From: a virus
Taxonomy: Duplodnaviria; Heunggongvirae; Uroviricota; Caudoviricetes
Strand: one strand, 5' to 3'
DNA: 64,000 nucleotides
IMG/VR virus record: IMGVR_UViG_2529292906_000009
Span: 1 to 64,000 of that record
The notes beneath the pieces are model-generated. The model made no database searches. It worked only from the letters and a program-made list of their open reading frames with translations, and was not told the origin of the DNA. Both the position numbers and the translations under genes were made by a program. How positions within the stretch are numbered: the first letter of the stretch is position 1; each line of letters begins with the position of its first letter. This document shows positions 1-64,000 of the stretch, piece after piece.

Positions 1-11
1 TACGAAGTTAT
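1..11. other. loxP: partial loxP recombination site (last 11 nt of the right arm; rest lies before window start)
   Basis: Window begins TACGAAGTTAT, matching the 3' end of the 34-bp P1 loxP site; position next to coi-c1 fits the P1 map. Confidence 0.5.
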
Positions 12-54
12 TAGGTCTGAAGAGGAGTTTACGTCCAGCTGCGCATAAAAATCA

Positions 55-71
55 AGAATTATTAGAGCAAT
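55..71 (-). promoter_or_regulatory. C1 repressor operator (15/17 match to ATTGCTCTAATAAATTT, reverse orientation)
   Basis: agaattattagagcaat read directly; matches the recalled asymmetric P1 C1 operator consensus. Confidence 0.6.
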
Positions 72-130
72 AAATTTTGAGAGAAAAATCCCACTCCACC
101 AGCCAAAAACTGGATTGTTTTTCATAGTTG

Positions 131-157
131 TTTGACAATTGCTCTAATAAATTATAG
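131..157 (+). promoter_or_regulatory. C1 operator (16/17, 137-153) overlapping a sigma70-like promoter (-35 TTGACA 131-136, -10 TATAGT 152-157) reading toward coi-c1
   Basis: ATTGCTCTAATAAATTA sits between the -35 and -10 hexamers; arrangement as in the P1 immC autoregulated promoter region. Confidence 0.6.
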
Positions 158-392
158 TTTTGCCGCCGTTTCGTAATACGACTTTGGATTCACTATTTAA
201 TGTGTCTTCAGCGTTGTAGAGCGGCTCAGAAGGAAATGAGCAAACAGGGAAACCTTATACAACGGCATTACAGCTATGCATTGCTCATCTTACACACAGC
301 GCAATGTTGTTAGATTACCCCAGCATGGATCATGGGTGAAACAGTAGGTCAGAGCTTCAGGCTCTGTGTTGTCAATACAGTGAGGCATAATT

Positions 393-602
393 ATGGCTTT
401 CATTCCACCAACCATCGACGACGTTAGACATTGCTCTAACGCTTTATCTGTAGACCCCGCCGAAACCGACGCTGCCCGCGCCATTGCTGAACACTACTCA
501 AAGATATCCAATCAGGAGTACCGCATCACCCAAGACGACCTGGATGATCTCACTGACACAATCGAATATCTCATGGCCACTAACCAGCCAGACTCACAAT
601 AA
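393..602 (+). CDS. coi: Coi-like C1 inactivator (69 aa)
   Basis: 69-aa ORF directly upstream of c1 on the same strand; size and position match recalled P1 Coi. Confidence 0.55.
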   Translation: MAFIPPTIDDVRHCSNALSVDPAETDAARAIAEHYSKISNQEYRITQDDLDDLTDTIEYLMATNQPDSQ

Positions 603-712
603 ATGCACTAATAAATCTATTATTTTCGTTGGATCCTTCTATAATGGTGGCCAACAACTCCCAGTGTAATCCGCTGTGAGTTGTTGGCCATGTCAATTCT
701 GGAGGAGGATCA

Positions 713-1537
713 ATGATAAATTATGTCTACGGCGAACAACTGTACCAGGAGTTCGTCAGCTTCAGGGATCTCTTTCTAAAAAAAGCTGTTGCACGCGCCC
801 AACACGTTGATGCCGCCAGCGACGGTCGTCCTGTTCGCCCGGTTGTCGTCCTGCCGTTCAAAGAAACGGACAGCATTCAGGCTGAAATTGATAAATGGAC
901 TTTAATGGCGCGAGAACTGGAACAGTACCCAGACCTCAATATCCCAAAGACTATTTTATATCCAGTGCCTAACATCCTTCGCGGTGTGCGTAAGGTTACA
1001 ACTTATCAGACAGAAGCTGTGAACAGCGTCAACATGACCGCTGGCCGCATTATTCATCTGATTGATAAGGACATTCGCATCCAGAAAAGCGCGGGGATCA
1101 ATGAGCACAGTGCGAAATACATAGAGAACCTGGAAGCAACAAAAGAGCTAATGAAGCAGTACCCGGAGGATGAAAAATTCCGTATGCGTGTACACGGCTT
1201 TAGCGAAACAATGCTGCGCGTCCATTACATTTCCAGTAGCCCTAACTACAATGATGGTAAATCAGTTAGTTACCATGTGCCGCTGTGTGGTGTGTTTATC
1301 TGCGATGAAACTCTCCGTGATGGAATCATCATCAACGGTGAATTCGAAAAAGCAAAATTTAGCCTTTATGACTCTATAGAACCGATCATCTGCGACCGCT
1401 GGCCGCAGGCAAAAATATATCGCCTGGCAGATATTGAAAATGTAAAAAACAAATTGCCATCACTCGCGAAGAGAAAAAGGTCAAATCAGCCGCATCAGTT
1501 ACGCGCAGCCGTAAAACTAAGAAGGGGCAGCCAGTAA
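713..1537 (+). CDS. c1: C1 immunity repressor; 274-aa frame as read, probable frameshift in an A6 tract near the 3' end
   Basis: N-terminal ~245 aa recognised as P1 C1; many copies of its operator in the window; the alternative frame after 1445-1450 stays open to 1561 and gives 283 aa, the recalled C1 length. Confidence 0.75.
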   Translation: MINYVYGEQLYQEFVSFRDLFLKKAVARAQHVDAASDGRPVRPVVVLPFKETDSIQAEIDKWTLMARELEQYPDLNIPKTILYPVPNILRGVRKVTTYQTEAVNSVNMTAGRIIHLIDKDIRIQKSAGINEHSAKYIENLEATKELMKQYPEDEKFRMRVHGFSETMLRVHYISSSPNYNDGKSVSYHVPLCGVFICDETLRDGIIINGEFEKAKFSLYDSIEPIICDRWPQAKIYRLADIENVKNKLPSLAKRKRSNQPHQLRAAVKLRRGSQ

Positions 1538-1587
1538 ACGACAACCCCGAAAGCGCGCAATAGTTTCTATCCGGCATGGTCAATGAG

Positions 1588-3072
1588 TTATTCATTAAGC
1601 CATGCCAGAGCTTCATCAACCTGCGCTTCGTCTTCGACGCTAAGCACTTCATCCTGGGGAACATAATCCGCCAGCATAGCGAAACAATATGTATCCCAAT
1701 GGTCTGGTGAGTGCAGGTTGAGTTTTTTCTTCATATCCTCCTTACTCATCACCTTCCATTGACCTGCGGAGTTAATCCCTACAGGGATTTTCGACGCTTC
1801 CTCAATAGTTTCATTACCCTTATCCAGTCTCATACGACCAGATTTTACGGCCTCTGCGGCTTGAACGTTGGCATAAGCACGTTTATCAAAGTACAGGCTC
1901 TTATCTTCACGGCTATGCATCTTTTTACCCCAGCGTATACGCTGTACGGTAATACCATAATACTCGTACATCAGATCCGCCGTTGCTTTACCCAGCCCAT
2001 CGCCGTCTATCGCTATGGTGATATTTGGGAATCGCTCAGGATTACATTCTGCGAAAATTTTGGCGGCAAGCTGCGTTTCTGTAACGTCTGTGTATTCCAG
2101 CATTCGATAGTTGATTACACGGCGTTTATTTCTCTGGCCGGACACCATCATGATATTGATAACGGACTTATCCCGTCCCGTACCACCAGCAACGTCCACA
2201 CATGCAAGCCAGCCCCATCCTTTGGCAATCTTGACTTTCCGCCGCGTCGCACGTTCAACCTCATCACGTCCAAGAAGGAAGCCATCCTGTGATTTAGGGA
2301 ATAGTCCGCGTACCTTAATCATGTACATAGGGTTATCACGCCCGCCGTACTCCGCCAGCTTCATTTTGATAAATGCTGGCGTTACCAGCGGTGATTCCTC
2401 ACTGTTAAGCGTGATCGCCGTATAAACGCCATCAGGGTTACCAGGACGCTTGGCCAGTTTATGGTGAGTATCGTAGAAATAGCCGCTTGGGCGTGTAGGC
2501 TGTGACAGTAATAAGATGCGGTTATCCTGTCCGGTAAGAGCACCGGTGATGATACCGAAAGCTCTATCACTGACACCGGAGGCTTCATCGATAATATACA
2601 GAAGATGATCTGCGTGTTCACCGGCGAGAGCTTCTTCACTTCCCAGACGAAAGCCCTTCGGTACTACAGTCCATACACCTTTACCAGTAACCTCATAGAA
2701 AGCGGTTTCTGTCAGAACAAAATAATCAGCAAGCCATGGAAAACGGCTGGTGGCAGTAGCCCAGTTTATCTTGATGTACTTGAATATACCGGTCATTACC
2801 TGCTGAATTTTGTTCGCAACGATAATGGCGCGGGCACCGGGATACATGATTATGAACAACATGATCATGATAGAAGTCATGTCTGATTTCCCGGTACCGT
2901 GACCAGACGAAACAGATGTCTTGCTACCCTGTTCCTGCACAGACTCAATAATCAGATCCTGCTGCCAGGTAGGTGTTTTGCCGAACAAAACATCAGCGGC
3001 AGCAATCCAGTCATAACGATATAGCGCCACCAGCTCGCGCCAACGTGGATCCGTTACGCAACTTCTGGCCAT
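1588..3072 (-). CDS. pacB: terminase large subunit (494 aa)
   Basis: Terminase large-subunit fold recognised; start overlaps pacA stop; size equals recalled P1 PacB. Confidence 0.85.
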
Positions 3073-4265
3073 TAATCATCATCCCCGTATAGCTTGCGGG
3101 TAACTTCTTCGTCTTCCTCCTCGTCTTCGTCCAGGTCTTGTTCCAGCCATGGGTCGTTTGATACACCTTCAGTATCAACATCTCCATAACCGCCTGTATC
3201 AACGATATCGGCGATTTCTTCCCTACGCTGCTCAATCCACAATGCGGCATCGGCGCGGCGGTTGGCGGCCCGTTCTCGCGCAACTTTGTCCAGATCTTCA
3301 AGAGAAGGGCCACCGACGGCTGTTTGCCTTTCCTCATCATCGGTATTGGTCTTAGGAGCACGCAGATCGGCTTTGATTTGCTCCAGCATCAGGGGCGGCA
3401 CTTTTCCGCCATGCGCCTCGATGAATTCAGCTGCTTCCAGCACTGACCAGTTATTTTCACGCTTTCGTTCGTATGCCAGCTTAACAATGCCAGCTTGCCC
3501 CATAGATAAAGCGTGCTTTTCCGCCTCCCGGCTTTCTTTTCGATAGTTATTCCGGATGCTGTAAATGGTGTTGATCAGGCTGCTTATCTGCGCGGAACAG
3601 CTGTTTAGCATGCTCGCGATACGATATTCAGGCGGAGTCCCTTCATCATCGTCTTTTTGCTGATCGCGCATTTCCTGCACCAGACGAATACACGTATCCC
3701 TGGCGTTCTCCAGCATAAGGAGATGAGAAAGAGACTTTTCCAGAAGAGTGGTTTCCAGAACATCGGCCCCGGACCGACGCAACATAGCGCGCGCGGCCTT
3801 CCGCGCTTCAACGTTATCTATCAGGTAATCGCCAGCTTCGAATTCAAAGCGTTCACCATCATCATCCAGGGTGTCGCGTTCCAGGCGATCACGTAAGGTC
3901 CGGTGGGCGCGGGTGATCACGTCATGATCATCAGAACGATCATTTATGCGCTTATTTTGGCGCTTCGCATTCTCGACTGCGGCACTGACAACGGCATTAA
4001 CCCTTTGTTTTTCCGCTATTTCAGCCGCAATGTGATCACCTGCATGTTGATCATTAGAGTGATCAATGATCATGCTTTTTAGTGGCTTCCTGACTGGCTT
4101 ATTTGGCTTGCGGCTGTCCGCTGTCCTGGTGTCTTCTTTGAAGGCACGGAGATAACGACGTGCAGTATTAGGGTTAAGATTAAACTCGGCGGCATACTGT
4201 GCGATGGTGTAACCACCATCTCGCGCCAGGCGAGCAAAATTCTTCTTGTGATCGTCCCAGGTCAC
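3072..4265 (-). CDS. pacA: terminase small subunit / pac recognition protein (397 aa)
   Basis: 397-aa ORF with acidic C-terminus upstream of pacB; contains the GATC-rich pac site in its 5' third. Confidence 0.8.
3880..4075. promoter_or_regulatory. pac: pac packaging site: two clusters of four GATC-containing TGATCA-type hexamers
   Basis: GATC at about 3888, 3915, 3926, 3938 and at 4033, 4049, 4060, 4068 inside pacA; matches the known Dam-methylation-regulated P1 pac architecture. Confidence 0.6.
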
Positions 4266-4350
4266 TTATGCTTCCTTTCGTAAAAACTCTTTTTGACGCG
4301 AGGGTAACGAAAGTCACATGTCAAAAGGCCCGGAACGGGCAAGCAATCAA

Positions 4351-4803
4351 TCAGATACGTGCGGATGTGGCATTACCGTAATGACGGTGCTGACGGGCCA
4401 CCTTATTGAAAAGTTGACGCGCCATTACCCAAGGCTGGTGCTCCCGGCGTTCCTTTTCGTCCTGCGTCATATAGAGTTCGTTCTGGAGTTTTTCATCAAA
4501 CCGGCGCGGAGCGCGGCTACGGCGAAAGAATTCAGGATTCAGAGAGTGGATCTGAAATCTACGTGGGCGTGTACTGTCATCAATCAAAACAGACGAATAC
4601 TTAGACACAGCGATAGCCTTTAAGCGCAGATAAACATCGCGCTTATCGACATCCAGATGCGGGTATTCCTTTTCAAGAATTGCTGCGAGTTCTTTCGCTG
4701 ATAGAAGAGATTTAGTGCGGATCATGTAATCCGCAATCTCGTACGATGTTATTCGTGAGTGATTTATTTCCATGAAGTGGCGTCCCTGCCAGTTAAGTAA
4801 CAT
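4351..4803 (-). CDS. lpa: late promoter activator-like protein (start may be the internal Met at 4773)
   Basis: About 140-150-aa ORF immediately upstream of pacA with a C1 operator just upstream; positional match to P1 lpa. Confidence 0.5.
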   Translation of the reverse strand: MLLNWQGRHFMEINHSRITSYEIADYMIRTKSLLSAKELAAILEKEYPHLDVDKRDVYLRLKAIAVSKYSSVLIDDSTRPRRFQIHSLNPEFFRRSRAPRRFDEKLQNELYMTQDEKERREHQPWVMARQLFNKVARQHRHYGNATSARI

Positions 4804-4873
4804 CCTGTCACCTACTGATTAGCCCATGTCAACTAATCAACGTGGAATATAATACCCTCGATTAAAGAAATAG

Positions 4874-4890
4874 CAATACATTAGAGCAAT
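4874..4890 (-). promoter_or_regulatory. C1 operator (14/17) upstream of the lpa-pacAB transcription unit
   Basis: caatacattagagcaat read directly. Confidence 0.5.
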
Positions 4891-4891
4891 T

Positions 4892-5935
4892 TTATCTAAC
4901 GCTCGACGAGTGACTTGTGATAGCGCCGACTCCAAGCGCGTAATCAAAGAACAATCGTTGATGCATCGCCAGCCTACCGTGCGTCTTCTCCCAATTATCG
5001 CGGTCACGCTCAATATCACGCTGGCATGACTGGCACAGAGGAATAGCATAAATGTCATGCGCGCATAATCGACTATGACGAACGATATAAGGCGTAATGT
5101 GAGCGCCAGCTCCCGCAGCTCCACAGCCACAGCATGGACGGGAAGCCACAAAGTCCATGTACTCGGGCAATTTTAGCGATTGAAGTTTTGGTATTTTGAA
5201 ATGCGCCATACCTGGGTCGGAGTCAACATCCACAGGGCATACTTTTGCACGCATCGGCGCGGCGCGTTCTTCCATCATCTGAACATATGCTGTAGCGCGA
5301 TCGTCATACGGGCGAATATCCGCCTCTTTCAGAGGTCCGCTATCCTGCGGAGTAGCCTTCATCTTATTTATTGATATGCGGCAGACTTCTTCCGGCATCA
5401 GGTGCATCATGTTGCGCATGAAAGCCCACCAGCACAGCTCCTGAATACTTAAATCATGGCTATTTGAAAGGCCCATTTCCTGACGGGCGACATCCAGTAT
5501 CCAGTTAACGCGATTATTGTGCAGCGTTTCTTTCAGCTCATTAAAACCACGCATCCGGTAATGGTTATCGTGATGCCAGCACAACAACACCGCGCTATTG
5601 TCTCGTTCAGCGTGGACAATATGGTTGTCACACCAACTACGATCTGCGGCCTGGCATTGACCCTCTTTCCTACGCAACCACGCCACCAGCGCGTCAATTC
5701 CACCAATACGGCGAAACAGTTCATCGCTGTTAAAAAACGGCTGCAACGCCTCATTTGTTGCCATGGTTTGCTCGGTAACAACGAGGCCGTCTTCCATGTG
5801 CTCGATTAACTCACGCGGCACCGGCTCCATGATAAATTTACGGCCAGCCTCCACCAGCTTTCTGACCTCCTGATCCACTTTGAACGTGGCGAGGCCAAGC
5901 TCTTTCTGTACAAAGGGAGTAATTACGGCTTTCAC
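4892..5935 (-). CDS. hypothetical protein with Cys-rich C-terminal region (pdcB position)
   Basis: 347-aa ORF between doc and lpa; clustered Cys/His near the C-terminus; name only by synteny with P1. Confidence 0.5.
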
Positions 5936-5962
5936 ATCACACCTTTAATCACTGATTGGGCT

Positions 5963-6142
5963 TTATCTGCTGCCCGGCATTCTCTGTTTAAGCACAACCA
6001 TTTCCTGACGGCATAACACAGCAATAGCGGTCCTGACTCCAATTTGCTTACCAACCAGGTATTGCTTTACCTTGCGGCGACTCACGCCATCAAGAAGCAT
6101 CTTTAACGCTTCACGGGACAATTTGTTGTATTTGCGTGCCAT
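5963..6142 (-). CDS. small basic protein (pdcA position)
   Basis: About 59-aa ORF just downstream of doc; start chosen at the internal Met. Confidence 0.35.
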   Translation of the reverse strand: MARKYNKLSREALKMLLDGVSRRKVKQYLVGKQIGVRTAIAVLCRQEMVVLKQRMPGSR

Positions 6143-6146
6143 TAAT

Positions 6147-6527
6147 CTACTCCGCAGAACCATACAATCTACGTAACGTGTCGGCGACAGAAGATACAGA
6201 TATCTCGCCAGTCGCAGCGCCTACAGTAAGGTCTGCCAGTTCAGGTGAATCAAATACCTGCACCCCGTTACGGCGTAGAAATAGCAGCGCACTGTTTAGC
6301 GCGGTACGCTTATTGGCATCATTGAATATATGCCCTCTCGCTGTAGCCACCAGGTAGGTGGCGGAGACTTCGAAAAGGTCGGTGATCTCTTCGTAGGCAA
6401 CTCTGGCCTGAACTCTCCCGATAATGGCCTCTGCCCTACCCGGATCTGACATTCCCGGCAGGCCGCCGTAGCGGCTTATATTCGCATCATGAAGCGCAAT
6501 AAGTTCTTCCGGTGATATATGCCTCAT
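6147..6527 (-). CDS. doc: Doc toxin (Fic/Doc family), 126 aa
   Basis: Sequence recognised as P1 Doc (death on curing); coupled to phd. Confidence 0.85.
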
Positions 6528-6748
6528 TATCGGTTAACCAGTTCCTTGTTGGTGGAGTCCAGGGTGTCAAACAGGGATGCAAATTCAGCATCCAGCGCCG
6601 CTTTTTTGTAGGCTTCGAAAGTAGCCTTGCTGACAATTACTGCTGGCTCACGGCCTCTGCGGGTGATTTCAACCTCTTCCCCGGCTTCAACATTGTTGAG
6701 CACTTCAGAAAGGTTGCCACGCGCGGTACGGAAGTTAATGGATTGCAT
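6527..6748 (-). CDS. phd: Phd antitoxin (Phd/YefM family), 73 aa from the second Met
   Basis: [16 protein letters not shown]... recognised as P1 Phd; stop overlaps doc start. Confidence 0.85.
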
Positions 6749-6820
6749 AAACACCTCGTGTACTCGTTATGTGTACACAATTATAAACTTCACAGGCATA
6801 AAGCACCAGCACTTTGCAGC

Positions 6821-7210
6821 TTAAATAACCGGACAATCATCAAATTCCCCACTTCGGGCATCATTGATGACATGAGTGATCACACCAAAAACAGCATTAC
6901 TGCCCGTGTATCCATCGTCATCTACTGGTAACGCCTCTTTCTTCCCGGTGCTTAAATCCTCCAGGTGCTGGCGCGGATACTTCCTGTATCTCTTTATGCG
7001 ATATTCACCCTCCATAGCGCACACAAGCAGAGAACCATCAACCGGAGTAAGCGAGGAATCAACCACCAGCAAAGCACCCTGCAATATTCCCTCACGGTGA
7101 TGGCTATCAGCTGCCCGCATGAAGTAGGTTGCTGATGGATGCCTGATTAGTTGCTGATCAAGAGAAATTCGGCTTTCAACATAATCCGCCGCAGGAGAAG
7201 GGAAGCCCAT
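6821..7210 (-). CDS. humD: UmuD'-like S24 peptidase-fold protein lacking the N-terminal autocleavage arm
   Basis: Aligns to E. coli UmuD from the post-cleavage Gly onward (GFPSPAADY...); catalytic Ser and Lys positions conserved; LexA box 20 bp upstream. Confidence 0.8.
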   Translation of the reverse strand: MGFPSPAADYVESRISLDQQLIRHPSATYFMRAADSHHREGILQGALLVVDSSLTPVDGSLLVCAMEGEYRIKRYRKYPRQHLEDLSTGKKEALPVDDDGYTGSNAVFGVITHVINDARSGEFDDCPVI

Positions 7211-7229
7211 AGCGTTTTCACCTCAATAA

Positions 7230-7249
7230 TACTGTTCATTTATACAGTA
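7230..7249. promoter_or_regulatory. LexA (SOS) box TACTGTTCATTTATACAGTA
   Basis: CTGT-N8-ACAG palindrome, close match to the E. coli LexA box consensus; in the divergent intergenic region between humD and 7385..8326. Confidence 0.7.
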
Positions 7250-7384
7250 TACATTAAAGAGACACCTTTGGTGCAAACGCGTTACGTACATCAACCACCG
7301 CTGATGATTTTGTGCTCTTTGCTACTATTCATCACCAACGGATCAGCGTAACCTCGTTGCCAATCAGTTAATAAGGAATTAGCT

Positions 7385-7969
7385 ATGCCTAATCGCATTC
7401 CTCTCGCTCCTGTATTGCCCAAAAATTTTGACTGCACTCCTAACGAGAAACGCTCTAAAGCTCAGCTGGACGCCTGGTGGGACCATCCATATGGGGTTAC
7501 ACAACCTGACGGGAAAATTGTAGTTTATTGTCTGAATGGTGGGGCGTGGGACCGTCCATCCGTGCTTTGTTTGGCAGATAACTATGATGAAGCCTGTGAA
7601 CTTGCCGAAAGACAGCAGGCAAGCTGGGTAAAAACACGGTCTGAACCGACATTCATGTTTTCAAAAGAACCGCCATTTATACTGGCGAGGATGCCGCAGC
7701 GACCGGATCATCAACAAGAAATTGTTGCTGAATTTTCCTCTAGGGATGAGATGAATCTCTTCTCATTAAAGCAGGAAGAAAGGGATCGCGTCGAAGTGTC
7801 TCCAACTCTCGACCACAACCGGATGAACCTGGCCCAACTCGCCTGGTACAGCAAAGAATTAGAGATGTCTATTGCCCGACTTGAAAACGAAAAAGCCGCT
7901 ATCCAAGCCCAGCATGAAGTAGTTCTGAACCGGATTAGAGAAATGCAAAACGATAACAGGGGATTTTGA
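7385..7969 (+). CDS. hypothetical protein (194 aa), first gene of a two-gene module downstream of the LexA box
   Basis: Long ORF starting 135 bp from the LexA box; stop overlaps the next start (TGAATG); no recognisable domain. Confidence 0.5.
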   Translation: MPNRIPLAPVLPKNFDCTPNEKRSKAQLDAWWDHPYGVTQPDGKIVVYCLNGGAWDRPSVLCLADNYDEACELAERQQASWVKTRSEPTFMFSKEPPFILARMPQRPDHQQEIVAEFSSRDEMNLFSLKQEERDRVEVSPTLDHNRMNLAQLAWYSKELEMSIARLENEKAAIQAQHEVVLNRIREMQNDNRGF

Positions 7970-8326
7970 ATGGCTAAAATCGAGTACCATCGCGATCGCG
8001 GTAATTACCTGGAAATATACGATCATGAATCTCTTAACGATATCAACGATGCGTTATATGAATACTGTGAAAAAACGAGCATCACAGATGCACCTGATGC
8101 ATTTGTCGAGCTACCGGTATATCTCCGCGACATCTATGCAATACGAACACCGCCCGTATCGGTGATCCACATTGGCTATGTCCGCCTGTCCATCGAAGAA
8201 GATGAAGATCGTTATATCGTGCGCCACTATACATTGGACAGAAAAGAACTTCCTAATGAATGGAACATGAGTAATTTCTACAACGGTGAATATGGCTTAA
8301 AATCCACTAATAATTTACGGTCATAA
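7970..8326 (+). CDS. hypothetical protein (118 aa), coupled to 7385..7969
   Basis: ORF starts on the stop codon of the upstream gene; no recognisable domain. Confidence 0.5.
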   Translation: MAKIEYHRDRGNYLEIYDHESLNDINDALYEYCEKTSITDAPDAFVELPVYLRDIYAIRTPPVSVIHIGYVRLSIEEDEDRYIVRHYTLDRKELPNEWNMSNFYNGEYGLKSTNNLRS

Positions 8327-9188
8327 TCTATACAGGCATGTATAACAACAACGAGCCTATTAGCTGTCAACAACGTTATTTTCTCAAATAAGAAAAAGCA
8401 GAAAACAAATTGTTTAAGGTCACAAATTGTGGCCTTGATGGAGGAGGGAGGCTTATTGGCTATGGCTAAAAATCAAATTAGACACTTCATGTTGCTGTAG
8501 CTCATCAAGATCCGAGGCCACAAAACCTTTTCCGAAAAACTTCACAAGTAACTCACTAGCCGCATCATTGTCACCTATTACACGAAAGTCATACGGCAAC
8601 GTCGCAAGTTGACGATGTAATCCTGCTGAGAAAGTCGAATCTAACAGCGACCAGAATTCCCACCGCAGGATAATACTCGCCTCTTAATACTGTATATATG
8701 TTGTTACGATATGTTTTTCTGTCTCTAAAAAAAGATGTTAATAGAATGCTAACCATTGAAGGGGATAAAAATATACAATTCCAACAAACGTTATTTTTAA
8801 CAATTTTTTTCTTTGCGTTGACTTTCCCGGACACCTTGTCTGACCGAAGGTGCGCGAAAGCCACTTTTTCCTTCCTGAGTTATCCACAAAGTTATGCACT
8901 TGCAAGAGGGCCATTTTCTACATATTGTGGTGGCTAACAGATGAAATGAATGTAGATTAATTGAAGATAAGGAGAAAATTTGAGATGCAATCATGACGTT
9001 AATAGATAGGGTCTGCATTACAGACCCCATCCGCATCAAGGAATTAGCCGTTCCCTGATGTTGTTCCGAAAACATGTGCCGTAAGCTCACGTTAACGACT
9101 TTCTTTCACCGAATCCAACTATATAGGGGTTGGGTTTCTACGTCAACGTGAGCAAGTGCTCCTTTACATTTGACAAGGAACCACCTTA

Positions 9189-9326
9189 ATGACTGCTTTT
9201 TTTCAGTTCCTGAGTGCATTTTTAGATGCGCCTGTTATTAGCCAGATTCTGGCGATCATCCTCATCATCGTTTTGATTTTGCTTTTAAGGTCAGTAAAAA
9301 ATGGAATTATGCACTGGCTTACTTAA
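9189..9326 (+). CDS. small hydrophobic peptide (45 aa), possible membrane peptide
   Basis: MTAFFQFLSAFLDAPVISQILAIILIIVLILLLRSVKNGIMHWLT; AGGA 9 nt upstream; lies in an AT-rich region without long ORFs. Confidence 0.25.
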   Translation: MTAFFQFLSAFLDAPVISQILAIILIIVLILLLRSVKNGIMHWLT

Positions 9327-9400
9327 TGTTCAGTGAAACATTAAAATCTCCTTGATGTGGAAACAATCATTTTCTGTATGTGCTGGTGGGTACCTGTAGT

Positions 9401-9757
9401 TCAGCTTTCGTTGGCATTTAACTTCGTCTTTGCTTTCTCCACCAGCAACTTCCAGATGCCTATTTCATTAGCAGCCGCCTTGATGGCGGCATAAAAAGCA
9501 TCTTGCTGATCGTAACGCTGAATCTGTTTTTTCAGTTTTGCCTCCACCAATTTAATTTCATTACGTGCTTTCTGAAGCCGAAGCGCCGCCCGGTTACGTC
9601 TGTTCTTGTATAGCGCGTTAATCTCTGACAATTGCTTTAATTTACCAGCCTGACTGCGGATTATCGCCTCTCTGACTTCTGCCGTGCGTCTCATCTGATC
9701 TCTTAAGAGTTCACCGTTTTCGATAATTCTTTCAAGGTGTTTGATGTGATCTGCAAC
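9401..9757 (-). CDS. hypothetical protein, 5' end separated from its native start by IS2
   Basis: Frame continues from native ATG-AGA-GTT at 11099-11091 across the IS2 insertion; the first 9 codons of the tracked ORF come from the IS2 end. Confidence 0.45.
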   Translation of the reverse strand, partial: VADHIKHLERIIENGELLRDQMRRTAEVREAIIRSQAGKLKQLSEINALYKNRRNRAALRLQKARNEIKLVEAKLKKQIQRYDQQDAFYAAIKAAANEIGIWKLLVEKAKTKLNANES

Positions 9758-9768
9758 TGGATTTGCCC

Positions 9769-10674
9769 CTATATTTCCAGACATCTGTTATCACTTAACC
9801 CATTACAAGCCCGCTGCCGCAGATATTCCCGTGGCGAGCGATAACCCAGCGCACTATGCGGATGCCATTCGTTATAATGCTCGAACGCCTCTGCAAGGTT
9901 CTTTGCTGCCGTTAACCCGTCTGGTTTGGGCATGATACTGATGTAGTCACGCTTTATCGTTTTCACGAAGCTCTCTGCTATTCCGTTACTCTCCGGACTC
10001 CGCACCGCCGTGTTCTTCGGTTCAAGTCCCAACATCCGGGCGAACTGGCGTGTTTCATTAGCCCGGTAGCATGAACCATTATCCGTCAGCCACTCCACTG
10101 GAGACGACGGAAGATCGTTGCCGAAGCGGCGTTCCACCGCTCCCAGCATGACGTCCTGTACTGTTTCACTGTTGAAGCCGCCGGTAGTCACCGCCCAGTG
10201 CAGTGCCTCACGATCACAGCAGTCCAGCGCGAACGTGACACGCAGTCTCTCTCCGTTATCACAGCAGAACTCGAACCCGTCAGAGCACCATCGCTGATTG
10301 CTTTCTTTCACGGCCACTCTGCCTGTATGTGCCCGTTTCGATGGCGGTACAGCAGGTTTTCGCTCAAGCAACAGCGCATTCTGGCGCATGATCCGGTAAA
10401 CACGTTTGGCATTGATCGCAGGCATACCATCAAGTTCTGCCTGTCTGCGAAGCAGCGCCCATACCCGACGATAACCATACGTGGGCAGCTCTCCGATAAC
10501 ATGGTGTATACGGAGAAGCACATCCGTATCATCAGTGTGACGACTGCGGCGGCTATCCATCCAGTCATCGGTTCGTCTGAGAATGACGTGCAACTGCGCA
10601 CGCGACACCCGGAGACAACGGCTGACTAAGCTTACTCCCCATCCCCGGGCAATAAGGGCGCGTGCGCTATCCAC
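9769..10674 (-). CDS. insD: IS2 transposase OrfB (301 aa)
   Basis: Sequence recognised as IS2 InsD (DDE integrase domain). Confidence 0.9.
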
Positions 10675-10997
10675 TTTTTTGCCCGTCCATATTCAACGGC
10701 TTCTTTGAGGAGTTCATTTTCCATCGTTTTCTTGCCGAGCAGGCGCTGGAGTTCTTTAATCTGCTTCATGGCGGCAACAAGTTCAGAGGCAGGAACAACC
10801 TGTTCTCCGGCGGCGACAGCGGTAAGACTTCCTTCCTGGTATTGCTTACGCCAGAGAAATAACTGGCTGGCTGCTACACCATGTTGCCGGGCAACGAGAG
10901 AGACCGTCATCCCCGGTTCAAAGCTCTGCTGAACAATTGCGATCTTTTCCTGTGTGGTACGCCGTCTGCGTTTCTCCGGCCCTAAGACATCAATCAT
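10632..10997 (-). CDS. insC: IS2 OrfA (121 aa, HTH)
   Basis: [18 protein letters not shown]... recognised as IS2 InsC; overlaps insD in the -1 frame as expected for programmed frameshifting. Confidence 0.85.
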
Positions 10998-11095
10998 CTG
11001 TTCTCCAATGACTAGTCTAAAAACTAGTATTAAGACTATCACTTATTTAAGTGATACTGGTTGTCTGGAGATTCAGGGGGCCAGTCTAGCAACTC

Positions 11096-11773
11096 TCATA
11101 CTTCACCCTCGCTTGTATCGCCAGCATCCACCAGCGGCAATAAAGCCCTGGCCATCTTATGAACCAATAGTGCATCAATAATGCCAAGCGTATGCCCCGG
11201 CTTAATGTTTAATGCCGCCTCAAGGTGACACCTTTCCAAGCCACTTTTCTCGGCTTGTTTATGATGATCTGGCGTAATAACGTCGCCCAAAACACGGCTA
11301 ATTCTTTCTCGTAATTGCTGGGTGCCCGCACACTTGATCGCTGTATCGTGGAGACGGTTAACCAGTTCGCGATAAACATGCGGTTTAATGCGGATACGTT
11401 CACCGGTGACGCCCTTTCCTGGCCCTGGCACCGAACTATCCGGAATATCCGGATAGTTGCCAGCCTCGTAAGCTACCCGCAGCCAGTGCATGAATGTTTC
11501 CGCAGACACACAACCGCAGTCCACATCGATTTCCCCGCGTTGCTGCTCCAGCCATTGCTCAAAATCTAACTTGTAAGCATCACTTCCAAGTTGCTCTTTT
11601 TGTCTCAATGTCAGCACCTGTTGGGCTAGTTCCAGAACGATACCGGGTGACGCTAACCTCTCAAATTCCAATAAATAGTTTGCGTCTGGATGACAAGTAG
11701 CTTCCCCTGCAAAAAATACCAGTTGCTGTAAGTATGCTGTCGTTATTGCGGTCATAACTTTATCTCCTTGCAT
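11096..11773 (-). CDS. hypothetical protein (225 aa)
   Basis: ORF whose stop overlaps (ATGA) the native start of the IS2-interrupted downstream gene. Confidence 0.5.
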   Translation of the reverse strand: MQGDKVMTAITTAYLQQLVFFAGEATCHPDANYLLEFERLASPGIVLELAQQVLTLRQKEQLGSDAYKLDFEQWLEQQRGEIDVDCGCVSAETFMHWLRVAYEAGNYPDIPDSSVPGPGKGVTGERIRIKPHVYRELVNRLHDTAIKCAGTQQLRERISRVLGDVITPDHHKQAEKSGLERCHLEAALNIKPGHTLGIIDALLVHKMARALLPLVDAGDTSEGEV

Positions 11774-11982
11774 GGTTCGCCTTTACGGCAAACAGCTACA
11801 CGGTCATTTCTTACATTAACCACAGTCACCGTTCCGTCATCGCATTGAATAACGATGAAAGGGTGTTCATTCTCTTTTGTGCAATGTTGCTGTTCCCCTG
11901 CTGTAACAGTGAGGGGAATTAATAAAATAATAATTACTGCGAATTTACTAAATGTTGTCATAGCAATCTTTCTGTTTTTCAT
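11752..11982 (-). CDS. small secreted protein (signal peptide)
   Basis: N-terminal basic region followed by a hydrophobic stretch ending TVTA-GE; 4 Cys in the mature part. Confidence 0.45.
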   Translation of the reverse strand: MKNRKIAMTTFSKFAVIIILLIPLTVTAGEQQHCTKENEHPFIVIQCDDGTVTVVNVRNDRVAVCRKGEPCKEIKL

Positions 11983-12275
11983 TATGGTTGAATCCAGTTA
12001 TCTTCAATAGCAATGCTCAATCTTTGTAACCATTCTGCTAATTTCAGCATTGCTTCTCTTTCGCTTAAACCACACGGAAAATCATCAAGCGATATTGTTG
12101 GCTTGAAGTTTCCCAAATTATCCATTTCAACGGTCAGATTTTGCTCCAGCACGGTATTCCTTACGCGGCTATTGTGCCGAAGCAAATATACTGAACGTGA
12201 TTTATTGGTTTTGTGGTCGAACGTATATTCGGTAAGTATCATCTGGCTTCCGCCATGATTATTACCGCGCCACAT
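11982..12275 (-). CDS. hypothetical protein
   Basis: ORF in the same-strand operon array; start uncertain. Confidence 0.4.
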   Translation of the reverse strand: MWRGNNHGGSQMILTEYTFDHKTNKSRSVYLLRHNSRVRNTVLEQNLTVEMDNLGNFKPTISLDDFPCGLSEREAMLKLAEWLQRLSIAIEDNWIQP

Positions 12276-12558
12276 AATTACTCCGTGTTAATTTTACTTT
12301 TATCGCGAACACCTTTACCGGTTTATCGCCGAAGTGGGGATGTGTGATTGTCTTGATTTCATATCCGTCATACGGGACGTTAATTCTGCGGCTGGAGTCG
12401 TCGCGCTTCGGATATCCCTTTGTGATAATCAGGCGGTCATACTTACGGTTAACGAGGCGCTTATTCCAATAGTCATTACACAGGCGATACTCTTCCGTTT
12501 TCTCTCTGCGAATCATGGCATCGAAGTATTCACCTTTGACGGCAAGTTGCAGGTTAGC
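12262..12558 (-). CDS. hypothetical protein, possibly ASCH/PUA-like fold (GTG start after AGGAGG)
   Basis: AGGAGG 6 nt upstream of GTG; weak resemblance to small PUA-like phage proteins. Confidence 0.4.
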   Translation of the reverse strand, partial: ANLQLAVKGEYFDAMIRREKTEEYRLCNDYWNKRLVNRKYDRLIITKGYPKRDDSSRRINVPYDGYEIKTITHPHFGDKPVKVFAIKVKLTRSNYVAR

Positions 12559-13192
12559 CACGGTTAACCTCCTGCGGCGGTTCCGGTAGCGGCATCCAGT
12601 GAGTTGCTTGCTCAATACCATTACCCGGCTTAATCGTTGCTTCTCCTCGCCGAAAGGTGCTTCCGGTATAGCGTGCGGAGCATATTAGCGGCTCAACCAG
12701 ATCGCTATCGAAATTCACCGAAATAAGTACGTTCTGATTCTTTTTCGGCATTCGCTCACTACAGCTTATCCAACCATCCGGAGTTACCGGAGAGTTGCCA
12801 TTTACATCGAAGTTTGGCTCTGCGTCCTGAACCAGGAGGATGTAACCATTCTTGGCTGTATCAAGTTCTAACGCCTCGGTGACGGTGCCGAAATAGCGAT
12901 TACCTAAATCAGCATCACAAGTGCTTACATCAATGGAAACTTCCATGCCTTCGATTAATTCTGGCAAGTTGTAAGTTTGGCTTACAGGCTCTGCTTCCAG
13001 CGATGCCAGCACAATTCGTGCCAACTCACGCACAACTTCAGGGGGCGCGTGACGGTCATTCAGGTCATCCCACAGACGTAGCATGTTATCGCTACCAGGG
13101 TGAACATCCTCATTAGTTCCGGCCAGCGCACTAATAACCTCATCGGCTGCTTCAATAATTTTCTGTGCCTGTTCTCTGGTAATAGTGGTCAT
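12554..13192 (-). CDS. phage protein with DUF551-like C-terminal domain
   Basis: C-terminal ...ATHWMPLPEPPQE motif typical of DUF551 proteins of enterobacterial prophages. Confidence 0.5.
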   Translation of the reverse strand: MTTITREQAQKIIEAADEVISALAGTNEDVHPGSDNMLRLWDDLNDRHAPPEVVRELARIVLASLEAEPVSQTYNLPELIEGMEVSIDVSTCDADLGNRYFGTVTEALELDTAKNGYILLVQDAEPNFDVNGNSPVTPDGWISCSERMPKKNQNVLISVNFDSDLVEPLICSARYTGSTFRRGEATIKPGNGIEQATHWMPLPEPPQEVNRG

Positions 13193-13398
13193 TTGTTAAT
13201 CCTCAAAACTTTATGCCCGGGCGCAAAAGCACGTGTTTTGTCTTTACTTATTCGCCACCCGTCTTTACGGGCCTCTTTTGCACAACCAGACCATGACGTA
13301 CCGATATACTCACCGAAGTCTGGCACTGGATATACACCTTCCGTACACTGGCGGCAGTCACAATAGAGATGCATGGTGTAACTTGCAGCGATAGCCAT
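13189..13398 (-). CDS. small Cys-rich hypothetical protein (69 aa)
   Basis: ORF from the internal Met; CxC...C...C pattern. Confidence 0.4.
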   Translation of the reverse strand: MAIAASYTMHLYCDCRQCTEGVYPVPDFGEYIGTSWSGCAKEARKDGWRISKDKTRAFAPGHKVLRINK

Positions 13399-13399
13399 A

Positions 13400-13990
13400 T
13401 CACTCTCCTTTGATGCGAATGCCAGGGGCGCGTGGCACATTAACTTCCACGATGCGCACAGTTGGTTTGTACATCTCAATCGCAGTCAGCCAGTCAGCGC
13501 CAGTCATGCGCTTTTCTGCATCGCCATTAGTCCACTTAACCGGTACACCAATAGCCTTCATCGCGATTTCTATTTCCCCGGCAATGGCGCTTTTTCCGCA
13601 ACCAGTAAAACCAGATACAACGACCAGAACTTCACCTTTGGCTGGTTTTATTTCCCGCGCTTCCAGTTCTGCTATGCGCTTACTTCCATCCGAGATAACA
13701 CCTTCGTAATACTCACGCTGCTCGTTGAGTTTTGATTTTGCTTCCTCAAGCTCAACTCTCAGCTTCCCTACCGTTAGCGCAATATCCTCGTTCTCCTGGT
13801 CGCGGGATTTGATGTATTGCTGGTTCCTTTCCCGTTCATCCAGTAGTGCCAGCACGGTTTCTGGCGAAAAGTGCTTCATAAAATCGTTAAGCGCATTAAT
13901 TCGCTGATCGAAAGGCATTACAGGTGCTTCACCAGCAATTTTTGTTTTTTCAGCGATTTCACGAAGCTTTTGATAATCAATCTTGCTCAC
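13400..13990 (-). CDS. Ead/Ea22-like protein with C-terminal P-loop-like motif
   Basis: N-terminus MSKIDYQKLREIAEK... resembles Ea22/Ead family; C-terminal GFTGCGKS motif. Confidence 0.5.
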   Translation of the reverse strand: MSKIDYQKLREIAEKTKIAGEAPVMPFDQRINALNDFMKHFSPETVLALLDERERNQQYIKSRDQENEDIALTVGKLRVELEEAKSKLNEQREYYEGVISDGSKRIAELEAREIKPAKGEVLVVVSGFTGCGKSAIAGEIEIAMKAIGVPVKWTNGDAEKRMTGADWLTAIEMYKPTVRIVEVNVPRAPGIRIKGE

Positions 13991-14721
13991 TGGTTGCCTC
14001 CTTTGCGAAGCTGGGCAGCAAAGTCAACTAACCACTCAGTCATTTCAACCTTCCCTACCAGGTCTGAACCAGGGTGCATACAGCAATCACTCTGCGCCGC
14101 TTTGAAATCCTTATACTCATATTCTTGGGCCACCAGATTTTTTGCAGCTTCTATAGCAGCATCCACGCCCTGCGCCCGCACTTCAGCCAGGAAAGCATCG
14201 GTGGCTGGCATATTTCCTGTTGCCTTCATGGCCTCCAAAATAACCAGAACGCCATCTCGCCCAACCACCTCAGCGATAACCTCGGTGTTGTCGCCAACAA
14301 CATCGCAGAATGCCTGAACTGCCTTACGAGCCAGCTCATTCTCCACTGCCAGCGCCGTGCGATTACCCTCCAGCTCTGCAATGCGCTGTTTTGCGGCATC
14401 CAGTTCAATCGACAATTTTTCCAACTGCTCTTGATGCTTCTTGTATTCCTGATATGCGTGCCAAGACTGACCTTTGCGCACACTATCAGTGATATCAGTA
14501 ATCTGTTCTGGTGTTAGCGTGATCAGTGGCTGTGATGGGAAAATAAGCACTTTCCCGGAATCCCAATCAAAACCAGCGTGAATTGACTGAACCTCAACTG
14601 AAGGTGTTGAACCAATGCTGCCAGGCGAATGAACAACGATTGTTACATCCATATCGCGACGATGGCTGTGGTTGTTGGACAAAATACGATTCACCAACTC
14701 AGAAAATTTGGAAAATTTCAT
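13987..14721 (-). CDS. Ead/Ea22-like coiled-coil protein
   Basis: Central coiled-coil and C-terminal PATDAFLAEVRAQG motif shared with 15005..15880. Confidence 0.5.
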   Translation of the reverse strand: MKFSKFSELVNRILSNNHSHRRDMDVTIVVHSPGSIGSTPSVEVQSIHAGFDWDSGKVLIFPSQPLITLTPEQITDITDSVRKGQSWHAYQEYKKHQEQLEKLSIELDAAKQRIAELEGNRTALAVENELARKAVQAFCDVVGDNTEVIAEVVGRDGVLVILEAMKATGNMPATDAFLAEVRAQGVDAAIEAAKNLVAQEYEYKDFKAAQSDCCMHPGSDLVGKVEMTEWLVDFAAQLRKGGNQ

Positions 14722-15041
14722 GCTGATTCCCCTTTCTCTGCTCTCTCCTGTCGGAACATCACTATCATCAGGTCGCCTTTTGTCGCTATCCTGGCTGTTG
14801 TACCTGGTTCAATGCGGCTAAGCTCAAATGCGTCATAGAACGCTTCTAATGCCTTCTGGCGTAGTTCCTGTTTGCGCCGTTTTTTCCACTGTTTTAGGAA
14901 AATGGAACCCAGCCATCGCCATGTGCGGGACATGATGTAAAGCCAACCGAGAAGTGCCAGACCGGTATTTAGGAGCGTATCGATCGTTATTGTCGTGTCG
15001 ATATTCACTGGCTGCTTCCTTTGCGAATCTGTTCCGCCCAT
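14718..15041 (-). CDS. small membrane protein
   Basis: One hydrophobic segment followed by a basic stretch. Confidence 0.4.
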   Translation of the reverse strand: MGGTDSQRKQPVNIDTTITIDTLLNTGLALLGWLYIMSRTWRWLGSIFLKQWKKRRKQELRQKALEAFYDAFELSRIEPGTTARIATKGDLMIVMFRQERAEKGESA

Positions 15042-15880
15042 TCTTCAAGGGATTTCTCCGCATATTCACCAGACAGGCCATCAATCGGATGCGCTTCATT
15101 AGCCAACTCTTCTTTCGCTGACAAAATCATGCGTGTAACGTCGAAAACTTCACGCAAAGACTTATTGATAAATCCGTGATTGAACGCAGCAGCAAGACGG
15201 CTGGCGGTATAGTTAATCCCCTCGTTGCGTGCTTCCGCACGAATTTCAGACAGGAAAGCATCGGTGGCTGGGGTTTCGACATTAGGTCGAAGCTCATAAT
15301 CACAAACTCTTTCAATCCATGGTGATACTCTGTCGCATTTCCTCTTCTTGCGTTCACCGACCTTGGTTGCCTGCTGAATAATTACCCCCCAGCAAATGCT
15401 TTCGACCTCTTCGCTCCATCCATCGCAAGCATCGCCTCTATAGTCGTCAATTGCAGCCTCAGCAGCAGCGATAGCCTCCTCAGCAGTTTTGTGACACTCG
15501 AAACTAAATTCAGAGCCATATGAGAAATACATAGCCCCGGCCTTCAGCGCCGCATTCTCCGCTGCCAGCGCCGCGAGATTAGTCTCAAGCTCTGCAATTC
15601 GACACATAGCATCAATATTTGTGTCCTCCAGGCGCTTAATTTCACCAAGCAGCTCCAGTGCAACCTTTGGGTTGAACGCGGCAACATAACGAGCGTTGTT
15701 CTCTGCATTTTTCTGTCCATCAAAGCCGGTCCATTTGATAACGTCTTCACATCGTTCATCACCGGGCGTGTGCACCGCATAAGTACCAGTATCCGTCGAA
15801 ATAAATGCGACCCATTCGTCTGGTGTTGCCTTTTCTGCCGCCTCACGCAGTACCTGATAGTCAATTGTCATTCTCGCCAT
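15005..15880 (-). CDS. Ead/Ea22-like protein
   Basis: MARMTIDYQVLREAAEKAT... N-terminus and PATDAFLSEIRAE motif shared with 13987..14721. Confidence 0.5.
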   Translation of the reverse strand: MARMTIDYQVLREAAEKATPDEWVAFISTDTGTYAVHTPGDERCEDVIKWTGFDGQKNAENNARYVAAFNPKVALELLGEIKRLEDTNIDAMCRIAELETNLAALAAENAALKAGAMYFSYGSEFSFECHKTAEEAIAAAEAAIDDYRGDACDGWSEEVESICWGVIIQQATKVGERKKRKCDRVSPWIERVCDYELRPNVETPATDAFLSEIRAEARNEGINYTASRLAAAFNHGFINKSLREVFDVTRMILSAKEELANEAHPIDGLSGEYAEKSLEEWAEQIRKGSSQ

Positions 15881-16512
15881 CCTTCACAGTTGTAATCACT
15901 ACAGCCTTCAAAATCATATGGGCTGTACTGCCAGGTTATTTTTCCGCAATGCGGACAATTCCAACGCACCTTCCCGCTTCGCGACTTCTTTCTTCTGTTT
16001 TGCTTTTTCAACCAGTCAGGCATGACCAAACCTGCGCCCTGAACCATTGTTCTGCGGTTAAAGTTATTGATATTGAACGTCCGGCGCTTTGCTGCATCAG
16101 CAATGGAAAATGGCAACCAAACTATTCCTGGTTCGTTTTTGTTGGCGACGCTAAAGATGGTCGCTTTACTGAAGTCATCTGTTGGCAATCCACCGTGTTG
16201 AAGCCAGTAAACATCGTTGCCGTTCCAGCTACCTTTTTTGTAGGCCACATACGCAGTGCAATCTGACTCAATCAGGCTTTCTGTAGGGATGTACTGGCAA
16301 TCAACGTGCCACACAGCCATTGCATCCACGCTATCAGCGCAAACAGGCTGATCGATATCTCGTCCACAATTCCAGGCTTTTTGGGCTGCTTCCAGCGTGT
16401 AAACATGAGCGCGATCGATATCAGAACTGTAACCATTGCCGTTATGGCAATGGAATGAGGCGTTATTACCCACAGTTTCACGCAAGCACATCATGTAAAA
16501 GCGGTTATTCAC
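15868..16512 (-). CDS. hypothetical protein with C-terminal Cys4 zinc-ribbon-like motif
   Basis: CPHCG...C...C near the C-terminus. Confidence 0.45.
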   Translation of the reverse strand: MNNRFYMMCLRETVGNNASFHCHNGNGYSSDIDRAHVYTLEAAQKAWNCGRDIDQPVCADSVDAMAVWHVDCQYIPTESLIESDCTAYVAYKKGSWNGNDVYWLQHGGLPTDDFSKATIFSVANKNEPGIVWLPFSIADAAKRRTFNINNFNRRTMVQGAGLVMPDWLKKQNRRKKSRSGKVRWNCPHCGKITWQYSPYDFEGCSDYNCEGWRE

Positions 16513-16720
16513 TGGATGCCTCCCAGCAAATTTGTCTTATATAAGAACTGTTAACGCGCTTTACTTTCCCGTCGAACTCCAGTTTCTTTAGACGACGCAA
16601 AACGTATGCCGTTTTGAGTGTGCGATATTTATCCCTAAGCCAGTTGGTCACGACGTAAGTCATACAGCGCCCGTGTTCTTCCAACACCCGAACTATTTCT
16701 TCGTCGGTTGGCTTGCTCAT
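16505..16720 (-). CDS. small hypothetical protein
   Basis: ORF in operon array. Confidence 0.4.
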   Translation of the reverse strand: MSKPTDEEIVRVLEEHGRCMTYVVTNWLRDKYRTLKTAYVLRRLKKLEFDGKVKRVNSSYIRQICWEASSE

Positions 16721-16938
16721 TTTGTCGCTCCTTCAGCTTTCTCTACTTTCGCTGCCATGATTTCCAGCTTTTGTGCTGCCGATGCCGCTAACCTGTGAAA
16801 TTCTTCATCTGTTTCAACTGGAATTGGTACAAACCTGACACCAATTTGAGCAAGGCTATGCGCCATTTCGAGACTTGCTCTTAACTCTGCTGGGGATGCT
16901 TTATTCAGGCCGACTTCCTCACAAATAACTGATTGCAT
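16717..16938 (-). CDS. small hypothetical protein
   Basis: ORF in operon array. Confidence 0.4.
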   Translation of the reverse strand: MQSVICEEVGLNKASPAELRASLEMAHSLAQIGVRFVPIPVETDEEFHRLAASAAQKLEIMAAKVEKAEGATK

Positions 16939-16947
16939 ACGCTCGCC

Positions 16948-17553
16948 CTACTGAATACGCTCAAACTCGATTACCCAAACCCAGGGATTAGCACTCCAGC
17001 TTTCTTCGCCGTAGATGGATTCCCACAGGCGCTGGAACGCAACCTTGGCCATTGCGAAATCCCCCTTGGGAGTAAGGAATGTTCCCGGGTGATCAGGAAG
17101 CAAACTTCCAGCAGGCGGAACGCCCTCATCCCTTGCATCGCATTCGCTGATATCGTTCAACCGCTCAACGCGCACGTTGGTAATTTCCAGAAGAATGCGC
17201 GATGCCCAGCGCGGCATGTGAATTGATGGCGTCCACTTTTCTGATACTGGTTTATTACAAACCTCGACCGGAACCCGGTGCGTTTGTTCTGTCCAGGAGT
17301 TACGCACGCTTGCGCGATAAACCAGCGTTGCGACGTCCGTCGCTTTGCCATGTACCCGGTAGGTTTCGCGAACCCAAATACGATCGCCCGGTTGACCATA
17401 TGGACAATGCTTGGCAAGCAACTCTGCGGCCACTGCCCGTCCATAGAATTTTTCTTCAACAATCCTGCGAGTCTGTGTTTTATTCCCGCCAAGAATTGCC
17501 CGGACCATCTCATCGTTAAAAATCATGCCGCGCTCTTTCACTTCGCCTTTCAT
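16948..17553 (-). CDS. hypothetical protein (201 aa)
   Basis: ORF in operon array; no confident domain call. Confidence 0.45.
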   Translation of the reverse strand: MKGEVKERGMIFNDEMVRAILGGNKTQTRRIVEEKFYGRAVAAELLAKHCPYGQPGDRIWVRETYRVHGKATDVATLVYRASVRNSWTEQTHRVPVEVCNKPVSEKWTPSIHMPRWASRILLEITNVRVERLNDISECDARDEGVPPAGSLLPDHPGTFLTPKGDFAMAKVAFQRLWESIYGEESWSANPWVWVIEFERIQ

Positions 17554-17731
17554 GCATCCCCCTTACCCATGTGCGACGATGCCGCCAAAAGTGATAGAGA
17601 ACAGCCAGAAATAGATCGCGGCCATAATGATTTTGAATGCCGTGTTCATATTTTCAGCTCCTGTGATTGATTGGATACATGCCGCGCCTTGCGGCATGTT
17701 TTTATTTTCACTTTCTCTGTTTTAAAAATCA

Positions 17732-17748
17732 AGATTTATTAGAGCAAT
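17732..17748 (-). promoter_or_regulatory. C1 operator (16/17)
   Basis: agatttattagagcaat read directly. Confidence 0.6.
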
Positions 17749-18254
17749 TATTGTTGATGGAGAAGCGCGTTTTCATACTCCCTGACCATTAACGTAAGTA
17801 CGCCGTGACTCCTGAAAACACGCGCCACGTCAATCTTATCTTCCAGCGCGAACGCAATTTTACTTAGACCAATTTTCTTCAGGAGATCAATCTTTGCTGG
17901 ACCGTCATTTCTGTCATCGGTGGCAGGACGCATAGATAGCAAAGGCTCAGTCCCATTTGTTACGTGCTTACGCAACCAGGCTCGTGTTTTATCCCTGGCT
18001 ATCTCACAGCGCCCGGTTACAAACCAGAGGGTGTAAATGCCGGACAACTGGCGCACCATATCAATAACTGGAGTGATGGGAGCATCAGTGTCACAGGCAA
18101 GGTTAAACTCGTTCCAGTGCTCTGTTAATGCACCTTTGCCAGGTGGTGGAAGTAAATGCAGCCTGTCTTCCGTTGCCTCTGATATCGTCCCATCAATATC
18201 TACTATGACGATGTACGGACGTTCCTGGTGTGCGTGTTTATTGAAAATACTCAA
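17748..18254 (-). CDS. HAD-superfamily phosphatase-like protein
   Basis: Motif I VIVDIDGTI (DxDGT) near the N-terminus; resembles phage-encoded PNK-type 3'-phosphatase domains. Confidence 0.55.
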   Translation of the reverse strand: MSIFNKHAHQERPYIVIVDIDGTISEATEDRLHLLPPPGKGALTEHWNEFNLACDTDAPITPVIDMVRQLSGIYTLWFVTGRCEIARDKTRAWLRKHVTNGTEPLLSMRPATDDRNDGPAKIDLLKKIGLSKIAFALEDKIDVARVFRSHGVLTLMVREYENALLHQQ

Positions 18255-18326
18255 ATGCCCTCCTCATTGGACGAAAAAAATGCTGGTGGGAGCACTCCAC
18301 CAGCATTAAAAGTGACACTGTAACTA

Positions 18327-19589
18327 TCAGCGAACGTAAATAGTGCCGCCGTTCTCTTTTTCCCATGCATCGCTACGTGCATAGCAAACATCGAGAAGTC
18401 TTCTTGCCGCAGTTTCCTCTAAACCCAATTCGACAACCAACTGCTCATGACGGCGGGTAACCACATCAAACAGGGTATGCAGCCCTTTAGTTGCCAGATC
18501 ATCAATGAATTCCGGTTCGAACGGAAGCTCTGCATCTGCCAACATAACCTCTTGCGCCCACTCAACTCGACGGACCAATTCCGGGCGGCGGCTTTCCATC
18601 TCTTTACAGATCAATTCATGGAAGAACTCTACCCAACCTTCCGGCTGGAACTCGCGGAAAATTGCCAACGGCTGGAAGTTTGGCATCAACCATTCGTTGA
18701 TTCGGATATCAATGGCATAGCCCATGTCGCAGCAGAACTGATAAGCAAAGTCCAGCTTAGACACGATATAAGGACGCTCGTTATTGAACTCTTTAGGCGA
18801 TGAGATCCCATAAGCCAGGAGGCGCGGGAAGAAGGATATTTGCCCTAACGTCGGATGAAGTTTGCTTGCAGGGAAACGGCGCTCAGTAATGCCATACATT
18901 TCCTTCTTGAGCGTCGCAAATTTGGCATTCTCATTAACCAGCGCGGTAACCTCTGCTTTTTTATTAGCAAATGCCACGCGCGCTTCGTTTGCATCTTTAA
19001 TAGTTTTTTTGAGCTGTTGGTTAAGGTCGGCGACCTGCTTACGCAGTTCCTGTCGCTCGCTTTTAGCTTTGTTATAGCGTTTCTCAAGGTTAAAAGGATC
19101 AAGTTTCATGATCTCTTTATATTGAGATTTTAGCGTTGAAATCTGTGAGTTCCGCAGTTCAACCATCGCGGTCATTTCATTGAGTTTTGTTTCCAGCTCA
19201 ATGCTTATACGTTCGGCATTATCAGCACGCTGGTTGGCGTCATGCGTCGCATCGTCGATCGCGTCCTGTTGCTGGCGTTTCAAATGTTCAATTTGCAGCT
19301 GAAGCTCTTCAATTTCTTTATCCTTCAGACCGAGATCCAACTGCATATTTTCAGCTGCATCTACCAGGGAGTTATGGCTATCAGCTTCTGCGTTATAAAC
19401 ATCAATAAGCTGTGCGTGAAGCATCTCCGCTGACTGAACCGCATTATCAAAAAAACGCGCTGTGAGGTCATCACAACTAACGCGGCGTTGCGCGGCCCGG
19501 ATGTTCTGGATAATGGCCGGGATACCGGCATTCAGGACGTCAGGGATAGATACATTTTCGATTGATTGGTTTTGTGCTGAAGTGATCAT
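18327..19589 (-). CDS. hypothetical protein with long N-terminal coiled coil (420 aa)
   Basis: Heptad-rich N-terminal half, globular C-terminal half. Confidence 0.5.
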   Translation of the reverse strand: MITSAQNQSIENVSIPDVLNAGIPAIIQNIRAAQRRVSCDDLTARFFDNAVQSAEMLHAQLIDVYNAEADSHNSLVDAAENMQLDLGLKDKEIEELQLQIEHLKRQQQDAIDDATHDANQRADNAERISIELETKLNEMTAMVELRNSQISTLKSQYKEIMKLDPFNLEKRYNKAKSERQELRKQVADLNQQLKKTIKDANEARVAFANKKAEVTALVNENAKFATLKKEMYGITERRFPASKLHPTLGQISFFPRLLAYGISSPKEFNNERPYIVSKLDFAYQFCCDMGYAIDIRINEWLMPNFQPLAIFREFQPEGWVEFFHELICKEMESRRPELVRRVEWAQEVMLADAELPFEPEFIDDLATKGLHTLFDVVTRRHEQLVVELGLEETAARRLLDVCYARSDAWEKENGGTIYVR

Positions 19590-19590
19590 T

Positions 19591-19809
19591 TCAAAGTTCC
19601 GTATTAGCTTGTGCTTCGGTCATTTTTCCTAAGTATGAAGGAGGAAGGACTACGCAATTTGTATCCAGTCCCTCACCTATGGCAGCCTGTAAAATTCTGG
19701 CTAAGGTGAGTCTCTTGTTGCGATACCTGGTGATGACATGCCTGATACCGCCGGTCGGCGTAACAAAGGCGATCAGCCAGTAGTGATATTTCCGTCGGAA
19801 TGGCCACAT
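19591..19809 (-). CDS. small hypothetical protein (72 aa)
   Basis: ORF directly downstream of the operator pair. Confidence 0.4.
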   Translation of the reverse strand: MWPFRRKYHYWLIAFVTPTGGIRHVITRYRNKRLTLARILQAAIGEGLDTNCVVLPPSYLGKMTEAQANTEL

Positions 19810-19823
19810 AGTGCACCTTGTAT

Positions 19824-19889
19824 ATTGCTCTAATAAAAAACGTGATGAGTGTACATCACGTTTTAAAAATATGGAATTATTAGAGCAAT
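19824..19889. promoter_or_regulatory. pair of C1 operators in inverted orientation (19824-19840 and 19873-19889) flanking palindrome CGTGATGAGTGTACATCACG
   Basis: attgctctaataaaaaa and ggaattattagagcaat read directly; the palindrome sits exactly between them. Confidence 0.55.
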
Positions 19890-19890
19890 A

Positions 19891-43562: not shown

Positions 43563-45290
43563 TTGTGTTTAAGGAAGAGTAACTTGAGTAACTTACGCGA
43601 ATACCAGAATCGTATTGCAGATATCGCAAAACGCTCTAAAGCCGTTCTTGGCTGGGCAAGTACAGCACAGTTCGGTACTGATAACCAATTCATCAAAGAT
43701 GATGCCGCGCGTGCCGCATCTATCCTTGAAGCTGCACGTAAAGACCCGGTTTTTGCGGGTATCTCTGATAATGCCACCGCTCAAATCGCTACAGCGTGGG
43801 CAAGTGCACTGGCTGACTACGCCGCAGCACATAAATCTATGCCGCGTCCGGAAATTCTGGCCTCCTGCCACCAGACGCTGGAAAACTGCCTGATTGAGTC
43901 CACCCGCAACAGCATGGATGCCACTAATAAAGCGATGCTGGAATCCGTCGCAGCAGAGATGATGAGCGTTTCTGACGGTGTTATGCGTCTGCCTTTATTC
44001 CTCGCGATGATCCTGCCTGTTCAGTTGGGGGCAGCTACCGCTGATGCGTGTACCTTCATTCCGGTTACGCGTGACCAGTCCGACATCTATGAAGTCTTTA
44101 ACGTGGCAGGTTCCTCTTTTGGTTCTTATGCTGCTGGTGATGTTCTGGACATGCAATCCGTCGGTGTGTACAGCCAGTTACGCCGCCGCTATGTGCTGGT
44201 GGCAAGCTCCGATGGCACCAGCAAAACCGCAACCTTCAAGATGGAAGACTTCGAAGGCCAGAATGTACCAATCCGAAAAGGTCGCACTAACATCTACGTT
44301 AACCGTATTAAGTCTGTTGTTGATAACGGTTCCGGCAGCCTACTTCACTCGTTTACTAATGCTGCTGGTGAGCAAATCACTGTTACTTGCTCTCTGAACT
44401 ACAACATTGGTCAGATTGCCCTGTCGTTCTCCAAAGCGCCGGATAAAGGCACTGAGATCGCAATTGAGACGGAAATCAATATTGAAGCCGCTCCTGAGCT
44501 GATCCCGCTGATCAACCACGAAATGAAGAAATACACCCTGTTCCCAAGCCAGTTCGTTATCGCGGCTGAGCACACGGTACAGGCGGCGTATGAAGCACAG
44601 CGTGAATTTGGTCTGGACCTGGGTTCCCTACAGTTCCGCACCCTGAAAGAATACCTGTCCCATGAACAGGATATGTTGCGTCTCCGCATCATGATCTGGC
44701 GTACTCTTGCGACCGACACCTTTGACATCGCTCTGCCGGTTAACCAGTCCTTTGATGTATGGGCAACCATCATTCGTGGCAAATTCCAGACTGTATATCG
44801 CGACATTATTGAGCGCGTTAAATCTTCTGGTGCGATGGGGATGTTTGCTGGCGCTGATGCAGCATCTTTCTTCAAACAGTTGCCGAAGGATTTCTTCCAG
44901 CCAGCCGAAGACTATATCCAGACTCCGTATGTTCACTACATCGGTACCCTGTTCGGTAACGTGAAAGTGTACGAAGTACCTGCTGGTATTTGTAAGAACT
45001 TAACGACAGAGAACATTCAGTTCAGCTCGATGGATGTGCTGTGCTACGTCCGTGATGAAAATCCGGGTAAAGCAGGCTTCGTGACTGGTGATGCTGTCCC
45101 GGCCATCCCGTTCCAGCATCCGACCACTCCGGCGCTGGTCAACCGTACCACGCTGTGGGGTTCGGCTATCAACGATATGCACCCACGCAACGGCGCTGAT
45201 TACTTCACTCGTGTAACGCTGACAATGGCCAAAAAAGGCGGGCTTAACTTTATAAGCGGCGACACGATTGATGCCGGTGACTCTGAGTAA
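43563..45290 (+). CDS. major capsid protein (true start possibly TTG at 43584)
   Basis: About 570-aa ORF directly after parS, as P1 gene 23; AAGGAAG upstream of TTG at 43584. Confidence 0.6.
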   Translation: MCLRKSNLSNLREYQNRIADIAKRSKAVLGWASTAQFGTDNQFIKDDAARAASILEAARKDPVFAGISDNATAQIATAWASALADYAAAHKSMPRPEILASCHQTLENCLIESTRNSMDATNKAMLESVAAEMMSVSDGVMRLPLFLAMILPVQLGAATADACTFIPVTRDQSDIYEVFNVAGSSFGSYAAGDVLDMQSVGVYSQLRRRYVLVASSDGTSKTATFKMEDFEGQNVPIRKGRTNIYVNRIKSVVDNGSGSLLHSFTNAAGEQITVTCSLNYNIGQIALSFSKAPDKGTEIAIETEINIEAAPELIPLINHEMKKYTLFPSQFVIAAEHTVQAAYEAQREFGLDLGSLQFRTLKEYLSHEQDMLRLRIMIWRTLATDTFDIALPVNQSFDVWATIIRGKFQTVYRDIIERVKSSGAMGMFAGADAASFFKQLPKDFFQPAEDYIQTPYVHYIGTLFGNVKVYEVPAGICKNLTTENIQFSSMDVLCYVRDENPGKAGFVTGDAVPAIPFQHPTTPALVNRTTLWGSAINDMHPRNGADYFTRVTLTMAKKGGLNFISGDTIDAGDSE

Positions 45291-45350
45291 TCAGGGGAAG
45301 TTCTCCGTTTAACATAGCGCCCCCGTGCGGGGCGCATAACAGGGAAAGTT

Positions 45351-46940
45351 ATGTCTCAATATTCAATTCAACAGTCATTAGGTAATGCATCCGGCGTCGC
45401 TGTTAGCCCGATCAATGCCGATGCGACGTTATCTACCGGTGTTGCATTAAATAGCAGCTTGTGGGCTGGTATTGGCGTATTTGCGCGTGGCAAGCCGTTT
45501 ACTGTTCTTGCGGTTACTGAGTCCAATTACGAAGATGTTCTCGGCGAACCGCTGAAGCCGTCTTCCGGCTCACAGTTCGAACCAATTCGCCACGTATACG
45601 AAGCTATTCAGCAAACGTCAGGTTATGTTGTTCGTGCTGTTCCGGATGATGCGAAGTTCCCGATTATTATGTTCGATGAATCAGGCGAACCGGCTTACAG
45701 TGCGTTGCCATACGGTTCTGAAATTGAACTTGATAGTGGCGAAGCCTTTGCTATCTACGTTGATGATGGTGATCCGTGTATTTCACCTACCCGTGAGTTA
45801 ACCATCGAAACGGCAACAGCGGACAGCGCGGGTAATGAACGCTTCCTCTTAAAACTGACCCAGACGACTTCGCTCGGCGTGGTAACGACCCTGGAGACAC
45901 ACACTGTGTCTTTGGCGGAAGAAGCGAAAGATGACATGGGCCGCTTGTGTTATCTGCCTACGGCTCTGGAAGCCCGTTCTAAATATCTGCGCGCGGTTGT
46001 TAATGAAGAGCTGATTTCGACGGCGAAAGTAACAAATAAAAAATCGCTGGCGTTCACTGGCGGTACCAACGGCGATCAGTCGAACATTTCCACTGCTGCT
46101 TACCTGCGTGCGGTGAAAGTGCTGAACAATGCGCCGTACATGTACACCGCTGTTCTCGGCCTGGGCTGCTATGACAATGCGGCTATCACCGCATTAGGTA
46201 AAATCTGTGCAGATCGCCTGATTGATGGCTTCTTTGATGTCAAACCGACATTGACGTATACGGAAGCGCTCTCTGCTGTTGAAGATACCGGTTTACTTGG
46301 TACCGATTATGTAAGCTGTGCTGTCTATCACTTCCCGTTCTCCTGCAAAGACAAATGGACCCAATCCCGTGTGGTCTTCGGTCTGTCTGGCGCGGCGTAT
46401 GCGGCGAAAGCTCGTGGCGTCAAGAAAAACTCTGATGTCGGCGGTTGGCATTACTCACCGGCTGGTGAAGAACGTGCCGTCATTGCTCGTGCGTCAATTC
46501 AACCGCTGTATCCGGAAGATACCCCGGACGAAGAAGCAATGGTTAAGGGCCGCCTCAATAAAGTATCTGTTGGCACCTCTGGCCAGATGATCATCGACGA
46601 TGCTTTAACTTGCTGCACGCAGGATAACTATCTGCACTTCCAGCACGTCCCATCCCTGATGAATGCAATCAGCCGTTTCTTTGTCCAGTTAGCCCGCCAG
46701 ATGAAGCATAGCCCTGACGGTATTACTGCCGCTGGTCTGACTAAAGGGATGACCAAACTTTTGGATCGCTTTGTCGCCTCCGGCGCTCTGGTGGCTCCTC
46801 GTGATCCTGATGCTGACGGTACAGAACCGTATGTGCTGAAAGTTACGCAGGCGGAATTCGATAAATGGGAAGTAGTCTGGGCCTGCTGCCCGACTGGCGT
46901 AGCCCGTCGTATCCAGGGCGTACCGCTGCTTATTAAGTAA
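45351..46940 (+). CDS. contractile tail sheath protein
   Basis: 529-aa ORF downstream of the capsid gene, as P1 gene 22. Confidence 0.6.
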   Translation: MSQYSIQQSLGNASGVAVSPINADATLSTGVALNSSLWAGIGVFARGKPFTVLAVTESNYEDVLGEPLKPSSGSQFEPIRHVYEAIQQTSGYVVRAVPDDAKFPIIMFDESGEPAYSALPYGSEIELDSGEAFAIYVDDGDPCISPTRELTIETATADSAGNERFLLKLTQTTSLGVVTTLETHTVSLAEEAKDDMGRLCYLPTALEARSKYLRAVVNEELISTAKVTNKKSLAFTGGTNGDQSNISTAAYLRAVKVLNNAPYMYTAVLGLGCYDNAAITALGKICADRLIDGFFDVKPTLTYTEALSAVEDTGLLGTDYVSCAVYHFPFSCKDKWTQSRVVFGLSGAAYAAKARGVKKNSDVGGWHYSPAGEERAVIARASIQPLYPEDTPDEEAMVKGRLNKVSVGTSGQMIIDDALTCCTQDNYLHFQHVPSLMNAISRFFVQLARQMKHSPDGITAAGLTKGMTKLLDRFVASGALVAPRDPDADGTEPYVLKVTQAEFDKWEVVWACCPTGVARRIQGVPLLIK

Positions 46941-46949
46941 GGGAATACA

Positions 46950-47765
46950 ATGAGCAAAAACTTTTTTCAATCCGGGGCATTTTTGGGGAATGGACTGTCC
47001 CGTTTCGCTTTGAACTCTGATCCTGTGCAGCTGATGGAGTCTGCCCGAGCAAGCGCCGAACCGCCAACAGATCCGGTTATTAATAATAATCCGGAACCGG
47101 CGGCACAGACTAACGATAACGTTCCATCTGCCCCGGCTCCTGAGCAAATCCTGGAAGGGAAAGACGGTAAAGAATGGACCGTCGAACAGGCGCACCAGAT
47201 GATTCTGGAAGCTGCAAATCGAAGTGCTATGCAGAATGCGTTGAGTGATGCGGCCGACGCCGTTTTCGCCTGGGCTGATAGCGGTGATCTGACTTTCGAC
47301 TCCCTTGATGGTTTCGTTCAGGCTATCGCTGGTATCTCTGATGACGACGACTCCGAAGTTACAGAAGAACAGGACGATGCCTATAACGAAGCATGGGCAA
47401 ATGTTGCTGACTTCCTCGCAGCATGCGGTGTAGATGATGACCTGATCGAAGCACTGGCTGACGATGAAGACGACGACGCAGCCGCTGATGTTGGTGCCTC
47501 TATCGCTGGTTTAGATAGCGACGACCGTGACGAACTGGAAGCGGCGTTTGTTGTTGCTGGCACTTCTGATGAAATGCTGACTGAAGCATTTAAGAAGGTT
47601 GTTCGTAACGGTGAGATCAAACTCATCCGTAAACGCCTGCGTAAAAAACGTCTGACTGCGGCTCAAAAATCGGCGCTGAAAAAAGCGCGTCGAAAAGCCC
47701 AGACCGGCGCGGCAAAACTTGCCCGCAAAAAGTCAATGAAACTGCGCCGTAAGCGCCTTGGCTAA
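46950..47765 (+). CDS. acidic virion-associated protein with basic C-terminal tail
   Basis: Asp/Glu-rich core and Lys/Arg-rich C-terminus. Confidence 0.4.
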   Translation: MSKNFFQSGAFLGNGLSRFALNSDPVQLMESARASAEPPTDPVINNNPEPAAQTNDNVPSAPAPEQILEGKDGKEWTVEQAHQMILEAANRSAMQNALSDAADAVFAWADSGDLTFDSLDGFVQAIAGISDDDDSEVTEEQDDAYNEAWANVADFLAACGVDDDLIEALADDEDDDAAADVGASIAGLDSDDRDELEAAFVVAGTSDEMLTEAFKKVVRNGEIKLIRKRLRKKRLTAAQKSALKKARRKAQTGAAKLARKKSMKLRRKRLG

Positions 47766-47800
47766 AGGAGGAGGCCGGAGAACTCCGGCCTTTAACTTGA

Positions 47801-48382
47801 ATGGCACCTATACCTTATGGGGTTTACAGCCAGGCTGACGGTGTATCGCCATATCTGAAAGTTACTTTAACGAACTCTCAGTACCAGGTTACCGGATATA
47901 TCAGCCAGGGAGCGGCAATGAACATGGCCCAGAATTGGGAAGCGCCGTTTACCGGTATGTCCATGGGATCTGTTTCTGGTGCTCTGGGTGGTTTTGTGCA
48001 AGTAGGTACTGAAACAACATCGGTTGCCCGTTGGAATAGCTTAATGGTTTGGGAAGGGGGGACTCCGCCGACGTTCACGCTGCCTGTAACTTTCATTGCT
48101 TTGAACAATCCATTCATTGAAGTTTCAGGCGCTATCGCCGCGTTGACAGCCATGATTAGCCCGGAACTAAAAGCGGCCAATGTTGGTGGTCGAATCCCGG
48201 AGCGCGTGACGCTAAACATTGGTCGCCGGATCAACATCACCGATGTCGCCATCCAGGACTTAAGTTTTGATCTCGATGCGCCAAGGGACAGTAATGGATA
48301 TTTCCTGAAAAACACCGTCAACCTCCAGTTGACCGGTTCTTCGATATATAACAGCTCCGATATTGTTCGGGCGTTCCAGTAA
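47801..48382 (+). CDS. putative tail tube-like protein
   Basis: Size and position after the sheath gene. Confidence 0.35.
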   Translation: MAPIPYGVYSQADGVSPYLKVTLTNSQYQVTGYISQGAAMNMAQNWEAPFTGMSMGSVSGALGGFVQVGTETTSVARWNSLMVWEGGTPPTFTLPVTFIALNNPFIEVSGAIAALTAMISPELKAANVGGRIPERVTLNIGRRINITDVAIQDLSFDLDAPRDSNGYFLKNTVNLQLTGSSIYNSSDIVRAFQ

Positions 48383-48393
48383 AAGGATTTTAT

Positions 48394-48903
48394 ATGGGGC
48401 ACAATAACACTAAGGGAAACCGTAAATTTATTAAGGGCCGCTATACTGCCAACGCGGCCAAAGGTGAACGACTGGTATCTTCTGAATTCCAGCTCACTTT
48501 TGCTGGCCATGAAGATATCAGCGTACTGGTTCGCACGTCGCAAATCCCTGAAATGACCCGCGAGGATGTGGAGGACTATGGTCCGAATGGTGTGAAGTTC
48601 AACCAGCACGGTCCAATTCGAAACTCTGGGGAAATCCAGGTCCAGTGCGTGGAGACTATCGAAGGTGATATTCTTCAGTTCATTAAGGATCGCATTGCGG
48701 CGAAGGACTATGTTGATATCACGATGGCTGCGACCCCTGAATCCAAATCTTCCGGGGTTAACGCTGTGACAAAAGCTGCTACAACAATTGAAATGTTGGA
48801 CTGCAAAATCTACAGTGATGCAATCGACTTTAGTACCGAAGATGTGACTGCCGCTGTGCGCCCGTCACTTCGTATCGTCTACAACTGGATTGATTGGGAT
48901 TAA
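48394..48903 (+). CDS. putative tail protein
   Basis: ORF ending at a rho-independent terminator. Confidence 0.35.
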   Translation: MGHNNTKGNRKFIKGRYTANAAKGERLVSSEFQLTFAGHEDISVLVRTSQIPEMTREDVEDYGPNGVKFNQHGPIRNSGEIQVQCVETIEGDILQFIKDRIAAKDYVDITMAATPESKSSGVNAVTKAATTIEMLDCKIYSDAIDFSTEDVTAAVRPSLRIVYNWIDWD

Positions 48904-48922
48904 GAGTCATCCCTTGTATTTT

Positions 48923-48947
48923 AAAGCTCCTACGGGAGCTTTTTTTA
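48923..48947 (+). terminator. rho-independent terminator
   Basis: agctcc-tacg-ggagct hairpin followed by TTTTTT. Confidence 0.7.
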
Positions 48948-49074
48948 TAACTATTTTATATAAAAATGCATCGATAACATTGTCTGGAGTTTTATGTTAG
49001 ATTATTAATGTTCTAATAAACTACAATTATTGAGGTAGATGTTTGTGCCTGTACTGTTAAAGGGGGACTCTAAA

Positions 49075-49671
49075 ATGGCTGTGATTCCAATGTCGTACTC
49101 CCCGGGTACTGTCGCTCGTCGATTTTCGATCCTGGACGGAGTTACCATCCAGGGTGTGCTTTACCAGGTTATATGGGATTCCAAAACCCCATTTGCAGCT
49201 GTAATAGAGGCTGCGCCTTCTGTTATCGATGGTGATATGCGCCATAAGGTTGTCGCTACTCTTGAACTTCAACGTCGTCCGCAGCTTGAAGGCGTACTGG
49301 TAAGGAAGTTTTGGGAGGATAGCGATGTTGCCCAGATTGAAGGTATTGTGGTTGATGGAACTGTCCGGGATGTAGGTTTAGCTACTTTTGTTTACGAAAC
49401 CGTAGCCTCAAAAGCTGGTGTTGTTTTGCTCAGTGATAATGAGCAATACGAAGGTGGAAAAGCTCTTTGGCAACACATCGCCCGTCGCTCTTCCGAGCTA
49501 AAAGTGTTTATCCTCGACACCGATGCCGCTCAGTATTACCCGTTTGACGGCGAACGTGTTTGCTATGACGGGGTAAGTATTCCTGAATCCGAGATATGGA
49601 GTGAACACCCAGATCGAAGTAAGCATGGGGTTGTTCTGGTCGCTGAATCCATAACTGGAAAGGCGGCATAG
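49075..49671 (+). CDS. hypothetical protein (198 aa), independently transcribed
   Basis: AAGGGGGA 7 nt upstream of ATG; preceded by a terminator and a weak operator-like motif. Confidence 0.45.
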   Translation: MAVIPMSYSPGTVARRFSILDGVTIQGVLYQVIWDSKTPFAAVIEAAPSVIDGDMRHKVVATLELQRRPQLEGVLVRKFWEDSDVAQIEGIVVDGTVRDVGLATFVYETVASKAGVVLLSDNEQYEGGKALWQHIARRSSELKVFILDTDAAQYYPFDGERVCYDGVSIPESEIWSEHPDRSKHGVVLVAESITGKAA

Positions 49672-49961
49672 CAGTAAAAAATTCCTTACCCCTTAAAAGG
49701 GGAGAGGGTTAATCTACGTATGCTAAGCATAGATGTGGCCTCAGATTAATGTTAAGCGTCTTGCCGGACGCGTAATGTTATCTGGGGCTTTCTTCTGTTA
49801 TTTGTTTGAGTGCTAGGTAGCAAAGAGAGCTAGTATTCATCAGGCAAATCTATCAATAAATAGCGTTAGTTTTTGTTGTGTGTATGTTTCTTTATTGTTA
49901 TTGTGCTGTTTGTTTTTTAGGCGGCACAATTCCTATAATCTATAGAATAAAGGAAGTATAT

Positions 49962-50249
49962 ATGGCTGATGTACGCATTACTTGCATTACCCTCTCCGGC
50001 TCGCAATCAATCCATGAGCATATTACTCATGTGGGAAGTCCTCAATTTAATACTGGCAATGGGAAATGGACTGTTGAGCAGGTGATTAATGCTATTGATA
50101 ATAATCTCCATACATTCTATGTAACAGATAATGCAGGTAATCGTGTAGAAGTTGGGGTCGTTAATCCTGGTAATGGTGGAAGGCAGTTTATTAGAACGTA
50201 TGCAGACAATCGATGGAATAATAATTTACTATCGCTACCAATCTGTTAA
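49962..50249 (+). CDS. DUF3892-like small protein (95 aa), moron
   Basis: HEHITHVG...W...FYV...NNLLSLPxC pattern; AT-rich upstream region with TATAAT and AGGAAG; terminator downstream. Confidence 0.55.
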   Translation: MADVRITCITLSGSQSIHEHITHVGSPQFNTGNGKWTVEQVINAIDNNLHTFYVTDNAGNRVEVGVVNPGNGGRQFIRTYADNRWNNNLLSLPIC

Positions 50250-50260
50250 TGTAATTTTAT

Positions 50261-50295
50261 AAAAAAGGCTGCAACCTCTGTTGCAGCCTTTTTTC
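50261..50295. terminator. bidirectional rho-independent terminator
   Basis: aggctgcaac-ctct-gttgcagcct hairpin flanked by A-run and T-run. Confidence 0.75.
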
Positions 50296-50319
50296 AGCCA
50301 TTATGACTGAGATAAGCCA

Positions 50320-51330
50320 CTATAAACTCTGAACAAGACGTTCAATTGCTGCACCATATCTTTCTAATGGTTCATTATTGATTTGTGGCTCAGTGTCATG
50401 GATCTGATATCTGCCGGGTTTTATATCAAATAGAGGTCTTCCTAGATGGGAAGATACTATAGCTACGGAATGGTTATCTGGCACAGTAAACGTTTTTAAA
50501 TTTCCGCCTTGGAACGCTGTTGGTTTATTCGTCCGCAGATTTTCAGCTCTATCCCTGATTTCGTCGAACATTGCCGAAAACGCTTTACTTGCTCGTTTGT
50601 CATACTCTGTCGAACGATTAAAAACTAGAGAATGAATGACAGGAACCGCTAGACCAAACTGTTGACACCGATCGTAAAAGTTAACAGAACGATAATCGTT
50701 TTGTACTCCAACGCCATAAACCAACTGGCTTAGGTTATCCACTGCTCGAGCCGAAGAACCATCACTTGAGCAAGGTATTATAATTGCATTTGCTGCTATC
50801 AGTGATAGTTCGGTATAGGCAGAGAAACTGGGGTTGCAATCAATAAAGCAAATGGTTTCTTCGATACCTTGTTGTTGTGCACATGCAACAAGCAAATCTC
50901 GTAGCCACAGGTGGATGCTTTTCCATGAGTCAACTGGTAAGTTTACGCTGCTTAACTGATTGATTACTTGCGCCTGAACTTCCAGGCTTGGGTCGCCTGC
51001 AATCAAAAATACATTGTCAGGGACATGCCCGTTAATTTCAGAGACATGAATTAAGAAACTTGTTTCTGAACCGGTAAGCATGTGGGGGCTGCGAGTTCTT
51101 CTGTCAAAGTACCCACCGACAGTTTTTCGTTGTTGAATTAAGCTCGCGAGGTTAGCAGCACCAGTACCGTTACCGCCGAGCAATATTTCAGATAAGTTAG
51201 CCTGCGGACACATATCTGCAAAAATAATACGCTTTTCTGGATTTTGCCTTGCGTATTCACAGGCCATAGCGAAAGATAAGTAGGTCTTTCCTACGCCACC
51301 TTTATTATTCCAAATAGCATACGATTTCAT
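50320..51330 (-). CDS. orphan ParA/MinD-family ATPase with C-terminal extension
   Basis: Deviant Walker A AIWNNKGGVGKT; no adjacent ParB-like gene. Confidence 0.6.
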   Translation of the reverse strand: MKSYAIWNNKGGVGKTYLSFAMACEYARQNPEKRIIFADMCPQANLSEILLGGNGTGAANLASLIQQRKTVGGYFDRRTRSPHMLTGSETSFLIHVSEINGHVPDNVFLIAGDPSLEVQAQVINQLSSVNLPVDSWKSIHLWLRDLLVACAQQQGIEETICFIDCNPSFSAYTELSLIAANAIIIPCSSDGSSARAVDNLSQLVYGVGVQNDYRSVNFYDRCQQFGLAVPVIHSLVFNRSTEYDKRASKAFSAMFDEIRDRAENLRTNKPTAFQGGNLKTFTVPDNHSVAIVSSHLGRPLFDIKPGRYQIHDTEPQINNEPLERYGAAIERLVQSL

Positions 51331-51638
51331 GGTATCCCCGGCGTTATCTGCTGTTTGTGTGCCAGCATAAGTCATTATGCATCTCCATTACTATCCATGA
51401 ATTGAGTCAAAAAATATGTAAAAGTAGCAATGTATCACTCTTTTACTCATTATAAACGTTACAAGTTGTGATGGTTAGCTGTGTTTTTATCAGTACAAGT
51501 TTTGATCTGGCTTTGGGTTTTTATATATGGATATGTCTCAAAGATGCCCTGCAAAAGCGATCGCTAACTGTAAAAAATCAGATTGCATCTCCGACCTCAA
51601 ACTGAAAACGCCAGGTGACTCCAGATTAGAGCAATCTA

Positions 51639-51908
51639 TCACCCTCTGAATCCTGCCGGTATACCCCATTGTTCGTTATCTTTATTTTTGGCTAAAACCG
51701 CATTAAGAGCTTCGTTTACCGTCATGCAATGCGGCAGATTATCGAAGTTTGATATCCCGCCAATATCAGGAGAACGCTTGTCCTTCAGGTAAGCATATTT
51801 CCGCGCTGCCGCCTCTACTTTCTGCTTGAACTCATGTTTTTGAGCGCGTTTTTTGGATAACCGCAGATTGTCAGCCTTTGCTTTTGCCTCAGCGATCCAT
51901 GAAGTCAA
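51639..51908 (-). CDS. small hypothetical protein
   Basis: 89-aa ORF downstream of the repL-like gene. Confidence 0.4.
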   Translation of the reverse strand: MTSWIAEAKAKADNLRLSKKRAQKHEFKQKVEAAARKYAYLKDKRSPDIGGISNFDNLPHCMTVNEALNAVLAKNKDNEQWGIPAGFRG

Positions 51909-52483
51909 TTTTTTGAGTCTGGTCGTTCCGGCACCGCCGGAAACTGATCTTTTTGTTTTTTAACTTGTGACTTCTTATTCTTTATTGCCACGTCATCCTG
52001 ACAGGGGGAGGGGGTATCATTTTGACATGGGGGTGTGGATAAAAAATTAAATAAAGCCAATGTCTTAGCGAGAACAGCTTTAACCTTGGTTGCCGCTGAA
52101 GAGATCTTTAATTTGCTTTCAATCAGCGCATTTTTGGCTTGTTGTGCGAAGGCCAAAAAGGATGGTGTAAACCGGTACAGGTTAGCGCGACGTTCACGGT
52201 GATCGCCGATAACAATCTCTACAGACAGGATTCCTTTGTTTACAGCTTCACGGAATGCACGAACGACGGTTGATTGGCTATAACCAGTTTCTGCCGCGAT
52301 CAGGCGGTGAGGCTTGTGAATGAAGTATTCACTGGTTGTTGCCGCGAGATTTGCACATTGCGACAGGATATGCCAGGCGCTACGGGATAGACCGGAGTGT
52401 GTTACAAAGCAGGCCAATTCATAGCCAGAAAAAGTAAAATCGCTCATCGTTATACAGCTCAGGAAAGTGACTTTAGCCAGCAT
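51905..52483 (-). CDS. HTH protein, RepL-like (lytic replicon position)
   Basis: HTH YSQSTVVRAFREAVNKGIL; sits downstream of kilA as P1 repL does, but is shorter than recalled RepL. Confidence 0.4.
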   Translation of the reverse strand: MLAKVTFLSCITMSDFTFSGYELACFVTHSGLSRSAWHILSQCANLAATTSEYFIHKPHRLIAAETGYSQSTVVRAFREAVNKGILSVEIVIGDHRERRANLYRFTPSFLAFAQQAKNALIESKLKISSAATKVKAVLAKTLALFNFLSTPPCQNDTPSPCQDDVAIKNKKSQVKKQKDQFPAVPERPDSKN

Positions 52484-52512
52484 TACAATGCTGGTGGTTC
52501 TTACTACGTCTG

Positions 52513-53075
52513 TTAGCGCGTTGCCGCGACAGGTACCAGCACACCAGCATCAAGCAATCGCTTCATCAGCCACTGCTGACCCTTGCCGGTTATACGAGTC
52601 GTGAAAGAAATCCTGCTTCCATTGCTTGTATCGATCACGGTTTCTTTAAGGGTGAAATACCCACGGGATATGTATTCTTGTTTGGGGACGTTCCTGCGTT
52701 CACCGGTTGCGATCAGAATTCCGTTATCACGCAACCAGGTGAAGAGATAGTTTTGGCCCAGGCCGAGCACTTTGGCATAGTTGCCGATTAGAACCCCGCT
52801 GGCGGTAGCAACGCGTTCGGCGAATTCGACTTTAGGTGCATCCATAAGCATTTTTTGCTCCAGCCGTTGCTTTTGCTCTGCCAGGTCGGCAGCCAAACGG
52901 AGAGCTTCAGGGAGACTCTGCGGAATAGCAGGTTGTAATCTTCCGGCTCGATAGTCGATAAATGTCTGGTTTACCTTCAGCCGAAACGCGGGAGAAATCC
53001 AGCCTGCGTACTCCACAGCGAGCAATTCATGGGCAAAAGTGCCGCCGCCACGGCCTTCGAACGAAACTATGCAAT
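52513..53075 (-). pseudogene. kilA: kilA C-terminal fragment (ANT/KilA-C domain), separated from its N-terminus by IS200
   Basis: KilA-N tail ...GGGTFAHELLAVEYAGWISPAF plus ANT-C-like domain; 5' end abuts the IS200-like element. Confidence 0.55.
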
Positions 53076-53079
53076 TCTG

Positions 53080-53800
53080 CATAGTTTCTTTTTGTGCACA
53101 GAAAACCCCCAGCTAGGCTGGGGGTTCCGGAAAGCTTTCAGCTTTGAGCCAGTTATTAAAACCCCTTTTGATTTGTTAAAACACCTTGCGGTCTGGCAAC
53201 TGCAAGTGTCAAACAAGAAATCAAAAGGGGGTCCCAATGGGGAACGAAAAGAGCTTAGCGCACACCCGATGGAACTGTAAATATCACATAGTTTTTGCGC
53301 CAAAATACCGAAGACAAGTGTTCTACAGAGAGAAACGTAGAGCAATAGGCAGTATTTTGAGAAAGCTGTGCGAGTGGAAAAGCGTACGGATTCTTGAAGC
53401 TGAATGCTGTGCAGATCATATCCATATGCTTGTGGAGATCCCGCCCAAAATGAGCGTATCCGGCTTTATGGGATATCTGAAAGGGAAAAGCAGTCTGATG
53501 CTTTACGAGCAGTTTGGTGATTTGAAATTCAAATACAGGAACAGGGAGTTCTGGTGCAGAGGGTACTACGTCGATACGGTGGGTAAGAACACGGCGAAGA
53601 TACAGGATTACATAAAGCACCAGCTTGAAGAGGATAAAATGGGAGAGCAGTTATCGATTCCCTATCCGGGCAGCCCGTTTACGGGCCGTAAGTAACGAAG
53701 TTGGATGCAAATGTCAGATCGTGTGCGCCTGTTAGGGCGCGGCTGGTAAGAGAGCCTTATAGGCGCATTTGAAAAACCTCCGGCTATGCCGGAGGATATT
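53080..53800 (+). mobile_element. IS200-like element (IS200/IS605 family), boundaries approximate
   Basis: Y1 transposase gene preceded by a perfect hairpin aacccccagc-tagg-ctgggggtt; about 709 bp would restore the kilA frame. Confidence 0.7.
53237..53695 (+). CDS. tnpA: IS200 transposase TnpA (Y1 HuH, 152 aa)
   Basis: MGNEKSLAHTRWNCKYHIVFAPKYRR... recognised as IS200-type TnpA with HxH and catalytic Tyr region. Confidence 0.85.
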   Translation: MGNEKSLAHTRWNCKYHIVFAPKYRRQVFYREKRRAIGSILRKLCEWKSVRILEAECCADHIHMLVEIPPKMSVSGFMGYLKGKSSLMLYEQFGDLKFKYRNREFWCRGYYVDTVGKNTAKIQDYIKHQLEEDKMGEQLSIPYPGSPFTGRK

Positions 53801-53804
53801 TATT

Positions 53805-54025
53805 TCAAGCTCTTCGATGAGCTGTTTTGCTGACAGCGTTCTTAGCCATTGAGCTGGCGCTTTATGGGCACCGAGTCCGCTCGCTCTGTGTAGAGCATTA
53901 AGGTTGTAACGGCCAGCGCGGTCGGTCGTAATTTCAACACCACAAATAACGGGCAGAGTGGTTGAAGGATCGACATTTTGATGAAGGTTTGATATATTCA
54001 TATCCGCATTGAATGTTTGTTGCAT
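53805..54025 (-). pseudogene. kilA: kilA N-terminal fragment (KilA-N domain)
   Basis: KilA-N motifs GRYNLNALHRASGLG...AQWLR...LIEELE; ORF then reads into IS200 sequence. Confidence 0.55.
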
Positions 54026-54094
54026 TTTTTCTCCAAATTTGCATCAACCTTCAATCACCAGCTCGAAATGGTGATTCTTTGCACTTAGAAAACG

Positions 54095-54111
54095 AAATTT
54101 ATTAGAGCAAA
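54095..54111 (-). promoter_or_regulatory. C1 operator (16/17) upstream of kilA
   Basis: aaatttattagagcaaa read directly. Confidence 0.6.
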
Positions 54112-54154
54112 TTTTTCTGACTCGATCCAGATCGGGTTGGACGATCTGCTCAGA

Positions 54155-54184
54155 AACCTGCCAGTTTGCTGGCAGGTTTTTTTC
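54155..54184. terminator. hairpin terminator (stronger T-run on + strand)
   Basis: aacctgccag-tttg-ctggcaggtt followed by TTTTTTTCTTTT. Confidence 0.5.
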
Positions 54185-54189
54185 TTTTG

Positions 54190-55236
54190 TTAACCTATTG
54201 CTACTGGTTTTAACAAACCAGCATCAAGTAGCTTGCGAGTTAACCACTGCTGGCCTTTACCCGTTAATTGGGGCGTCAGCCGTATCTGGTAGCCATTTTC
54301 ATCATCCAGCACCACTTCTTTCACCGTGAAATACCCGGCGTTGATGTACTGTTGGCGCGGTACGTTTTTGCGCGCACCAAAAGCCATGAGAATGCCGTTC
54401 TGGCGCAACCATGAGAAAAGGGCGTTTTGCTTAAGTCCAACGACCTTTGCAAAGTTCCCGATCAGGATTCCATTAGCCACTGATACCCGGTCGGCAAAAT
54501 CGACTTTAGGGGCTGCGGCCACCAGCTGTTGTTCCAGCTGCATTTTCTGTTCTGCCAACTCGGCAGCCAGGCGTAGAGCTTCTGGTAATGTTTGGGGGAT
54601 CGATGGGGCAGGGGAGTTTGCCTGCTGCAATTCTTCCAGTTTGTCGATCAGCGAACGGCGGACCGCTTTCGATTCGCGAGCAGCAACGCGCAGGGCTTGT
54701 TTGTATGTCATTACTATAACTACCTGATCCGCTCCACCTTTTTTCTTATCCATAGGGGTTACGAAGATTTCGTAACCCTCCCCATCAAGCTCATCCTTAA
54801 CTCTGGCAATGAAATCATTGTTGCGAACTGGTTTTTCGCTACATAATTTCCGTGCCTCATTGACCATCTTTAACAGTGTCAGGCTGTCGATTGTGTCTCC
54901 GGTGTTGGGGATAATATTCACGGCTGGTGCTGGCGTAGCTGACGTAACAGGTGCTGGTTTTTCAACATTCAAATTATTACCGGTCATTCTATGTGCCTCC
55001 TTTCTCATTTCTGCTGCCACTGTTGCGTAACGTAGACGTCCTTGTTCAATCAAATAATCCCTGATCTCGGCTATCAGTAGCCTGTTGATCACAGCCTTAT
55101 CTGTTCGGGTATAAAAACGCCTGGTTATCATGAAATAGTTAGCAATTGCGCCGGGGATCTCCCGTGTCGGCATACAGGCAGTATGCAAAGCGATCGCTTC
55201 GGCTATTTCATTACGGGTGACGAGAGGTTTTTTCAT
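54190..55236 (-). CDS. ant1: antirepressor (ANT C-terminal domain)
   Basis: C-terminal half shares the ANT/KilA-C domain with the kilA C-fragment; preceded by the icd-like ORF. Confidence 0.65.
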   Translation of the reverse strand: MKKPLVTRNEIAEAIALHTACMPTREIPGAIANYFMITRRFYTRTDKAVINRLLIAEIRDYLIEQGRLRYATVAAEMRKEAHRMTGNNLNVEKPAPVTSATPAPAVNIIPNTGDTIDSLTLLKMVNEARKLCSEKPVRNNDFIARVKDELDGEGYEIFVTPMDKKKGGADQVVIVMTYKQALRVAARESKAVRRSLIDKLEELQQANSPAPSIPQTLPEALRLAAELAEQKMQLEQQLVAAAPKVDFADRVSVANGILIGNFAKVVGLKQNALFSWLRQNGILMAFGARKNVPRQQYINAGYFTVKEVVLDDENGYQIRLTPQLTGKGQQWLTRKLLDAGLLKPVAIG

Positions 55237-55454
55237 AAAACCCCCTGAACGTCGGCAGAGAAGGGGAGGTTCCAGTAACTAAGTGAATTGCGCGAGTTAG
55301 TTGAAAAACGGGCAGTAAAAATGCAGGGGCCATCAGGCAATTGGGAGCGTGCTTCGTCTTCTGTTGCTGCGATAACGAAGTGATAGTGGTGTTTTTTACA
55401 GGAATAGAAACGCCAGATGAATTCTTGGCGTGCGCAAGGATTGGCATTAACCAT
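55233..55454 (-). CDS. icd: Icd-like cell-division inhibitor (73 aa) overlapping ant start
   Basis: 73-aa ORF overlapping ant start, as P1 icd; size matches. Confidence 0.5.
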   Translation of the reverse strand: MVNANPCARQEFIWRFYSCKKHHYHFVIAATEDEARSQLPDGPCIFTARFSTNSRNSLSYWNLPFSADVQGVL

Positions 55455-55479
55455 AGTTACGGCCTCGTAAGTTGATAAA

Positions 55480-55760
55480 CAACCTGCGACCCGCTGTCAA
55501 ACAGGTGGCAGGACGTGACAGGGTTGACAGACTGGCACTTACGAAACCAGCAGGCCGAAGCCTCCCCATCACGCCCCACCATAATTCGGGCGTAACGTGG
55601 TTTTACGGACACAAAAATACCGCAATATCGGAAATGTGCGGTTGTCCGCGTAAGTATTCAGGCTGTCAAACCTGGTCGCAGAATTTGCTGCGACGGCGGA
55701 ACTATAAGCCTGAACGATTAAAAGGTCAATATGATGCGAAAAGATAGCATTCGTGACTTA
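55480..55760 (-). ncRNA. c4: region expected to encode the c4 antisense RNA and its target repeats (boundaries not resolved)
   Basis: Lies between the operator and icd as in P1 immI; repeated TTGACAG-type motifs and their complements. Confidence 0.3.
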
Positions 55761-55767
55761 AAAATAC

Positions 55768-55784
55768 AAATTTATTAGAGCATT
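55768..55784 (-). promoter_or_regulatory. C1 operator (16/17) upstream of the immI operon
   Basis: aaatttattagagcatt read directly. Confidence 0.6.
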
Positions 55785-55882
55785 GTTTGTTTAATAAATA
55801 CACAAATGGATCTAATAACCTCTTTTTTTAAAGGCGAAAATATGTACCCTAAATGAGTTATAAGGCAGGTGAGGTTATAATG

Positions 55883-56527
55883 AGAAAACTATTACTACCG
55901 TTATTATTTATGGCTGGGACTGTTAATGCAGCATCAAGCGTAAAGGAGATTTGTACCGATTATACGAAATACCTTGGGCACGTTTACGGCTTTGCTGTCA
56001 GTCAAGACGAATCCATGCGCAAGAAGTTACTGTCAGATATGAAACGCCTTAAACTTTCTGAAGCGATGGTGCAGCAAGAACTGTATAAAGTCGCAACCAA
56101 CGAAAATGCTAAATATCAATATTCTCGCCTGTTAAATCCCGACGCAAACGAGATCAATCGAAGCTCTTTCGATTATATGGTAAAGGCATGCGAAACCGCT
56201 CCTGATTTTGCTATCCCTAGCTGGGGTGTGCTGGTGGCGAGCAATGCCGTTAATAAAGAAGACGTTGGAAGAAATGGCATTGATTCAATCAGAAACGCCC
56301 CGGGAATGCGCCATCAAAACGTGCAGGGTACGCTTGAAGAGCGGGCCAGGGGGCCGGGTACAAACTCCCCAATGGGAAACCTCTCACCAGAGGAATTGCA
56401 AGAGTATAACCAACGGATGGAGCAGTATGAGAAAGCGGCACGCGAACAAATGGAACAACAAAAGAACGGCTCACTTAATACCTTCCAGCAAGGTTTAAAA
56501 GCGCTTAATTTACCCTATGAATGGTAA
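55883..56527 (+). CDS. secreted protein (signal peptide) carrying a GMRxxxVQGTLEERARG motif shared with Sit
   Basis: MRKLLLPLLFMAGTVNA signal peptide; 17-aa motif nearly identical to one in the sit product. Confidence 0.5.
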   Translation, partial: RKLLLPLLFMAGTVNAASSVKEICTDYTKYLGHVYGFAVSQDESMRKKLLSDMKRLKLSEAMVQQELYKVATNENAKYQYSRLLNPDANEINRSSFDYMVKACETAPDFAIPSWGVLVASNAVNKEDVGRNGIDSIRNAPGMRHQNVQGTLEERARGPGTNSPMGNLSPEELQEYNQRMEQYEKAAREQMEQQKNGSLNTFQQGLKALNLPYEW

Positions 56528-56588
56528 ATATATTATGGATAACCAATTAAAATATTGATAATCGTTAATATCCAAAGGAGATAAATTA

Positions 56589-57065
56589 ATGCGCATCAAA
56601 CGATTTTTTCTAATTCTTGCTTTGCTTACTCCATTTTCATCAATGGCAAATGTAAGCAAATGGTCAACCGGCGAGACTCATGGTGTTCGTTCTTATGCTG
56701 TTTCCAGCAAAGATAATTATACGCTTACATTTGAGTGCGATGTTGGATTTAATAATACGGATCCCAATCAAGTAGGAACACGACTACTCACTCTCATGAA
56801 AACAGAACCTGGCGGTGAGTCATTTGATGCTAAAAAAGAACAAATAACGCTGAAAGTTGGTGATGATGAATATCCTATCAGTTCTATCGGTTCCTCTGTG
56901 GGTGATAGTTACTGGTATGGTTTTTGGTCAGATACCCCTGATATGGAAGTTAAAACATTCGATGCATACGTAGACGGAAAAAAAATCGCAACATTTACGC
57001 TACGTAAGGCCGCAGAGCTTTTCAACGCGGCACCTGAAGATGGCTGCCTGAAGCGCGCAAAATGA
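56589..57065 (+). CDS. secreted protein (signal peptide)
   Basis: MRIKRFFLILALLTPFSSMA signal peptide. Confidence 0.5.
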   Translation: MRIKRFFLILALLTPFSSMANVSKWSTGETHGVRSYAVSSKDNYTLTFECDVGFNNTDPNQVGTRLLTLMKTEPGGESFDAKKEQITLKVGDDEYPISSIGSSVGDSYWYGFWSDTPDMEVKTFDAYVDGKKIATFTLRKAAELFNAAPEDGCLKRAK

Positions 57066-57099
57066 CCTGTCACAAATGACTACTCGTAGAATCGGTTAA

Positions 57100-57690
<591 letters not shown>

Positions 57691-57700
57691 GGGGGCTGAT

Positions 57701-58312
57701 ATGGGGCTTAATGTTGCTTCAGTAAAGTCTTATGTATCTTCGGCATTAACGACGACATTATTTGGCTCCGGCGTTGGTGAGCGGGAAGTTGGTAAGCTGA
57801 CGTCAATCATCATGAACAAAATGCTGTTCGCGCAAGGATGGCAGTTCTCTGTCGAAGTTGATGGTCTGGAGGGGGCAGACTTCTTTGCTAAAGACATTAC
57901 CTACCACGATTACAGCATCGAATATGAAACGATTAAAATCGGCGGAGGGAATATCCTTCAACCAACGGAGCGTTCGCCAGGGCAGATAACAATGATGGTC
58001 AGGGATACCGTTGATGGCCTCGTTTTGGACTGGTTTAAGACGGCAAAAAGTCGGGTGATTAATCCAGACGGTACCGGGAATATACCGTCTAAATATTTGC
58101 TCAATGTGCGTATTTATCGGTTGCTGTCTTCCGGCTTAACCAAACTGGAAAATGAGATGACGGTATTCCCGGTCACTACCGGCGATGTCACCTATGCGCG
58201 AGATCAGGTTACGGAATTTAAGTCATTCCCAATGACCTTCGCATTGCACAGCACGTTTAACCAATCCTCAAGTTCTTTAGCTTCCCTTCTGGGCTTTAGT
58301 TTTTCTCTTTGA
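57701..58312 (+). CDS. hypothetical protein (203 aa)
   Basis: ORF in the rightward operon leading to sit. Confidence 0.45.
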   Translation: MGLNVASVKSYVSSALTTTLFGSGVGEREVGKLTSIIMNKMLFAQGWQFSVEVDGLEGADFFAKDITYHDYSIEYETIKIGGGNILQPTERSPGQITMMVRDTVDGLVLDWFKTAKSRVINPDGTGNIPSKYLLNVRIYRLLSSGLTKLENEMTVFPVTTGDVTYARDQVTEFKSFPMTFALHSTFNQSSSSLASLLGFSFSL

Positions 58313-58326
58313 ATTAAGGAGCAAGG

Positions 58327-59208
58327 ATGCTTTTACCTCTTTTCCCGCTACCATCGCGGCCAACTGAATTGATCCAGTTCCGTCAGCCAAATATTGCTGA
58401 TGCGATGCGTTTCAACTCGATAACACCGGAGGAACAAGAACAACAGACAACGGCGTATTTAAAAGCCTTGCTGGCTGAACCCGCGAAACATGATCCCCTG
58501 ACATGGACGGCGCAGGACCGGATTACCGCGTTATGGTGGATATTTACCGGCTCCCGTGAAACACCGGTCGAGACATTCACCTACACCTGTAAACATTGCG
58601 GTAAAGAGCATTATTACGATTGCGATATGAATGCTCTGGCTGAAGATATCCAGGTCCTGGAAGTGGAACCTTTCATTGACGATATTGAGGTGTCTGTAGA
58701 GGGAGTACCTTATCAATGGCGTATCGTGCCGCTTGATGGTTGGGCAATGGAAATGCTGGAGATGCGCCGTGCAGCATTGCCACCTGAAGACGACGCGGAA
58801 TTCAAAGAAGCGATCGTTGATTTGCGTTTTTGGGAATTCGCTTATCAGTGTGAACTTTATAACGATGTTAGCGGTACTCGTGAAGAGCAGGCTGAGCGTC
58901 GTTATGAAACGATCAAACGGATGGCCATTGATACTGAATTTATGAAGCTGGCGGCACACATCCGGCTGGCTCATGAAAAGCTCGAACATGGTTTACCGTG
59001 CTACATCGATAAAGGCGAAATGCGTCTTCGTCTCCCGCCGCACAAATGCCCAAACCAGGATACAAAGGAGTCCACAGAGGGTGCGTATACCCGTCTGTGG
59101 GTGCCCTTTCGGGCTACCGACTTCATTCCACAGGTGGGGATTGAAAAGCTATCAGACCTTAGTGTCCAACCTGGTTTTGTATGGGGGTATACCGATTCAG
59201 GACGCTGA
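58327..59208 (+). CDS. hypothetical protein (293 aa)
   Basis: ORF in the rightward operon leading to sit. Confidence 0.45.
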   Translation: MLLPLFPLPSRPTELIQFRQPNIADAMRFNSITPEEQEQQTTAYLKALLAEPAKHDPLTWTAQDRITALWWIFTGSRETPVETFTYTCKHCGKEHYYDCDMNALAEDIQVLEVEPFIDDIEVSVEGVPYQWRIVPLDGWAMEMLEMRRAALPPEDDAEFKEAIVDLRFWEFAYQCELYNDVSGTREEQAERRYETIKRMAIDTEFMKLAAHIRLAHEKLEHGLPCYIDKGEMRLRLPPHKCPNQDTKESTEGAYTRLWVPFRATDFIPQVGIEKLSDLSVQPGFVWGYTDSGR

Positions 59209-59289
59209 AAGGCTCACTGAATCCTATGCGTTTTTCCTGTTGGAGAAACTGGAAGAAAAACTTAAACCGAAGCGGTAGGCGATAAGATC

Positions 59290-62200
59290 ATGGAAAGAAA
59301 AAACGCCAACATTGACGATGTGATAAGGACGGTTGAAACCGCCAGCGCAAAAGAGCTGGAAGAGCTTGCAGGTATTCGGGAAGCCGTTGAAGATTTGAAA
59401 GGGGGGCGAGTTGCTACAGTTGATCCTGTCTCTCGCAGTGTGTCGGCATTAAATCGCACAATCGAAAATTCCCGGCCAGACTTTGTGGCCAATGCGCCAT
59501 CAGTGGACCCTATTGTTGAGGCAATGAAACGGCTTAATTTAGGGGACGTTTCTCGTGTAGTTCAGGAGGATGTTGCTCTACAGGAACCGCAGGCCAAATC
59601 AACTACGCGAAAGGGTAAAAAACGACGCAAGAAGGCTATAACAGAAGATGTAAAGGCGCAACGGACCGAAGCAGCCGAACACGCTCGCGAAATGTTCGGT
59701 CAAAAAGGCGGTGCGCAAAAAAGCCAAAACCAACGCGATGCGCGTGGTCGTTTTATTGGAAAGTCAGGGAGTAAGGCCGCAGCGGAAGATGCCCGTGCTG
59801 AACGTGCTGAAAAGGCCTGGCGCAAAGAGGATGATGAGCGTCTAAATGCTGAATCAGGTTTATTAAAAAAACTGTCAAAAGTAGCTGAAGGCATAGGTAA
59901 CCCTTCAGAGACTCGTGCCGTCGATGCGTTAGGTTATGCCGTTGCTGGTCCATTGTGGGCAGCAGGGAAGGAGCTTGGCGGGATATCAAAAGAAGTTGGT
60001 GGATCGCTTAATGGTGCCAGAAAGTCTATTGCCGATGTGATTCGTGGCAATGACGATAACAGCCGTAGAAAAGGTTTTTTTAGGCGTAAATCGCAAAATA
60101 GTGCCGATGTCGTTCAGGTTAACACCCAAAAACGGACGGTTCAGGAACTTCAGGAGCAGACCAGCGAAATTAAAGAGGGCAATGACAAGATTCTCAGCGC
60201 CCTTGATCAGATAGCCAAAAACACCGGGAAAAAGAAGGGCGGCTTGCTGTCCAAACTATTTAGCCTGTTAGGGAAGGGGGACGGTGGCGTCGCGTCGTTG
60301 TTAATGGGGCGTGGCATGCTGAAAAAAGCTGGAGCACTCGCTTTTGGCGCTCTGGGGGCAAAGAAACTTGTAGGGATGCTACGCGGTGGTGGCAAGAAGG
60401 CTCTCGCCCATGAAGGCGGAGATTTGGCTGCCCGGGCAGCAGGTAAACTTGGATTAAAGGCCGTTGGTAAAGGAGCGTTACGCGCAATTCCCCTAGTCGG
60501 CACAGTGGCTGGAGGTATTTATGATGCGGTAACCGGTTGGAATGATACAGAAGCGCAACGTCGAGCGTTTGGGCTTAAATCAGGACAAGATCCATCATTC
60601 CAGCAAAAAGCCGCTTATACGTTAGCTAATGTTCTTGATATGGGGGGACTGGTATCTGGTATTAGCAGCGCCATTGGTGAGGTTCTCAAATCACTTGGAT
60701 TTGAGGATATCGGCAATATGTTGCAATCATTTTCGACGGAAAGTATTGCCCTGGCCATTGATAGTGGGATTACCAACTTAGAAACTTATATTTCTAACCT
60801 TGGCGACACCATTTCTACCAAGTTCGATGATTACACAGCAAAGATTGGTGATGCTGTTTCAGCATGGTTTAGCGATACATCTAATAAGCTGCTTGAAAAG
60901 CTGGATGCCATCAAAGACTTCTTTACTGTCGATAACCTGAAACAGGTTTTCAGTGATGCAATTGATAGTGCAATTGATTTCATTAAGAACCCAGGGAAAC
61001 ACATTAAAGAGGCGGCTGGTAATATTTGGGATGGGGTTAAAAATTTACCCGGTAAAGCATTAGATGCAGCGGTTGATGCCGTTAAAAATACCCCTGCGGC
61101 AATGATTGTATCAAAAATACCCAATCCGATCGGCGAGGCTAATGCGAAAGAAATCACTCCAGAGTTAAAAGCTCCGGTTAATAGCCACCAGGAGACGTCT
61201 AATTCTAAAACTGAATCCGATGCCAAACAGAGTAATATTGCTACCCGCGTGATAAATGCGGCACTGGACACGGCGAAAGATAGCAATAAAACAGTAAAAC
61301 AAACTGCCAATCAGATTATCAATGCAAATGCCGTAGAAACGGGCAATAGCGCGTTGCAGAAAATTGATAAAGCTATTGGTCAAAATAGCTCGTCATCATC
61401 GTCGCTTAATACCACTGGCACCAGGAATGACATTCAGAAAGCTGCGGATACCTACAACAATGGCAACTTGGATGTAAAAGTCGGAAGTCTTGGCGCTGAA
61501 GGTAAGGCTAATCTCGATAAGTTGGCTCCGTATTTTGCCGAACTAGAGAATAAATACGGTCTTCCAGAAGGCACTCTTTACGCGATTGCTGCAACTGAAT
61601 CTGGTGGTAATCCGTATGCAAAATCCCAAACCGGTGCTCTGGGGATGTTTCAGTTCACGGGGATTGCTCGTGAAGAGACTGGCTTAGCTGAAGGTGAATC
61701 GTTTGATCCTGTGAAATCGGCAGAAGCTGCGGCTCTTCTCATGAGCAAATATCTGAAGCAAGCCAATGGAGACTTAAACGAGGCCATCACTGCATATAAT
61801 GCTGGGTTTGGCACTATCAATAAGTGGAAAAAAGGCACAGGTGACTTATCGAAAGAAAACCGTGAGTACGCGATCAAGGTCAATACTCATCGTGCTCGCT
61901 ATTTAGGTGGTGAAATCTATACACCTGGAGCAGGAGCACAGGGTGGGGCGCAATATGGAGTGAGGGGACCACTGCCTGATAACGCTGTTATCGATCAGTC
62001 TACTGGCCTGGCGTTTACCCCTGGTGATAGCCCGTTTGAGAAAGGCGGTCTGGTAGACAAAATTGGCAATGCTGTTGGCGTTAACGATCTGGTCAACAAA
62101 TTCATGAATGGCCGGGGTATGCGTCGGGAAGTCGTTCAGGGAACGCTCGAAGAACGTGCACGAGGGAGGGGGACCGCAACAGCTGCTGGCAATGTGTATG

Positions 62201-62682
62201 TTGATACTCCGATGCCAGTCGAAGAGGCGCGTCCGGTGGCCAGCAACTCAAGTTACTTTGACCAACTCGGCGCACAAATGGGGATTGATGGACTATTCGA
62301 TAAACTCCGCAACTCGCCGGGGATGCGGAAAAATAATGCGCCTGAACCAGCCTCCACGTCCCAGGTGACGACTGCCGCCAACGATTTGCAGCAACCAACC
62401 GGTCGTATGCAGATAGACGGGCAGGTTATTAGTGACCTTGGTGGTTCCGGTGCCAAGCCGACAATGCAGTTGGCTGATAATACCGTTTCACTTGATGGTG
62501 AAACGAAGCGGCTGTTTGCGCAGATGACCTCATTGCTTGCCAGGATTGAGGAGCACACCAAAGACTCGGCGAAAGGCCAGGGAACTGTCGTAAAGGTCAG
62601 CACGCCTCAGCCGGGCGTTATGCGCACGGTACCACTGTCAATTGATGATCCGTTGATGAATGACTACGCGAGAGTTGATTGA
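59290..62682 (+). CDS. sit: structural injection transglycosylase (soluble lytic transglycosylase domain)
   Basis: 1130-aa ORF with SLT motifs ESGGNPYA...GALGMFQF...AYNAG; same size class as recalled P1 Sit. Confidence 0.8.
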   Translation: MERKNANIDDVIRTVETASAKELEELAGIREAVEDLKGGRVATVDPVSRSVSALNRTIENSRPDFVANAPSVDPIVEAMKRLNLGDVSRVVQEDVALQEPQAKSTTRKGKKRRKKAITEDVKAQRTEAAEHAREMFGQKGGAQKSQNQRDARGRFIGKSGSKAAAEDARAERAEKAWRKEDDERLNAESGLLKKLSKVAEGIGNPSETRAVDALGYAVAGPLWAAGKELGGISKEVGGSLNGARKSIADVIRGNDDNSRRKGFFRRKSQNSADVVQVNTQKRTVQELQEQTSEIKEGNDKILSALDQIAKNTGKKKGGLLSKLFSLLGKGDGGVASLLMGRGMLKKAGALAFGALGAKKLVGMLRGGGKKALAHEGGDLAARAAGKLGLKAVGKGALRAIPLVGTVAGGIYDAVTGWNDTEAQRRAFGLKSGQDPSFQQKAAYTLANVLDMGGLVSGISSAIGEVLKSLGFEDIGNMLQSFSTESIALAIDSGITNLETYISNLGDTISTKFDDYTAKIGDAVSAWFSDTSNKLLEKLDAIKDFFTVDNLKQVFSDAIDSAIDFIKNPGKHIKEAAGNIWDGVKNLPGKALDAAVDAVKNTPAAMIVSKIPNPIGEANAKEITPELKAPVNSHQETSNSKTESDAKQSNIATRVINAALDTAKDSNKTVKQTANQIINANAVETGNSALQKIDKAIGQNSSSSSSLNTTGTRNDIQKAADTYNNGNLDVKVGSLGAEGKANLDKLAPYFAELENKYGLPEGTLYAIAATESGGNPYAKSQTGALGMFQFTGIAREETGLAEGESFDPVKSAEAAALLMSKYLKQANGDLNEAITAYNAGFGTINKWKKGTGDLSKENREYAIKVNTHRARYLGGEIYTPGAGAQGGAQYGVRGPLPDNAVIDQSTGLAFTPGDSPFEKGGLVDKIGNAVGVNDLVNKFMNGRGMRREVVQGTLEERARGRGTATAAGNVYVDTPMPVEEARPVASNSSYFDQLGAQMGIDGLFDKLRNSPGMRKNNAPEPASTSQVTTAANDLQQPTGRMQIDGQVISDLGGSGAKPTMQLADNTVSLDGETKRLFAQMTSLLARIEEHTKDSAKGQGTVVKVSTPQPGVMRTVPLSIDDPLMNDYARVD

Positions 62683-63038
62683 TGGCCAACAATAACGAAA
62701 TTGATCCTTTACTGACGCTGGAGTTATCCGGCGTAAAAACGTATGAGTCCCAGGAGGAGGCCTGGGGCGCTCGTTTATATGAGTGGCTGAACACTTATCA
62801 GGGTGAGGTATACGGAGATCCGTCATGGGGCAATGTTTTGCCGCAGTTTAAACACGAACCGACCAACTTGTCGTATGTTCAAATTGCGGTTGAGGCAATG
62901 CTGTTGCAAAAACTGACGGTAGATTTACCTGACATACCGATTTCTGGCTTGTCAGTAGCCGAGGGAGATGCTTTTGATAAGTTGAAAATATCCATTCGTA
63001 TCAGGGATATAACTATCACACAGGACGTGGTGCTATGA
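62679..63038 (+). CDS. hypothetical virion protein (119 aa)
   Basis: Start overlaps sit stop; stop overlaps next start. Confidence 0.45.
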   Translation: MMANNNEIDPLLTLELSGVKTYESQEEAWGARLYEWLNTYQGEVYGDPSWGNVLPQFKHEPTNLSYVQIAVEAMLLQKLTVDLPDIPISGLSVAEGDAFDKLKISIRIRDITITQDVVL

Positions 63039-64000
63039 GTAAAACAACACCGACTAAAGACAGTATTCGTGCAGAGTTTGAAGAGCTTGTCGAGAAAGAT
63101 TCATTCTGGTCGAAGTTTGTCGGCTCTCAATTTGTCTCGATGCTGACATTGTTTATTACCCAGATTGTCTACAGGTGCTTTCAGTATGCCGATGCGGCGC
63201 TGGCTGAAGGCTTTATATCGACCGCGACGCGGCGTTCCTCTATCCTGGCTGCGGCAGAAACGAACAGTTATGTTGGTACCAAGCCAACACCGTCATCGGG
63301 GATGATTGAGATCACCGCCACAAGTGAAGATGCCCCAGCGGTAATCCCCAAAAACATGCCTTTAATATCTGACGACCAGTACCCTTACATGACTATGGAT
63401 GTATGCAGGTTGGTTGACGGCACCGGTACGGTAGAAGTGGCACAGTTGGAAATCCAGGAGGTGACATATACCGTTACGGCAGCCAAAGAATTTCTGGAAG
63501 TCGTGTTATCAAAGGCTCTTACTGCTGTCTGCTATAAGCTGGAAGTATTCGTGACGACCGATGGGAAGACCACGCAGTGGTCTTCCAGCACTATGTTCCG
63601 GTTAGCCGGTAGTAAAAGCCAGGTCTACGTTGAGTTTTATAAACCATCCGAGCAGTTGGGGGTTCGATTCGGCGATGGGCTAATTGGGCAAATACCGCCA
63701 GAAGGTTCGACAATTACGCTTAAGGTATGGTGCACCAACGGCGATATAACCCTGGTTGCTGGCCAAAACCTGACGCCTGTCGATTCTGCGGCTGATTTAG
63801 CTAATTTGATTTCAGTTAAGACAACGACACCTATAACCGCAGGTACCGATGCTGAAACAACGGAGATCACACGTAACCGTGCACAATATTACCTTGCCTA
63901 TGATGATCAGGTCGTATGGGGCGGGGACTATACGTATTTTCTGGTTCGTAACATCCCGGGGCTGTCCTGGGTAAAGGCATGGGGCGAAGGCCAGCAAGAG
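63035..64000 (+). CDS. putative baseplate protein, 3'-partial (runs off window end)
   Basis: Open frame from ATG at 63035 to the window end; ATGA overlap with the upstream gene. Confidence 0.45.
   Translation, partial: MSKTTPTKDSIRAEFEELVEKDSFWSKFVGSQFVSMLTLFITQIVYRCFQYADAALAEGFISTATRRSSILAAAETNSYVGTKPTPSSGMIEITATSEDAPAVIPKNMPLISDDQYPYMTMDVCRLVDGTGTVEVAQLEIQEVTYTVTAAKEFLEVVLSKALTAVCYKLEVFVTTDGKTTQWSSSTMFRLAGSKSQVYVEFYKPSEQLGVRFGDGLIGQIPPEGSTITLKVWCTNGDITLVAGQNLTPVDSAADLANLISVKTTTPITAGTDAETTEITRNRAQYYLAYDDQVVWGGDYTYFLVRNIPGLSWVKAWGEGQQE

Follow-up and report, generated by a model that had tools for sequence, protein, structure and literature searches.

The sim operon of phage P1 (simA-simB-simC) encodes SimC, a processed exclusion protein, and the block that it imposes is reported to fall after adsorption; the mechanism of this classical Sim exclusion was never solved. 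Exclusion by HK97 gp15, TP-J34 Ltp and lactococcal Sie2009 has been connected with the tape-measure protein. T4 Imm binds the T4 tape-measure protein gp29 (bioRxiv 10.64898/2026.03.06.709160). That the P1 sim locus causes superinfection exclusion was described by Devlin (1982) and Kliem and Dreiseikelmann (1989), as cited in PMC8546580, and among P1-like phage-plasmids this locus is recognised as a hypervariable site for cassettes (PMC9603915). The tape-measure protein of P1 is Sit (PMC9024508), whose C-terminal part sits in the baseplate centre (PMC9024508; PMC12810830) and which is not resolved in P1 cryo-EM maps (PMC12810830). For contractile-tailed temperate phages such as P1, the passage of DNA across the periplasm, and its blocking there by a prophage, are poorly understood.

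The window analysed here (the whole 64,000-nucleotide stretch) belongs to a P1-like phage-plasmid and carries at the P1 sim (superimmunity/superinfection-exclusion) locus a gene located between immI (c4-icd-ant) and pmgC-tub-pmgB-sit, with flanks 95-99% identical to the immI region and pmgC-tub-pmgB-sit operon of P1 and P7. The one exception to this position is a distant lineage (L082/L084) in which the gene lies elsewhere in the genome. Upstream of the gene we identified the C4 antisense RNA of the immI (c4-icd-ant) operon (55501-55586, minus strand; Rfam RF01695, 69.6 bits, E = 7e-13) and an a1b1 target element (55655-55707; Rfam RF03163). The C4 RNA serves as a context marker, indicating that the cassette and immI diverge, just as sim and immI do in P1. 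A C1 repressor operator-like site (55768-55784, minus strand), with one mismatch to what we take to be the C1 operator consensus (ATTGCTCTAATAAATTT), lies between the divergent c4 promoters and the cassette promoter region, and the P1 annotation makes it the equivalent of P1 Op51/Oc4 at Oc4/PsimA; nine such sites occur in the window against 0.02 expected. The cassette is outside the late operon, with LPsit downstream, and its upstream region is common to P1, where a sigma-70 promoter (PsimA) is predicted. A simple promoter scan found nothing above background; judging by the promoter predicted in the P1 annotation, the cassette may be expressed in the lysogen. In P7, two different exported or membrane proteins occupy the sim locus.

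The gene encodes a full-length SimA-like exported protein of 215 aa (55880-56527, plus strand) that matches the PHROG 3933 profile (phrog_3933) over residues 1-214 (E = 5e-136). Its start is the exact start of P1 simA, and the 52-aa P1 SimA is identical to it over the first 45 aa, so that the exported protein is the intact form of P1 simA and P1 SimA a truncated remnant. The earlier note had placed the start of this reading frame at 55883; we locate it instead at the ATG at 55880, preceded by a Shine-Dalgarno-like GGTGAGG at about 55869-55875, or at an in-frame upstream ATG at 55853, which yields 224 aa and is the start used in the P1 annotation. Some NCBI records name homologs "simA domain protein", a term with no mention in the literature searched.

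Three parts can be distinguished in this protein: a helical domain, a flexible motif and a variable tail. The N-terminus reads as a predicted Sec signal peptide, MRKLLLPLLFMAGTVNA (55880-55930, plus strand), with an n-h-c pattern and a VNA-A site before ASS, and the signal-peptide-like N-terminus with its AXA-type site is conserved in the homolog alignment; the protein is therefore probably Sec-exported, with a likely periplasmic location. It is followed by a conserved, all-helical N-terminal domain (aa ~20-125; 55937-56254, plus strand), defined by AlphaFold2 (AF2) modelling (pLDDT about 84-94 over residues 21-120) and homolog alignment, in which two invariant cysteines, C24 and C103 (numbering from 55883), probably form a single disulfide. 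This domain has no fold relatives in the PDB (best Foldseek E 2.0) or BFVD (best E 0.9), and no known lysozyme or transglycosylase inhibitors were among the Foldseek PDB matches of the exported protein. Searches of the curated NCBIfam and PADLOC libraries returned no match, and a PTP-like phytase assignment (PF14566) was rejected, scoring 26.7 bits against a cut-off of 27 and lacking a C-x5-R at either conserved cysteine. The C-terminal tail (56384-56527, plus strand), modelled by AF2 as a low-confidence helix, is variable: in other alleles it is replaced by Cys-containing modules or by a stop shortly after the motif described below. Because some alleles end only 5-20 residues past that motif, the helical domain and the motif appear to be the retained unit.

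Sit is encoded downstream, after pmgB and before the baseplate genes, as a tape-measure/injection transglycosylase of 1130 aa (59290-62682, plus strand) with a full-length phrog_2533 match and annotated as Sit in P1, P7 and Ro157c2YLVW. It is thus a full-length member of the P1-like Sit family (PHROG 2533), with an SLT domain at aa 748-857 (61531-61860, plus strand; Pfam SLT, E = 9e-27).

The earlier note reported that the exported protein and Sit share a seventeen-residue peptide, with a degenerate second copy in Sit, and the peptides are present as described. The exported protein carries GMRHQNVQGTLEERARG at 56303-56353 and Sit carries GMRREVVQGTLEERARG at 62116-62166 (Sit aa 943-959), with 14/17 residues identical; the degenerate second stretch, SPGMRKNNAPEP, lies at about 62314-62349. 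A pairwise BLASTP comparison of the exported protein with Sit yields 23/47 identities (E = 8e-9), and when the query is run against all 399 six-frame window ORFs of at least 60 aa, Sit is the sole non-self match (E = 3e-7); the motif is found in no window ORF other than the SimA-like one and Sit. Each protein also matches the PHROG family profile of the other (E = 8e-8 and 5e-6), and hhalign of the two family alignments aligns 35 columns, residues 133-167 of the exported protein with 935-969 of Sit, at a probability of 96% (E = 1.8e-9). The proposed link between an exported prophage-side protein and Sit is hence borne out as homology, and the similarity of the block is far above chance. In the exported protein the block, IDSIRNAPGMRHQNVQGTLEERARGPGTNSPMGNL (56279-56383, plus strand), encloses the seventeen-residue motif; its counterpart in Sit (copy 1) is VNKFMNGRGMRREVVQGTLEERARGRGTATAAGNV (aa 935-969; 62092-62196, plus strand), with the core at 62116-62166, in the stretch that separates the SLT domain from the conserved C-terminal end of Sit. 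A second Sit copy comprises the core only (DKLRNSPGMRKNNA, aa 1004-1017; 62299-62340, plus strand), being supported by BLASTP (E = 0.017) and by a second hhalign match that is weak alone; it falls within an insertion of E. coli P1-type Sit that is absent from Klebsiella, D6-like, S. arizonae and L080 Sit. No homology between the two proteins was found by hhalign beyond the 35-column block.

The block is private to these two families. An hmmsearch of 1.84e9 representative proteins matched only P1-like Sit, SimA-like proteins, fragments of either and one unrelated repeat protein (P0033), which, this protein excepted, leaves no occurrence in host proteins or other families; a word-indexed search with the short motif profile returned 4 fragments only. 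The core N-x-[PR]-G-M-R-x-Q is kept in every homolog examined, including a SimA-like lineage whose N-terminal domain is visibly more diverged than all others (by inspection of the alignment), and the block is conserved in the Sit family, where a conservation profile of 8 Sit sequences places it in a conserved island (aa ~901-960) with variable flanks. The block is not low-complexity either, and the earlier note's observation accordingly holds on both counts that would have spoken against it, absence from homologs and compositional bias.

Conservation acts at the protein level, as had been proposed, and does not reflect a recent DNA duplication. Core DNA identity is 36/51, 9/14 of the identical residues are encoded by different codons, and synonymous sites are saturated between the exported-protein and Sit copies (pS 0.75), which rules out recent gene conversion between the two. 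With pN at 0.08-0.33 over these saturated synonymous sites, the block is under purifying selection. AF2 models place both copies in predicted disorder, with pLDDT <50 over residues 129-166 of the exported protein and throughout Sit after the SLT domain, predictions made from alignments of only 10 and 4 sequences, respectively. Predicted disorder in both proteins is what would be expected of a partner-binding linear motif.

The gene has a constant partner in enterobacterial P1-like lineages. As the earlier note had observed, a second signal-peptide ORF follows at 56589-57065 (plus strand); it encodes a 158-aa protein probably of the YfjT/YkfB family (PHROG 3429; phrog_3429 E = 1e-80) with a signal-peptide-like N-terminus, MRIKRFFLILALLTPFSSMA, followed by NV. 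It probably belongs to the same family as the prophage-associated exported YfjT/YkfB proteins of E. coli K-12 CP4-57 and CP4-6, and a RefSeq copy 99.3% identical to it is named "YfjT/YkfB family phage-associated protein". A precomputed PF27224 (YfjT) match exists on the homolog from L081, and the ORF itself had no match in local Pfam. YfjT/YkfB-like and SimA-like genes co-occur in L028, L043, L047, L079 and L081. The second protein contains no Sit-like motif, and no function for its family was found in the literature searched. The SimA-like gene or a remnant of it was matched in 255/5426 complete E. coli genomes, 79 of which carry both genes of the cassette in full; among PLSDB plasmids, 267 match the gene, 84 of them covering at least 80% of the protein. 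Being common, the cassette could affect both transduction by P1 and the dissemination of P1-like phage-plasmids that carry resistance.

The sim-locus context permits a more specific functional reading of the shared block, namely exclusion by mimicry of Sit. We propose, with a probability of roughly 40%, that the SimA-like protein acts in the periplasm to exclude superinfecting phages, presenting a linear motif like that of Sit and competing with the Sit of the incoming particle. The binding of T4 Imm to gp29 is a precedent. The prophage-side cassette would supply an exported protein made of a helical domain, a flexible motif of ~35 residues and a variable tail. When the tail of a related phage contracts, the C-terminal part of Sit, with the SLT domain and the motif, would enter the periplasm ahead of the rest of the protein. 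The resident SimA-like protein would already be displaying the same motif there. The resident motif might then occupy the partner of the Sit motif, which could be a component of the host envelope, a further protein of the tail tip or Sit itself; alternatively, the SimA-like protein may co-assemble with Sit as a dominant-negative. In either case genome delivery would stop after adsorption, giving superinfection exclusion by tape-measure mimicry. We infer both the exclusion phenotype and the competition with Sit; the data suggest, without proving, that incoming relatives are stopped by a resident phage that mimics a portion of their injection machinery. The narrower version, in which the SimA-like protein is a decoy derived from the phage's own tape-measure protein that blocks delivery of incoming P1-like genomes via the envelope partner of Sit or by poisoning Sit assembly, is put forward tentatively and with considerable doubt.

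The explanation that competes best with mimicry is that the block is a relic, or has an independent structural use: an old capture from sit into the sim-locus gene, or the reverse, would have been kept for a reason unrelated to Sit, such as serving as a linker or binding the YfjT-like partner, and the two copies would be functionally unconnected. Homology limited to 35 residues is in keeping with such an origin, as is the visibly mosaic make-up of both the sim locus and Sit. The block has a GC content of 57% inside a gene of 43% GC, near the 59% of the Sit block, which also fits a mosaic origin, but the elevated value stems largely from a composition rich in G, R, A and P. Cognate SimA-like/Sit motif pairs show no significant excess of similarity over non-cognate pairs (6 lineages, p 0.11-0.33), and adding the distant lineage, in which 100% identity over 5.6 kb confirmed that the two genes belong together, produces a trend only (7 lineages, p 0.06-0.07). 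Sit motifs show no difference between phages with and without a full-length simA-like gene, so no arms-race signature is visible, which counts against mimicry. The QGTLEERARG extension is dispensable, being missing from the Klebsiella, D6-like and P0039 alleles of the exported protein, which means that only the short core can be universally required. Against a relic, the same positions (N, G-M-R, Q, G, L/M, R-A and G) are fixed in both families despite saturated synonymous divergence, they persist in lineages with as little as 47% identity between their Sit proteins in the aligned C-terminal region, and a GSMA variant is present in both the SimA-like protein and the Sit of the distant lineage. 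We regard a functionally unconnected origin as unlikely, while giving it real weight.

The SimA-like protein could also be an inhibitor of, or immunity protein against, the Sit transglycosylase: the Sit motif would dock on its own SLT domain, and, through the same peptide, the periplasmic protein would bind and inhibit an incoming SLT domain, sparing the cell wall of the lysogen and blocking penetration. The analogy is with T4 Spackle, a periplasmic inhibitor of the tail lysozyme, and it draws on the position of the motif, ~85 residues downstream of the SLT domain, and on a carrier that is small, helical and probably both disulfide-bonded and periplasmic. In the AF2 model, however, the motif is not packed against the SLT domain, all that follows the domain being modelled at pLDDT <50, and the exported protein has no fold likeness to any PDB entry, lysozyme inhibitors included. 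Moreover, the same motif block is retained in the Sit proteins of P0027, P0029 and L079, although their SLT module differs; the SLT type thus changes independently of the motif. We consider this reading improbable.

The earlier note had offered the motif as a shared protease-processing or targeting signal, and neither role gained ground. If one protease, presumably periplasmic, cut both proteins at or near the motif, ejected Sit would release its C-terminal part and the exported protein its tail; the motif does lie in segments predicted to be exposed and disordered in both, natural alleles of the exported protein end a few residues past it, and the tape-measure proteins lambda gpH and T5 Pb2 are proteolytically processed. 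The known processing of tape-measure proteins is cytoplasmic, coincides with assembly and so takes place out of reach of an exported protein; no protease is implicated, and the conserved 35-residue block is far longer than typical cleavage determinants; a keyword search of the text of the P1 virion proteome paper (PMC9024508) likewise turned up no report of Sit cleavage, and we give a processing site little credence. An export-targeting role is implausible: Sit lacks a signal peptide, and it is the virion that delivers it.

Mimicry of Sit stays our preferred reading of the block, and it would have consequences for the study of P1 entry. The motif marks a candidate functional site in Sit, and if the reading is right, residues 935-969 are a functional site of the injection process.

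The cassette resembles P1 sim in its location, where it diverges from c4-icd-ant and precedes both the late promoter LPsit and pmgC, and in sharing the same upstream region, the same first 45 simA codons and signal-peptide products. Unlike the gene described here, P1 simA is a 52-aa stump without the helical domain or the motif, and since it is truncated before the motif, the P1 Sim phenotype is independent of it. Neither SimC nor SimB has a BLASTP match to either cassette protein at E<0.05, and neither is similar to Sit. SimC, the only experimentally shown exclusion protein of the P1 locus, is unrelated and carries no Sit-like motif, an observation that speaks against mimicry. T4 Spackle, which inhibits the gp5 tail lysozyme, offers a parallel in that the SimA-like protein is likewise small, exported and helical and could meet the wall-degrading part of an incoming tail in the periplasm, but no sequence or fold similarity to Spackle was detected and nothing points to the SLT domain as the target. 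The closer functional analogs would be T4 Imm, HK97 gp15, Ltp and Sie2009, with which the SimA-like protein may share the character of a phage-encoded envelope protein and a proposed post-adsorption stop at the tape-measure step. T4 Imm and HK97 gp15 reside in the inner membrane, Ltp is a lipoprotein, and the SimA-like protein, by contrast, looks soluble and periplasmic. To our knowledge, no sequence block is shared between any of these four and its tape-measure target, whereas a homologous linear motif connects the SimA-like protein to Sit. If the proposal is true, this would be, as far as we know, the first superinfection exclusion by molecular mimicry of a tape-measure protein.

As the earlier note had reported, a secreted protein of the window has a short motif in common with the injection transglycosylase Sit. 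The peptide GMRHQNVQGTLEERARG is present at 56303-56353 in the SimA-like open reading frame (ORF) listed as 55853..56527, and GMRREVVQGTLEERARG at 62116-62166 in the 1130-aa Sit ORF (59290..62682), where a degenerate second copy lies around SPGMRKNNAPEP (~62314-62349). The two 17-residue motifs are identical at 14 of 17 residues, nine of which are encoded by different codons, bearing out the unlike codon usage described in that note, and DNA identity over the core is 36/51. BLASTP aligned the SimA-like protein to Sit with 23 identities over 47 residues (E 8e-9), and to the second Sit copy with an E-value of 0.017. Searched against every six-frame ORF of the window that reaches 60 aa (399 in all), the SimA-like protein matched none but itself and Sit (E 3e-7), and the motif was found in no further ORF. 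The SimA-like protein matches the Sit family profile (phrog_2533, E 8e-8), and Sit matches the SimA-like family profile (phrog_3933, E 5e-6). Comparison of the family alignments with hhalign (96% probability, E 1.8e-9) paired exactly 35 columns, residues 133-167 of the SimA-like protein (56279..56383) with residues 935-969 of Sit (62092..62196), and aligned no similarity outside this block.

A 52-column profile of the shared block was searched with hmmsearch against 1.84 billion representative proteins, yielding ten proteins at E<=1e-3 and, at this sensitivity, no host protein resembling the motif. Sit and SimA-like proteins account for nine of the ten, as three clusters each plus three fragments of one kind or the other; the tenth is an unrelated repeat protein, in which a 17-position sub-stretch alone matches, in six repeats. 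Because the search returned only these, the motif is, as judged from sequence, private to the Sit and SimA-like families of P1-like elements. Nei-Gojobori counts over the 22-codon core, within and between the two families, gave saturated pS in all comparisons (0.6-1.0; 0.75 for SimA-like versus Sit of the window) and pN of 0.08-0.33, with dN/dS at or below 0.25 in all but one calculable comparison (0.47, for SimA-like of record L044 versus Sit of record L078). Saturated pS together with low pN therefore indicates that the core has long been under purifying selection in both families and that the copies have undergone no recent gene conversion, in agreement with the proposal of protein-level conservation rather than recent duplication.

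The likely start of the SimA-like gene is ATG 55880, with GGTGAGG just before it; an alternative in-frame ATG upstream, at 55853, is the start used for simA in the P1 annotation. The window is a P1-like (Punavirus) phage-plasmid whose cassette shows 100% identity to a 96-kb plasmid from E. coli strain 4973 and 97% to phage vB_EcoM-Ro157c2YLVW. In the cassette region used as query, the leftmost 320 bases match P1 at 95.6%, taking in the c4 promoters, the Oc4 operator of C1, and simA with its predicted promoter PsimA, and the right end matches the P1 LPsit/pmgC region. By Rfam, the minus strand encodes C4 antisense RNA (55501-55586) and carries its a1b1 element (55655-55707), and a C1 operator-like site was matched at 55768-55784. 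Since the flanks match P1 and both the C4 RNA and the operator-like site are present, the gene is assigned on sequence grounds to the P1 sim (superimmunity) slot. The sim region is known to be hypervariable among P1-like phage-plasmids (PMC9603915). Superinfection exclusion in P1 is classically ascribed to sim (Devlin 1982; Kliem & Dreiseikelmann 1989, as cited in PMC8546580), which is dispensable for lytic growth (PMC10695390). The 52-aa SimA of P1 agrees with the window protein residue for residue up to position 45, then diverges and ends. By this comparison simA of P1 is a stump left by truncation of the full-length window gene, the rest of which is replaced in P1 by the unrelated simB and simC. 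When window 55853-56020 is set against 4155-4313 of P1 (L001), the point of divergence, after 45 identical codons, marks the recombination junction at which simB-simC replaced the ancestral cassette.

At least four unlike exported/membrane-protein cassettes share the sim slot (L028, 9971-12144; P7, L075, 6008-7072; P1, L001): SimA-like plus YfjT-like; a short SimA-like plus a diverged YfjT-like and an extra 357-aa protein; simB/simC of P1; and yet another exported/membrane pair in P7, upf50.5 (a glycine-rich lipoprotein) and upf50.0 (a coiled-coil exported protein). None of the four has a PADLOC or NCBIfam match. The cassette is moron-like in composition (37-44% GC at 55600-57000 versus 46-52% in the flanks), and the shared block within it has 57% GC. 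With at most two mismatches to ATTGCTCTAATAAATTT, the C1 operator consensus, nine C1-operator-like sites occur in the window (55, 138, 17732, 23498, 33830, 33841, 37363, 54095 and 55768) versus 0.02 expected by chance, as would fit a complete C1 regulon of the P1 type.

P1-like elements of Escherichia, Salmonella and Klebsiella carry SimA-like homologs, as does a more distant lineage from metagenomes. All the homologs examined retain the core N-x-[PR]-G-M-R-x-Q together with the helical domain. The sequence after the core is modular, with three arrangements: the window type, in which a VQGTLEERARG extension and a helix follow; alleles that terminate within 5-20 residues of the end of the extension (E. 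coli 'type B', S. arizonae and P0035-38 of the distant lineage); and alleles with Cys-containing modules in place of the extension (Klebsiella L043, D6-like L047 and the distant homolog P0039). A YfjT/YkfB-family exported protein of ~158 aa is encoded after the SimA-like gene in all enterobacterial lineages examined (56589..57065 in the window); in the distant lineage its place is taken by a different small exported protein. In that ~100-kb P1-like lineage (L082, 10001-10531; L084, 10001-10651) the SimA-like gene adjoins neither immI nor sit, but lies between an rdgC/DNA methylase block and, on the other side, a possible PAAR-like gene (faint Pfam hit only) and a serine/threonine-rich protein; the dichotomy between core-only and core-plus-extension alleles is seen there again. 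In PLSDB, 267 plasmids match the SimA-like protein, 84 of them at >=80% coverage, and most lower-ranked plasmids among the matches listed carry the 48-codon stump alone, as in P1. A match is present in 255 of 5426 complete E. coli genomes and the full two-gene cassette in 79, nearly always plasmid-borne. Two short contigs, L004 (DXHF01000172.1, assigned to a 'Candidatus Paenibacillus intestinavium' MAG) and L005 (JAFAFU010000019.1, assigned to a Bacillota MAG), encode SimA-like proteins 99-100% identical to the E. coli P1-like product and are probably mis-binned.

The N-terminus of the SimA-like protein, MRKLLLPLLFMAGTVNA before ASS, is built like a Sec signal peptide, and the protein is probably exported and periplasmic. 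AlphaFold2 modelling with a 10-sequence alignment predicted a helical domain at residues ~20-125 (pLDDT 84-94), in which two cysteines are invariant across the family, a stretch at residues 129-166, motif included, with pLDDT below 50, and a low-confidence C-terminal helix. No relative of the fold was detectable in PDB or BFVD, and no significant family in Pfam, NCBIfam or PADLOC; a PTP-like phytase hit fell just under the threshold, and the protein has no C-x5-R motif. The extreme C-terminus, …GLKALNLPYEW (56480-56527), resembles that of P0039, …ALKSLNLPFKLY, while the tails between motif and C-terminus differ, and may represent a second short conserved element. A 96-aa ORF overlaps the gene in another frame (56208-56498, + strand); 205-aa database 'homologs' (P0002, P0004, P0007, P0008 and P0016) switch into it, apparently through frameshift errors in read-level assemblies rather than as real variants.

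P1 Sit is a tape-measure protein with an SLT transglycosylase domain (PMC9024508), placed by Pfam at aa 748-857 (61531-61860) in the window. P1 cryo-EM reconstructions leave it unresolved, with only low-resolution density at the baseplate centre (PMC12810830). Eight diverged Sit sequences share a conserved island at aa ~901-960, with a mean column identity of 0.76-0.77, set between variable flanks (0.56 before, 0.30-0.41 after). The second, core-only copy lies within an insertion of E. coli P1-type Sit (62197-62420, aa ~970-1043) and is missing from the Klebsiella, D6-like, S. arizonae and L080 Sit proteins; its two alleles, RNSPGMRKNNAPEP and INARGMRSNNSPQP, showed no association with sim-locus cassette type. 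Sit is also mosaic, with two SLT modules (GMFQF type and GAFQI/GPFQI type) swapped among otherwise near-identical proteins, and the motif block is unchanged in variants with the other module (61531-61860 versus P0027, P0029 and L079 from 11347 onward). In an AlphaFold2 model of Sit 720-1130 the SLT domain was confident, everything after it, motif included, had pLDDT below 50, and no docking of the motif on SLT was predicted, a weak statement because the alignment held only four sequences. The motif of the SimA-like protein is a conserved linear stretch, probably flexible, homologous to a conserved flexible segment of Sit.

The SimA-like motif of the window shares 22-23/34 identities with the D6-like and L080 Sit motifs and 19/34 with its own Sit. 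Were the two motifs to bind one another, or a partner co-evolving with them, cognate pairs would be expected to show greater likeness than non-cognate pairs. Permutation over six lineages gave p 0.11-0.33. The distant lineage, paired through a 5.6-kb overlap at 100% identity between its Sit and SimA-like contigs, has G-S-M-A-[ED]-R-A in both proteins where enterobacterial sequences mostly have G-T-L-x-[ED]-R-A; once included, it brought p to 0.06-0.07, which amounts to no more than a trend towards cognate likeness.

The C-terminal end of a tape measure sits at the tail tip and exits first, in contractile and non-contractile tails. The tape-measure step is the point of action of several exclusion proteins, among them T4 Imm, which binds gp29 (bioRxiv 10.64898/2026.03.06.709160). 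We propose, with a probability of roughly 40%, that the SimA-like protein of a lysogen would wait in the periplasm and, on injection by a related phage, compete with incoming Sit for the partner of the motif, or alternatively bind Sit itself, so that genome delivery would be aborted. Counting against this mechanism, the validated P1 effector SimC has no such motif, some SimA-like alleles do without half of the motif, and no arms-race signature is visible in Sit. That the shared block is an evolutionary relic, or serves an unrelated structural use, is less likely, at perhaps one chance in four. The earlier note had envisaged a processing or targeting signal tying the secreted protein to the injection machinery; the link to injection stands, the signal is unsupported, and a protease site common to both proteins is improbable. 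Equally doubtful is that the protein inhibits the SLT domain of Sit in the manner of Spackle, given that SLT modules swap independently of the motif and that docking of the motif on SLT is not predicted.

The most useful new fact is the identity of the locus, a full-length SimA at the superimmunity locus, which makes the mimicry hypothesis specific and testable. The protein is encoded at the P1 sim locus and falls in PHROG 3933, the family of uncharacterised 'simA domain proteins'; no description of this family or of the shared motif was found in the literature covered, which did not extend to the P1 genome paper, and the similarity could not have been noticed in P1 because its simA lacks the motif-bearing part. 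SimC is not homologous to the SimA-like protein, whose closest functional likeness would be to exclusion proteins acting at the tape-measure step. To our knowledge, none of these has a homologous segment in common with its target, and such mimicry, if true, would be new among them.
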